A DNA stretch of 64,000 bases from an uncultured Clostridia bacterium (GTDB lineage: Bacteria; Bacillota; Clostridia; TANB77; CAG-508), in NCBI GenBank assembly GCA_947623285.1, contig CANQGP010000003.1:853-64852 (forward strand). The letters are read 5' to 3'. Both the position numbers and the translations under genes were made by a program. How positions within the stretch are numbered: the first letter of the stretch is position 1; each line of letters opens with the position of its first letter. Of the stretch, positions 1 through 64,000 are shown piece after piece. Under the pieces are notes generated by a model that did not search any database, was not told the origin of the DNA, and saw nothing but the letters and a program-made list of their open reading frames with translations.

Positions 1-1379
1 ATGTTGATAGAATAAATGAGAAAGAAAAAGATGTACAAGCATTTGTTACAGTCTTAACAGATGAAGCAATGAAACAAGCACAAGATATAGAAGAAAAAAT
101 TAATAGAGGAGAAAATAAAGGCGAATTTGAGGGTATTCCTATAGGAATAAAAGATAACATGTGTACTAAAGGAGTAAAAACAACCTGTTCATCTAAAATG
201 CTTGAGAATTTTGTATCTCCTTATGATGCAACTGTTATAGAAAAATTAAATAATGAAAATTTAATTAATTTAGGGAAATTAAATATGGATGAATTTGCTA
301 TGGGTGGTTCAACAGAACATTCATATTTTCATAACACATTTAATCCATGGAATTTAAACAAAGTGCCTGGTGGTTCATCAGGAGGTTCAGCTGCAGCTGT
401 AGCTGCTAATTTAGTACCATGGTCATTAGGTTCAGATACAGGTGGCTCTATAAGACAGCCAGCTAGTTTTTGTGGAGTAGTTGGGTTAAAACCAACATAT
501 GGTTTAGTATCAAGATATGGATTAGTAGCGTTTGCTTCATCATTAGACCAAATAGGACCTATAACTAAAGATGTTTATGATAGTGCTATGTTATTAAATA
601 TAATTGCAGGACATGATGAGAGAGATACAACATCTGCAAATATAGAAAAGAAAGACTATGTAAAAGCTTTAAAAAATGATGTAAAAGGTTTAAAGATAGG
701 AATTCCAAAAGAGTTCTATGGTGAAGGTGTTGAACCTGATGTAGAAGCTAAACTAAAAGAAGCTATAGAAAAATATAAAGAATTAGGAGCAGAAGTAGAA
801 GAATTTTCACTTGATGTTGCTGAATACTCATTAGCTGCTTATTATATAGTTGCTTGTGCAGAAGCAAGTTCAAACTTAGGTAGATTTGATGGAGTTAGAT
901 ATACTTATAGACCTAAAGAAGTTAATGGATTATGGGATTTATATAAAAAGGCAAGAAGTGAAGCATTTGGAGATGAAGTAAAAAGAAGAATAATTCTTGG
1001 TACTTATGTATTGTCATCAGGATATTATGATGCATACTATAAAAAAGCTCAAAAAGTTCGTACATTAGTTATGAAAGAATTTGACAAAGCATTTGAAAAA
1101 TATGATGTAATAATAACACCTACATCACCAACAGTAGCTTTTGATATAGGAGGAAAAATTGACGATCCGCTATCTATGTATAAGTCTGATATATGTACAG
1201 TTTCTGTAAATATTGCAGGACTACCTGGAATTTCAATTCCTTGCGGTGTCGACAGTAAAGGAATGCCAATAGGAATGCAGATTATAGGAAATAAATTCCA
1301 AGAAGAAACTATATTAAATGCAGCATATACTTATGAACAAGCAACAAAATTTAGAGAAAATTATAAACCAAAATGCTAG
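1..1379 (+). CDS. gatA: Glu-tRNA(Gln)/Asp-tRNA(Asn) amidotransferase subunit A, 5'-truncated by window edge
   Basis: Frame 3 is open from base 3 ([26 protein letters not shown]) into the 69..1379 ORF. Amidase signature [12 protein letters not shown] / [12 protein letters not shown]. gatB follows 15 nt later. Confidence 0.95.
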
Positions 1380-1393
1380 GAGGTAAATAATAA

Positions 1394-2836
1394 ATGTCAA
1401 GAGAAGATTATGAAGCAGTAATAGGACTAGAGGTTCACGCAGAATTATCAACTAAAACTAAAATATTCTGTTCTTGTGCAAACGAATTTGGAGGAGACCC
1501 AAATACTCATATTTGTCCAGTTTGTACAGCTATGCCAGGAAGCTTACCTGTTTTAAATGAAAAAGTTGTAGAATATGCAGTAAAAGCAGGATTAGCTACA
1601 AATTGCACTATTTCTAAAGATAGCAAAAATGATAGAAAAAATTATTTTTATCCAGATACACCTAAAGCTTATCAAATTTCTCAATATGATAAACCACTTT
1701 GTGAAAATGGTTATGTGGAAATAGAAACAGCGGATGGAAACAAAAAAGAAATTAGAATAGAGAGAATTCATATAGAGGATGATGCAGGAAAACTAAACCA
1801 TGATGATTTCGGAGGAGATAGCTTAGTTGATTTAAACAGAGCAGGAGTTCCATTAATTGAAACTGTATCAAAACCAGATATGAGAAGTGCAGAAGAAGCG
1901 GAGCAATATCTAAGAAAATTAAAGTCAATATTTGAATATATAGAAGTGTCTGATTGTAAAATGCAAGAAGGGTCTTTACGTGCAGATGTAAATGTATCTG
2001 TAAGAAAAAAAGGAACTTCAGAATTAGGAACACGTACAGAGATGAAAAACATGAACTCTTTTAGAAGTATAGTTAGAGCAATTGATTACGAAATTGATAG
2101 ACAAATTGATTTAATTGAAGATGGAGGAAAAGTAACACAAGAATCTCTAAGATGGGATGATGTGTCTGGAAAAACATTTTCAATGAGAGGTAAGGAGGAT
2201 GCAGAAGATTACAGATATTTTCCAGATCCAGACTTAGTTGCAATTAGATTATCAGATGAGTATGTTGAAAAAATTAGAGCTGAATTACCAGAGCTTCCAG
2301 AAATAAGAAAACAAAGATACTTAGAAAAATATAAATTAGCAGAAAAGGATGCAAAATTAATTACATCTTCTAAATACTTATCAGATTTATTTGAACAGGC
2401 AATTGAAGTATGTAACAATCCTAAAGCAGTAAATAACTGGATTATTTCAGATATTTCAAGAATATTAAATGAAACCGAAATGGAACCAAGTGAAATACCT
2501 TTTGATGCTAAACAATTAGGTGAATTAGTAATTTTAATTGATAAAGGAACAATTAGCTCAAGCATAGGAAAGAAAGTACTTACAGAAATGTTTGAAAATC
2601 CAAGAAATCCTGAAGAAATAATAAAAGAAAAAGGCTGGATACAAATTTCTGATGAAGGTGCTATAAAAGAAGTAGTTATGAAAGTTCTTGAAGCAAACCA
2701 AAAATCTGTAGAAGATTATAAAGCTGGTAAAGATAAAGCATTGGGATTTTTGGTAGGACAAGCTATGAAAGAGACGAAAGGTAAAGCTAATCCACAAATG
2801 CTTAACAAAATGTTTAAAGAAGAATTAAATAAATAG
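1394..2836 (+). CDS. gatB: Glu-tRNA(Gln)/Asp-tRNA(Asn) amidotransferase subunit B
   Basis: 480 aa. N-terminal EAVIGLEVHAEL, CPVC zinc motif and GatB/YqeY-type C-terminal tail. AGGAGG RBS upstream; directly downstream of gatA. Confidence 0.95.
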   Translation: MSREDYEAVIGLEVHAELSTKTKIFCSCANEFGGDPNTHICPVCTAMPGSLPVLNEKVVEYAVKAGLATNCTISKDSKNDRKNYFYPDTPKAYQISQYDKPLCENGYVEIETADGNKKEIRIERIHIEDDAGKLNHDDFGGDSLVDLNRAGVPLIETVSKPDMRSAEEAEQYLRKLKSIFEYIEVSDCKMQEGSLRADVNVSVRKKGTSELGTRTEMKNMNSFRSIVRAIDYEIDRQIDLIEDGGKVTQESLRWDDVSGKTFSMRGKEDAEDYRYFPDPDLVAIRLSDEYVEKIRAELPELPEIRKQRYLEKYKLAEKDAKLITSSKYLSDLFEQAIEVCNNPKAVNNWIISDISRILNETEMEPSEIPFDAKQLGELVILIDKGTISSSIGKKVLTEMFENPRNPEEIIKEKGWIQISDEGAIKEVVMKVLEANQKSVEDYKAGKDKALGFLVGQAMKETKGKANPQMLNKMFKEELNK

Positions 2837-2856
2837 AAATTAAAAATATTTTCAGG

Positions 2857-2895
2857 CTGTAAACAAAATTAAAAAGTTTTGTTTACAGTTTTTTT
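2857..2895 (+). terminator. Rho-independent terminator after gatB
   Basis: 12-bp stem CTGTAAACAAAA / TTTTGTTTACAG, 8-nt loop, then T7 run. Confidence 0.8.
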
Positions 2896-2997
2896 AAGTG
2901 AGTCAGGATTGGCTAAAATTTCCATTGATTTCAAGGGTTTAAGATGTTATTATTAATATAAGTAAAACAACATTGCAAAAGATAGAGAGGTAATAAC

Positions 2998-3258
2998 ATG
3001 ATAAAAAAGTTTTTTTCTATGATACACAATATTTTTAAAAATTTAGATAAAACTGCTATACATATTTTAAAAAAAGGATTAATCTTTTGTTCAGTTTTGT
3101 GTATTATTTCGATCATAATATTATTTATCTATAACATTATAGGCAATCCTTTTATATTTGATTTAGGATTAACTATGTTTAGAGCAAGTATTATATTTGC
3201 TATTGAATTTGTTATTTGCGCTGTTGCAGCAGACAAAATAAAAAAACAATTGATATAA
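2998..3258 (+). CDS. small hydrophobic membrane protein (hypothetical)
   Basis: 86 aa with two long hydrophobic segments. AGAGAGG RBS-like motif just upstream. No family recognised. Confidence 0.45.
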   Translation: MIKKFFSMIHNIFKNLDKTAIHILKKGLIFCSVLCIISIIILFIYNIIGNPFIFDLGLTMFRASIIFAIEFVICAVAADKIKKQLI

Positions 3259-3304
3259 ATTAGGAGGTGACAATAGACTAAAAATAAGTATTAAATAGAC
3301 AAGT

Positions 3305-3340
3305 AAAAAAATCCAACTCGGCAAGAGTTGGTTTTTTTTT
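3305..3340 (+). terminator. Rho-independent terminator
   Basis: CCAACTC ggcaa GAGTTGG followed by T9; preceded by an A-run, so possibly bidirectional. Confidence 0.75.
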
Positions 3341-3370
3341 ACTACACTTTAGTTTTGTGAAGCAAAGCAT

Positions 3371-3480
3371 AATAAGAACCCTACCCACCAACACAATCAA
3401 AGATTGTGGGTGGGTTCCCAGGAACCTTGTTGTCTTCGACAATAAAATACCTCCAGCTAAGCCGGAGGATATTTATTTAA
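3371..3480 (+). repeat. structured intergenic element, copy A of 3
   Basis: Shares its layout with 10906..11030 and 60423..60540: GAACC, a hairpin with apical CAATCAAAGATTG, a GAACCTTGTTGT..ACAATAAAATA hairpin, and a GC-rich terminator hairpin (CCTCCAGC/GCCGGAGG). Lies at a convergent gene junction. Confidence 0.6.
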
Positions 3481-3509
3481 TAAAAACTATGCATAATCTT
3501 TATTATTTG

Positions 3510-3776
3510 TTAGTTCATAGCTGCATTTAATTTTTTAGATAAAGCAGATTTTTTTCTAGCTGCTGTGTTTTTAACTATAACACCTTTACTACAAGCTTGA
3601 TCAATTTTCTTTGTAGCCTCAGAAAATAAAGCTTTAGCTTCATCCATTTTTTTATCTTCAATTGCTTGTTCAAATTTCTTAATAGTTGTTTTGTAAGCTG
3701 ATTTAATCATGTTATTTCTTAATGTTTTCTTTTCTATTATTTTTACTCTTTTCTTAGCTGACTTGATATTTGGCAT
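3510..3776 (-). CDS. rpsT: 30S ribosomal protein S20
   Basis: 88 aa. [22 protein letters not shown] is the canonical bS20 N-terminus; basic and helical throughout. Confidence 0.95.
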
Positions 3777-3946
3777 CTATTTTTGCACCTCCTTATGAAA
3801 GTAATTAATCTAACATATGCTATTTTAACATATTTCTAAAGAATTTGCAAGTAAATCAAGAAAAATATGTATTTTAAATGAAAATTATTGTAAAAAATTT
3901 CAAGTTATGATATATTTAGAGAAATTGAAAGATTGGAGTGATACAT

Positions 3947-4393
3947 ATGATAGCAATAGGAAGCGACCATGGAGGATATAAACTAAAAGAAGAAATAAAA
4001 AGATATTTAGAAGAAAAAAATATAGAATGCAAAGATTTTGGATGTAACAGTGAAGAAAGTGTAGATTATCCTGATATAGCTACAAATGTTGCAAAATCAG
4101 TTCAAAATGGAGAATGTGACAAAGGAATATTAGTATGTCGTTCAGGAATAGGAATGTCTATAGTCGCAAATAAATTTAAAGGAATTAGATGTGCAAATTG
4201 CGACACAGAAGAAAAAGCTAAATTCTCAAGAATGCATAATGATTCAAATATCTTAGCGTTAGGAGCAGATTATTTAACAGAAAATGAAGCAATATGCATA
4301 TTAAGAATATGGATTGCTACTGAATTTGAAGGCGGAAGGCATGAAGAAAGAGTAAAACTAATAGAGGAAATCGAATCAACTAATATGAAATAA
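3947..4393 (+). CDS. rpiB: ribose-5-phosphate isomerase B (RpiB/LacAB family)
   Basis: [16 protein letters not shown] and [14 protein letters not shown] motifs. ATG at 3947 has GGAG 9 nt upstream; the track's GTG at 3938 overlaps the RBS. Confidence 0.9.
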
Positions 4394-4413
4394 ACTACGG
4401 AGGTATCAATGAT

Positions 4414-5652
4414 ATGTGGGGAAACATAGCAATAGCCTTTCTACTTGCTTTTATTGTTGCATTTATGGCAACACCGTATACAATAAAGATAGCAGAAAAA
4501 GTAGGGGCTGTAGATATACCAAAAGATAAAAGAAGAATGCATAAAAAAGTAATGCCAAGATTTGGAGGACCGGCAGTAATACTAGGATTTCTTGTCTCAG
4601 TTATATATTTATTAATTGTAATGAGCATAGAAGGTAGTATTAATCTATTTGGAATGGATGAATATGGGAAAAAACTATTAGGCTTTTTCCTTGGAATTGT
4701 TATAATAACTATAACTTGTGTAATAGATGATATAAAAGAAATAAAGCCAATTTTTAAATTAGTAGGGCAACTCTTAGCAGCAATTGTAGTGGTATCATTT
4801 GGAATAACGATAGATGACATAAATGTTAGATTTATAGAAATCCCTGAATTAGGAGAATTCGTTCAATCTTTAATCACTATACTATGGATTATAGGTGTAA
4901 CTAATGCAATAAATTTGATAGATGGACTTGATGGCTTATCTTCAGGAATTACAGCTATTTCAGCCATTTCATTATTAATAATATTTATATTAAATGGGTC
5001 ACCAGCTGTGGCTGTAGTATTAATAACAGCACTAACAGGAGCTTTAGTAGGATTTTTACCATTTAATTTTGCACCTGCAAAAACATTCATAGGAGATACG
5101 GGTTCTAATTTCTTAGGATTTGCAATATCGATTATTGCGATATTGGGAGTAGCAAAAACTTATACAGCAGTGGTAATAGTTTTACCTATAATTGTTTTAG
5201 GGTTACCAATATTTGATACTTTGTGGGCAATTATTAGAAGGCTCATAAAAGGAAAGTCAATAAAAGCTGTTTTTAAAGGAGACAAAGGTCATTTACATCA
5301 TAGAATTGTTAGAATGGGATTTAGCCAAAAACAAGCGGTTTTAATATTATATGGAATTAGTGCATCATTTGGATTATTTGCAATAATACTATTTGATAGT
5401 GGAATTTGGAAAGCAATGTCATTCTTATTGATGGTAATTGTTGCAATTGCATTGGGATATAAGAATTTTAAAAGAGAAAAAAGCACTGATGAAAGATTTG
5501 AATGTGTTGAATGTAAATATATATACAATCCTAAATTTGGAAATGAAAAGGCAGGAATAAAGCCAGGAACATCATTTGATGATTTGCCAGATAATTGGGT
5601 ATGCCCAGTTTGTGGAGAAGGAAAAGATATGTTTGAATTACATGAAGACTAA
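4414..5652 (+). CDS. undecaprenyl-phosphate sugar-1-phosphate transferase (MraY/WecA/TagO GT4 family) with C-terminal rubredoxin domain
   Basis: Polytopic protein with [14 protein letters not shown] and [11 protein letters not shown] motifs. The last ~53 aa (nt ~5491..5649), [12 protein letters not shown]...[25 protein letters not shown], is a textbook rubredoxin (CxxC...CPxCG) with no intervening stop. Confidence 0.85.
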
Positions 5653-5678
5653 TAAAGAAAAAGAAAGGAAGTAATAAA

Positions 5679-6600
5679 ATGAGTAATGAAGTATTAATTT
5701 TTGGACATAAAAGTCCAGATACAGACACAATATGTTCAGCTATAGTAAAACAAATATTAAATGAAAAAAGTGGAGACACTAATGTAAAAGCAATGAGATT
5801 AGGAGAAATAAATAAAGAAACACGGATATGTTTTAAACTATCTTGGAATTGAAAAACCGGAATTACTTGAAAGTGTAGAAGAAGGACAAGAAGTAATTTT
5901 AGTAGATCATAATGAATTTAATCAAAGTGTAAATGGAATTGAAAATGCAAAAATACTAGAAGTTATAGATCACCATAGAATTTGCAATTTTGAAACTATG
6001 GAGCCTTTATTCTATACAGCAAAACCTTATGGTTGTACATCAACAATTCTTTATGGAGAATTTAAACAACGCGGAATAGAAATTGAAAAGAAAGAAGCAT
6101 TATTAATGGCAAGTGCTATTATATCTGATACATTATTATTAAAATCACCAACAACTACTGAATATGACAGAGAAGTGCTAGGAGTTTTAGCTCAAATAGC
6201 AGACATAGATATAGATGAATATGGCTTAGAAATGCTTAAAGCAGGAACAGATTTAGATGATTTCACAGAAGAAGAATTAATCAATTTGGATGCCAAAGAG
6301 TTCGAAAAAGATGGAGTAAGATGTGTTATTGCACAAGTCAATACAGTTAATATAGACGATGTATTACAAAGAGAAGAAAAGCTAAAAGAAGCTATGAATA
6401 ATGAAATAGAAAATAAAAACTTAGATGTATGTATATTGGCAATAACTGATATATTAAATAGCAATTCAGAATTGATTGTTTTGGGAAATAGAACAGATGT
6501 AGTAGAAAAATCTCATCATCTAGAAGATGATAAAGTATTTTTAGAAGGTGTAGTTTCAAGAAAGAAACAATTACTACCATTAGTAGAAAGTAACATATAA
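5679..6600 (+). pseudogene. ppaC: Mn-dependent inorganic pyrophosphatase (family II, DHH), disrupted by a +1 frameshift near 5825
   Basis: 5679..5852 encodes MSNEVLIFGHKSPDTDTICSA...EINKETR, then stops. The +1 frame continues YVLNYLGIEKPELL...VILVDHNEF...VIDHHR and joins the 5998..6600 ORF. Total length is 3n+1. Confidence 0.85.
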
Positions 6601-6739
6601 AAACAAAAGCTGTATCCTTAGGGAAACAAAGGATACAGCATATTTTTGCATAAAAATATGACAAAAATTTGACAAATTTTTGATAATAAGGTATAATATG
6701 TTTGTGTTGAAAATTTTAACAAAAAAGAAGGAGAAAAAA

Positions 6740-7900
6740 ATGAAAACTAAAATGAATATTAAGAACATTACAGCCATTGCAGCTCTAGTAATTATGAGTT
6801 TCGTGTTCTTAAATATGAGTTTTGCTGCAAATACAATAGAAACTGAAACTCCTACGGAGGAAACGACTACAACAACTACAGAAGAAAAAAACGAAACTGA
6901 GGAAGTTGAGAATACTGAAGAAGCAACGACAGAAGAAAATGCTCAAGATGAAAACACAGAAGAAGTTCAACAAACAGAGGAATCAACAGAACCAGAACAA
7001 CAAGAAACACAAATACAAAACGGAAAATATTTTATAGCAGATAATATAAAACTTAAAGTTGTACCTTTAATAACTGCAACAAGCACACAAGAAATACAAA
7101 AAAACCAAGAAGTAAATGTAGAAAAAGTAATTAATGGATGGGCTTACATAGAAGAAGCAACAACAGGTACAAAAGGTTGGATAAGAACTGAAAAATTGAA
7201 AACAGAAGAGCAAAAACAAGCTGATGATCAAGCAGCAGATGAAGCAGCAAAAGCTGCTGCAGAAGAAGCTGATAAAAATGCTCCAGCAATAAAAAAAGTT
7301 TATGTTCAACCAGAAAAAGTTAATTTAAGAAAAGAAAATAGTACAGAATCAGAAACAATAGGAAAATTACCACAAAACACAGAAGTTGAGGTAATATCAG
7401 AAGATAGTAAATGGAGTAAATGTAGAGTAAATGGAATGATTGGTTTCATTTCAACACAATACTTAGGAAATAAAAAAGTTGAAACTACATCAAGAGCTTC
7501 TAAAGCAAGAGAAGTTACAGCAGATACACAATTACATGATGTTGCAGCTTCAGGAACAGGAGCAGAAATAGCAGCATTTGCAAGATCATTAGTTGGTAAA
7601 TCATATGTTAGCGGTGGAGTAGGACCAAACGCATTTGACTGCTCAGGATTAACAATGTATGTATTTGGACATTTTGGAATAAGTTTACCACATTACTCTG
7701 AATCTCAAAGAAATTATGGTAGAGCAGTTGACAGAAGCGAATTAGCACCTGGTGATTTGGTTTGCTATAGAGGTCATGTAGCTATTTATATTGGCGGAGG
7801 TCAAGTAGTTCATGCAGGAAGTTCAAAAACAGGAGTATGTATAACAACAGTAGATAGAGCTAAATCAGGTGCATATATATGTTCAAGAAGATTAGTTTAA
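6740..7900 (+). CDS. secreted cell-wall hydrolase: T/E-rich linker, two SH3b-like domains, C-terminal NlpC/P60 domain
   Basis: Signal peptide MKTKMNIKNITAIAALVIMSFVFLNMSFA with AAGGAG RBS upstream. NlpC/P60 Cys/His motifs DCSGLTMYVF...GHVAIYIG. Confidence 0.85.
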   Translation: MKTKMNIKNITAIAALVIMSFVFLNMSFAANTIETETPTEETTTTTTEEKNETEEVENTEEATTEENAQDENTEEVQQTEESTEPEQQETQIQNGKYFIADNIKLKVVPLITATSTQEIQKNQEVNVEKVINGWAYIEEATTGTKGWIRTEKLKTEEQKQADDQAADEAAKAAAEEADKNAPAIKKVYVQPEKVNLRKENSTESETIGKLPQNTEVEVISEDSKWSKCRVNGMIGFISTQYLGNKKVETTSRASKAREVTADTQLHDVAASGTGAEIAAFARSLVGKSYVSGGVGPNAFDCSGLTMYVFGHFGISLPHYSESQRNYGRAVDRSELAPGDLVCYRGHVAIYIGGGQVVHAGSSKTGVCITTVDRAKSGAYICSRRLV

Positions 7901-7920
7901 TTTAAGGAGGCAATTAAATA

Positions 7921-10383
7921 TTGGCAAGACCAATAGTAGTTGCTACCATAGGTTATATAATAGGAATAATAACAGGGCTATACTTAAAAAGTATAGTCCC
8001 TTTTTATGCTTTTATGGTAGTATTTTTAATAATAGTATATTTAATCACAAAATTTAAATCATATAATAGATATTTTAGATATATAAAACTTATATTAAAT
8101 TTTCAAACAATTATATTAATTCTAATAACTTCAATAATTGGATTCTTAAATATATCCCAAAAAGAAAAAGAATATCAAGAAACATATAAAAATATGGAGC
8201 AGCAAAATAATATAGAAGCAGAAGGAATAGTAGTGAGCAATAAAATAGAAAAGGATTTTAATAATATATATAGAATAAAAATATATAAAGTTAATGGAAA
8301 ACAAGTCAAATCAAAAAAATTTTATTGTTATATAAATAAAGATCAAAAAGATATTAAATACGGAAACAAAGTTAAATTGAAAGGAATATTTTTGCGACCT
8401 AAATCAGCAAGAAATGAAAACACATTCAACTACGAAAACTATTTGAAAATAAAAACAGTATATGGAGCAATTAAAGTAAAAAGTATTGAAACACAAGGAG
8501 TAAATACATATAGTCCAATTTTAAAATTTGCAAATGATATAAATTTAAAAATAAAAGAGAATGCAAAAAGTATAAAAGACGAGAAAATTAGAAGTGTATA
8601 TTTAGGAATAGTATTAGGAGATACTTCAACAATGGATGATGAAACGCAAATGAATTTTAGAGAAGCAGGGATGTCACATATATTAGCTGTATCAGGAATG
8701 CATATATCTTATTTAATAATTTGTAGTGTGGTAATTTTTAAATCGATATTTAATAAAAGAATAGCAAACATTATAACTAGTTTAATTATAATTGTGTATA
8801 TATTGATAACAGGCTTTTCATCATCAATAGCCAGAGCAGGAATTATGGGCATAATTTTATTATTTTCAAATGTATTTTATAGAAAAAACGATATGGCAAC
8901 AAGTATCAGTCTGTCATTGCTAATATTAATTATAGTAAATCCTTATTTAATTACAGATGTAGGTTTACAACTATCATATTCAGGGACGATTGGAATTATA
9001 TTATTTAGAAAACCTATATTGAAAATGATGAGAAAAATAAAAATAAAGGATAAAACTATAAGAGCAAGAATTCCTAGATTTATAATAAAGATTTCTGATA
9101 AAATAAAGGAAGTAATTGCAATAACATTAGCAGCACAAATAATGATTCTACCAATTTCAATTTATCAATTTAATCTTTTTAGCAGTTATTTTATCATTAC
9201 AAACTTTTTTGTAAGTTTAATTATAGGAATTGCTTATATAATCGCTATTATCTTTACGATAATGACATTTATTAATATAGGAATCTCTATAAAAATTAGT
9301 TTTTTCTTAAATCAAATTCTAAAATTAATCATATTTATTTCTGAAATTCCAAACAAATTAATCGGTTCAAAAATATATTTGCCATCACCCACTATTATAC
9401 AAATAGGAGGCTATTATATATTTATATTCATACTTTTCTATATAGCTAACATTAAAAGTAAAAGGAAAAGAAATATGTCAGAGCAAAGAGTATTAAATTT
9501 GATTGCTTTAGCTAAATTTAGATACAGAGAGATGAGCAAAAGAAAAAAGCGAATAATCTTTGCACTTATAATATCTATTTTTATGATAGCTATGATTATC
9601 CCAAAAGACTTAGAAATAAAATTTTTAGATGTAGATCAAGGGGACAGTACATTTATATCAACTCCTAGTAAAAAAACAATTTTAGTTGATGGAGGAGAAG
9701 ACGAAGAAACGGTTTTTCAATATCTCTTAAAAAACGGATATTTAGAGGTTGACTATATTATAATAAGCCATTTTGATTCAGACCATGTAAATGGCATATT
9801 TACAGTTTTAGAAAATCTAAAAGTAAACAATGTTATTATTGCAAAGCAAGTAGAAGACTCAGAAAATTATAAAAAATTTTTGGATATAATTAATCAAAAA
9901 AATATAAAAGTAATCACTGTGAAAAAGGGAGATAGAATAAAAATAGACAATGATTGTTATTTTGATATATTATGGCCCGATAAAAAACCGATAAGTGAAA
10001 ATGCAGCAAATAATAATGCTATAGTAGCTAAATTTGTTCATAAAGATTTTTCATGTTTGTTTACAGGAGACATAGAAGATATTGCCGAGAAAGAAATTAT
10101 TCAATTATATAATAAAGAATTGAATAGTACAATCTTAAAAGTTGCTCATCATGGTTCTAAAACATCGTCAACTCAAGAATTTTTAGAAAAAGTTAAACCA
10201 CAAATCGCTTTAATAGGAGTTGGTAAAGACAATAAATTTGGACATCCTAATGAAGAAGTTATTTCTAGATTGCAAAAATTCACAGACAAAATTTATAGAA
10301 CAGATTTGAAAGGCGAAATCTGTATAAATTTCACAAGATTGTCAATAATAAGAATAAAATATCTTATAGAAGACAAAAAATAA
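7921..10383 (+). CDS. comEC: DNA internalisation competence protein ComEC/Rec2
   Basis: 820 aa. N-terminal polytopic competence domain (MSHILAVSGMHISY) plus C-terminal metallo-beta-lactamase fold (ISHFDSDHVNG, KVAHHGSKTS). TTG start after AAGGAGG. Confidence 0.9.
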   Translation: MARPIVVATIGYIIGIITGLYLKSIVPFYAFMVVFLIIVYLITKFKSYNRYFRYIKLILNFQTIILILITSIIGFLNISQKEKEYQETYKNMEQQNNIEAEGIVVSNKIEKDFNNIYRIKIYKVNGKQVKSKKFYCYINKDQKDIKYGNKVKLKGIFLRPKSARNENTFNYENYLKIKTVYGAIKVKSIETQGVNTYSPILKFANDINLKIKENAKSIKDEKIRSVYLGIVLGDTSTMDDETQMNFREAGMSHILAVSGMHISYLIICSVVIFKSIFNKRIANIITSLIIIVYILITGFSSSIARAGIMGIILLFSNVFYRKNDMATSISLSLLILIIVNPYLITDVGLQLSYSGTIGIILFRKPILKMMRKIKIKDKTIRARIPRFIIKISDKIKEVIAITLAAQIMILPISIYQFNLFSSYFIITNFFVSLIIGIAYIIAIIFTIMTFINIGISIKISFFLNQILKLIIFISEIPNKLIGSKIYLPSPTIIQIGGYYIFIFILFYIANIKSKRKRNMSEQRVLNLIALAKFRYREMSKRKKRIIFALIISIFMIAMIIPKDLEIKFLDVDQGDSTFISTPSKKTILVDGGEDEETVFQYLLKNGYLEVDYIIISHFDSDHVNGIFTVLENLKVNNVIIAKQVEDSENYKKFLDIINQKNIKVITVKKGDRIKIDNDCYFDILWPDKKPISENAANNNAIVAKFVHKDFSCLFTGDIEDIAEKEIIQLYNKELNSTILKVAHHGSKTSSTQEFLEKVKPQIALIGVGKDNKFGHPNEEVISRLQKFTDKIYRTDLKGEICINFTRLSIIRIKYLIEDKK

Positions 10384-10464
10384 ATGGGTATAAAAATAGA
10401 CTAAGCATCTATAAGTAAAAAATAATAAACTAATCTATAAAAATTGGAAAGGAAAGAAAGCTAA

Positions 10465-10899
10465 ATGAATAAAGTAATAATTACAATGATTGCAATTATA
10501 GTAATATTATCAGCTATTATAATTGGAATGAATATATATAAAGAACAAGAATATGCAAAATCCAATAATCAAAGTAATGAAGAAATTATAGTCGCAGATA
10601 CTAATGAAGAAGAAATATATGATGATTGTACAGATGAAGCGGAAGTTTTAGAAAAAGAAGCAGAAATTTTGCAAGTAAACTCAAATTACGAAAAAGAAGA
10701 TGTAAATAAATTTGTGTTGCGTGATTATAATGGGATGATAGTAGTCTATAAAATAAATGAAGATGGGGAAGAAGAGGAATATAATGCAACAGACATTTCA
10801 GTAGAATATTTAACAAAAGAAGATCAGGAAAATTTAAAAAATGGAATAACAGTTACAGGAATAGAGAATATGAATCAATTGTTAGAAAATTTTGAATAA
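10465..10899 (+). CDS. membrane-anchored acidic protein, hypothetical (possible BofC-like C-terminal domain)
   Basis: 144 aa with an N-terminal TM helix. The tail LRDYNGMIVVYK...LKNGITVTGIENMNQLLENFE resembles BofC-C-type domains from memory only. Confidence 0.5.
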   Translation: MNKVIITMIAIIVILSAIIIGMNIYKEQEYAKSNNQSNEEIIVADTNEEEIYDDCTDEAEVLEKEAEILQVNSNYEKEDVNKFVLRDYNGMIVVYKINEDGEEEEYNATDISVEYLTKEDQENLKNGITVTGIENMNQLLENFE

Positions 10900-10905
10900 G
10901 AACTT

Positions 10906-11030
10906 AATAAGAACCTAACATACTAAGCAATCAAAAATTGCAGTGGAAACTCCGAAACCTTGTTGTCCATAACAATAAAATACAGCCTTAGAATATTGTT
11001 AAAATAAAAACATTCTAAGGCTGTAATAAT
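10906..11030 (+). repeat. structured intergenic element, copy B of 3
   Basis: AATAAGAACC..AGCAATCAAAAATTGC..GAAACCTTGTTGTccataACAATAAAATA, then a 13-bp terminator stem ACAGCCTTAGAAT/ATTCTAAGGCTGT. Sits between convergent genes. Confidence 0.6.
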
Positions 11031-11620
11031 CATTTATTTTTCTTAATTGAAACATTTTTTACATCTTTTTTCAAATCATCTTTATTTATAACCCCATATA
11101 TTGACAAATCATGTATATATAAAATAAGGGAAATAACCGTCATACATAAAGCTACGCAATAAAGTATTAAATCTAAATTATCCCAGAAAGGAGAAAAGCT
11201 AAAACTTTTTGTAAGTATAGAAACAGCAATTGCTAAGTAAAATAACACAGTTGCCAATTTTCCATACCATCTGCTGTAAACAACAACATCTTTACCATAA
11301 AGAAAAGATGCTCCGGCAACCATAGTACATTCTTTAATTGCAACTATTATGAGAATCCAAATAGGAATTATATGTAATATAACTAGTGCCGTTAAAATCG
11401 AAACAAGTGTTAACTTATCTGCTAGTGGGTCCATTAATTTACCAAAATTTGATATTAAATTATATTTTCTTGCTATACATCCATCAGCAACATCTGTAAA
11501 AGCTGAAAGGATTACAAAAATAAAAGCAAAAATATAATTTCCTGTAAAAAGTCCAATCAAAATTACTGGAATTAATATAAATCTAATAATTGTTAAAGTA
11601 TTTGGTACATATTTTAGCAT
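11030..11620 (-). CDS. pgsA: CDP-diacylglycerol--glycerol-3-phosphate 3-phosphatidyltransferase (CDP-alcohol phosphatidyltransferase family)
   Basis: DVADGCIARKYNLISNFGKLMDPLADK matches the D(x2)DG(x2)AR...G(x3)D(x3)D motif. Polytopic, 196 aa. Confidence 0.85.
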   Translation of the reverse strand: MLKYVPNTLTIIRFILIPVILIGLFTGNYIFAFIFVILSAFTDVADGCIARKYNLISNFGKLMDPLADKLTLVSILTALVILHIIPIWILIIVAIKECTMVAGASFLYGKDVVVYSRWYGKLATVLFYLAIAVSILTKSFSFSPFWDNLDLILYCVALCMTVISLILYIHDLSIYGVINKDDLKKDVKNVSIKKNK

Positions 11621-11631
11621 AAAAACCTCCG

Positions 11632-14001
11632 CTATTTTATTTTAAAACATAATTCATTTTGATTAAAATCAATAGAAATTGTTTGACCATCTATTATTTC
11701 ATTTCTTAATATCTTTTCAGAAATTTCGTCTTCGACATATCTTTGAATAGCTCTTCTTAAAGGTCTTGCTCCAAATTTCAAGTCAGTACCTTTAGAAAGA
11801 ATATATTTTTTAGCTTCATTCGTAATATCTAATTTCATATCTTTTTCAGATAAAGCTTTAACAGTATCTTGTAACATTAAATCAACAATTTCAAGTAACT
11901 GTTCCTCTGTTAAAGAATCAAAAATTACAATTTCATCAACCCTGTTTAAAAATTCAGGTCTAAAAGTTTCTTTTAAACTATCTTTTATTTTATCTTTATT
12001 TACAGTGCTTTTACCAAAGCCTATAGAATTAGTATTTAAATTGGAGCCAGCATTTGAAGTCATAATTATAATTGTATTAGAAAAACTAACTGTATTTCCT
12101 TGCGAATCTGTTAATTTTCCATCATCTAAAACTTGCAATAATATATTAAATACATCAGGGTGAGCTTTTTCTATCTCATCAAGAAGTATTATAGAATAAG
12201 GTTTTCTTTTTACCTTATCAGTTAGTTGCCCAGCATCATCATATCCAACATATCCAGGAGGGGCACCAATTAATTTAGAAGTTGAATGACTTTCCATATA
12301 TTCAGACATATCAATTCTTATTATTGAATCTTCAGAACCAAACATCTCGAAAGCCAAAGTTTTAGCTAATTCAGTTTTGCCAACACCTGTAGGACCTACA
12401 AAAATAAATGAAGGTGGACGTTTTGTTGATTGAAGACCAGCACGATTTCTTCTAATTGCTCTTGATACAGCACTAATAGCAGCATTTTGTCCGATTATCC
12501 TTTTATGCAAATTATTTTCTAGATTAAGTAACTTTTGAGTCTCAGCTTCTGTTATTTTTTTAACAGGTATTTTAGTCCAACTCTCGATAACATTTGCAAT
12601 ATCTTGAACTGTAAGACTTTTTAGTTTTAACTTTGAATTTAGTTTATCTATAGCCTCAGTTAATTGACATTCTTTCGTTTTTAAATCAGCAGCACGTTGG
12701 TAATCTTCAGTAGAATCAGCTGCAACAACTTCTTCTTTTTCTGCTTGAACAGCTTTTAATTTCTGTTTTAACATTTCTAACTCAAATAAATCTTTATTCT
12801 CTAAATTAATTTTAGAGCATGCTTCATCTAATATATCAATAGCCTTGTCTGGAAGAAAACGATCATGAATATATTTTTCAGACATAATAACAGTTTGCCT
12901 AATAACATCATTAGATATTTTTACTTTATGATATTCTTCATAATAACTTTTAATTCCAGATAAAATAGATATAGTATCTTCAATATTAGGTTCTTCTACA
13001 AGAACTTGTTGAAATCTTCTTTCTAAAGCAGAATCTTTTTCAATATACTTTCTATATTCTTTTAAAGTTGTAGTTCCAATTAATTGAATATCACCATTAG
13101 AAAGTGCAGGCTTTAAAATATTTGCAGCATTCATAGAGTGTTCACCATCACCAGCACCAATAATATTATGAATTTCATCTATTACAAGAATAATATTTCC
13201 ATAATTTATACATTCATCTATAATACCTTTCATCCTAGCCTCAAATTGACCTCTAAATTGAGTACCTGCTAGAACAGAAGTCATATCCAACAAATAAACC
13301 TCTTTGTTTAATAATTTTGCTGGTACATTTTGATTTGCAATACGAATAGCTAATCCTTGTGCAATAGCTGTTTTACCAACACCAGGTTCACCAATTAAAC
13401 AAGGATTATTTTTAGAACGTCTATTTAATATTTGAACAATGCGTCCAATTTCAGTTTCTCTACCAACAACATTATCCAATTGATTATTTTGTGCTTTTGC
13501 TGTTAAATTGGTTCCAAAAGTATCTAAGTACTTTTTCTTTTTATTTGTTTTTTTATTCTTTCTTTTTTCTACTTTAACTTTTTTGGTAGCTCCAGCAGAA
13601 CTAGTATTATTCGAATTGGAATTTCCTCCTCCAAAAAGGTTGGAAAAAATAGAACCAATTGGAATAGCTGCTCCTGATATTTGTGGACCATCAACATTAT
13701 CAATATCTGAGTTTTCATCAGACATTCCAAAGGTGATAGCTCCTTCCATATTTTGAATATCATCCATTGATAAATTTTCAGACAAATCTTTAAAAAGAGC
13801 TTCAAATTGTTTTGACATTCTATCCAAATTTTTATTATCTCTAGATAATATATCATATTGTTTAGAAAGAACCTCAGTAGGATTTATACCTTTTAATTTT
13901 GCACAGTCTCCACAATATCCTTCTAAAGTTGTTTTTCCATTTTTATCTATATTATTATAAAAAATAATTGCTGTGTTTTTCTTACATATTGAACATAACA
14001 T
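11632..14001 (-). CDS. clpE: ClpE-like Clp ATPase (two AAA+ modules, N-terminal zinc ribbon)
   Basis: MLCSICKK...CGDCA zinc ribbon. Walker A motifs GEPGVGKTA and GPTGVGKTE; UVR-like coiled coil between the modules. ATG at 14001 has GGAGAG 7 nt upstream; the track's start at 14016 is less likely. Confidence 0.85.
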
Positions 14002-14037
14002 ATATTGTCTCTCCATTTCTCAAAAATTCACATATAT

Positions 14038-14066
14038 ATAATACTTCAAAACTACGTAATAGTCAA
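14038..14066 (-). promoter_or_regulatory. putative promoter of the clpE-like gene
   Basis: Minus strand reads TTGACT-17 nt-TATTAT, ~37 nt upstream of the ATG. Confidence 0.45.
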
Positions 14067-14161
14067 GGTATATAAAGGTTAAAATAACAAAAAAGAAGTA
14101 TTGAAAAAAATTCCAATAGATGTTATAATTTAAATATAAAAAATAAAAAAGGTGAAATGAT

Positions 14162-15031
14162 ATGAATGTAACAATGCCAGAAAAAAATAAGTATACACTA
14201 AAAGAAAAAATGGTGTATGCAGTAGCAATCATAGTTTGCCTTCTAACCCTAATAAGTATAATATATGTTGAAATTTCAGCAGATACAAGTTTAGTCGATA
14301 TGTTAGATACATCTGAAGCAGAACAAACATCATTAGGGAACAAAACAGAAGAAGAATGTGAAGCACTAAAGACAGTAGTTAATAGTAAATTTAACAATAA
14401 TATTGAAAAAAATCTAGTTAGCTCTAATATAAAAAAGATAGACAAAAATAAAGACATTATATGCACAGCTCTAGATGCAAAAGAATCAAGTGCAGGAAAC
14501 TATGAAGTAAATGTTGTAATACCTATAATTAACATAGATAGTGAAATAATAAAAAACTACAATAGCGAAATAGAAAAAGTCTTCAAAAATAAATTAGAAG
14601 ACATATTAGAAACAAAAAATAAAAATATAGTTTATAGTGTAGAATATGTAGCAAGTATAAATAATGATATGTTATCACTTATGATACGTTCAAATTTAAA
14701 AGAAGGTTCAAGTGCTCAAAGGACAATAATTCAAACATATAATTATGATATAAAAAACAATAAAGAACTAACATTATCAGAAGTTTTAAAACGAAACAAT
14801 TTAAACGAAAATGATATAACCCAAAAAATAAAAGAAGAAATAAAAAAATCTCAACAAAAAGTTGAAGATCTTAGAGAATTAGGTTATTCAATATATAGTA
14901 GAAATCCAGAGGATAAGAAATATGAAATAAAAAATTCAAAACAATTCTATTGCACAAGCAATACAATATATATACTATATGCATATGGTAATGAAGACTA
15001 TACGAGTGAAGTTGATATTGTAGTAATTTAA
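14162..15031 (+). CDS. membrane-anchored hypothetical protein
   Basis: 289 aa with one N-terminal TM helix. TTGAAA-17-TATAAT promoter at ~14101..14129 and GGTGAAA RBS. No family confidently recognised. Confidence 0.6.
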   Translation: MNVTMPEKNKYTLKEKMVYAVAIIVCLLTLISIIYVEISADTSLVDMLDTSEAEQTSLGNKTEEECEALKTVVNSKFNNNIEKNLVSSNIKKIDKNKDIICTALDAKESSAGNYEVNVVIPIINIDSEIIKNYNSEIEKVFKNKLEDILETKNKNIVYSVEYVASINNDMLSLMIRSNLKEGSSAQRTIIQTYNYDIKNNKELTLSEVLKRNNLNENDITQKIKEEIKKSQQKVEDLRELGYSIYSRNPEDKKYEIKNSKQFYCTSNTIYILYAYGNEDYTSEVDIVVI

Positions 15032-15157
15032 AATATATAAATAAAAAAATATGGGCATCGAAGCTTTTTGGTTTCAATGTCCATATTTAGTTTCACAACT
15101 ATTGTATTTCATAAAGCAAAAACCGCTATAAGCTAATACTTATAGCGGTTCTTGTTT

Positions 15158-15178
15158 TCTTTGAAAATAAAAGGGGAT
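15158..15178 (+). repeat. attL core (TCTTTGAAAATAAAAGGGGAT)
   Basis: Identical 21-mer at 51654..51674. Both copies are preceded by a terminator hairpin. Confidence 0.8.
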
Positions 15179-15230
15179 ATTTGTTAAGTATAGCAAGAAT
15201 GGCTATAAATCAGTATTTGCACTCCTTTAA

Positions 15231-15251
15231 TGTTAACAACGTGTTAATAAC
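15231..15251 (+). promoter_or_regulatory. 21-bp repeat TGTTAACAACGTGTTAATAAC (candidate arm-type Int/Xis site), left copy
   Basis: Identical copy at 51518..51538. Contains the palindrome TTAACA-acg-TGTTAA. Lies 53 bp inside attL. Confidence 0.5.
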
Positions 15252-15259
15252 TAATTAAT

Positions 15260-16439
15260 TTAAGATACATTTAGATAAGTTATTTTACTATTCTTTTTAG
15301 ATCTATAATCTACCATTTCTATAGTTTCAATTAATTCTTCAATGCTTTTTTTAGTATAAACATCTAGTCCAGTATCTCCAGATTTATGGCCTAGAATTTT
15401 GTCAATACATACTTTGTTTGCTCCAACTCTATCTAATTCAGAACGTAATGTTTTACGTCCATCGTGCGACGTATGATAATTTAAGTTAAGTTTTTTTAAA
15501 AAATTTTTAAAATTATAATAAAAGGCACCATATTTCATTTTATTTCCGTTTTTTATCTACAAGTAAAAATTCATTGCTGCTGTTATAATAATTAGCTATA
15601 ATAGGTATTATTTCAGAATGAATAGGTATAATTCTATTTTTGCTTGCTTCGGTTTTAATTCCTCCAGTCAAGTATTTTTCTTTTAGATGTATATTTTTGT
15701 TTTTTATGAAAAATATTTCTTCGATTCTCATTCCAGTATATAAAGTCATTAAAATAATATCAGCAACCAATTTACCTTTACATTTCCATATTTTTTGAAT
15801 TTCTTTATATGTATAAGGAATATTTTTCTTTTTCTTGTTAGTATATAAATTAGAACTTAATTTAAGATTATGAGCATAACCTTTCACTATAATGTCACTT
15901 TCTTCTGCGTAAATATCTAATTTTTTAAATAAATCTATAAGTCCGGATATAGTGCTACTACCGCCATTTGTATTTAATATGATTTCCAAAAAATCATCTT
16001 TCTTCAATGATTTATATAATTTATCGTAAAGTTTTTCGCATTTATTATATGCAGTTTTCAAAATTAAAGCTGACGAACGACCTAGTTTCCCTTTTGCTTT
16101 TATGTGTTCTTTTTTTTCTAGTTCCATTTCTTCTTTAGTGGGAAAATATTTTTCATTATATTCTTCATACACTTGCCTAAAAGTATATTCAGATTTGTCA
16201 ATATCAATATTACCTTTTTGTATATTGTATTTTGCAAGTAATAAATCAGGAATATCTCTGTCTGGAAAATATTTTCGTCCTTTATCATCTGATAATATTT
16301 TAGGTGGCAATGCTTTTCCAGTTTCTTTATCGTATTCAATCGGTGCTCTTGCAAACCATGGATTTCTGCGGTTGCCATTTAGTTTTACAACGCAACCAGT
16401 TCCGTTTGCTCTTTTCATTAAAAAACCTCCAAATTTCAA
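15260..16439 (-). pseudogene. int: tyrosine recombinase (phage integrase) split by a +1 frameshift in an A6 run
   Basis: N-part (15540..16439) carries the catalytic-Arg region TLYTGMRIEE. C-part (15260..15538) carries HDGRKT...LGH...Y. Removing one A from the run at 15549..15554 gives a continuous LLVDKNGNKMKYGAFYYNF. Length is 3n+1. Confidence 0.85.
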
Positions 16440-16448
16440 ATATTACAC

Positions 16449-16477
16449 TTGAAAAATGAAGGGAAATACGATATAAT
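16449..16477 (+). promoter_or_regulatory. near-consensus promoter TTGAAA-17-TATAAT
   Basis: -35 at 16449..16454, -10 at 16472..16477. No ORF with an RBS downstream. Confidence 0.55.
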
Positions 16478-16483
16478 TATATT

Positions 16484-16556
16484 AATCACTTTTCAAGTGG
16501 TTGTTTTGGATAATGTGTGTTCTCTGCAAAAAGTTTACACATTATCCGCTTTTTTA
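16484..16556 (+). ncRNA. candidate ~75-nt sRNA antisense to the integrase upstream/leader region
   Basis: Runs from the promoter at 16449..16477 to an 11-bp hairpin GGATAATGTGT/ACACATTATCC (16508..16547) followed by GCTTTTTTATTT. Confidence 0.4.
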
Positions 16557-16570
16557 TTTACAAATATTTT

Positions 16571-16607
16571 TTAAAATTAAAAAGATAGCTACGTTCAAGC
16601 TATCTTT
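16571..16607 (-). terminator. intrinsic terminator/attenuator directly downstream of the minus-strand promoter
   Basis: Minus strand: AAAGATAGCT tgaacgt AGCTATCTTT followed by TTAATTTT. Confidence 0.5.
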
Positions 16608-16620
16608 AGTATTATGTTCG

Positions 16621-16649
16621 ATTATAATACACATTTAATATATTGTCAA
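16621..16649 (-). promoter_or_regulatory. perfect consensus promoter TTGACA-17-TATAAT pointing toward int
   Basis: Reverse complement of 16621..16650 reads gTTGACAatatattaaatgtgtatTATAAT. Confidence 0.6.
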
Positions 16650-16670
16650 CATAATATTTAAAATTTACTA

Positions 16671-16699
16671 TTGACAGGTTTTTGAATGATATATATAAT
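16671..16699 (+). promoter_or_regulatory. perfect consensus promoter TTGACA-17-TATAAT for the small membrane-peptide mRNA
   Basis: -35 at 16671..16676, -10 at 16694..16699. Back-to-back with the minus-strand promoter. Confidence 0.65.
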
Positions 16700-16842
16700 A
16701 TTAGAAATGTTGTTTACTTCCTTCAAGGTTGGATGCACAGATTAGTAGTTGATTGCTACATCTTGCACTTCAACTATTAGTCCGTGCATCTAACTTTCGC
16801 AAGATGGTTGATGTACAATACGAAAGAAGGGGGGTTATTCCA

Positions 16843-16998
16843 ATGGATACTTTCCTAGGAATAGGATTTGTTGTACTTAGTGTAGCGGTACTAATAGGAA
16901 TATGCGGTATTGTAGGATACGGTATTCACATACATAAAAAAGATGTTGACATCAGTCCCGCACAGACTAACGTCAACAAACTAAACAACGATGAGTAA
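16843..16998 (+). CDS. 51-aa single-TM peptide, candidate type I toxin
   Basis: MDTFLGIGFVVLSVAVLIGICGIVGYGIHIHKKDVDISPAQTNVNKLNNDE. SD GAAGGGGGG lies 8 nt upstream. Long structured leader and a convergent antisense promoter. Confidence 0.6.
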   Translation: MDTFLGIGFVVLSVAVLIGICGIVGYGIHIHKKDVDISPAQTNVNKLNNDE

Positions 16999-17026
16999 GG
17001 CGAAAGCCTTGCTCTTTTTTATATCT
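16933..17026 (-). ncRNA. candidate ~90-nt antisense RNA (antitoxin-like) overlapping the 3' end of the peptide ORF
   Basis: Runs from the promoter at 17033..17061 to a 13-bp hairpin (16945..16977) plus ATCTTTTTTATG. Its two non-Watson-Crick pairs are G.U only in the minus-strand transcript. Confidence 0.45.
16993..17020 (+). terminator. terminator of the small-peptide mRNA
   Basis: GAGTAAGGC-GAAA-GCCTTGCTC: 9 bp with one G.U pair and a GAAA tetraloop, followed by T6. Confidence 0.7.
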
Positions 17027-17032
17027 ATTAAA

Positions 17033-17061
17033 ATTATAACATATTTATTACAATTTTTCAA
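17033..17061 (-). promoter_or_regulatory. near-consensus promoter TTGAAA-17-TATAAT (minus strand)
   Basis: -35 is the reverse complement of 17056..17061; -10 is the reverse complement of 17033..17038. Confidence 0.55.
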
Positions 17062-17068
17062 TAGTTTT

Positions 17069-17314
17069 TCAAACATTCCAACTATGTCCGCAATTTTGAC
17101 ATACTGCTACAGTCTTATTGTTATATGAAGTTTTTTCATTTCCTTTTGACTTTTTCCAAACTAAATTAGACATTCCTAAAGTACACAAAGCAGTCAATCC
17201 TCTAGCAGTATTATTTAGATGTCCACCTATGCCATTCCCATGTTTTTTTGTTTTTCCTCCTGATTGAACTATTTGAGTATTAACATCTGTACTATTACAT
17301 TTAGGGCATACCAT
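17069..17314 (-). CDS. split zinc-ribbon protein (CPKC...CQNCGH), hypothetical lysogeny-module cargo
   Basis: Start MVCPKCNS has AGGAG 8 nt upstream; the track's upstream ATG at 17332 overlaps the RBS. CxxC pairs at both ends. Confidence 0.6.
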   Translation of the reverse strand: MVCPKCNSTDVNTQIVQSGGKTKKHGNGIGGHLNNTARGLTALCTLGMSNLVWKKSKGNEKTSYNNKTVAVCQNCGHSWNV

Positions 17315-17348
17315 TTCTATCACTCCTTCCATTGTTATATTGAAATTA

Positions 17349-17828
17349 TTAACTCAATTTATTTAATTTTTTATAAAGTCTAGCTGCACGTCCAGGCATT
17401 TGTCCTGTTGTACCGTCTTTAATAAAGCCAATATCTATAGCTTTTTGACAAATTTCTAGTGCTTTGTCATACTCTTTTCTTTTTTCATAGATAATTGCCA
17501 ACCTTTTAAAACTAGGGTACGTAGGCACTTGAGTTTCAATAGGTTCTTTATAATATTCTGCACGTTCTTTACAATAATTGTAAAATTCTCGAGCTATACC
17601 AATATCAGTTAAACAGTCTTTTATAACTCCGTCCATCTGTGGACTAAATTCATCTCCCATATTTATTACTACCCTATAGTCCATTTCGATTTTTTCTAAA
17701 AGTTTATAATGTAATCGTACGACTTTATTGTACTTTTTTTCTATTTCATCTAGTTTTGTAGTAGGGATATCATCAAAAAAAGAACTGTTTGTTTTTGACT
17801 TGCCAAATATACTTTTAAAAAATCCCAT
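17349..17828 (-). CDS. hypothetical protein with TPR-like C-terminal helices, lysogeny-module cargo
   Basis: 159 aa. FKRLAIIYEKRKEYDKALEICQKAIDIGF resembles a TPR hairpin. Co-oriented with the repressor. Confidence 0.6.
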   Translation of the reverse strand: MGFFKSIFGKSKTNSSFFDDIPTTKLDEIEKKYNKVVRLHYKLLEKIEMDYRVVINMGDEFSPQMDGVIKDCLTDIGIAREFYNYCKERAEYYKEPIETQVPTYPSFKRLAIIYEKRKEYDKALEICQKAIDIGFIKDGTTGQMPGRAARLYKKLNKLS

Positions 17829-17867
17829 ATTAGTACTCCTTATTAAAATCTATATATACTATATTTC

Positions 17868-18230
17868 CTATGCGTTTTGTGATTTGTCCCTTTTTTGCGT
17901 ATATTCAGGTATTTTAGTTAAATCTTCAACATTGTTAATTGCTTTTTCTTTTCCTAAGTTATTAAGTTGGTTATAATATGAAAGTATTTCAGAATTATTT
18001 GAAGCTTTTTGTAATTCTTTTTCAGCATTACGAATATTAGACTTTCCTAACAAGTAGTCTGTTGACACTTCAAAAAAATTAGCAAATCTCAAAGTTAATT
18101 CGTTGTTTGGTTCTCTTGAACCTCTTTCGTACATACCTATTGCACTTGCAGAAACAGATAGTCTATTTGCCAATTCTTCTTGTTTTAAATTCAATTCTTC
18201 TCTTAATGATTTTAGTCTATTACCTAACAT
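17868..18230 (-). CDS. XRE-family (cI-like) prophage repressor
   Basis: HTH_3 motif LKQEELANRLSVSASAIGMYERGSREP. Divergent from a cro-like gene across an operator-rich region. Confidence 0.85.
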   Translation of the reverse strand: MLGNRLKSLREELNLKQEELANRLSVSASAIGMYERGSREPNNELTLRFANFFEVSTDYLLGKSNIRNAEKELQKASNNSEILSYYNQLNNLGKEKAINNVEDLTKIPEYTQKRDKSQNA

Positions 18231-18258
18231 ATAAACCCCCTTAATTAAGCAGAATTAT

Positions 18259-18376
18259 AACACACAAAAAGTGAAAAGTAAACATAAAACACAGAACGTG
18301 GTAAAAAATAAAAAATTTTTTAAAAAAAGTATTGACAAAACACAAAATGTGTTATAATATTAAAACACAAAATGTG
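18259..18376. promoter_or_regulatory. immunity-region operators and early promoter
   Basis: AACAC(A/G)nAAnGTG sites at 18259..18273, 18287..18300, 18337..18352 and 18362..18376. The third lies between TTGACA (18332) and TATAAT (18353). Confidence 0.6.
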
Positions 18377-18398
18377 AGAAGAAAGGAGAAAAGCAAAA

Positions 18399-18590
18399 GT
18401 GGAAGAATTGAAAGAATTTAGAATGTCATTAAAATTAACACTTCAAGAATTTGCTGAAAGTATTGATGTATCAAAGTCTTTATATGAAAAAGTTGAAAAT
18501 GGAGCCAGAAAGCCAAGTAGAGAATTTACAACAAAATTAAAGCAAAAGTATCCTGAATTTGATGTCAATATTTTTTTTAGCAAACAATAA
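18399..18590 (+). CDS. Cro/XRE-like HTH regulator
   Basis: 63 aa. LTLQEFAESIDVSKSLYEKVENGARKP HTH. GTG start after AAAGGAG. Confidence 0.75.
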   Translation: MEELKEFRMSLKLTLQEFAESIDVSKSLYEKVENGARKPSREFTTKLKQKYPEFDVNIFFSKQ

Positions 18591-18629
18591 CACGAAACGT
18601 GTTATAAACAAACGAAAGGAGATGAGAAT

Positions 18630-18806
18630 ATGGAAAATCTTAAAGAACTTGAAGAAATAGCAAGACAGTTAAGAAACAAAAAAGCTAGACAATGGCGAGC
18701 TAACAACAAAGACAAAGTAAGGGAAACTAACAAAAGATACTGGTTAAAAAAAGCAAAAGAAGAATTAGAAAGAAGAAAAAAATGCAGAGAACACACGAAA
18801 ATCTAA
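18630..18806 (+). CDS. small basic phage protein (58 aa), hypothetical
   Basis: MENLKELEEIARQLRNKKARQWRANNKDK...; AAAGGAG RBS. Below the ORF-track length cutoff. Confidence 0.5.
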   Translation: MENLKELEEIARQLRNKKARQWRANNKDKVRETNKRYWLKKAKEELERRKKCREHTKI

Positions 18807-18826
18807 AGTGAAAGGAAGTTGAAAAA

Positions 18827-19021
18827 ATGGCACATAAATTAACAATATCTGTAGAAGATGCAGCAAAAATAATTGAAAAAAATCCTCAATATATACGTTA
18901 TGGCTTGAGGCAAAATAGATTACCTTTTGGGAGTGCAGTACAAAAACCAAATGGAAGGTGGAGTTACAACATTATAAGAAGTAAGTTTTTAGAATATGCA
19001 GGATTAGAGGAAGGAGGATAA
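18827..19021 (+). CDS. small DNA-binding protein (excisionase/HTH_17-like)
   Basis: 64 aa. ISVEDAAKIIEKNPQYIRYGLRQNRLPFG resembles Xis/MerR-type winged HTH. Sits in early-operon position. Confidence 0.45.
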   Translation: MAHKLTISVEDAAKIIEKNPQYIRYGLRQNRLPFGSAVQKPNGRWSYNIIRSKFLEYAGLEEGG

Positions 19022-19169
19022 ACAAATGAAAAGAAAAATCGATTCAAATAAAGTATGGGCATTTATAGGAAAAATATCAGTAGTAGTATTAATGCAAATA
19101 GCATTTGCACAGTTAAGTTTATTAATTTTAAATAACTGTATAACAGTTTATAAGTAGGAGGGAAAAGAA

Positions 19170-28796: not shown

Positions 28797-29159
28797 ATGG
28801 AAAAATATAACCGAATAATGAATAAAAAAAGAATGACAACAGGTGAAGCAATAGATATAGTAGATGAAATGTATCAAGACAGAATGAAACAAATAGAAGA
28901 AAACAATACAATTTATACTGATAGATTAGATAATATAGAATTTACAAATTTAGAATTTGCAAGTGTTATTCTTTTAAGAGAAGTGCAAAGATTAAGAAGA
29001 GAATTGGAAAATTCAATACCTAAAAAGAAAATAGAAGATAAGATAGAAGATTATCAAGAAAGAAAAAGATATTATGAAGATGAAAATATAAAGAAAGATA
29101 ACGAATATTTTAGCATAATTGAAGTATTAGAAATTTTACAAGAAATATTGGAGGATTAA
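28797..29159 (+). CDS. hypothetical phage protein
   Basis: 120 aa. GGAGGAGG RBS. Confidence 0.55.
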   Translation: MEKYNRIMNKKRMTTGEAIDIVDEMYQDRMKQIEENNTIYTDRLDNIEFTNLEFASVILLREVQRLRRELENSIPKKKIEDKIEDYQERKRYYEDENIKKDNEYFSIIEVLEILQEILED

Positions 29160-29162
29160 CAA

Positions 29163-29477
29163 ATGACAATAAAAAATAAAATCCGAAAACGAATAGACTC
29201 GTGGAATATTATTTTAGAAGAACCTATAAAGTACATAAATATAACAAAAGAAGAAGCTGAAAAATTAGGAGATAATATAAAACAAATTGACGGAGTTAAA
29301 TTGATAGTTGCAGATAAATTAACAGACAAGATAAAAGGAGATTGTTTTGCTTATCATAAAAATAAATGTCAAGCATTGAATAAACTATATTGCATAAACA
29401 GCGAGTGTAAATTTTATAGAAATGATGTCACAATGAAACAAATAAAAGATAGTATTAAATATTATTCCAAAAAATAG
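29163..29477 (+). CDS. hypothetical Cys-rich phage protein
   Basis: 104 aa with a CFAYHKNKCQALNKLYCINSECKFY cluster. Confidence 0.55.
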   Translation: MTIKNKIRKRIDSWNIILEEPIKYINITKEEAEKLGDNIKQIDGVKLIVADKLTDKIKGDCFAYHKNKCQALNKLYCINSECKFYRNDVTMKQIKDSIKYYSKK

Positions 29478-29487
29478 GAGGAAATCA

Positions 29488-29967
29488 ATGACAAAGGAAG
29501 AGTTAATAGAATTATTGAGAGACCTTAAAGAAAACAAGTCTAAATTAAAAATTAGATTAAAAAACTTGAAGAACAAGAGATTAGAATTAAAAAACTGCGA
29601 AGATATAGAGACTAGCTTAACTACAAGTTATGGAATCAATCAAGACATACATAGCAAAAATAAAGTTAGCAATAAAGTACTTCAAAAAATAGAACATAAT
29701 AACACTAAAAAAACACAAATTAAAGAAGAAATAAAAGAACTAGAAAAAGAAGTTAGAGAGTTGAGAGAAAAAGTGGATTTAGCAGAAGATAGAATTGAAG
29801 CTTTAAAATACAGAGAAAGAAAACTATTAGAAGCATACTACATAGAAGGAAGGACTTATGAAGATATAGGGAATAACGTATATTTTACTTTGTTTTCTCA
29901 AACAAGAGATAAAGATACGATAAAAAGAATTGTAGATAGAGCAGTACAAAAGATGTTAAAATTATAA
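29488..29967 (+). CDS. late-gene transcriptional activator, sigma-70 region-4-like (ArpU/RinA/DUF1492-like)
   Basis: C-terminal RERKLLEAYYIEGRTYEDIGNNV...IKRIVDRAVQKMLKL is HTH-like. Last gene before the packaging module. Confidence 0.5.
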   Translation: MTKEELIELLRDLKENKSKLKIRLKNLKNKRLELKNCEDIETSLTTSYGINQDIHSKNKVSNKVLQKIEHNNTKKTQIKEEIKELEKEVRELREKVDLAEDRIEALKYRERKLLEAYYIEGRTYEDIGNNVYFTLFSQTRDKDTIKRIVDRAVQKMLKL

Positions 29968-30311
29968 AAAATTAAAAATACCCTCTTTTTGCCCTTGTTT
30001 TGAGGTATTAATTAGCTTTTTCTTGTAGTATAATAACAATAGTAAAAATATCGCAGTTGTGAGAAACAACTTATATTCCAAGCGATATTCATAGTATACC
30101 AATCTTTAGTAAAGGGGAGCAGGTAAAACTGCTTCTTTTATTAGAATAAACAGATATTAATAAATGCTAGGTATTATTAATAAAAAATGTTTAACGAGAT
30201 TTTTCATAAATCACCTTATTTTAATAGAAGAATGGAACATAAACTTTCCTAGCGAGTTTTTAATAAGGTTTTCAGCTAGACTTTTTCCTATAAAAAAGTG
30301 TAGCTTGATAT

Positions 30312-30381
30312 TGCGGAAAGCTAAGGCAGTACTCTAGGTTCATACCCTAGAACGTAGTAGGTTCGATTCCTACTTCCGCAA
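30312..30381 (+). tRNA. tRNA-like element with CAU anticodon loop and reduced D-arm
   Basis: Acceptor TGCGGAA/TTCCGCA. Anticodon arm CTAGG-TTCATAC-CCTAG. Canonical T-arm GTAGG-TTCGATT-CCTAC. Only 14 nt where the D-arm should be (3-bp stem possible, loop AAGGC). No encoded CCA. Confidence 0.4.
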
Positions 30382-30469
30382 TCAAGAGATTTTAAAGTAA
30401 ATCTAAAGAGCCTTTTATAGATAGTGCGAAGGACATAGCTGATATATGTCCTTTGTAGTGTTTATAAAA

Positions 30470-30513
30470 TTGACTAGTAATTGACTAGTAGTTGAACAGT
30501 AATTGAATAGTAG
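30470..30513 (+). repeat. four in-phase 11-bp tandem repeats TTGA(C/A)(T/C/A)AGTA(A/G)
   Basis: TTGACTAGTAA TTGACTAGTAG TTGAACAGTAA TTGAATAGTAG, ending in the RBS of the first late ORF. Confidence 0.8.
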
Positions 30514-30523
30514 GAGAATAAAT

Positions 30524-30703
30524 ATGAGTATTGAAAATATATTTAAGAAATTTAGTAAAGAAATATGTACTAATTGCATCAATAGAAAAGAATGTCAGGA
30601 AGAATTAAGAATTAAATTAGACGGCTCGGTTAAGTGTGATAGATATGAAAGAGAGAAAGAAAAGCAACCAATAGGTGTTTTAGTAAGAATGATGAGAATA
30701 TAG
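30524..30703 (+). CDS. small Cys-rich phage protein (59 aa)
   Basis: MSIENIFKKFSKEICTNCINRKECQEE...; AGGAG lies 7 nt upstream. The track's TTG at 30503 lies inside the repeats. Confidence 0.55.
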   Translation: MSIENIFKKFSKEICTNCINRKECQEELRIKLDGSVKCDRYEREKEKQPIGVLVRMMRI

Positions 30704-30717
30704 GAAAGAGGTAAAAA

Positions 30718-31191
30718 ATGGAGATAGTTTACAAAAAAGTTTTAGAATTAAAACCATATAAAAACAACCCTAGGATAAACGACGAGGCTGTTAAATACGT
30801 AAAGGAAAGTATTAAAGAATTTGGATTTAAAGTTCCAATAGTAATTGATGAAAATAACGAAATTATTGCAGGACATACCAGACTTAAGGCAGCAAAAGAA
30901 TTGGAGTTACAAGAAGTACCTTGTATAATTGCTAATGACTTAACTAAAGAACAAGTAAAAGCTTTTAGATTAGCTGATAATAAAGTATCGGAAAAAGCTG
31001 AATGGGATTTTGAATTGTTAGAGAGTGAATTAGCTGAAATAATAGATATTGATATGGAAAAATTTGACTTTTCAAAATTTAATGAAGAATTAGATGTTGA
31101 AGACGAAGACTTTATCAGCGATACAGAAATTACAAAACAAAAGAAGAGAATAGTTAAATGTCCACATTGTGGAGAGGAATTTGAAATATGA
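30718..31191 (+). CDS. ParB N-terminal (ParBc/sulfiredoxin-fold) domain protein with C-terminal zinc ribbon
   Basis: LKPYKNNPRINDEAVKYVKESIKEFGFKVPIVIDENNEIIAGHTRLKAAKELELQEVPCI is the ParBc core. CPHCGEEF at the C-terminus. Confidence 0.75.
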   Translation: MEIVYKKVLELKPYKNNPRINDEAVKYVKESIKEFGFKVPIVIDENNEIIAGHTRLKAAKELELQEVPCIIANDLTKEQVKAFRLADNKVSEKAEWDFELLESELAEIIDIDMEKFDFSKFNEELDVEDEDFISDTEITKQKKRIVKCPHCGEEFEI

Positions 31192-31953
31192 AAATTTTCC
31201 TTGCAGCTACAACAAGCGGAGTTAAAAATAGTCAAAGAGAAGAAATGATACAAAAAGGTAAACCAAAATATTTACTTGAAACATTTTTTAACGGAGAAAA
31301 GACATGTTTAAAAGTTTTGCAAGATGTTGGAGTTAACAATTTTTTGTTAGATAGTGGCGCTTTTAGTTATATGAGTGGAGCAGAATGCACAAAAGAACAA
31401 TTAGTAGAGTATATGGAAAAATATATATACTTTATAAACAAATACAATGTCGAATATTTTTTTGAGTTAGATGTAGACACAATATTTGGAATTGAATTTG
31501 TAGAAGAGTTGCGAGAAAAACTAGAAAAAGAAACTAACAAAAAATGTATTCCAGTATGGCACAAAGGCAGAGGAATAGAATATTGGAAAAAGATGTGTAA
31601 AAATTATAAATATGTTGCAATAGGACGGTTTAGTGTTTCACGTCAAAAAGCAAGAATATGACCTCATTAGGAAAATGGTAAAATATGCTTTTAATAAAGG
31701 AGTAAAAGTACACGGCTTAGGCTTTACAAAAACAAAAGAATTAAATAATTATAAGTTTTATAGTGTAGATAGTGCAAGTTTTACTAAAGGAGCGGCACTA
31801 GGACAACAGAAACAAACATTTAATGGTAAATTTATAGAAAGTAGAAGAATAGACGGAAAAGGTAAAAAAATAAAATTATCAAATTTAGTTATGTATAATT
31901 TTTATCAATGGTGTAATTTTCAAAAATATATGGATAATAAAAAATGGAGGTAA
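31188..31953 (+). pseudogene. DpdA-like DNA/tRNA-guanine transglycosylase-fold protein, +1 frameshift at ~31626
   Basis: Deleting C31626 gives ...KYVAIGGLVFHVKK.... Motifs LLDSGAFS (cf. TGT DSGGFQ), YVAIGGL (cf. YAIGGL) and VHGLGFT...SVDSASF. Length is 3n+1. Confidence 0.6.
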
Positions 31954-31956
31954 AAA

Positions 31957-32577
31957 ATGAAAAAAAAGAATGAAATTTTAAAAATATGTTTTGCGATTTA
32001 TTCAGCAGCAATAATAATTCAAAACGTTTTAGCAACTAAACAAATAGACATTTTTAAATTTACAGTAACAACAGGAATTTTAATATCACCATTAGTTTTT
32101 ATAATTCAAGATGTAGTCAGTGAAATTTTTAAATATAAAGAAGCTAAAAAAATGATACTGCTAGGTTTCTTTATGAATTTTATAGGAGTTATGTTTTTTA
32201 CCGTGGCAATTAACCTACCTAGTTCAAACTATTGGACTAATCAACAAGCATTTGCAACAGTACTAGGAACAACTTTCAGAATATCAATAGCAAGTTTTAC
32301 AGCTTATATAATAGGGTCATTAATAAACAGTAAAATTATGGTAAAGTTAAAAGAAAAAAACAATAGTTTATTTATTAGAGCGATAAGTTCAACAATAGTT
32401 GGACAATTTTTAGACAATTCGTTATTTGCTTTTATTGGATTTTTAGGAATATTACCATTAAACAGTATATTATCTATGATAATAGGCGCAACAATATTTG
32501 AAGTTATGTATGAAATAATATTATATCCTGTAACAAAATTTACTATAAAAAAACTAAACAATTATATTGTTAGTTAA
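31957..32577 (+). CDS. yhhQ: YhhQ/VUT (DUF165) family queuosine-precursor (preQ0/preQ1) transporter
   Basis: 206 aa, polytopic. NVLATKQI..., SPLVFIIQDVVSEIFKYKEAKK, RISIASFTAYIIGSLINS, RAISSTIVGQFLDNSLFAFIGF match YhhQ family blocks. Confidence 0.75.
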   Translation: MKKKNEILKICFAIYSAAIIIQNVLATKQIDIFKFTVTTGILISPLVFIIQDVVSEIFKYKEAKKMILLGFFMNFIGVMFFTVAINLPSSNYWTNQQAFATVLGTTFRISIASFTAYIIGSLINSKIMVKLKEKNNSLFIRAISSTIVGQFLDNSLFAFIGFLGILPLNSILSMIIGATIFEVMYEIILYPVTKFTIKKLNNYIVS

Positions 32578-32596
32578 TAATAAAGTAGGTGGAGCT

Positions 32597-33061
32597 ATGG
32601 CAAAATCTAAATGGGAACAAATAAAAGATAAATTAATATTGATTGAAGGCTGGGCAAGAGATGGCTTAACGGACGAACAAATTGCTAAAAATTTAGGAAT
32701 AAGTAAAGACACGTTTTATAAATACAAGAAAATACATACTGACTTTTCTGACGCCTTAAAAAAAGGAAAAGAAATTGTTGATTATGAAGTAGAAAACGCA
32801 TTACTAAAAAAAGCACTAGGATATGACTACGAAGAAAAGACATACAGAACAACAGTAGATAAAGAAACTGGAAAACAAAAAAGTACAATAGCTACAATAG
32901 TAAAAAAACACGTTCCGCCTGATACAACAGCTATGATATTTTGGTTGAAAAATAGAAAACCTAACAAATGGAGAGATAGGATTGAAAATGTAGTAAATAA
33001 TGATGAAATATCTAAAGTTGAGGAATTATTGAACGTTATAAAGCAAGAGGCTGAAAAATGA
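32597..33061 (+). CDS. terS: terminase small subunit
   Basis: HTH LTDEQIAKNLGISKDTFYKYKK and the ...PPDTTAMIFWLKNRKPNKWRD tail. GGTGGAG RBS. Precedes terL with an ATGA overlap. Confidence 0.8.
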   Translation: MAKSKWEQIKDKLILIEGWARDGLTDEQIAKNLGISKDTFYKYKKIHTDFSDALKKGKEIVDYEVENALLKKALGYDYEEKTYRTTVDKETGKQKSTIATIVKKHVPPDTTAMIFWLKNRKPNKWRDRIENVVNNDEISKVEELLNVIKQEAEK

Positions 33062-34314
33062 TATTAAGTGAAAAACAAAAAGAATTTATTAATAATGCTA
33101 ACCATAGATACAATATTAAAATAGGAGCAAGAAGAAGTGGAAAAACATATTTAGATATTTTATTTACAATTCCAAATAGGTTATTAGAAAGAAAAAACAA
33201 AGAAGGTTTAAACGTTATTTTAGGTGTTTCACAAGGTACTATTGAAAGAAATGTATTAAAACCATTAAGAGATAAATACGGAGAAAATTTAGTTAGTAGT
33301 ATTAATTCAAAAAATATTGCGGTTTTATTTGGGCAAGAAGTTTATTGTTTAGGAGCTGAAAAAGTCAGTCAAGTAGCAAAATTACAAGGAACAAGTATAA
33401 AATACTGCTATGGAGATGAAATTGCAAAATGGAATAAAGAAGTTTTTATCATTGTACAATCATCAATGGACAAAAAATATAGTTGTTTTGACGGTGCATT
33501 AAATCCAGAAAGCAAAACACATTGGTTTAAAAAAGAATTTTTGGATACAATAAAAGCAAAAAAACTAGATGTATATGTTCAGCATTATACTATATTTGAT
33601 AATAAGTTTTTACCTAAAATAGTTGTTGAAAACTTATGCAAAGAATATCAAGGAACTGTTTATTATAATAGATATATTTTAGGGCAATGGTGCAATGCAG
33701 AAGGTATAATATTTAAACAAATTGCAGACGACAAAGATAGATTTATAACAAAACAAGTTCAATTAAATTCATTTATAAGTATTGGAATTGACTGGGGCGG
33801 AAATAAATCAAAACACAGTATAACAGCAACTAAAATAGATAGAATGTATAGAAAAGTGCAAGTATTAAAATCTAGCACAATGGAAGCAACAGGCACAAAT
33901 ACAAAGAAAGTTTTTAGATGGATAATTAATTTTATAAAAGAGATACAGGACAAATATGGTACTGTGTCTTTTCTTTTTGCTGATAGTGCAGAACAAGTAC
34001 TTAATAATTCTTTAGAAGGTGTATTAAAAGAGAGTGGAATTAATTTAATAGTTCAAGATAGTGTGAAAACACAAATCAAAAATAGAATAGAAATGTTTAA
34101 TAGGTTATTAAATTTAGACAAATTAACTTTTATAGAAGGACAAACTGATACATTAGTCGAAGCATTACAAACAGCTTTATTTGATGATAAGTCAAAAGAT
34201 GATAGATGGGTTGATGACGGAGAAACATCAGACATTGACAGTTTAGATAGTTTTAATTATTCATTTGAATATTGGTTTGACGAAATATCTTATTATTTGA
34301 AAGAGGTAGCGTAA
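33058..34314 (+). CDS. terL: terminase large subunit (PBSX-type)
   Basis: Walker A GARRSGKT and Walker B-like region CYGDEIAKW. 418 aa. Confidence 0.85.
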   Translation: MILSEKQKEFINNANHRYNIKIGARRSGKTYLDILFTIPNRLLERKNKEGLNVILGVSQGTIERNVLKPLRDKYGENLVSSINSKNIAVLFGQEVYCLGAEKVSQVAKLQGTSIKYCYGDEIAKWNKEVFIIVQSSMDKKYSCFDGALNPESKTHWFKKEFLDTIKAKKLDVYVQHYTIFDNKFLPKIVVENLCKEYQGTVYYNRYILGQWCNAEGIIFKQIADDKDRFITKQVQLNSFISIGIDWGGNKSKHSITATKIDRMYRKVQVLKSSTMEATGTNTKKVFRWIINFIKEIQDKYGTVSFLFADSAEQVLNNSLEGVLKESGINLIVQDSVKTQIKNRIEMFNRLLNLDKLTFIEGQTDTLVEALQTALFDDKSKDDRWVDDGETSDIDSLDSFNYSFEYWFDEISYYLKEVA

Positions 34315-34315
34315 T

Positions 34316-35866
34316 ATGAATGATATAGTGTTAAAGTATTTAAAAGAAAAAGGTTATAGTAATATATCAACAGACTACTACGATTACATAGAATTATGGG
34401 AACGATGGTGGAGAAATGAAGTGGACTTTCACGTATACCATGACCCAACAGGAAAGAAAAGAAAAATGCACACTGCAGGAATGGCAAAAAGAATTAGCGA
34501 AGATTGGGCAAGTATTCTTTATAGTGAACGTGACGAAATAACAACTGAAGCGAATACGTCAAAGTTAACAAAGGCTAACAATGAATTTTTAAACAAACAA
34601 ATAAAATTATTAAAAATACATAAAGATTTGCCAACAGCAATTGAAAAAGCTATGGCAAGTGGTACAGCGGGAGCAATTGTTAGAATAAAAAATGTAAAAA
34701 TTGATAAAGAAAATAATTTAATTGCGAGCGATAAAACTAAATTAGACATCATTTATGTTAGTGCAAGTCAAATAATACCTCTAAGAGTAGAACATGGAGA
34801 AATAATAGATGTAGCAATTGTGAGTGAAAATAATAAAGGAAAAGACAAAGAATATTACATAGAAACACACAAATTAAAATATAGCGCAAAAGAAGAACAG
34901 GAAATTTACGAAATTAGCAATACTTATTTAGACTACAAAGGAAAAGAAATCCAAAAGGAAAATATCGCTAAAGGATATACGATTAAATCTAGTATTCCAT
35001 TATTTAGCATAATGAAACCAGCAATAGCAAACCCTATTAACGAAAATTATAACATAATTAACGGTATGGGATTTAGTATTTACGGCTCAGCTATTGACCA
35101 GCTTATGGCTACTGATATCGCTTGGCATAATTTTGTAATGGATTTTTATCTTGGTGGCAAGAAAGTATTTTACAACAAAAAAATAGTAGGTAAAAAAATA
35201 GTCAAAACAAAAGGCACAGATGGACAAACAAAAGAGGAAGTTAGAGAAGTTTACCCTGACGACGTCACAAGACAACAGTGGCAAACTTACGGAGATGAAC
35301 AAGCCAACTTAAAAGATGAACCAGCTGTTACTGAATACAATCCAGATTTAAGAGTTGAAGATAACAAAAACGGTATTCAATTTGCATTGGATTTTTTAAG
35401 TTTTAAGGCTGGATTAGGAACAAAGTATTATGAATTTAATGGAAGTTCGATAGTAACAGCAACACAATATGCCGGAGATAGACAAGATTTAGTTAAAAAT
35501 GCAAATAAACATAGAAGAAACGTGGATAGTTTTATAAGTGGAATTTGTAAGGCTGTTCTTTTGCTGGGTAGAGTTTTATTAAAACAACCAGTAACAGAAG
35601 ATTGCGTCGTTAACATTGTTGATAAAGACGGGTTTTTAGTTGATACAGAAACAGCAAAAGCAGAATTTAGACAAGATATCGCAATGGGAATAAGACAACC
35701 TTGGGAATATAGAGTTAAATTCTATGGAGAAGACGAGAAAACAGCAAAAGCAATGGTACAAGATGAAGAAATAGAAAACATTGAAGAATCTAACAAGAAA
35801 AGCAACGGACAAAATGAGAAAGAAAGCAATGAAGAAACCAATAAAGAAAAGGAAGAAAGTGAATAA
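34316..35866 (+). CDS. portal protein
   Basis: 516 aa, immediately after terL. Acidic C-terminal tail. Confidence 0.75.
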   Translation: MNDIVLKYLKEKGYSNISTDYYDYIELWERWWRNEVDFHVYHDPTGKKRKMHTAGMAKRISEDWASILYSERDEITTEANTSKLTKANNEFLNKQIKLLKIHKDLPTAIEKAMASGTAGAIVRIKNVKIDKENNLIASDKTKLDIIYVSASQIIPLRVEHGEIIDVAIVSENNKGKDKEYYIETHKLKYSAKEEQEIYEISNTYLDYKGKEIQKENIAKGYTIKSSIPLFSIMKPAIANPINENYNIINGMGFSIYGSAIDQLMATDIAWHNFVMDFYLGGKKVFYNKKIVGKKIVKTKGTDGQTKEEVREVYPDDVTRQQWQTYGDEQANLKDEPAVTEYNPDLRVEDNKNGIQFALDFLSFKAGLGTKYYEFNGSSIVTATQYAGDRQDLVKNANKHRRNVDSFISGICKAVLLLGRVLLKQPVTEDCVVNIVDKDGFLVDTETAKAEFRQDIAMGIRQPWEYRVKFYGEDEKTAKAMVQDEEIENIEESNKKSNGQNEKESNEETNKEKEESE

Positions 35867-37653
35867 TGTTAAGTCCTGAGTTTCTAGATTTAATCGAATT
35901 TAACGAAGTTGTCAACTTATATACTAGATTAAATATTGAAATAACATCAGATATAATAAGACGTATCTTAAAAATGAATAAAATCAGCAATGCAACACGC
36001 TATCAGTTAAGAAAAATATTGCAGACTGGTGGTACAGAAGTATTCAACGAAGTACTAGAAAAAACATCATTATTAACAAACGAAATGAAAAAAGAATTAA
36101 AAAATGTATTTGAAGAAATGGCAAAAGAAGATATTGAGGGCTATAAAGAACTATACGAATACAGAGGAAAGCCTTTTAAATTAAGTTCTGAACAATATAA
36201 AATATTAAATCAAGGATTAAAAGAAACTGAACGTACATTAAAAAACTTCACAAAATCAATAGCTTTTGAAAGTCAACAAGATTACATCAATACAGTTGAT
36301 GAGGCTTATAATCAAATAATAACAGGAGCTTTTGATTACAATACAGCAATGAATAAAGCAGCACAAAAATTAGCAGACAAAGGAGTAACGTTAAAAGATA
36401 AATTAGGAAGAAATGTACAGCTAGAAGTAGCAATAAGACGTAATATTATGACATCGATTCACAAAACAGCAAGTACAATTAATAGAGATATTGAAGATTA
36501 TTTAGGTTGCGACGGTTATGAAGTATCAGCACATATGGGAGCTAGACCGACACACGCTGAGGCACAGGGCAAACAATATGCTATAAAACATAACACTAAA
36601 GAAAGCAAAAAATATCCTTTATGGAAAGAAGTTGAAGATTTATGGCATGAATACAACTGCCATCATACATATTTTGGAATAATTTTAGGTATAACTGAAC
36701 CGCAATATAGTAAAAAAGAACTAAACGAATTTAAAAATGCAAAAGTAACTTTAAACGGGAAAAAAGTTCCTTATTATGAGGCAACTCAAAAACAACGTGC
36801 TAAGGAAAACAACATAAGGCATCAAAAAAGAAAAATACAGACATTAGAAAAATCCGGACTAGATACAACGACAGAAAAGGCAAAATTAAGACAAATGCAA
36901 AAAGATTTAACGTCATTCTGCAAAGAAACTGGAATTGAAAAAGACTATAGTAGAATGAAAATAACAAAATCAAACAATAATAATTTGATAAAAACGACAA
37001 AAAGTGTTAAAATAAGTGAAATAAGTAAGGATTTAGACAAACTTAAAGTAAAATACAATCCAGCAAATAAACTAAGTAAAAAACTAAGTAGTAATGAAAT
37101 TATACAAAAAATAGCCGGTGGCGATAAAACAAAAGGTTCTTGCTCATCAGCAGCTTTTGCCTATATTGCAAATAGAAACGGCTTAGATGTTTTAGATTTT
37201 AGAGGTGGGGAAAGTCAAAGTTTCTTTTCGAGAAATGGCAATATACAAAGAATATCACAAATAAAGGGTATTAAAAGCGCAATCGAAGAAAATTATAATG
37301 ATATTAAAGGTGTTATGAATTTGCTTAATAAAGTTGAAAAAGGAAAAGAGTATTATTTATCTACAGGAGAGCATGCAGCTATTATAAAAGAAAAAAACGG
37401 TAAAATGCAGTATTTAGAATTACAAAATCCAAACGAAAAAGACAATGGATTTAAACCTCTTACAGTTAATACTTTAAAAAGTAGATTTAAGTGCAAACAG
37501 ACACACTCAACTTATGGCATAAAATACAAAGATAGAAGCATCTTAATGGAAGTAGATAGCTTTAAAAACAATAAAGAATTTGAAGAATTTATGGGTTATA
37601 TAAATACACAAAGAAATAGACAAATGAAAGGAAAAGAAGGCAGTGTCAAATGA
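35866..37653 (+). CDS. MuF/SPP1 gp7-type head morphogenesis protein fused to a C-terminal papain/C39-like Cys-His domain
   Basis: MuF core SAHMGARPTHAEAQGKQYA...EYNCHHTYFG. C-terminal ~200 aa carry GSCSSAAFAYIANRNGLDV (Cys) and GEHAAIIKEKNGKMQYLELQNP (His, Asn/Gln). Confidence 0.7.
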   Translation: MLSPEFLDLIEFNEVVNLYTRLNIEITSDIIRRILKMNKISNATRYQLRKILQTGGTEVFNEVLEKTSLLTNEMKKELKNVFEEMAKEDIEGYKELYEYRGKPFKLSSEQYKILNQGLKETERTLKNFTKSIAFESQQDYINTVDEAYNQIITGAFDYNTAMNKAAQKLADKGVTLKDKLGRNVQLEVAIRRNIMTSIHKTASTINRDIEDYLGCDGYEVSAHMGARPTHAEAQGKQYAIKHNTKESKKYPLWKEVEDLWHEYNCHHTYFGIILGITEPQYSKKELNEFKNAKVTLNGKKVPYYEATQKQRAKENNIRHQKRKIQTLEKSGLDTTTEKAKLRQMQKDLTSFCKETGIEKDYSRMKITKSNNNNLIKTTKSVKISEISKDLDKLKVKYNPANKLSKKLSSNEIIQKIAGGDKTKGSCSSAAFAYIANRNGLDVLDFRGGESQSFFSRNGNIQRISQIKGIKSAIEENYNDIKGVMNLLNKVEKGKEYYLSTGEHAAIIKEKNGKMQYLELQNPNEKDNGFKPLTVNTLKSRFKCKQTHSTYGIKYKDRSILMEVDSFKNNKEFEEFMGYINTQRNRQMKGKEGSVK

Positions 37654-37903
37654 TATTTATGAATTTTATAAAGAAAATAAAGATGATAAAGTATGGTGGG
37701 TTGAACATTATATTTTATTAGACAAAGATAAAGGAACAACGCAAGACAATATCGATAAGATTATAGGGGAATTACTAATATCTTTTAACAAAAAGAAAAT
37801 ATATAATCTGTTTCAAGACTACCCATACAACTTAACAAAAGAAGAAAAAGAGATATTTGATAAAGAAAACCCATATTGGGCAGATTTTTTTAAAGACAGA
37901 TAA
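37643..37903 (+). CDS. small protein overlapping the MuF-fusion stop (candidate immunity/partner)
   Basis: 86 aa. 11-nt overlap with the upstream gene. Followed by a terminator. Confidence 0.55.
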   Translation: MSNDIYEFYKENKDDKVWWVEHYILLDKDKGTTQDNIDKIIGELLISFNKKKIYNLFQDYPYNLTKEEKEIFDKENPYWADFFKDR

Positions 37904-37930
37904 ACAAGTTAATAATTTTTTAAAATATAC

Positions 37931-37957
37931 AAGAGGCTGACGAGCCTTTTATTTTTT
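37931..37957 (+). terminator. terminator between the MuF module and the scaffold gene
   Basis: AGGCT-gacg-AGCCT followed by TTTTATTTTTT. Confidence 0.55.
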
Positions 37958-38079
37958 GCGTTTTTTTAGTGGTTAGCGTGAAAAAACTAAAGGGTGGGCA
38001 TACATCGTCAAAAATAGCAAATATTATCAAATTCAAGCGGAAGAAAAACCGCGTTAACAAATCGTAGGAGGAGAAATAT

Positions 38080-38655
38080 ATGAAAAGAAAGTTTTTAGAA
38101 AATTTATTCAAAGATTTAGAAGTGGAGGATAGTGTGAAAAACACATTAGTTCAAACCATTTTAGACGAAAATGGCAATGACATAAACAACGAAAAAGCCA
38201 AAACAGAAGGAGTAAAGAATGATTTGAAAGTTAAGAAAGCATTAATTGATGAACTTAACGAAAAAGTAAAAAAAGCTGAAAGTACTGATATTGAAACTAT
38301 TAAACAACAAGAATACGAAAGAGGTAAATCAGAAGCTTCTAAGGAAATGGAAGAATTTAAAAAAACTAACGCTTTAAAAAGTGCCATAAAAGGTGCTAAA
38401 GATTTCGATTTAGTTTTTTCAAAATTAAATAACGACAAAATCAAATACAACAAAAATGAAAAAGGAGAGTATGAAATCGAAGGGCTTGAAGAACAACTAA
38501 AAGCCGTAAAGAAAGATTATTCTTATTTGTTTGAAGAAGAAAAACAAGACAAAGAAAGTGACATAAAGCTAAACGGAAATCACACTCAAACATCTGATGA
38601 TGACGATTTAGCAGATTTTGAAGAAGCTATGGGAATAGTAGAGGATAAAAAATAG
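38080..38655 (+). CDS. scaffolding protein
   Basis: 191 aa, charged coiled coil, directly upstream of the capsid gene. Confidence 0.65.
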   Translation: MKRKFLENLFKDLEVEDSVKNTLVQTILDENGNDINNEKAKTEGVKNDLKVKKALIDELNEKVKKAESTDIETIKQQEYERGKSEASKEMEEFKKTNALKSAIKGAKDFDLVFSKLNNDKIKYNKNEKGEYEIEGLEEQLKAVKKDYSYLFEEEKQDKESDIKLNGNHTQTSDDDDLADFEEAMGIVEDKK

Positions 38656-38672
38656 AAAGGAAGGAAAATAAA

Positions 38673-39554
38673 ATGCCAAATTCAATAGAAAAATTTAAAA
38701 AATATGCACCAGAGTTATTAGACAAAATTTATAAGAAAGAGTCAACAACTAGTGACTTTGATACAAATGACAAATTAGTTAAAGCAGGAGCAAACACAAA
38801 CGAAATTATAATTCCAATATTAGATATGGACGGATTAGCTGATTATGACAGAAATGCTGGATATACAGCTGGAAATATTGATTTAAAGAGTGAAACAAAG
38901 AAATTCAATTATGAAAGAGGAAGAAAATTACAAACTGATATGATAGACGATGAAGAAACAGGAGGAGTAATATTAGCAAATGTATCAGCAGAATTCTTAA
39001 GAACAAAAGTTATTCCTGAGGTTGATGCAGTTAGATATTCAACTTATGCTGCTATACCTGATATATCAAAAAATGAAGAAACATTAGAAACAGGAGAAGC
39101 AGTATACAAAGCAATAAGTGCTATGTGGGACAAAATGACAGACGATGAAGTTCCTGAAACCGATAGACATCTAAGAATAACATCAACTTTATTAGGTATG
39201 GTTAGAGATATGGATAATTATAAGTCTAAGGCAATTTTAGACAAATTCGCAAGTATAAAAACTGTTCCGCAATCAAGATTTCAAACTGTTATTGAATTAA
39301 ATGACGGAACATCAGGAGGAGAAGAAAAAGGTGGATTTAAGAAAGGCGAAGACTCTTGTGATATAAACTTTATGATTATACATAAACCAGCCCTATTGCA
39401 ATATACAAAACATAACAAAATGAAAGTATTTACACCAGACCAAGACCAAGACGGAGACAGATATAAATGGAACTATAGATTATATGGTTTAAACGAATAT
39501 TATAAAAATAAAGCTGCTGGAATTGGTTTATCTCATAAAAAAAAAGTAATATAA
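38673..39554 (+). CDS. major capsid protein
   Basis: 293 aa, after the scaffold gene. GGAAGGAAAA RBS. Ends ...GLSHKKKVI within an A9 run. Confidence 0.7.
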   Translation: MPNSIEKFKKYAPELLDKIYKKESTTSDFDTNDKLVKAGANTNEIIIPILDMDGLADYDRNAGYTAGNIDLKSETKKFNYERGRKLQTDMIDDEETGGVILANVSAEFLRTKVIPEVDAVRYSTYAAIPDISKNEETLETGEAVYKAISAMWDKMTDDEVPETDRHLRITSTLLGMVRDMDNYKSKAILDKFASIKTVPQSRFQTVIELNDGTSGGEEKGGFKKGEDSCDINFMIIHKPALLQYTKHNKMKVFTPDQDQDGDRYKWNYRLYGLNEYYKNKAAGIGLSHKKKVI

Positions 39555-39940
39555 CAAAAGTTTCAATACCAAGTGGAGAAACATCACTAAATCTAGGTGA
39601 AAAGACTGTTAAAGACTTGTGTGAAAATTTAAGTGTTGAAGGAGACAATGTTAAAGGCTCACTAAAATATGTTGAGAATTGGACAGAATTTTCGAAAACT
39701 GACAATAGTGGAAACTTCTTGCCTTTATATTTCGAAGAAGCTAAAGGGCAAGCAAAAGGGACAGTTAAAGTAGAATTAAAAGGTACTGGTGCAAAATTAA
39801 AGAAACCAGTAGAGGTCGACGAAAAAGATGGTTTAATAGTGTTCCAAATACACGATAAAGACAATACACTTGAAATCACTCAAGAAGGCAAAGAAACTAG
39901 AACATTAAAATTATCTGAGTTGGAGTTGAAACAAAAATAA
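39545..39940 (+). CDS. start-less ORF in the -1 frame of the capsid gene; putative frameshift-generated C-terminal extension
   Basis: The frame is open from the A9 run (SNITKVSIPSGETSLNLGEKTVKDL...). The only candidate start, TTG at 39617, has no RBS. Confidence 0.45.
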   Translation, partial: SNITKVSIPSGETSLNLGEKTVKDLCENLSVEGDNVKGSLKYVENWTEFSKTDNSGNFLPLYFEEAKGQAKGTVKVELKGTGAKLKKPVEVDEKDGLIVFQIHDKDNTLEITQEGKETRTLKLSELELKQK

Positions 39941-39956
39941 GAAAGGAGAAAGCAAG

Positions 39957-40145
39957 ATGTCTAAAAAAGTAGGAGTAGGATATTCTTTTAAAGAACAAAA
40001 TTTAGAAGAAGAAAATAAAAAATTAAAAAAAGAAGTAGCAGAATTAAAAAAGCAAGTAGCAAAATCTAAGGAAAATGCTAAGAAAAACACTAATAAAAAC
40101 GCAAACAAAAAAGATACTAAAAACAAAGATAAGGAGCAAAAATAA
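39957..40145 (+). CDS. Lys-rich coiled-coil head protein, hypothetical
   Basis: 62 aa. AAAGGAGAAAG RBS. Confidence 0.5.
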   Translation: MSKKVGVGYSFKEQNLEEENKKLKKEVAELKKQVAKSKENAKKNTNKNANKKDTKNKDKEQK

Positions 40146-40501
40146 TGGTATATACAGATTATGAATATTATTCAAAAACCTTTCACGGTAAAAAAACTGA
40201 GGAAGATTTTAATTCGCTAGTTTTAAAAGCTAGTAGAGAAATTGACAACAATATCAATACTAGGCTAAACGAAGAAAAAATCAATAATTTACCAATTGAA
40301 GCACAAGACCAGCTAAAATACACGGCTTGTGCTTTGGTTGATTTATTGGCAAAAAAACAAACAAGTGACAATAAAAATGTAAGTTCTATATCTATTGACG
40401 GAGTTAGCAAAAGTTTTAAAGATTTTGTTAAATCTGATTTTGACATCGAAAAAAAAGAAATATTAAAATGTCTACCTAACGAATTAACGGTATATCTATA
40501 A
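40145..40501 (+). CDS. head-tail connector (gp6-like) protein
   Basis: 118 aa, in the position after the capsid gene. ATGG overlap with the upstream stop. Confidence 0.5.
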   Translation: MVYTDYEYYSKTFHGKKTEEDFNSLVLKASREIDNNINTRLNEEKINNLPIEAQDQLKYTACALVDLLAKKQTSDNKNVSSISIDGVSKSFKDFVKSDFDIEKKEILKCLPNELTVYL

Positions 40502-40513
40502 GGGGTGCTTATT

Positions 40514-40951
40514 ATGTCTGATTTTCCACTACAAAAAGTAACTATATATCATAAAGTAAAAGATAATGAATACGAAAGATACGTGAAAGACGTAAGTTTG
40601 AGAAATGCATCAATGCTCAATAAAAAAAATTATGGTTTTAGCAATGAAGATACAGCTATAATAAGAGTTTTTGACGTAAAAGGTTACAACAAAAGTATCC
40701 ATATAAAGAACACTAATTCAATTCTTAATTTTCCATTAAATAGTTTTTTAGGGGAAACATGGAAAGTAAAATTAGGAGATGTAATAGTAAACGGTATTAC
40801 AGAAGACGAAATTAGTTTAAATACCCCTATAACTGAATTAAGTAAAAAATACGGAAAAGAAAATGTTTTTAAGGTTAATAGTATTAATATATTTATATTT
40901 GATGATGAAGATATAGAAGAATTAAATCACATAAAATTGGGGTGTGTATAA
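40514..40951 (+). CDS. head-tail joining protein, hypothetical
   Basis: Start MSDFPLQK after AGGGG. Confidence 0.5.
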   Translation: MSDFPLQKVTIYHKVKDNEYERYVKDVSLRNASMLNKKNYGFSNEDTAIIRVFDVKGYNKSIHIKNTNSILNFPLNSFLGETWKVKLGDVIVNGITEDEISLNTPITELSKKYGKENVFKVNSINIFIFDDEDIEELNHIKLGCV

Positions 40952-41298
40952 TGGACGTTAAAATTAACACGAAACCTTTAAAACAAATTTACAATCAATT
41001 AGGGTTAGGAGATAAAGGAAAAGTGCAAACATATTTAGATAAAAGAGTAGCAGAGAATTTGCAAAGATACGTTTCTTATAAAACCGGAGCACAAGAAGAT
41101 TCTATTCCTATTGCTAGTGATTACGGTAGCGGAAAAGTAATTATAAACGTACCTTATGCTGAATATCAAGCTTATTCTAAAAAAATAACAAAAAGGGTAG
41201 GTTTAAGAGGCACAAGACCATTTGAACGAATGAAATCAGATAAAGGACAAAGCATTTTAAATGAAGTATCAAAATATGCAAGGAGGCTTTCAAAATGA
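40951..41298 (+). CDS. head-tail joining / minor capsid protein, hypothetical
   Basis: MDVKINTKPL...; TAATG overlap with the upstream gene. Confidence 0.5.
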   Translation: MDVKINTKPLKQIYNQLGLGDKGKVQTYLDKRVAENLQRYVSYKTGAQEDSIPIASDYGSGKVIINVPYAEYQAYSKKITKRVGLRGTRPFERMKSDKGQSILNEVSKYARRLSK

Positions 41299-41729
41299 AC
41301 GAAACAAATAGTATTACAACAGCTATTAATAATTGGCTTTTACAATATGAACAGATAAAAGAAGTAGCTAAAATATCAACAGAAGAACTTGCAGACGAAT
41401 ACGAAGCACTAGCTTTACAAAGAACTGGCGTTGAAAATCTTTCAAATAAATATATAACCGAAAAAGGTTGGAGAAGGCAATATCAATATATGCTTTTATT
41501 AAAATCAGCAAGTGAAGATGACAAACAAAGGCTTGAAAATCTAGATTGGCTAGATGATTTAAGCGATTGGATAATTCAACAAAAAAGATTGAGGAATTTT
41601 CCAAAATTAAAGAATAAACAAGTAACAGATATGAGTTGTAGTAATGCATTGACTTATCAAGTCGAAAAAGACGGGACGATAAGTAATTATTATTTGCAAC
41701 TCTATTTTGATATAAAAGGAGGGAATTAA
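41295..41729 (+). CDS. tail-completion-type protein, hypothetical
   Basis: 144 aa. ATGA overlap with the upstream gene. Confidence 0.5.
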   Translation: MNETNSITTAINNWLLQYEQIKEVAKISTEELADEYEALALQRTGVENLSNKYITEKGWRRQYQYMLLLKSASEDDKQRLENLDWLDDLSDWIIQQKRLRNFPKLKNKQVTDMSCSNALTYQVEKDGTISNYYLQLYFDIKGGN

Positions 41730-41731
41730 AT

Positions 41732-42349
41732 ATGGAACAAGAATTAAGAGACATTATGGAATACGACGAAGCACATTACTTTGGTATACCGGAAGATATT
41801 GAACTTGGTGGAGTTATAACAGAATTAACAGAAAGTTCAAACCCAACAGAAAGCGAAAAACAATATATACACCAAAAATCAAAAACAGTCAAAGTAACAG
41901 GCTTTTCAAATGAATTTCCGATTACCTTAGATATGGTAAAAGGAGATAAAGTATTCGAATTTATGTATGACATATTTTTTAGAAGAAAAACAGGTACAGA
42001 TGCATTGATACCACATTACATTGTAAACTTATGGCAACCAACAGATGAAGAAGGCAAGAAGTTTGTAGCAAGAAAAATAATTCAAACTTGTGAAATTGAA
42101 GAATGTAACGGAGCAGCAGGAGAACAAAAACAAATAACAGGTTCGTTAAAAGGTGGAGAATTTGTATATGGAGAATTTGACATTGAAACAAAAACTTTCA
42201 CAAAAAAAGACGATGTCAAGCCATATGTACCAGTTGTATTATCAATGGAAAAAGGACAAAAACCTGTAATGCAAACACCAAAGCAAGTAGCCGACAACGG
42301 CAAAACGGTAGAAACAGCTGAAGCAAAAACAAGTAAAAGTTCAAAATAA
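41732..42349 (+). CDS. major tail protein
   Basis: 205 aa, positioned two genes before the tape measure. Confidence 0.55.
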   Translation: MEQELRDIMEYDEAHYFGIPEDIELGGVITELTESSNPTESEKQYIHQKSKTVKVTGFSNEFPITLDMVKGDKVFEFMYDIFFRRKTGTDALIPHYIVNLWQPTDEEGKKFVARKIIQTCEIEECNGAAGEQKQITGSLKGGEFVYGEFDIETKTFTKKDDVKPYVPVVLSMEKGQKPVMQTPKQVADNGKTVETAEAKTSKSSK

Positions 42350-42386
42350 GAGTTTTTTAACATATTTAAGGAAAGGAATTTAAAGA

Positions 42387-42827
42387 ATGGATAATAGAAG
42401 AGTAAGTTTAGATTATAAGGATACTGATGAGAGTGTAGAAATTGAAATATACGGTTTAGTTTTTGAAATTAAAGAGTTAAATAAAGAAGAGTTAGAAAAA
42501 ATTGATAGAAATGATAATAATGAGTTAGAAAAAGAAATTGATAAGGCACTTGGCAAGGGTGCAGTAGAAAAAATTAATAAAAAGAGGGTACAGGACGGAT
42601 ATAAAGAAATGGACGTTACTGTAGCCTCTAATATTTTAGGTTTTATAATGGAAACATACGTAAAAGGTACAGTCGGAAACGTAGTAAATAGAACAGTAAA
42701 TGCAGTTAATGATACAACTAATAATATGGTTAATTTGATGAATGGAAATAATTTTAATAGAGAACAAAGAAGAAATTATAATAGAAATTATAGAAAAAAT
42801 AATAGATATAATAGGAGATATTATTAA
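42387..42827 (+). CDS. tail assembly chaperone-like protein
   Basis: 146 aa, between the major tail and tape-measure genes. N/R-rich tail. Confidence 0.5.
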   Translation: MDNRRVSLDYKDTDESVEIEIYGLVFEIKELNKEELEKIDRNDNNELEKEIDKALGKGAVEKINKKRVQDGYKEMDVTVASNILGFIMETYVKGTVGNVVNRTVNAVNDTTNNMVNLMNGNNFNREQRRNYNRNYRKNNRYNRRYY

Positions 42828-42828
42828 A

Positions 42829-43423
42829 ATGAATATGTTTAAAAGACTACCTTATTTTGTTTATTTACAAGGAAGAAAAATAAAAATAAATGTAGATTAT
42901 AGAATAATGGTGTCTTTTGAAAAAGTGATACTGGATAAGAGCCTTAGTAAAGATAAAAAAATTCAAAAAATCATGAAAATACTATGTCGCTTTTATCCAT
43001 TTTTTTTTAGTCAAAATTATCATGAGTTGATATCTAATGAAAATTTATATAAAGAATCAATCGATAAACTAATATGGTTTTATAGATGTCGGAAGAAAAG
43101 ATTATCATAAAATTACTGGTAAAAGTAAAAATAGAAATCAAATATACAACTATGATTACGACGATGAATATATTTACGGTGCTTTTTATGAACAATACGG
43201 AATTGATTTATCATATGAAAACATACATTGGTGGAAATTTAAAGCATTGTTGAAATCATTAAAAGATGATACTGAATTTGTTAAAATTAAAAGTTATAGG
43301 GCGTATAACGGCAAAGATAAAGAATTAAAAGAATTAAAGAAATATTGGACATTGCCAGTATCTTCCGAAGACAAAGACAGACAAAATGCCATTTTTGAAG
43401 TATTGAACAACATTGGAAAATAA
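42829..43423 (+). pseudogene. phage Gp15-family protein with +1 frameshift at an A4 run (43096..43099)
   Basis: MNMFKRLPYFVYLQGRKIKINVDYRIMVSFEKV...LIWFYRCRKK | DYHKITG...YDYDDEYIYGAFYEQYGIDLSYENIHWWKFKALLKSL. Length is 3n+1. Confidence 0.6.
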
Positions 43424-43446
43424 TCTACATTGGAAAGGACAAAATA

Positions 43447-45327
43447 ATGGCAGTAGCAGGAAGTTTAACGTATGAAACAGATTTAGACAAAAGTAAGTTT
43501 GAAAAAGGTTTAAATTCATTAGGAAGCATAAGCAAAACAGCATTAAAAGGTGTAGGTGTAGCAATAGGAGCTACAACCACAGCATTAGCTGGAATAGGAA
43601 CAGCGGCTACAAGTTCTTATGCAGAATTAGAGCAAAATGTTGGTGGTATTGAAACATTATTTAAAGATAGTGCAAATACAGTAATTCAAAATGCAAATAA
43701 TGCATACAAAACAGCCGGAATGAGTGCTAATCAATATATGTCAATGGCAACGTCATTTAGTGCCTCACTTTTACAAAGTTTAGGTGGAGATACACAAAAA
43801 GCAGCAGAAGTAACAGATATGGCAATTACTGATATGTCTGACAACGCAAACAAAATGGGAACTGATATGCAAGCCATACAAGACGCATATCAAGGTTTTG
43901 CAAAACAAAACTATACAATGCTAGATAACCTTAAATTAGGTTATGGTGGAACTAAAACCGAAATGGAGAGATTGCTTGCTGACGCTGAAAAAATTACAGG
44001 TGTCAAATATGACATTAATAATTTAAGCGATGTATATAACGCAATACACGTAATTCAAGGAGAATTAGGAATAACAGGAACTACAGCTAAAGAAGCAGCT
44101 TCAACAATTAGTGGTAGTGTTGCTTCAATGAAAGCGGCTTGGGATAATTTCTTAAATGGAAGTGGAACTGTTGACCAATTAGTTGAAACAGCAAAAACAG
44201 CACTTTTAAATATTTTAAATGCGGTTGGAGAATTGTTACCACAAATTGTTTCAAGTGTATCAGAAGCAATGCCTCAAATCATTTCAGCAATTAACGAAGT
44301 ACTTCCAAAATTCATAGAATTGCTGAATAGTCAATTACCAACATTATTGTCTAGCATAGGTCAAATTTTAATGGCAATAGGAAATGCGATAATACAATAT
44401 ATTCCTCAATTAATTCCAATAGCTTTACAGCTAATACAGTCATTTGCTCAAGGGTTAATATCTTTTTTACCACAAATATTGCAAATAGGAGTACAAGTAA
44501 TCTCAGAATTAATTAATGGAATAGCTCAAATGTTGCCTACGTTAATTCCTATGGCAATAGATTGTATTATAACTCTTGCTACAGGGTTATTAGATAATAT
44601 TGACCAGTTAGTAGATGCTGGAATTAATTTAATAATAGGTTTAGCAGAAGGACTTATTAATGCAATACCTGTTATTATAGAAAAAATACCAACTATAATA
44701 TCAAGTTTAATAAATGCAATTACGAATAATTTACCTAAATTAATTCAAATGGGAATTGAATTAACTGTAAAATTGGCTTTAGGATTAGTGCAAGCAATAC
44801 CTCAATTAGTTAGCAAAATACCTCAAATTATAGGAGCAATTATAAGTGGTTTTGGAAATTTAGCAGCAAATATGGGACAAGTAGGTCTAAACCTTATACA
44901 AGGTTTATGGAATGGTATTTCAAACGCAGTAGGCTGGTTATGGGGTAAAATATCAGGATTTTGCAGTAGTATTGTTAATAAAATTAAAGGCTTTTTTGGT
45001 ATTCATTCTCCAGCAACATTGATTAGAGACAAAATAGGAAAATACATCCCTCAAGGTATGGCTGTTGGTATTGAAGCAGACACAGATAAAGCAATAAACG
45101 CAATAGATAAAATGAATGATGAAATTTTAAATGAAATGGATAAGGCGGTAGCTTTTGAAACTGGCTCAATCAATGCAAATGCAAGTGTTAAAGGTAACAA
45201 TTCACTATTAAATACAATTCAAGCTACATTTAATATAGACGGAAGTGTTGATATAGACGGTCACAAAGCAGGAAGAATATTAGCACCACCAATAACTAAA
45301 GTAATAAAGGCAGGTGGTATAGCATGA
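43447..45327 (+). CDS. tail tape measure protein
   Basis: 626 aa, Ala/Ile/Leu-rich with helical repeats (LPQI.., IPQL..). Canonical position. Confidence 0.8.
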   Translation: MAVAGSLTYETDLDKSKFEKGLNSLGSISKTALKGVGVAIGATTTALAGIGTAATSSYAELEQNVGGIETLFKDSANTVIQNANNAYKTAGMSANQYMSMATSFSASLLQSLGGDTQKAAEVTDMAITDMSDNANKMGTDMQAIQDAYQGFAKQNYTMLDNLKLGYGGTKTEMERLLADAEKITGVKYDINNLSDVYNAIHVIQGELGITGTTAKEAASTISGSVASMKAAWDNFLNGSGTVDQLVETAKTALLNILNAVGELLPQIVSSVSEAMPQIISAINEVLPKFIELLNSQLPTLLSSIGQILMAIGNAIIQYIPQLIPIALQLIQSFAQGLISFLPQILQIGVQVISELINGIAQMLPTLIPMAIDCIITLATGLLDNIDQLVDAGINLIIGLAEGLINAIPVIIEKIPTIISSLINAITNNLPKLIQMGIELTVKLALGLVQAIPQLVSKIPQIIGAIISGFGNLAANMGQVGLNLIQGLWNGISNAVGWLWGKISGFCSSIVNKIKGFFGIHSPATLIRDKIGKYIPQGMAVGIEADTDKAINAIDKMNDEILNEMDKAVAFETGSINANASVKGNNSLLNTIQATFNIDGSVDIDGHKAGRILAPPITKVIKAGGIA

Positions 45328-46880
45328 TGATAGCAAAATGGGGAAATAAAGAATGTGAGTTGATAGATGATGTCAATATAAGTAAATCAAGTCGTGAAGT
45401 GTCATTCTCAGATATTAAAATAGGATTTGAAAATGGCACTATTGAAGATTTACCACTATATCTACAAGAAATCAAAATAATTGACGACAGTAAAGTTTTA
45501 TTTACAGGCTTTGCAAATAGGTGTGAATTACCTAAGTTAAGGTTATCAACAAAAATAGACAGAGAGTTATCAATAGAACTATTAAGCCCTAGAGCACTGA
45601 CAACTAAAAAAACAGTAACAGTTATTATGACTGGGAGTATAAGAAAAGTATTAGATAGGATACTTTCGCCTCTATATGAAGATGGCTTTGTTATTAACGA
45701 CTATCATATAGAGGATAGAAACATTACTGTAAAATTTATTAGCAAAACAATAGAAGAATGTTTAAATATCTTATCTAATAAATTAGGTATTTATTGGAAT
45801 ATTGACGAATTAAAGAAAATTCAAATTTGCGATATAGATTATTTATTTAATAAAGAATCGACAGAAATAAATATTCAAAATTACATAGAAAAAATAAAAG
45901 GATTTGAATATTTATTACCAACAATTGAAGGATATGATTATGCAAACATTATAAATATAAAAAATGCAAGAGTGTTTATAGAGGAAAATATCCAAGAGCC
46001 GATTACGTTAAAACAAAACGATAGTTACGAATTTGCGCATCCAATAGACATTAGCCTAGCAACAGCAAAAAGGGTCTTAGCTGATGACGGGCTTTTCAAT
46101 GAGGAGGCATATGGCGGTATAGTAAATTTAGAAATAGACTGCGAAGATACAGGAAAAACGGCAATGATATATAGTTCGTTTAATGAAACTAATATAAAAG
46201 GAAACGATAAACAAACTATAAACAATATCTCAACCGAAGATAAAGATGAAAAGTTTTTTACTTTACAAATGGACAGCACATTTAAAAATTTAGCAACAGG
46301 ATTTACGTACAAAGGAGAAGGAACAGTAACGATAAACCGCATTTGCTCACAAACAGCACTTCAATATAGCAATATGAAGCTTTTAAATTGGCACGAAATT
46401 GAAAAGAAAAAGGGCAAAATTAGTCCTAGCGGTCAAATCGAACGAGTGATAGACGTAAAGGAAAAATGGTTTACTGTGCAAGAGTTAATTGACTATATTA
46501 GAAGCCAATTTATAATTAATGACAACTACGTGAGCAATATATCAATAGTTTGTGATGAAGATAATAACTTCAATATAGGGGATAGACTTGAAATTGATTT
46601 GCCTGATTTACTGACTCAAGGAAATTTTATAATTACAGATATTGAACAAAATAAAAATTGGAATGAACCATTTGAATATACTATAAAATTAAGGAACACA
46701 AATATATTAGAGAATTTTATAGATTTATTTAGAGATCCTGAAAGCGAAGAACAAGAAAGTCAAATTGAAGTTGAGTATGCCGTAGAATACGCAGAAGAAG
46801 AAACAATACAAGAAAAACATTATATTGAACTTGTTGATATAGATAAAAAGGCAAGTACATTGAATTTTGAATTGAGGTAA
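45324..46880 (+). CDS. distal tail (Dit-like) protein
   Basis: 518 aa, first gene after the tape measure, ATGA overlap. Confidence 0.45.
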   Translation: MMIAKWGNKECELIDDVNISKSSREVSFSDIKIGFENGTIEDLPLYLQEIKIIDDSKVLFTGFANRCELPKLRLSTKIDRELSIELLSPRALTTKKTVTVIMTGSIRKVLDRILSPLYEDGFVINDYHIEDRNITVKFISKTIEECLNILSNKLGIYWNIDELKKIQICDIDYLFNKESTEINIQNYIEKIKGFEYLLPTIEGYDYANIINIKNARVFIEENIQEPITLKQNDSYEFAHPIDISLATAKRVLADDGLFNEEAYGGIVNLEIDCEDTGKTAMIYSSFNETNIKGNDKQTINNISTEDKDEKFFTLQMDSTFKNLATGFTYKGEGTVTINRICSQTALQYSNMKLLNWHEIEKKKGKISPSGQIERVIDVKEKWFTVQELIDYIRSQFIINDNYVSNISIVCDEDNNFNIGDRLEIDLPDLLTQGNFIITDIEQNKNWNEPFEYTIKLRNTNILENFIDLFRDPESEEQESQIEVEYAVEYAEEETIQEKHYIELVDIDKKASTLNFELR

Positions 46881-46884
46881 TTTT

Positions 46885-47841
46885 ATGAAGATTAAAAACG
46901 AAGATGTTACGATAAAAATAGGAAACAAAAAGATGAGTTTTAAAAATCTAATACTAGATAATTATATAGAACTTTTTAGAGATAGCTTTTTAGAATTTAA
47001 AAACAAAACTTTAAATTATTGTTTTATTAAGTTTAATGCAACACAAACAATAAACGAAAAATCAACAACTATGGATTATGATGTTGTAATGAGTTGTGAA
47101 ACCTATAAAATCAAACAGATTTATACAGGAAATACAATAACTAATAAATATACTTATGAAAAAGAATTTATAAATGGCAACAGCTTTGTAAATACTATAA
47201 AAAATCACGTAGGGGATAAAATTTGCAGCATAGGTTTTGGAGATTTGAAAGCTGTTGGAGAAGAAAAGGAAAGAACAATTTTCAAGCCAGTAATTTATGC
47301 TTTTCTAGATGTTAGTAGATATAATATCACAGTCCAAGAAGGGCAAGAGATAATAATAAGTCGAATTGATAAAGTGTCAAGCGATTTATTATTTTTTTCG
47401 CCATATCCAGTTTTAAAACTTCCATATCATTTGTCAATAGAAGGGTATTTAGCAACTACAGGTATGGAGTACTCAGAAATAGTACCAAAACTTGAAAGCA
47501 TAGGTTTTGGAAATTTAAGTAATGTCATGAGAGATGAGATACCAGCTGAACAATTAAATATAACAAAAGAAGGAATAGACACAATAAACATCGGACCTTT
47601 AACATTAAAAAATGAAGGAAAGGGACTTTATCCTTCATATAATTTATATCCGTCAGAAGACTTATACCCTCAAAAATCTACACCAAGGTGGATAATTTAC
47701 AAGTTCAGAATGTATAGGATTGAGTACGACCGTGATACAAGCGAAGAAACGTGGGTGCCAGTAGGCGGATACTATTATCAAAGCCAGTATACAGAGGCTT
47801 TTGGAAAAATGAATTTAAAAATTAAATATGAAAGGGGTTGA
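46885..47841 (+). CDS. tail/baseplate protein, hypothetical
   Basis: 318 aa, in the tail module. Confidence 0.5.
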   Translation: MKIKNEDVTIKIGNKKMSFKNLILDNYIELFRDSFLEFKNKTLNYCFIKFNATQTINEKSTTMDYDVVMSCETYKIKQIYTGNTITNKYTYEKEFINGNSFVNTIKNHVGDKICSIGFGDLKAVGEEKERTIFKPVIYAFLDVSRYNITVQEGQEIIISRIDKVSSDLLFFSPYPVLKLPYHLSIEGYLATTGMEYSEIVPKLESIGFGNLSNVMRDEIPAEQLNITKEGIDTINIGPLTLKNEGKGLYPSYNLYPSEDLYPQKSTPRWIIYKFRMYRIEYDRDTSEETWVPVGGYYYQSQYTEAFGKMNLKIKYERG

Positions 47842-47846
47842 AAAAT

Positions 47847-48317
47847 ATGTCTATTTTTAAATTTGAAAATTTACCAAGTACAAAAACGCCAATTGTAGAT
47901 AAAGTATTAGAAGCATTACAAACAAACATTTTGGAAATGATGCTTCCAGTTGGAGGTATATATAGAAATGCAGATGTGAACGTAGACCCAGCAAAAGAAC
48001 TAGGTTTTGGAGAATGGGAATTACGAGAAGGGGTTGTATTTGTTAGCGCTTCAAGGACAGATGAAGACTTTGCACTAGGAAAAACAGGAGGAGAGAAAAC
48101 ACACGCTATGACAATAGAAGATTTAGTGCCACACGAACACGAGCAATATGTAACATCTAATAGTGGAGGAGGCGCAGTGCGTAGCGATTTCACATCTGAA
48201 GACCATGGCTTTATGTATCCTCAAGGCTGTTCAACAGGTAGTACGGGAGAAGGCAAGCCATTTAACATTTGTCAACCTTATGATGTACCTAGTTATGCGT
48301 GGGTAAGAATAGCTTAG
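47847..48317 (+). CDS. phage tail-collar-type baseplate protein
   Basis: LGKTGGEKTHAMTIEDLVPHEHE resembles the tail-collar GGxxxHxLTxxEMPxHxH motif. Confidence 0.6.
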   Translation: MSIFKFENLPSTKTPIVDKVLEALQTNILEMMLPVGGIYRNADVNVDPAKELGFGEWELREGVVFVSASRTDEDFALGKTGGEKTHAMTIEDLVPHEHEQYVTSNSGGGAVRSDFTSEDHGFMYPQGCSTGSTGEGKPFNICQPYDVPSYAWVRIA

Positions 48318-48332
48318 GAAGGAGATGATACA

Positions 48333-50171
48333 ATGGCAGATAAAATAACATATGAAGATAAAATAGCGATTTACAACGACCCAGAAGTACCAGAAGAAAG
48401 TAAAGTAACTGATGAGAATATGAATAATATCAAGGAAGTTGTAAACAAGAACGCAGATGAACTAGATGAAGCTAAAAAAACAGTAGAAGCTAATAGACTA
48501 GCTGGAGAAGAAAGAGACTTAAATCATGAAAGAAGAATTGCTTTAATAGAATCAAAAAATTCTTCTCAAGATACAAGTATAAAAGAATTAAATACAACGA
48601 TAATTGATTTAAAAGATAAAGCAGGAAACAAACTAAGCCTAGAAATAGACTCTGTTAACTACATAATGACACTAAAATTACTAAATCAAGATGATGTTGA
48701 ACTTGATAGCAAAACAATAGATTTTCCTTTAGAAAGTGTAGTTGTAAATGGTAGATACGAAGATGGAAACGTTATATTAACTTTACAAAATGAAACAGAG
48801 ATAAGCTTTTCTGTTGCAGAATTAGTAAATGGCTTGATAAGTCAAGAAACTTTTAATAATGCAGTAAAAGAGTTGCAAGGAAAAATAGATAAATGTGTTA
48901 AAACAACTGAATTTCAAAAAAGCCAAGAGACACAAGACCAAAAAATATTATCATTACAACAAGAAAACGAAATGCTAAAAGGCTTATTGCCAACAGTAAG
49001 CGGAAAAAGAGAGGACGTAACATTAAAAGGCACAGGAGAAATGACATTTAAGAAGTTGCAAGTTGGGGGGAATAGTGTTCAAGATGGAGAGCCAAGTCCA
49101 GATAATGTAGTAGATATTAGAAATTGTGGAGATAATGTGAATTTATTTGATGAAGATGATAGTTGGATAACTGCAAGTACATCAGTAGTAAAAGCAGATT
49201 TAACAGAAGGAGAAACTTACGCTGTAAAAATTCATAATCCAAAAGAAAATTCAACATATCTAGTGAAAGGTGGTACTTCTTCTACCAGCTATGTAAATTT
49301 TCAAAATACTTGTAATAAAAATAATAATTATACAGGAAGTTTTACCTATACTATTAATGAGGACAACAGAAATTTTAAAAATGGAATATGCGTAAGAGAA
49401 ACTGTAGGTACATCATCTAAATGGCTTAGTTCTGAAGAAATTAAAGAACTTCAAATTAAAATTGAAAAAGGCACTAAAGCAACTCCATATAGCCCATATA
49501 ATTGCGGAAATATTAATACCAAAGTAACAGATAATGCAGAACAACAACAATCTAAAACATTTCCACTAGAAAAAGGACAAGTATTACATATAGGAGATTA
49601 TTTAGCAGATGATGGGATACATCAAACAAGAAAGACAATAGAGTTAGATGGGGCGAAAAGTTGGATTGAAATAAGTGCGGGGAGTCTTGGAGAATTGCAT
49701 TGTTATTATACTGTAATTGCTGATAGTATACAAAAGGAATTAAGTTCTTTATGTTCACATTTTAAAAATAAAAAAACGGTGTGGACAGCAGAAAATGCAG
49801 AAAAAGGCTATTGTTCAGATAGCTCTACATCAAAAAGCAAATTCTTTACTACAGATTTTGCTACCGTCGACGAATGGAAACAATACTTAGCACAACAAAA
49901 AGAAGCAGGAACACCTGTTATGCTTGAATATGAATTACAAGAAGAAAAAATAATTCCATACACCGAAGAACAACAAAAAGCCTATGATGAAATTATGCAA
50001 ATGACATCTTATGAAGATACAACACACGTATTTAGCGAAGATGAAATCAGTCCTATATTTGACGTAACAGCTTATGCAAAAATAACTACAAATGAACAAA
50101 CAGTTCAATCAGAACCAACATCAGAACCACCTACTTATGAAGAGTCTACAGAAGATGAGGAGGTGGTATAG
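48333..50171 (+). CDS. tail fibre / receptor-binding protein
   Basis: 612 aa with an N-terminal coiled coil. Last structural gene before the holin. Confidence 0.6.
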   Translation: MADKITYEDKIAIYNDPEVPEESKVTDENMNNIKEVVNKNADELDEAKKTVEANRLAGEERDLNHERRIALIESKNSSQDTSIKELNTTIIDLKDKAGNKLSLEIDSVNYIMTLKLLNQDDVELDSKTIDFPLESVVVNGRYEDGNVILTLQNETEISFSVAELVNGLISQETFNNAVKELQGKIDKCVKTTEFQKSQETQDQKILSLQQENEMLKGLLPTVSGKREDVTLKGTGEMTFKKLQVGGNSVQDGEPSPDNVVDIRNCGDNVNLFDEDDSWITASTSVVKADLTEGETYAVKIHNPKENSTYLVKGGTSSTSYVNFQNTCNKNNNYTGSFTYTINEDNRNFKNGICVRETVGTSSKWLSSEEIKELQIKIEKGTKATPYSPYNCGNINTKVTDNAEQQQSKTFPLEKGQVLHIGDYLADDGIHQTRKTIELDGAKSWIEISAGSLGELHCYYTVIADSIQKELSSLCSHFKNKKTVWTAENAEKGYCSDSSTSKSKFFTTDFATVDEWKQYLAQQKEAGTPVMLEYELQEEKIIPYTEEQQKAYDEIMQMTSYEDTTHVFSEDEISPIFDVTAYAKITTNEQTVQSEPTSEPPTYEESTEDEEVV

Positions 50172-50540
50172 ATGGAACAGATTTTATATAATATACATTT
50201 TACAAATACGGCGTGGGCTTTTATTGCACCTATCGTATTAATGGCGTTAGATATAATAACTGGATATTATAACGCATATAAAAACAATGAAATATCAAGT
50301 TCAAAAATGCGTGATGGACTAGGGAAAAAATGTGCAGAACTATGCTATATAATCGTAGGTGTACTTTTAAAATTTGCAATAGGTGTAGACATGGCAATGT
50401 ACGGTTTAGTAATTTACGTATGTTTTATGGAAATAATAAGCTTAGCTGAAAATTGCGATAAGTTAGGTTTTACATTGCCAAAAATATTGAAAGAAAAATT
50501 GAATAATGTAAATGATGAAATAAATAAGGAGGACAAGTAG
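50172..50540 (+). CDS. holin
   Basis: 122 aa with three hydrophobic helices. ITGYYNAYKNNEISSSKMRDGLGKK is holin-family-like. Precedes the amidase. Confidence 0.75.
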   Translation: MEQILYNIHFTNTAWAFIAPIVLMALDIITGYYNAYKNNEISSSKMRDGLGKKCAELCYIIVGVLLKFAIGVDMAMYGLVIYVCFMEIISLAENCDKLGFTLPKILKEKLNNVNDEINKEDK

Positions 50541-50648
50541 TATGGAAGACAATATTGTAGAAGAAACAATTGAATTTTCTCAAGAGTTATATGAGAAAAA
50601 TATAGCTGAGAATAAATTTAATGTTGAATATGAGGCAGGTGAAGACGA

Positions 50649-51473
50649 ATGCAAATAACTAACGTAACGTGTCCAGTCTCAAAATATTCAATTAAATGTC
50701 CAGATGTAACGAACAAAGACGGAATATGTGTGCATAATACAGCAAATGACGCAAGTGCAATGAGTGAAATATCTTATATGATAGGTAATGGAGAAAAATG
50801 CTCATTTCATGTTGCAGTGGACAATTATAGAGTTGTTACAGGATTGCCGTTCGACAGAAGTTGCTACGCCTCAGGAGATGGAAGGTATGGAAGTGGAAAC
50901 GCACACAAAATACATATTGAAATTTGTTATTCAAAATCTGGTGGACAGAATTTTGAAGAAAGTGAAAATATGGCAAGTGCTTATATTGCATTGCTTTTAA
51001 AACAATATGGCTGGGGAATAGACAGAGTTTTCAAACATCAAGATTTTGCAAATAAGTATTGTCCACACAGGACACTTGATTTAGGTTGGGAAAGATTTTT
51101 AAATAAAATAAGAGAGCAAATGGGATTGCAAGCTCAACCAATACCTCAAATTCAAGATACAGGAGGTGAACTAGAAATGGCAAGAGTTTACCAAAATGGA
51201 ACTACACCAGAGCCAGTATATACTGATACAGATTTGACTACAAGAATAGGTTGCCTAAATCCTCATGAGAAAGTTGAATATTTAAGCATTGATAAAGGCA
51301 GACCATTAGTTAGATATACTGTTGATGGAACAAGTAGGAAAAAATGTGGATATGTAGCATGGAGAGGACGGAGCAAAATAGAAATTGTAGGAACAATGTT
51401 TATTAATATGAAAACAAAAACTTCTGGTATTAAAAAATACTGGAAGTTTTTTCGTGTTTTAAATTTTATTTGA
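50649..51473 (+). CDS. N-acetylmuramoyl-L-alanine amidase endolysin (Amidase_2/PGRP type) with C-terminal binding domain
   Basis: GICVHNTAND...FHVAVD...HIEICYS...KHQDFANKYCPHR carries the zinc-amidase motifs. Confidence 0.85.
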   Translation: MQITNVTCPVSKYSIKCPDVTNKDGICVHNTANDASAMSEISYMIGNGEKCSFHVAVDNYRVVTGLPFDRSCYASGDGRYGSGNAHKIHIEICYSKSGGQNFEESENMASAYIALLLKQYGWGIDRVFKHQDFANKYCPHRTLDLGWERFLNKIREQMGLQAQPIPQIQDTGGELEMARVYQNGTTPEPVYTDTDLTTRIGCLNPHEKVEYLSIDKGRPLVRYTVDGTSRKKCGYVAWRGRSKIEIVGTMFINMKTKTSGIKKYWKFFRVLNFI

Positions 51474-51517
51474 AGGAAATTGAAAAGTATGGTATAATTT
51501 AAACAGTTGTAAAAATT

Positions 51518-51538
51518 TGTTAACAACGTGTTAATAAC
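51518..51538 (+). promoter_or_regulatory. 21-bp repeat TGTTAACAACGTGTTAATAAC, right copy
   Basis: Identical to 15231..15251. Lies 116 bp inside attR. Confidence 0.5.
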
Positions 51539-51653
51539 GGGGCAATTTTTCACATATTTAGATAGTTTTATAAAAAAACCATAAAATCGATACAAATATT
51601 GAAAATGCTATATTTTAAACAAAAATAAGAAGAGAAATTTTTCGTTTCTCTTC

Positions 51654-51674
51654 TCTTTGAAAATAAAAGGGGAT
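51654..51674 (+). repeat. attR core (TCTTTGAAAATAAAAGGGGAT)
   Basis: Identical to 15158..15178. Preceded by the hairpin AGAAGAGAAA..TTTCTCTTCT. Confidence 0.8.
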
Positions 51675-51863
51675 GTTTTTATTTTTAAATCAGTATCTTT
51701 ACTGATTATGCTTATACTATAACAATAGATTTTGTCCATTCTGTGAACTTAAAGTGAAAATATAATTTATAAAATCTTTTTACTATTTTATAAATTGTAT
51801 AGAAAATATGATTTAAGTATGATAAAATGCAATGGAGATTGTACAAAAAGGAGAATTCATTAA

Positions 51864-53078
51864 ATGGATAATACTGTTGGAGATAAAATATGGAAATTTA
51901 TCGAAAAAAATAAATATTATATATTCATGATTGCAATAACAATACTATCTATCTTAGTAAGAAAATCATTAATATATTTTGAATCTGATGATTTAAAAAC
52001 TTTTGTATTGCCTTGGATTGAATCATTCAAAGAACATGGAGGACTAGCTGGTCTTGGTCTAGAAATAGGAAATTACAATTTCCCATATCGTACAATACTT
52101 GCGATTATTTCATATATTGAAATCAACCCGATAATTTTAGTAAAGAGCTTTTCAATTATTTTTGATTATATTTCAGCCTTTACAGCAATGGAAATTGTAA
52201 CTTTGGTATTAAAAGATAATAAGCATAAAAAAATAATTTCATTTATAACATATGCAATCATACTATTTTTACCAACGGTTATAGCAAACTCAGCTTGTTG
52301 GGGTCAAGCTGATTCTATATATGCAGCTTTTATATTATTGGCCATCAAGTACGCAATTAAAAATAAATATGTAATTACTTTCATATTTTTAGGTTTATCT
52401 TTTGCCTTCAAGTTACAATTTATTTTTATATTACCATTATTTATATTCATGTTTATTTCTGAAAGAAAGTTTAAATGGTATTATTTTTTAATTATACCTT
52501 TAGTAAACTTTATACTTTGTTTACCAGCAATAATAGCAGGTCAACCATTAACAAATATATTCACTGTATATATGAATCAAACTGAAACAATATCAAATGA
52601 AATAAGTAGAGATTTCCCTGGAATTTGGAATTTACTTTTACCTGTTCAAGATACTAATTCTGTTATTTTGCCACATCCAAATATGAATTCTGTAGGAATT
52701 TATGTTACATTATTTGTATTTGCTGTGATGGCATTCCTTGTATTTGATAAAAAGATTAAATTCAATGGAAAAAATATAGTTGAATTTGGTTTATGGTCAA
52801 TTATGATATCTACTTTTTTGCTTCCTAATATGCATGATAGATATTTGTATGTAGGAGATATTTTAAGTGTTTTATATTTTATTTTTAATAAGGATAAAAT
52901 TTATGTACCTATCATAATTAATGCAGTTTCTACTTATACTTATTCATCATATTTATTTCAGGCAAGGAATATTCCGATACAGTATATAGCTATCGCATAT
53001 TTTATAGTTATAATATTAGTTACAAAAGATTTATACAAAAAATATTTATGTTTTAAAAAAATTAAAGAAGCTAATTAA
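51864..53078 (+). CDS. polytopic membrane protein, GT-C-fold glycosyltransferase-like
   Basis: 404 aa, more than 10 TM helices. Acidic first-loop motif YFESDD. Family assignment is tentative. Confidence 0.5.
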   Translation: MDNTVGDKIWKFIEKNKYYIFMIAITILSILVRKSLIYFESDDLKTFVLPWIESFKEHGGLAGLGLEIGNYNFPYRTILAIISYIEINPIILVKSFSIIFDYISAFTAMEIVTLVLKDNKHKKIISFITYAIILFLPTVIANSACWGQADSIYAAFILLAIKYAIKNKYVITFIFLGLSFAFKLQFIFILPLFIFMFISERKFKWYYFLIIPLVNFILCLPAIIAGQPLTNIFTVYMNQTETISNEISRDFPGIWNLLLPVQDTNSVILPHPNMNSVGIYVTLFVFAVMAFLVFDKKIKFNGKNIVEFGLWSIMISTFLLPNMHDRYLYVGDILSVLYFIFNKDKIYVPIIINAVSTYTYSSYLFQARNIPIQYIAIAYFIVIILVTKDLYKKYLCFKKIKEAN

Positions 53079-53108
53079 AGCTTCTTTTTTTGTTGTTATA
53101 AAATTTAA

Positions 53109-54380
53109 TTAAGGTTGTTCTCCTAATTTTAAAGTAATCTCTTTTTCTTCACCATTTCTATTAACCTTTAATTTTATTTCATCACCAATTTGTTTTGAAT
53201 TTTTAATCTCATTTAATGTATCCATAGAAGTAACTTTTTTGCCTTCAGCTTCTATAATAACATCTCCACGTTCAATACCAGCTTTTTCAGCAGATGAAAA
53301 TGTGTCAATAGATCTAACATAAACACCAACAACAAGATTATAAGCTTTTGCAGTTTTTTCATCTAAATCTATACCAGTAATTCCTATATAAGGTCTTTTA
53401 ACTTTGTTATATTGAATTAAATCAGATGTTACAGAAACAGTAGAATTTATAGGAATAGCAAATCCCATTCCTTCAATACCTGTACCTGAAAGTTTTAAAG
53501 TATTAACTCCAATAACTTGACCTTCAGAATTTACTAAAGCGCCACCACTGTTTCCAGAGTTAATAGCAGCATCTGTTTGAATTAAGTTGAAAGTTTTATT
53601 ATCTGAATCTTTAACTTCACGATTAACTGCACTTACAACTCCACATGTAATACTACTATCCATTCCTAATGGATTACCAACAGCCATTGCAAATTCACCA
53701 ACTTTAACCGAATCAGAGTCAGCAAATTCAGCTTTTGTAAGACCATTTTTTTCTATTTTAATAACAGCTAAATCAGTTTGTTCATCTTTTCCTACAATTT
53801 TTCCTTCATATTCAGTCTCATCATTGTATAATTTAACAGTAACTTTATTAGCTTCTGAAACCTCATAATAACTATCAGAAGAACTTGATGAAACAATATG
53901 ATTATTAGTAAGTATATATCCATCCTCACTTATAATAATTCCAGAACCTGTAGCTGTAGCAGATGATTGTTGTTGTTGCATAGAAAATATAGACATTCCT
54001 GAATTCACTGTATACTCTACAGATATACCAACAATTGAAGGTAAAATTTTGTTAGCTGCATAAATAGAAGTATCTGAATAACCAGACAATGAAGTTTGAC
54101 TAACATAACCAGAATTAGAGTTGTTATCACTAGAAGAACCTAGAGGAAAAGAAAAACTACCAGCATCACTATTGTTAAGTAATACATTTCTTATTGAAGG
54201 TACACCAAAACAAGTACCCAATACAATAGCAGAACCAACTAGCCCACTAAAGAAAGGTATTAGTATTGTTTTACCAAAACCTCCTGATTTTTTTTCTGAT
54301 GTTTTTCTATCATATGATGAATAACTTGAATTTTTTACAGTTTTAAAATTTCCTTTATTTTCTGTATTTTCTTTGTTCAT
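53109..54380 (-). CDS. htrA: HtrA/DegP-family serine protease with PDZ domain
   Basis: Catalytic triad context TNNHIV, DLAVIKI, GNSGGALVN. N-terminal TM anchor and C-terminal PDZ. Confidence 0.9.
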   Translation of the reverse strand: MNKENTENKGNFKTVKNSSYSSYDRKTSEKKSGGFGKTILIPFFSGLVGSAIVLGTCFGVPSIRNVLLNNSDAGSFSFPLGSSSDNNSNSGYVSQTSLSGYSDTSIYAANKILPSIVGISVEYTVNSGMSIFSMQQQQSSATATGSGIIISEDGYILTNNHIVSSSSSDSYYEVSEANKVTVKLYNDETEYEGKIVGKDEQTDLAVIKIEKNGLTKAEFADSDSVKVGEFAMAVGNPLGMDSSITCGVVSAVNREVKDSDNKTFNLIQTDAAINSGNSGGALVNSEGQVIGVNTLKLSGTGIEGMGFAIPINSTVSVTSDLIQYNKVKRPYIGITGIDLDEKTAKAYNLVVGVYVRSIDTFSSAEKAGIERGDVIIEAEGKKVTSMDTLNEIKNSKQIGDEIKLKVNRNGEEKEITLKLGEQP

Positions 54381-54547
54381 TTTAGACCTCCTATAATTTT
54401 TTGTTTAATACATATTACAACACTTTTGTGAAAAAATTGTGAAATATTAGTAACTATTTACAAGTTTTATTTATATAATAGTTGAAAAAAATAAAACATT
54501 TATGATAAAATGAATTTGGCAATAAATAAAAGAAAGGGAAGATACAA

Positions 54548-55036
54548 ATGTATAAAAAAGAAAAAGGTGTTACTTTAGTTATATTAGTAATAACAGTAAT
54601 GGTTTTATTAATAATAGTAGGAGTGGTTGTTCAAACAGGAGTAAGCGGAATAAGAAATGCAGAAACAGAAAGTCTAAAGACAAATTTATTATTAATACAA
54701 GCAAAAGGAAAAGAATATGTAGAAAATGCTAACTTTCATTTTGGAACAGGAGAATTAACAGAAGAACAAAAAACAGAAATAAAAGGTCAATACCTAAAAG
54801 GAACTCTAATAAAAGAAGGCTTGCCAATAGAATTAAAAGAAAATGAAGAAGCATATCAATTAAATTCAGAAAATATGAAAGAAATGGGATTAAACGATTT
54901 AATTGAAACAGCAGGAGATTATATAATGATTTACAATATACAAGGAGAATCAGTTGATGTAATGTATAAACCAGGAATATCAAAAAACAACCAAAAACTT
55001 TATACATTATCTAGTATTGAAGAGGCAGGAATTTAA
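54548..55036 (+). CDS. hypothetical protein with pilin-like hydrophobic N-terminus
   Basis: KGVTLVILVITVMVLLIIVG resembles a prepilin leader but lacks the conserved Glu. Confidence 0.5.
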   Translation: MYKKEKGVTLVILVITVMVLLIIVGVVVQTGVSGIRNAETESLKTNLLLIQAKGKEYVENANFHFGTGELTEEQKTEIKGQYLKGTLIKEGLPIELKENEEAYQLNSENMKEMGLNDLIETAGDYIMIYNIQGESVDVMYKPGISKNNQKLYTLSSIEEAGI

Positions 55037-55039
55037 AAA

Positions 55040-55681
55040 ATGAAAGAAAAAGAACTACAAAGGCTAAAAGAACTAAAAAAAATAGAGGAGCACATACATA
55101 AAGAAGAAAAAATAAAATACATTTGTGGAATAGATGAAGCAGGAAGAGGACCTCTAGCAGGTCCTGTTGTTGTTGCTAGTGTCATAATGCCAGAAGATTC
55201 AATGATAGAAGGAGTGAATGATTCCAAAAAAGTTTCTGAAAAGAAAAGAGAAGTGTTATATGATAAAATAAAAGAAGAAGCAATCAGTTATGGAATCGGA
55301 ATTTCTTGGCATGATGAAATAGACAAGATTAATATACTAGAAGCAACAAAAAAATCAGTTACAGAATCTATAGCTCAACTAAAAACAAAACCAGAAATCA
55401 TATTAGTTGATGCTTTGAAAAATATAAACACATTGGGAATTCCGTATCATTCAATCATAAAAGGAGATGCAAAAGTATATGCAATTTCTGCAGCATCAAT
55501 ACTGGCAAAAGTAACAAGGGACAGAATTATGAGGGAGATGGATGAAATATATCCGCAATATGGATTTGCAAGACATAAAGGATATGGAACAGCAAAACAT
55601 ATGGAAGCAATAAGAAATTACGGACTATGTCCAATACATAGAAGAAGCTTTACAAAAAATATAGTCAAAAATAATCCTTGA
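55040..55681 (+). CDS. rnhB: ribonuclease HII
   Basis: GIDEAGRGPLAGPVVVASV and DSKK motifs. 213 aa. Confidence 0.9.
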   Translation: MKEKELQRLKELKKIEEHIHKEEKIKYICGIDEAGRGPLAGPVVVASVIMPEDSMIEGVNDSKKVSEKKREVLYDKIKEEAISYGIGISWHDEIDKINILEATKKSVTESIAQLKTKPEIILVDALKNINTLGIPYHSIIKGDAKVYAISAASILAKVTRDRIMREMDEIYPQYGFARHKGYGTAKHMEAIRNYGLCPIHRRSFTKNIVKNNP

Positions 55682-55697
55682 AATCAGGAGGTTTGAT

Positions 55698-57002
55698 ATG
55701 AATATTTTAGAAATAATTGCCAACAAAAGGGATAAAAAAGAATTAACAACAGAAGAAATACGATATTTTGTTAAAGGATATACAAATGGAGAAATTGAAG
55801 ACTATCAGGCAGCAGCATTAATTATGGCAATATATATAAATGGAATGACAAATAAAGAGACCACTGATTTAACAATTGAAATGGCTAATTCAGGAGAAAT
55901 TTTAGATTTAAAAGATTTAGATAAAATAATTGTAGACAAACATTCAACAGGAGGAGTAGGGGATAAAGTATCATTAATACTATGTCCATTAATTGCATCA
56001 TTAGGAATTAAAGTAGCTAAAATGTCTGGAAGAGGATTAGGATTTACAGGTGGAACTGTTGATAAATTACAATCAATACCAGGATATAGAACTGACATAC
56101 CAATGGAAGAATTCGTGGGAAATGTAAAAAGAGTAGGACTTAGCATGATTTCTCAAACACTTAATCTAGCCCCAGCAGATAAGAAAATATATGCATTACG
56201 AGATAGTATATCTTGTGTTGAAAGCATACCATTAATTGCCTCAAGTATAATGAGTAAAAAAATTGCAAGTGGTGCAAATAAAATTGTAATCGATGTTACA
56301 GTAGGGTCTGGAGCATTTATGAATACAAAAAGTAATGCAAGAAAATTAGCTAAGCAAATGATAGAAATAGGCAAGTTAGCCGAAAGAGAAACAGTATGTG
56401 TGCTAACAAACATGAACGAACCATTAGGTTATGCCGTAGGAAACAATATTGAAGTAATAGAAGCCGTAAAATTTTTAAAGGGAAATATGCCAGAGGATTT
56501 AAAACAAGTTGTATTTGAACTTGCAAATAATATGATAAAATTATCAGGTAAGAGTTTAGATGATGAAGAAAACAAAAAAATGATACTTGAAAATATAAAA
56601 AATGGAAAAGCGCTTAATAAACTTATAGAAATGGTTAAAAACCAAAATGGAGATGCTTCATTTATTGAAGATACAGACAAATTTAAAAGGTCAGAATATA
56701 TGGAAAAAGTAGTAGCTCAAAAAGAAGGATACATTCAGTCAATAAATGCTAAAGAAGTTGGTGAATTAGCATGTTATCTAGGAGCAGGAAGAATAAGAAA
56801 GAGCGATGTAATAGACAACACTGTAGGAATTGTAATGAATGTGAAGGTAGGAGAAAAAGTAAAAAAAGGACAGCCATTAGCAATAATCCATGCAAATGAC
56901 TATGAAAAGCTAAATGAAGCTAAACAAAAACTTCAAAAAATAATAAAAGTAGGAGAAAATAATAAAAAGAAAATACCGGCAATATTAGAAATAATTTCAT
57001 AA
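55698..57002 (+). CDS. pdp: pyrimidine-nucleoside (thymidine) phosphorylase
   Basis: IANKRDKKELTTEEIRYFVKGYTNGEI.DYQAAALIMAIYINGM and DKHSTGGVGDK. Confidence 0.9.
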   Translation: MNILEIIANKRDKKELTTEEIRYFVKGYTNGEIEDYQAAALIMAIYINGMTNKETTDLTIEMANSGEILDLKDLDKIIVDKHSTGGVGDKVSLILCPLIASLGIKVAKMSGRGLGFTGGTVDKLQSIPGYRTDIPMEEFVGNVKRVGLSMISQTLNLAPADKKIYALRDSISCVESIPLIASSIMSKKIASGANKIVIDVTVGSGAFMNTKSNARKLAKQMIEIGKLAERETVCVLTNMNEPLGYAVGNNIEVIEAVKFLKGNMPEDLKQVVFELANNMIKLSGKSLDDEENKKMILENIKNGKALNKLIEMVKNQNGDASFIEDTDKFKRSEYMEKVVAQKEGYIQSINAKEVGELACYLGAGRIRKSDVIDNTVGIVMNVKVGEKVKKGQPLAIIHANDYEKLNEAKQKLQKIIKVGENNKKKIPAILEIIS

Positions 57003-57085
57003 ATTAATTAAGTAATTTTGTTGGAAATTGTGTCGAACTATGTTATACTAATTATAGAAAACTTGGGGAAAGGAATGATATAAAA

Positions 57086-57214
57086 GTGAAAAAAGATAAA
57101 CAACAAGCTAAATACGATAGAGGTCAAATTTTCGTAAAAATTGTAGCAGCAATATTAGCATTAATGATGGTAGTAGCAGTTGCTGCATCAGCACTATATG
57201 TATTGTTTACTTAG
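57086..57214 (+). CDS. small membrane protein (42 aa)
   Basis: VKKDKQQAKYDRGQIFVKIVAAILALMMVVAVAASALYVLFT. GTG start after GGGGAAAGGAA. Below the ORF-track cutoff. Confidence 0.4.
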   Translation: MKKDKQQAKYDRGQIFVKIVAAILALMMVVAVAASALYVLFT

Positions 57215-57262
57215 TATAAATAAAATACATAGAAGCACCTAAATGGAGGAAATAATATAAAT

Positions 57263-64000: not shown

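Follow-up and report, generated by a model that had tools for sequence, protein, structure and literature searches.

A putative type I toxin-antitoxin-like cassette, with a predicted double-locked mRNA and a 3'-overlapping antisense RNA, in prophages and other DNA of Clostridia

A 0.4-kb cassette (16643..17078) in a Clostridial prophage within the window (the 64,000-nucleotide stretch of DNA analysed here, in whose numbering all positions are given) was found by sequence comparison in at least 24 distinct copies, and is probably a type I toxin-antitoxin-like locus belonging to a previously undescribed family. It would encode a 51-aa single-pass membrane peptide on the plus strand and a convergent antisense RNA on the minus strand, a layout which an earlier, sequence-only reading of this DNA had likened to that of the 3'-overlapping type I loci (txpA/RatA, bsrG/SR4) and which is now strongly supported by homology limited to the module, invariant promoter hexamers, covariation and purifying selection. 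The elements of the cassette are as follows.

16643..16670, plus strand: AT-rich left edge of the cassette, upstream of the sense -35 box; BLAST homology starts at 16643-16652, outside which the flanking DNA is unrelated
16671..16699, plus strand: sense promoter, TTGACA-17-TATAAT, 12/12 match
16706..17021, plus strand: predicted peptide mRNA, ~316 nt with a 137-nt 5' UTR, placed from the promoter and terminator positions
16709..16716, plus strand: 5' arm of a 5'-3' long-distance helix, GUUGUUUA, pairing with 16982..16989 in the minimum free energy (MFE) fold
16717..16724, plus strand: anti-SD, CUUCCUUC, pairing with the Shine-Dalgarno (SD) sequence
16725..16797, plus strand: long leader hairpin, all predicted pairs kept in 9 sequences
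16796..16806, plus strand: conserved, largely unpaired segment UUCGCAAGAUG between hairpin and SD, of which TTCGCAAGA persists in nearly all of the 24 copies, those of the distant branch among them
16826..16834, plus strand: SD, GAAGGGGGG, 8 nt before the ATG, read from the sequence and masked by the anti-SD in folds
16843..16998, plus strand: ORF for the 51-aa single-TM peptide MDTFLGIGFVVLSVAVLIGICGIVGYGIHIHKKDVDISPAQTNVNKLNNDE, which starts MDTFLGIGF
16982..16989, plus strand: 3' arm of the long-distance helix, UAAACAAC, within the region covered by the antisense RNA
16993..17020, plus strand: sense intrinsic terminator, 9-bp stem with GAAA loop (hairpin 16993..17014), then T6 (U6 in the RNA)
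16936..16978, minus strand: antisense terminator, a 14-15-bp hairpin (16978..16944) then UCUUUUUU, with the U-tract at 16941..16936
16936..17026, minus strand: predicted antisense RNA, ~90 nt with two hairpins, its ends placed from promoter and terminator
17061..17033, minus strand: antisense promoter, TTGAAA-17-TATAAT with extended TG (11/12 plus TG), at the right edge of the cassette

The cassette is a discrete, portable unit: homology between copies is confined to 16643..17078 and ends at the -35 boxes, which face outwards on either side, and the neighbouring genes vary from copy to copy (integrase side or lysis side of a prophage, chromosome, conjugative element). The window copy lies on the integrase/repressor side of its prophage, prophages inserted at three or more host sites carry copies of the P0069 branch of the family at their holin/endolysin end, and a scan with the P0069-branch alignment showed that IMG/VR viral contigs also carry family copies. 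One MAG has two copies, one chromosomal in intergenic DNA and the other beside zeta toxin and T4SS genes; the family is not limited to prophages. Searches of annotated phage records and of plasmid records by blastn and tblastn, with the module and both peptide branches, returned nothing relevant, and the narrow alignment A1 gave no matches when scanned against IMG/VR and the JGI metagenomes; alignment A6 was too diverse for pattern scans, and it was the P0069-branch alignment (A7) that proved productive.

Copies with as little as ~40% peptide identity retain the ORF together with the two promoters and two terminators; over the 24 distinct copies these four signals hold their position and strand, whereas the spacers and the terminator sequences vary. 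It is because of this conservation across homologous copies that the elements are read as non-random, and not because of a motif scan, which over 6 kb gave 38 promoter-like sites against 39 expected (not significant by the scan alone) and an enrichment of terminator-like sites (7 against 1.4 expected). The two promoters and the sense terminator had all been proposed in the sequence-only reading and are present as it described. The hexamers of the sense promoter are invariant in the close copies that include promoter sequence, its spacer varies, and most distant copies score at least 10.5/12. Nineteen copies extend far enough downstream to include the site of the antisense promoter, and in 17 of these the promoter scores at least 10/12 at the same position; homology stops just past it. 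The stop codon sits within the 5' arm of the sense terminator, which is exchanged for other hairpins plus a T-run in other copies, such that a terminator is present in 23/24.

The ORF is under purifying selection and appears to be translated, a reading based on a pN/pS of 0.25, the predominance of third-position variation (variable sites by codon position 10/4/17) and a strong SD 8 nt from the ATG. Its length and its TM-plus-tail layout are kept down to ~35-40% identity over the 104 clusters of the peptide family, all of them unnamed except for one mis-name. The one TM helix previously proposed for the peptide is supported by a Kyte-Doolittle mean of up to 2.7 over residues 6-25 and by an AlphaFold model with a single helix at residues 2-36 and a disordered tail; family peptides are 48-57 aa long with one TM helix, a basic patch right after it and a polar tail, which in the window peptide is roughly neutral (3 K against 4 D/E). 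In its size, TM helix, basic patch and polar tail the predicted peptide thus has the features of a type I toxin. The conservation of its K-x-K-V-D-I-S motif may reflect RNA and/or peptide constraints and so is not independent evidence for peptide function. Three copies (L029, L037 and L038) have a +1 frameshift in the ORF with the RNA elements retained, as would be expected for decaying toxin genes.

The peptide had been said to fit no nameable toxin family, and this was borne out by database searches and by hhalign. The window peptide had no significant match in NCBIfam, PHROGs or PADLOC and only sub-threshold matches in Pfam, and no toxin family with a model in Pfam or NCBIfam (TxpA/RatA, BsrG/SR4, Fst/RNAII, Hok/Sok and others) was matched at E <= 1; we took hits to phrog_7570 (E 0.003, a family of unknown function) and to KwaA (E 0.014) to be noise. 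Rfam gave no antitoxin RNA family at E <= 1 over 14000..20000, its sub-threshold matches to ar9 and two miRNAs being taken as chance. Homology to the C. difficile toxins was not found by hhalign against phiCD27 orf41 (0.5% probability, with a positive control that worked), nor did tblastn of the peptide family match any C. difficile phage, where a C. difficile toxin query matches 38.

The antisense terminator lies inside the ORF, its U-tract being the complement of the peptide's KK/KEK codons, and it appears to be under selection on the minus strand. A strict hairpin plus T-run is found at this site in 21/24 copies on the minus strand but in only 1/24 on the plus strand, which agrees with the terminator proposed earlier. 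It had also been noted that the imperfect pairs of the hairpin are G.U only in the minus-strand RNA; this is the case, and the strand bias holds across the family, with 94.6% of cells paired on the minus strand against 80.4% on the plus among 8 close sequences, and 90.9% against 78.6% among 18 family sequences. In the latter set there is double-sided compensation at 7 pair positions, and 0 of 2000 shuffles attained the observed value. The predicted antisense RNA has an MFE of -32.3 kcal/mol (z = -5.2). As its terminator is embedded in the ORF, the two RNAs would be perfectly complementary over ~86 nt (16936..17021, close to the ~85 nt first estimated), taking in the last third of the ORF (codons ~32-51), the downstream arm of the closure helix and the terminator of the mRNA. 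The same DNA would read as U-tract in the antitoxin and as the KK/KEK membrane anchor in the peptide, and the terminator stem likewise corresponds to the V-D-I-S...T-N-V-N codons. Transcripts reading through from the minus-strand repressor operon of the window, whose genes end at 17069, might also stop at the in-ORF terminator, giving it a possible second role there.

The peptide mRNA (MFE -109.5 kcal/mol, z = -7.7 against shuffles) is predicted to be double-locked, its 5' end forming two covarying helices, one with the SD and the other with a segment immediately upstream of the terminator. Pairing of the leader 5' CTTCCTTC with the SD, part of the sequence-only reading, held up: anti-SD and SD are paired in 72/72 cells of a 9-sequence alignment, and the pairing recurs in 23/23 copies, where CCCCUUU:AAAGGGG and CUCUCUUU:GAAGGGAG are examples of covariation. 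The second helix (16709..16716 with 16982..16989), which is newly recognised here, is likewise conserved in 23/23 copies with compensatory variants such as GUUGAUUA:UAAUCAAC and AGGUUAUUU:AAAUAAUCU. Both helices are predictions from MFE folds, which for RNAs of ~300 nt are error-prone, and were tested with alignment-anchored transcript 5' ends; they appear together in 23/23 folds, compared to means of 0-5 paired nt after shuffling of the 5' 22 nt, although such shuffle controls overstate significance because the cassette sequences are related.

The long imperfect hairpin described earlier (16732..16790, in a leader of ~135 nt) is also present in the 137-nt UTR, with G.U pairs on the plus strand only and compensatory changes at 2 pairs, its apical part being variable or deleted among copies. 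A pairing between its loop and a downstream site, CATCTTGC:GCAAGATG, exists in the window as had been stated, but is not conserved among copies; it was rejected as a conserved feature, the loop being deleted in the close copies L009, L011 and L015 and absent in the distant branch. The GCAAGA segment is conserved even where the loop CATCTTGC is lost, and we suggest that the conserved segment UUCGCAAGA in the hairpin-SD interval is a candidate processing or standby site.

These features can be set beside those of known type I systems. The predicted 316-nt mRNA and the 51-aa hydrophobic peptide fall within the ranges given for such loci (150-400 nt and 20-60 aa; PMC8594479). At the level of conserved signals, a predicted cis antisense transcript has its own promoter and terminator. 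T1TAdb counts SD/anti-SD and 5'-3' interactions among the key determinants of toxin mRNAs in type I systems (PMC8594479), and the predicted anti-SD:SD and 5'-3' helices would be SD-sequestering cis elements of this kind. The predicted overlap gives the organisation of the Gram-positive 3'-overlap class as defined in the same source (PMC8594479).

The prophage- and CRISPR-associated C. difficile pairs CD2907.1/CD0956.2-RCd9/10, CD2517.1-RCd8 and CD0977.1-RCd11 (PMC5961336, PMC7699646, PMC6563280) are likewise from Clostridia and often prophage-borne, and share with the cassette a peptide of ~50 aa with an N-terminal TM helix, a structured mRNA of ~300 nt whose 5' UTR is long and whose RBS is sequestered, a convergent antisense RNA over the 3' part of the ORF and sigma-A-type promoters for both RNAs. 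In C. difficile the mRNAs are ~300 nt with 83-88-nt UTRs and sequestered RBS, and the antitoxins of 134-140 nt overlap them by 131-134 nt (PMC5961336), whereas here the UTR is 137 nt and the predicted overlap ~86 nt. The peptides are unrelated in sequence, with a near-neutral polar tail here and a Lys-rich one in C. difficile, neither a CRISPR array nor a c-di-GMP riboswitch is adjacent, and the present family is known from sequence alone.

The B. subtilis pairs bsrG/SR4, txpA/RatA and yonT/SR6 (SPbeta, skin) are also prophage-borne and convergent, with the antisense RNA over the ORF 3' end and terminator and the SD within double-stranded RNA, and their antitoxins bring about mRNA decay through an RNase III-sensitive duplex (PMC6563280), a mechanism which may well operate here. 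In contrast to those pairs, the SD of the cassette is predicted to be blocked by an anti-SD located at the very 5' end of the mRNA, with a contiguous 5'-3' helix in addition, the antisense terminator is embedded in conserved ORF codons, and there is no match in Pfam, NCBIfam or Rfam. In the hok/sok and aapA1/IsoA1 design the primary transcript is translationally inert until processed. As in hok/sok (plasmid R1) and aapA1/IsoA1 (H. pylori), where a 5'-3' interaction combined with SD sequestration keeps the full-length mRNA shut (PMC8594479), the cassette mRNA would be closed at both levels; unlike in these systems, in which the Gram-negative antisense RNA targets the 5' or translation-initiation region, the predicted antisense RNA covers the 3' end, a processing step is only surmised and there is no sequence similarity.

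We propose that a constitutive-looking sigma-A promoter would give the ~316-nt mRNA, whose first ~20 nt would form two adjacent helices (nt 4-11 with the pre-terminator segment and nt 12-19 with the SD) and so leave it translationally closed. A convergent promoter 40 nt past the mRNA 3' end would give the ~90-nt antisense RNA, which would pair with the 3' end of the mRNA, probably starting from complementary hairpin loops, and the long duplex would be cut by RNase III or other RNases. The cut mRNA, having lost its protective terminator, would be degraded, keeping peptide synthesis off. For peptide to be made, an mRNA molecule would have to evade the antisense RNA and also have its SD freed, the most plausible route being 5' processing that removes the anti-SD. 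The peptide would enter the membrane and be harmful on accumulation, which would make the cassette a module of addiction, stabilisation or stress for its carrier element.

The RNA architecture could be as described and the peptide be instead an antisense-regulated small membrane protein, a prophage or mobile-element 'moron' and not an addictive toxin, with possible roles in superinfection exclusion, abortive infection or the modulation of a membrane process or of lysis timing. We regard this as rather unlikely. The location of the cassette at accessory prophage ends, by the integrase in the window or the holin/endolysin in the P0069 branch, would suit such a role, as would a tail that is not Lys-rich and the lack of a toxin family match, but a double translation lock with an antisense RNA is typical of genes with a dangerous product (PMC8594479), copies also occur outside prophages in chromosomal intergenic DNA, and the frameshifted copies with intact RNA elements fit toxin decay. 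A place in a phage lysis cassette was rejected, as the cassette is convergent to the lysis genes, has its own signals and has copies away from them.

That the plus-strand transcript is mainly a structured non-coding RNA, with a functional leader and an incidental or untranslated ORF, seems very unlikely: conservation of the leader does exceed that of the ORF in close copies, the whole transcript is highly structured and frameshifted copies persist, but against this stand the pN/pS with its third-position bias, the ORF length and TM-plus-tail layout kept across the 104 clusters, an SD that is strong, optimally spaced, conserved and specifically masked, and the lack of an Rfam match. Most improbable of all is an OAD_gamma-like membrane anchor or an ordinary DUF3951 membrane protein with fortuitous flanking motifs, since conservation with covariation is seen in the promoter and terminator elements. 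OAD_gamma (PF04277) weakly matches 17 of the 20 P0069-branch members, and one JGI name agrees, but all scores fall below the gathering score of 27 bits (best 23.3) and no decarboxylase genes occur in any context examined; the annotation was rejected, and this reading is effectively refuted by genomic context. Four distant relatives match DUF3951 (PF13131), of which only P0048 passes the gathering threshold (27.9 against 26.3 bits) with the other three just below, but the window peptide has no match to it at E <= 1. No mention of DUF3951 was found in the literature, and a link to it would not contradict the type I toxin-antitoxin reading.

Type I toxin-antitoxin loci are badly under-annotated because their peptides are tiny and their antitoxins are RNAs, and to our knowledge only the C. 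difficile type I families have been characterised in Clostridia. On balance we favour regarding the present locus as the founding example of an undescribed family of more than 100 clusters in the prophages and mobile DNA of uncultured gut Clostridia, combining hok-like closure, a 5' anti-SD lock and a 3'-overlapping antitoxin. A complete cassette, with its boundaries, two promoters, two terminators and mRNA locks, could be defined by sequence comparison alone, and the definition can serve to annotate over 100 small ORFs, so far unnamed, from prophages and gut metagenomes. The covariation data provide an unusually clean natural case of a double-locked mRNA, and the locus is one of dual coding, an RNA terminator and protein codons sharing one sequence; with the antitoxin terminator written into the toxin's most conserved codons, peptide and antitoxin would be forced to co-evolve. 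If the peptide is toxic, it may serve as a counter-selection tool, as the C. difficile toxins have, and the family would be a candidate for keeping prophages and conjugative elements stable in gut Clostridia.

Reading of 16400..17400, together with mechanical motif scans, found all of the elements that the sequence-only reading had listed for the 51-aa transmembrane (TM) peptide gene and its convergent antisense RNA, as follows:

16671..16699, + strand, sense promoter TTGACA-17-TATAAT, perfect (motif scan)
16826..16834, + strand, Shine-Dalgarno sequence (SD) GAAGGGGGG, with the ATG 8 nt downstream (sequence reading)
16843..16998, + strand, peptide ORF of 51 codons (sequence reading)
16993..17020, + strand, sense terminator, a 9-bp GAAA-tetraloop hairpin followed by T6, its 5' arm containing the stop codon (motif scan)
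17061..17033, - strand, antisense promoter TTGAAA-17-TATAAT with an extended TG (motif scan)
16978..16944, - strand, antisense terminator within the ORF, a 14-15-bp hairpin followed by UCUUUUUU (motif scan)

With RNA starts set ~7 nt past each -10 box, the promoter and terminator positions predict a sense RNA of ~316 nt (16706..~17021, with a 5' UTR of 137 nt) and an antisense RNA of ~90 nt (17026..~16936), overlapping by ~86 nt. The motif scan found 38 promoter-like sites in 6 kb where 39 were expected, which alone leaves chance open as an explanation; the case for the cassette rests on comparison of its copies, of which the window has only one.

Homology between window 15100..18300 and all of the fetched loci was confined by BLAST to 16643..17078, and ten close copies, when aligned, were ~90% identical between the two -35 boxes with identity collapsing directly outside, which marks the cassette as a discrete unit. 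Conservation of signals was counted over 24 distinct copies. The sense -35 and -10 hexamers were invariant in the close group and scored at least 10.5/12 in most of the distant copies, while the spacers varied; a terminator lay over or after the stop codon in 23 of the 24, with at least 5 different hairpin sequences among the copies. Of the 19 copies with sufficient downstream sequence, 17 had a minus-strand promoter of at least 10/12 at the matching position. Within the ORF's 3' third, the minus strand carried a strict hairpin with a T-run in 21/24 copies (the other three having a single U.U mismatch), whereas the plus strand there did so in 1/24.

The antisense terminator bears a strand-specific signature. 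Among eight close sequences, paired cells amounted to 94.6% on the minus versus 80.4% on the plus strand, and among the inner 13 pairs each change to one side alone gave G.U on the minus and A.C on the plus strand, so the earlier point that the imperfect pairs are G.U only in the minus-strand RNA holds. When the arms of 18 family sequences were aligned by hand the figures were 90.9% versus 78.6%, with double-sided compensation at 7 pair positions (e.g. C-G to U-A, U-A to C-G); 0/2000 arm-shuffles of these 18 equalled the observed pairing, a figure that is not a probability because the sequences are related, and of which the strand asymmetry and the compensations are independent. These patterns argue that the terminator has been selected as a minus-strand RNA. 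Its 3' arm and U-tract complement codons K-(E)-K-V-D-I-S and its 5' arm complements T-N-V-N, and thus the post-membrane basic patch of the peptide and the antitoxin terminator are the same nucleotides.

The peptide itself has a pN/pS of 0.25 over ten copies, with variable sites distributed 10/4/17 by codon position, and its layout (short N-terminus, ~24-residue hydrophobic stretch, G-Y, basic patch, polar tail) is kept down to ~35% identity, suggesting that it is translated. With the family alignment, AlphaFold modelled the peptide as a single helix over residues 2-36 with the tail disordered, at a mean pLDDT of 72. A +1 frameshift (an extra C) was seen at the same aligned ORF position in loci from different samples (L029 3001..3157 and L037 1220..1379; L029 and L038 are one contig, so that the frameshifted copies lie on two fetched contigs), and these copies, which keep promoters, leader, terminators and antisense hairpin intact, look like toxin-dead cassettes with the antitoxin side kept. 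For two further family members, P0004 and P0009 (loci L012 and L015), the ENA gene calls run past a TGA stop to give products of 63 and 81 aa; table 11 gives ORFs of 52 and 48 aa, and the extended entries are annotation artefacts, apparently of a TGA=Trp code.

The full-length window mRNA folded with z = -7.7, and the fold contained these plus-strand elements:

16709..16716, + strand, nt 4-11, 5' arm of a long-distance helix, GUUGUUUA, pairing with UAAACAAC
16717..16724, + strand, the next 8 nt, anti-SD CUUCCUUC, pairing with the SD
16725..16797, + strand, long leader hairpin, after the anti-SD
16982..16989, + strand, 3' arm of the long-distance helix, UAAACAAC, just upstream of the terminator

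RNAalifold on nine sequences kept 72/72 anti-SD:SD cells and all leader-hairpin pairs, the G.U pairs of the leader occurring on the plus strand only. Both closures appeared in 23/23 separate MFE folds of copies with complete 5' ends, falling to means of 0-5 paired nucleotides when the first 22 nt were shuffled. Covariation was seen in the anti-SD:SD helix (CUUCCUUC:GAAGGGGG, CUCUCUUU:GAAGGGAG, CUCCUUC:GAAGGAG, CCCCUUU:AAAGGGG and ACCCUUUUCU:AGAAAGGGGU) and in the 5'-3' helix (GUUGUUUA:UAAACAAC, AGGUUAUUU:AAAUAAUCU, GUUGAUUA:UAAUCAAC and GAAUUAUUU:AAAUAAUUC). The mRNA is thus predicted to be double-locked, which is new relative to the sequence-only reading; the pairing of the leader's 5' segment with the SD proposed there is borne out by cells, folds and covariation, and the proposed interaction of the hairpin loop with GCAAGATG is not conserved among copies. 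The key structural determinants by which type I toxin mRNAs are recognised are SD/anti-SD pairing and long-distance 5'-3' interactions (PMC8594479). Between leader hairpin and SD, UUCGCAAGA(U) (16796..16806) belongs to the best-conserved stretches of the family over 24 copies, and most of it is predicted to be unpaired; no pairing partner was found for this segment, which may serve for processing or as a standby site. RNAalifold also gave a long-range helix within the ORF (16864..16881 with 16966..16983, G-F-V-V-L-S codons pairing with T-N-V-N-K codons), two of whose pairs show compensatory changes; this helix would occupy the mRNA region complementary to the 5' arm of the antisense terminator.

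In the window (G+C ~28%) the cassette lies at the left end of a ~38 kb prophage. On one flank is a tyrosine integrase (15260..16439, - strand), in which a frameshift at an A-run near 15538..15545 leaves two ORFs of 299 aa and 92 aa that are out of frame with each other, the catalytic C-terminal part being in the second; this is either a pseudogene, locking the prophage in place, or a homopolymer sequencing error. The other flank is a leftward operon (17069..18230) of a Zn-ribbon protein, a TPR protein and a cI-like HTH repressor. Between the end of this operon (17069) and the cassette there is no terminator, and so lysogenic read-through may extend antisense coverage, stopping at the in-ORF terminator. 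Two further consensus promoters lie between integrase start and cassette: TTGAAA-17-TATAAT (16449..16477, + strand; region to 16562), downstream of which an RNA of ~75 nt with two hairpins is predicted, terminated by a 13-bp stem and U6 (z = -5.2), and a perfect TTGACA-17-TATAAT (16649..16621, - strand; region to 16570), followed by a 10-bp hairpin and U-run (16607..16581). Read-through would make the minus transcript the integrase leader, to which the ~75-nt plus RNA would be cis-antisense; neither unit (16449..16562 +, 16649..16570 -) was conserved in any fetched locus.

Searches of Pfam, NCBIfam, PHROG and PADLOC matched the peptide to no family, Rfam had none across the cassette region, and no annotated phage or plasmid record carried the family. 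A word-indexed search of 5.8 billion proteins gave 9 close relatives, all unnamed; an exhaustive profile search gave 26 representatives at 50% identity and a second profile search 104 clusters at 90% identity, names being absent except for one JGI cluster mis-annotated as OAD gamma subunit. A few distant members reach Pfam DUF3951 (one just over threshold), and the window peptide does not. P0069, the commonest variant, is ~52% identical and is listed on 207 contigs; it lies just beyond holin and endolysin genes at prophage ends, in at least 3 different host insertion sites, and also towards the ends of IMG/VR viral contigs of 30-40 kb. In every case (loci L016-L023) the P0069-type cassette at the prophage end is joined, ~260 bp upstream and on the opposite strand, by a conserved ORF of 39-40 aa (3614..3736, - strand), which has a terminator-like hairpin of its own (L016 3632..3609). 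One rabbit-gut Clostridia MAG (GCA_947627295.1) carries 2 copies, one in a chromosomal intergenic gap and one beside zeta-toxin and T4SS pilin genes. The latter is ~600 bp from the zeta-toxin gene, which has a small upstream ORF (type II TA), and near HEPN/nucleotidyltransferase and T4SS pilin/TrbC genes, a neighbourhood (L005 4513..5386 and 9123..12139) with the look of an island for defence or addiction carried by a conjugative element.

In layout and dimensions the cassette is closely paralleled by the C. difficile type I TAs, which are located in prophages and have mRNAs of ~300 nt with UTRs of 83-88 nt and a sequestered RBS, antitoxins of 134-140 nt and overlaps of 131-134 nt (PMC5961336). 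Searching by tblastn with phiCD27 orf41, a C. difficile-type toxin of 47 aa with a Lys-rich tail, gave 38 C. difficile phage records, and with the cassette-family peptides 0; hhalign of the family profile against orf41 gave 0.5% probability. The tail of the cassette family, in contrast, is polar and near-neutral, and despite the parallel layout the two families are unrelated. The 5'-3' closure resembles that of hok and aapA1, whose antisense RNA, however, acts at the 5' side.

Sequence and comparison show the cassette's anatomy, conserved signals and predicted structures. For its mode of action the models are bsrG/SR4, txpA/RatA and the C. difficile pairs (PMC6563280, PMC5961336), by whose example the antisense RNA would pair with the 3' end of the mRNA in a ~86-bp duplex, triggering cleavage by RNase III or another RNase and loss of the protective terminator. 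Translation would, as for tisB, dinQ, zorO and hok, need an activating processing that removes the 5' anti-SD, with the conserved unpaired UUCGCAAGA segment as candidate site. Judged from the copies compared, the locus probably functions as a TA; that it is instead a membrane 'moron', regulated by antisense RNA and without addictive toxicity, we consider unlikely. Comparison of copies thus supports and extends the earlier structural interpretation; to the specialist the finding is useful and, for its double lock and dual-coded terminator, neat without being surprising. The locus is most aptly seen as the first representative to be recognised of a so far undescribed family within a known kind, the 3'-overlapping type I toxin-antitoxin systems.

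Follow-up and report, generated by a model that had tools for sequence, protein, structure and literature searches.

Three genes directly upstream of the terminase in a ~36-kb prophage of an uncultured Clostridia bacterium probably represent a modular cassette found widely in phages, in which a ParB N-domain gene, the transglycosylase gene dpdA and a 7-deazaguanine supply slot precede the terminase and serve to hypermodify phage DNA before packaging. Sequence comparison supports the ParB-like gene, dpdA and yhhQ as a conserved unit. The copy described here is probably non-functional and modifies nothing, because its dpdA is broken by an extra C at position 31626.

The window, that is, the whole 64,000-nucleotide (64-kb) stretch of DNA analysed, comes from a Firmicutes-like genome of 28% G+C, and the cassette within it lies immediately before terS and terL. 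Its features are as follows.

30425-30457, + strand: terminator-like hairpin (consensus scan; stem of 13 pairs, then a T-rich tail)
30718-31191, + strand: ParB-like gene, 157 aa (ORF list of the window)
31188-31953, + strand: dpdA pseudogene, made up of ORF 31188-31661 (157 aa) and ORF 31633-31953 (106 aa, other frame)
31626, + strand: extra C inside dpdA (alignments with intact homologues)
31957-32577, + strand: yhhQ (YhhQ/QPTR), 206 aa (Vut_1, TIGR00697)
32597-33061, + strand: terS, terminase small subunit and downstream end of the cassette (phrog_309, 9.4e-60; gene call in the identical locus L008)
33058-34314, + strand: terL, terminase large subunit (Terminase_3 / Terminase_6N in L008)

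A preliminary description of this DNA had placed three translationally coupled genes just upstream of the terminase, and the ORFs were recovered at exactly the coordinates it gave. The dpdA start overlaps the ParB stop (ATGA at 31188-31191), 3 nt separate dpdA from yhhQ, and the 19-nt spacer between yhhQ and the terS ATG at 32597 contains a GGTGGAG ribosome-binding site. Between ParB and terS there is a single weak terminator-like match, at 32387-32404 within yhhQ. Upstream, the hairpin at 30425-30457 is a probable, if weakly marked, boundary of the transcription unit, and a 159-aa protein encoded ahead of the cassette shows a weak, below-cutoff match to sigma-70 region 4. The label of late operon given to these genes was an inference, consistent with the sigma-70 match, the hairpin and the lone internal terminator-like match. 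An Rfam scan of the cassette returned no preQ1 riboswitch or other regulatory RNA at the gathering threshold or at E<=1, and the idea of such an element was set aside. The prophage was also said to lack queC, queD, queE and folE; phmmer searches of all six-frame ORFs of the window with CAjan and Rosebush seeds for QueC, QueD, QueE and FolE were indeed empty at E<1e-3, while the same seeds match in 18 other loci. A blastn search of the region against phage records gave partial matches to ParB and terS only.

Over its 157 aa the ParB-like protein runs from a ParB/Srx fold of the NTP-binding type through an acidic linker to a CPHCG knuckle at the C-terminus. By sequence and predicted structure it is a canonical ParB CTPase-type N-domain, and NTP binding is predicted. 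It matches Pfam ParB_N (PF02195; 6e-10, 39.5 bits against a gathering score of 26.3) and phrog_620 (3.5e-58), and its best phmmer match in the PDB is B. subtilis Spo0J (6SDK, 3.7e-6). The AF2 model (pLDDT 85, with only the low-confidence acidic linker and CPHCG tail past residue ~116) is closest in Foldseek to the CTP/CDP-bound ParB structures 7BNR, 7BNK and 6SDK (rmsd 1.7-1.9 Å over 92 columns, 29-30% identity). Invariant residues among 39 homologues are G52, H53, T54 and R55, D87 and N88, and C148, P149 and C151; AGHTRLKAA (GxxRxxA) and D87-N88 align with GERRFRAA and ENLQR of Spo0J 6SDK. The protein is not, as judged from its sequence, a partition ParB, because it ends at residue 157 and TIGR00180 scores below its cutoff (50.2 bits under 58.45) and covers the N-domain only; the central HTH parS-binding domain and the C-terminal dimerisation domain of partition ParB are both absent.

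Two attributes assigned to this protein at the outset need revision. DpdB belongs to the DndB/SspE branch, which is characterized by a DGQQR motif, a large helical SspE-like C-domain and a size of ~40-47 kDa (PMC10164549). The DGQQR/DGQ motif and the SspE-like alpha-helical C-terminal domain are absent from the 157-aa sequence, and searches of Pfam, NCBIfam and PADLOC, which may not all include a DpdB model, gave no DpdB/DndB family match at E<=0.1. With a GxxRxxA motif and with Spo0J and CTP-bound ParB as its best matches, the protein does not merit the term 'DpdB-like'. The ParBc-domain assignment stands on the ParB_N match; the C-terminal zinc ribbon does not, as all Pfam zinc-ribbon matches fall below cutoff (E 0.014-0.09) and there is one conserved CPHC knuckle rather than two. 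A CPxCG knuckle is kept in ~47 of 52 dpdA-linked ParBs.

Once C31626 is removed, the second gene encodes a 254-aa protein, one residue short of the 255 aa first given for this otherwise sound frame correction. Sequence and model support its identity as a DpdA-family TGT-fold transglycosylase, as initially proposed, and insertion of 7-deazaguanine into DNA is predicted. The corrected protein is 59-76% identical over its full length to 45 intact homologues of ~253 aa and matches phrog_887, 'queuine tRNA-ribosyltransferase', at 3.9e-53. Characterized phage enzymes are recovered as well: hhalign pairs it with the DpdAs of CAjan (99% probability, E 4.6e-18) and Rosebush (95.8%, E 8e-9), and tblastn finds ~30% identity to CAjan/9g-type DpdA over 81% of the query. 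All of the top 50 Foldseek matches of its AF2 model (pLDDT 93.2, pTM 0.90) in the PDB are TGTs (prob 1.0, TMq 0.60-0.65), although at 254 aa against 355-389 residues it covers under half of these structures by TM-score. Across 46 DpdA sequences D55 (LLDSGAFS), D95/D97, H175-G176-L177-G178 and D194 (VDSAS) are invariant, and these motifs align with their equivalents in CAjan; the DSG and VDS aspartates probably correspond to the TGT catalytic residues. A Pfam scan assigned the corrected protein to no family, Pfam being without a model for this DpdA clade, and the bacterial DpdA models (NCBIfam NF041059 and PADLOC) match residues 139-199 only, at 28.7 bits against a cutoff of 200. A sequence profile search of the PDB with the DpdA alignment yielded no TGT, its match to Homer at E 0.054 being due to chance.

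The transglycosylase frame is broken, as first reported, by a +1 insertion at 31626 that leaves the DSG aspartate on the N-fragment and the HGLG and VDS motifs on a separate fragment. Removing the extra base restores the YVAIGGLVFHVKKQEY junction motif, which is nearly invariant among the 45 intact homologues. All 63 family-invariant positions are kept on either side of the break, with no second lesion, and because of this preservation the inactivation is most likely recent. The same preservation could instead point to an assembly or sequencing artefact, in which case the prophage cassette would be intact and active; the independent Logan assembly that also carries the extra C (100% identical over 5650 bp) may stem from the same reads, so that an error could be common to the assemblies. 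We consider an artefact unlikely, since there is no homopolymer at the insertion site (GGACGG), 8 contigs recorded across NCBI, ENA and Logan encode exactly this truncated 157-aa product, and split or truncated dpdA recurs in other (pro)phages (L053, L064, L065, L148, L151 and CDKM15, the last with a 78-aa remnant). Programmed frameshifting was rejected because relatives have one uninterrupted ORF; a +1 slip at AUA GGA CGG UUU was likewise dismissed on sequence inspection, since the P-site tRNA could not pair again after a shift into the +1 frame.

The third gene, originally read as a YhhQ/DUF165 transporter, passes the cutoffs of both Pfam Vut_1 (3.9e-39, 134.9 bits against 27.2) and the NCBIfam equivalog TIGR00697, 'queuosine precursor transporter' (106.5 bits against 50.95). 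It scores 57.1 bits, below the cutoff of 252, on PRK11212, the equivalog of the E. coli-type preQ0/preQ1 transporter. These matches support a YhhQ/QPTR (COG1738) queuosine-precursor transporter, for which transport is predicted and whose substrate is not readable from sequence. Substrates vary within QPTR, the E. coli protein taking preQ0/preQ1 and the Chlamydia protein queuine, and the characterized role of YhhQ is in tRNA-Q salvage (PMC11130926).

The association of these genes was surveyed in 137 related loci (GTDB genome loci and IMG/VR viral loci), 132 of which have room upstream of dpdA. A ParB gene immediately precedes dpdA in 126 of the 132 (GTDB, 52/55; IMG/VR, 74/77), and four out of four ParB homologues sampled independently of DpdA adjoin dpdA. 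Start and stop codons of the two genes overlap in 10 of 11 called pairs, and the pairing spans backbones with Terminase_3, Terminase_6N or Terminase_5/AAA as well as loci without a nearby terminase. The slot after dpdA is variable. Among GTDB loci it holds Vut only (29), QueT with a methyltransferase (6), QueC with Vut (3), Que biosynthesis genes (15) or nothing (1), with no room in 3; among IMG/VR loci it holds Vut only (51), biosynthesis genes (24), QueC with Vut (1) or none of these (3), with no room in 1. Some relatives place a DUF6884 gene, weakly matching the DpdC-family PF03883, between dpdA and yhhQ. QueT and YhhQ are unrelated families of Q-precursor transporters, yet both are interchangeable with QueC/D/E/FolE between dpdA and the terminase. 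This interchange of YhhQ, QueT plus methyltransferase and QueC/D/E/FolE supports, at the level of gene content, import of the base, and thereby strengthens the salvage-driven supply suggested earlier.

A working cassette of this kind would operate during lytic growth. YhhQ/QPTR would bring in a free 7-deazaguanine base, most likely preQ0 and otherwise preQ1 or another Q precursor, and DpdA would swap guanine in double-stranded phage DNA for the imported base, an activity expected from its homology to the CAjan and Rosebush enzymes, which convert ~32% and ~28% of G, respectively, to dPreQ0 (PMC6884629). From its fold, motifs and strict linkage, the short ParB may be a nucleotide-dependent, DNA-engaging partner of DpdA, in a role analogous to that of bacterial DpdB without orthology to it. 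DNA modified and packaged in this way would be shielded from restriction. Two published results count against the scheme: Orion, the one DpdA-only phage with a host lacking preQ0 synthesis to have been tested, shows no modification, and deletion of yhhQ from CAjan leaves DNA modification unaffected (PMC6884629, PMC7544227).

The partnership of ParB with DpdA can also be questioned. CPxCG-tailed ParBs that do not adjoin dpdA occur in phiFN37 (its third ParB) and in L064, which led us to discard the tail as a DpdA-specific adaptation, and phage ParB-methyltransferase fusions begin with a domain similar to this N-domain, which matches 'nuclease' PHROGs too (phrog_498, 1.4e-42; phrog_940, 1.9e-37; PADLOC MTase_II, 4e-24). 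A general accessory role, or a function of its own, is thus conceivable for ParB. It might, for instance, be a nuclease, act in packaging or partition or serve another enzyme, and adjoin dpdA only because the two share the variable accessory region upstream of terS. CAjan/9g-type DpdA clusters without an annotated ParB neighbour would fit, as would the 9g DpdA, which inserted preQ0 into plasmid DNA with no partner co-expressed. Such independence seems to us distinctly improbable in view of the near-constant order of ParB and dpdA across differing terminases or none nearby, the stop/start overlap in most pairs, the ParB homologues that adjoin dpdA even when sampled without regard to it, and a pairing that reaches the actinophage Rosebush.

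An alternative target for the enzyme and transporter is tRNA: a Q precursor would be imported and host or phage tRNA remodelled to tune translation, or yhhQ would serve lysogenic conversion by feeding host queuosine salvage. The fold is that of a tRNA-guanine transglycosylase, tRNA-Q salvage is what YhhQ is known for, CAjan DNA modification persists without yhhQ, and 340 nt ahead of the cassette there is a tRNA-like gene. That element, though, has the anticodon CAU and not the GUN of Q-tRNAs. The nearest characterized homologues of the enzyme are phage DpdAs that modify DNA, and it is much shorter than the matched TGTs, covering less than half of them. Its ParB partner comes from a DNA-binding family, packaging genes adjoin the cassette, and the supply slot alternates with full preQ0 pathways, as in the dPreQ0-containing Rosebush. 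We regard action on tRNA as very unlikely, and DNA modification remains the favoured account of the cassette.

A more specific and tentative proposal, which we see as possible rather than probable, is that the temperate phages infecting gut anaerobes include a large clade whose DNA is hypermodified solely with community-scavenged 7-deazaguanines, imported by QPTR or QueT. DpdA would need a minimal canonical ParB-CTPase-type DNA loader, a second, independent recruitment of the ParB fold beside DpdB; this loader would dimerise or dock onto DpdA via its single conserved CPxCG half-site. The final base would differ with the accessory gene in the slot, be it a SAM methyltransferase beside QueT or, beside YhhQ, DUF6884 or QueC. 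If true, restriction evasion by these phages would hinge on the local queuosine-precursor pool. To our knowledge, phage 7-deazaguanine DNA modification is established only where the phage makes preQ0 or draws on a preQ0-making host. Should the cassette function with a transporter alone, prophages of a class very common in the gut would have their DNA protection tied to cross-fed preQ0, preQ1 or queuine. The ecology of queuosine would then bear on phage-host dynamics and on how easily restriction enzymes and Cas9 cut phage DNA. The near-obligate ParB partner would also make a compact and accessible model in which to ask what DNA transglycosylases require a ParB-fold NTPase for, as in bacterial DpdA/DpdB. 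The present locus carries lesser weight because its enzyme gene is broken, and intact relatives exist in cultured hosts (C. difficile, Thomasclavelia and Fusobacterium phage phiFN37).

The preliminary description regarded the combination as new among phages, but it is preceded by the phiFN37 annotation, the Rosebush gene order, the 2019 phage CRB2 paper, in which ORF1 was already suggested as a dpdB homologue, and Hutinet 2019. The latter states that YhhQ is encoded by certain phages, raises the use of exogenous precursors by DpdA-only phages as a possibility, and lists a Clostridium phage with DpdA and YhhQ only. Within some bacterial dpd clusters, yhhQ has already been read as possible preQ0 salvage into DNA (PMC5699537, PMC10164549). 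The cassette itself is not described in the literature found on QueT with DpdA, or on ParB with a queuosine precursor transporter and phage, and a 2024 MMBR review of 7-deazaguanines may cover it. The deposited annotation of phiFN37 (OR492271) names ParB, queuine tRNA-ribosyltransferase and queuosine precursor transporter in the same order; its DpdA is 39% identical and its ParB has a GH(T/G)R motif and the CPHCG tail, but the copy is intact and has, between DpdA and the transporter, an extra DUF6884 gene that weakly matches the DpdC family. Closer relatives from Clostridioides difficile, Thomasclavelia cocleata and gut metagenomes (60-76% identity) are intact and carry the same three genes, identically arranged, ahead of the terminase; besides phiFN37 there are ~4,400 metagenomic homologue clusters.

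The CAjan and Rosebush DpdAs share the LDSGAFS, IGG(L/M)V, H(G/A)(L/F)G and (V/C)DS(A/S)SW motifs but are longer, one of 306 aa and the other of 385 aa, against 254 aa. Rosebush has ParB-like gp1, DpdA as gp2, then QueCDE-FolE supply genes and TerL; however, gp1 is only distantly similar to the window ParB (25% identity, E 7e-5) and has no CPxCG tail. The CAjan cluster includes yhhQ and has no annotated ParB neighbour. Unlike both phages, this locus and about half of its relatives carry the transporter only, without FolE/QueD/QueE/QueC. Among transporters, the window protein falls with QPTR/YhhQ by TIGR00697 and relatives carry QueT (QueT/QrtT) in the same slot, whereas the established role of these families is cellular tRNA-Q salvage, with the substrate varying within a family. 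Bacterial Dpd systems such as that of Salmonella Montevideo similarly combine a TGT-fold DNA transglycosylase with a ParB-superfamily NTPase. They differ in that the window ParB is a 157-aa canonical CTPase-type N-domain, the DpdC-K restriction genes are absent here, and the window DpdA matches the bacterial DpdA model over ~60 residues only. Finally, phage ParB-methyltransferase fusions (phrog_498; PADLOC MTase_II), many of which are annotated in Firmicutes prophages, join the same ParB N-domain and helices (residues 1-131) to a DNA-modifying enzyme; there the two are fused, whereas here ParB is a separate polypeptide translationally coupled to the transglycosylase.

The window has a G+C content of 28% and comprises a prophage together with host genes, including gatA/gatB and one for a ClpC-like ATPase. 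The features considered here are as follows.

15159-15178 and 51655-51674: 20-bp direct repeat CTTTGAAAATAAAAGGGGAT, inside ~40 nt of similarity
15540-16439: prophage integrase
30312-30381, forward strand: tRNA-like element
30425-30457: terminator-like hairpin
30526-30703, forward strand: 59-aa ORF with four cysteines (CTNC...C...C)
30718-31191: gene 1, ParB-type protein
31159-31173: single CPxCG knuckle, ParB residues 148-152, extreme C-terminus
31188-31953: gene 2, dpdA
31957-32577: gene 3, yhhQ
50172-51473: prophage holin-like gene and amidase

The CTTTGAAAATAAAAGGGGAT pair probably represents attL and attR of a ~36.5-kb prophage; another repeat, of 21 bp (15231 / 51518), has the opposite relative order. 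Genes 1 to 3 lie exactly where the preliminary description placed them. The stop of gene 1 and the start of gene 2 overlap as ATGA (31188-31191), 3 nt separate genes 2 and 3, and the terS ATG follows 19 nt past gene 3 at 32597, with a GGTGGAG ribosome-binding site and with terL next. From ParB to terS there is a single terminator-like match, a weak one within yhhQ. Upstream of the cassette are a 159-aa protein that matches sigma-70 region 4 weakly, below cutoff, and the hairpin, which is 3' of the tRNA-like element. This element, with the late-regulator-like gene on one side and the cassette on the other, scores 32.1 bits against Rfam tRNA (gathering score 29) and is not called by ARAGORN. The acceptor stem spans 7 bp, the T arm is good, the D arm is degenerate and the anticodon loop reads UUCAUAC (CAU, Met/Ile2-like); the G+C content of the element is 47%, against 28% for the window. 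The 59-aa ORF, immediately 5' of ParB, is also called as a gene in an identical Logan contig; it matches no family except for a weak PHROG hit, and its conservation in relatives is not obvious.

Gene 2 is split across two frames unless C31626 is deleted, which yields a 254-aa protein that aligns end to end with intact ~253-aa homologues at 59-76% identity. No Pfam model matched this corrected protein, and PDB sequences searched with a gene 2 profile gave nothing. Several lines of evidence nonetheless bear out the proposal of a TGT-fold DpdA: a phrog_887 match (3.9e-53), hhalign probabilities of 99% and 95.8% to the DpdA proteins of phages CAjan and Rosebush, and an AF2 model (pLDDT 93) whose top 50 Foldseek PDB matches are all tRNA-guanine transglycosylases. 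By tblastn, identity to CAjan/9g-type DpdA is ~30%.

We read the extra base as a recent, real inactivation that would make this dpdA copy a pseudogene. It lies outside any homopolymer, the window and an independent assembly in Logan (ERR10663787) agree fully over 5650 bp, insertion included, and the truncated product is recorded on 8 contigs. All 63 family-invariant positions are kept, on both sides of the break. A sequencing error shared between these records is a less likely alternative. YVAIGGLVFHVKKQEY, the motif at the junction, hardly varies among gene 2 homologues. On the reading of a genuine frameshift, dpdA is broken in this prophage, and therefore no modification is expected there. 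Further split or truncated dpdA copies occur in related loci L053, L064, L065, L148 and L151. In Clostridium phage CDKM15 (L069, 3201-4072), the 'DpdA' listed by Hutinet 2019 is a 78-aa remnant at the genome end, adjoining an intact queuosine precursor transporter, with ParB absent; here, too, the cassette has decayed.

Gene 1 (157 aa) exceeds the Pfam ParB_N cutoff and matches phrog_620 (3.5e-58). Its top PDB sequence match is the B. subtilis Spo0J CTPase N-domain (6SDK, 3.7e-6), in which GERRFRAA and ENLQ align with AGHTRLKAA and ADNK of gene 1, and its AF2 model (pLDDT 85) fits structures of ParB bound to CTP or CDP with an rmsd of 1.7-1.9 A across 92 columns. These matches identify a canonical ParB rather than the DpdB-like protein first proposed, and not a DpdB/DndB type; HTH and dimerisation domains are both absent. 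Behind an acidic, low-confidence linker, the protein ends in CPHCGEEFEI. In place of the full C-terminal zinc ribbon of the preliminary description there is one conserved knuckle; all Pfam zinc-ribbon matches are below cutoff. The knuckle is found in ~47 of 52 dpdA-linked ParBs, and C148, P149 and C151 are invariant among 39 gene 1 homologues. Such a tail also occurs on one ParB of Fusobacterium phage phiFN37 and one of L064, neither adjoining dpdA. A single knuckle is half a zinc site, and no second half is evident in cis; speculatively, it might build an intermolecular site, ParB-ParB or ParB-DpdA.

Gene 3 passes the cutoffs of Vut_1 and of the NCBIfam equivalog 'queuosine precursor transporter', in agreement with its assignment as YhhQ, and is below that of the E. 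coli-type transporter model. As had been claimed for the prophage, no QueC, QueD, QueE or FolE relative was found in the whole window by a seed search whose same seeds were positive in 18 other loci.

The DpdA clade comprises 4417 clusters at 90% identity. The comparison covered 57 loci of species-representative genomes and 80 IMG/VR loci, whose six-frame ORFs were all scanned with seed proteins. Where the contig has room, a ParB N-domain ORF stands immediately 5' of dpdA in 52/55 genome and 74/77 viral loci. Conversely, four ParB homologues picked for contigs matching no DpdA search result all have dpdA next, two of them with tandem ParB genes. Tandem ParB N-domain genes stand before dpdA in relatives L071 (2920-3980) and L072 (3501-4435). 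In L072, a radical-SAM gene and two glycosyltransferases lie shortly 5' of the tandem pair. The slot after dpdA varies.

Slot occupants, as counts in genome loci; viral loci
YhhQ alone (in some loci preceded by a small DUF6884 gene): 29/57; 51/80
SAM methyltransferase and QueT: 6/57; 0/80
QueC and YhhQ: 3/57; 1/80
QueC/D/E/FolE, full or partial: 15/57; 24/80
Nothing recognisable: 1/57; 3/80
Contig without room: 3/57; 1/80

Downstream of the slot, contig permitting, come terS, terL or portal genes, with terminases from several families. QueT, an ECF S-component, is the second known Q-precursor transporter family. YhhQ, QueT and the preQ0 pathway each fill this one slot, and therefore two unrelated transporter families and a pathway are interchangeable. 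Of the evidence available, this interchange argues most strongly that the transporter would supply the DpdA base.

The six QueT loci come from Faecalibacterium and related bins (L027, 10722-12365; L028, L029, L038, L040, L049); the methyltransferase is Methyltransf_23/11, QueT is PF06177, and terS is next in L027. This pairing suggests imported preQ1 and, perhaps, a methylated derivative of it. The DUF6884 gene (6.3e-41) between dpdA and yhhQ (phiFN37, L001, 6760-7194; L039, L041, L044, L134, L148, L151) matches PF03883 (YaaA/DUF328, the DpdC family) weakly and below cutoff, and its product may convert dPreQ0 to dADG. The DpdA-QueC-YhhQ variant (L030, L046, L048, L073, L136) has only the last preQ0-synthesis enzyme beside the transporter, which hints at CDG import or an amidation role for QueC. 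The closest relative (L002, DpdA 76% identical) carries genes for ThyX, a dGTP_diPhyd_N-domain protein and a FolD-like protein (284-2505) shortly 5' of the cassette, a nucleotide-metabolism cluster that may signal further DNA chemistry.

In an intact cassette, the transporter would bring in preQ0 (or preQ1) while the phage grows lytically, DpdA would exchange G of phage DNA for this base before packaging, and the small ParB, its nucleotide pocket kept, could aid DpdA in engaging DNA. The core of the original proposal, DpdA with an imported base, is probably right. In CAjan and Rosebush, DpdA-dependent dPreQ0 replaces ~1/3 of G and confers restriction resistance (PMC6884629). Bacterial DpdA requires DpdB, a ParB-fold ATPase (PMC10164549), and Q precursors are imported by QPTR and QueT (PMC11130926).

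The interest, which is moderate, lies with the cassette family rather than the window locus. Searches of the accessible literature found no mention of a canonical ParB (not DpdB/DndB) as a near-obligatory neighbour of this phage DpdA clade, no recognition that the transporter-only layout is more frequent than any other among prophages of gut Firmicutes, no QueT with methyltransferase in the slot, and no experimental test of a transporter-only phage. Phage DpdA-based 7-deazaguanine modification is itself a known kind of system, and the claim that the arrangement was undescribed in phages was overstated, given several precedents. The salvage idea is already published (Hutinet 2019), with CDKM15 listed in Supplementary Data 1 of that paper as having DpdA and YhhQ only; yhhQ within bacterial dpd clusters was noted in a 2016 review, and the CRB2 paper guessed ORF1 to be a dpdB homologue. 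CAjan has yhhQ too, and its deletion left modification unchanged. Rosebush has the order ParB-DpdA-QueC/D/E-FolE-TerL, and phiFN37 (OR492271) was deposited with a gene order identical to that of the window cassette.
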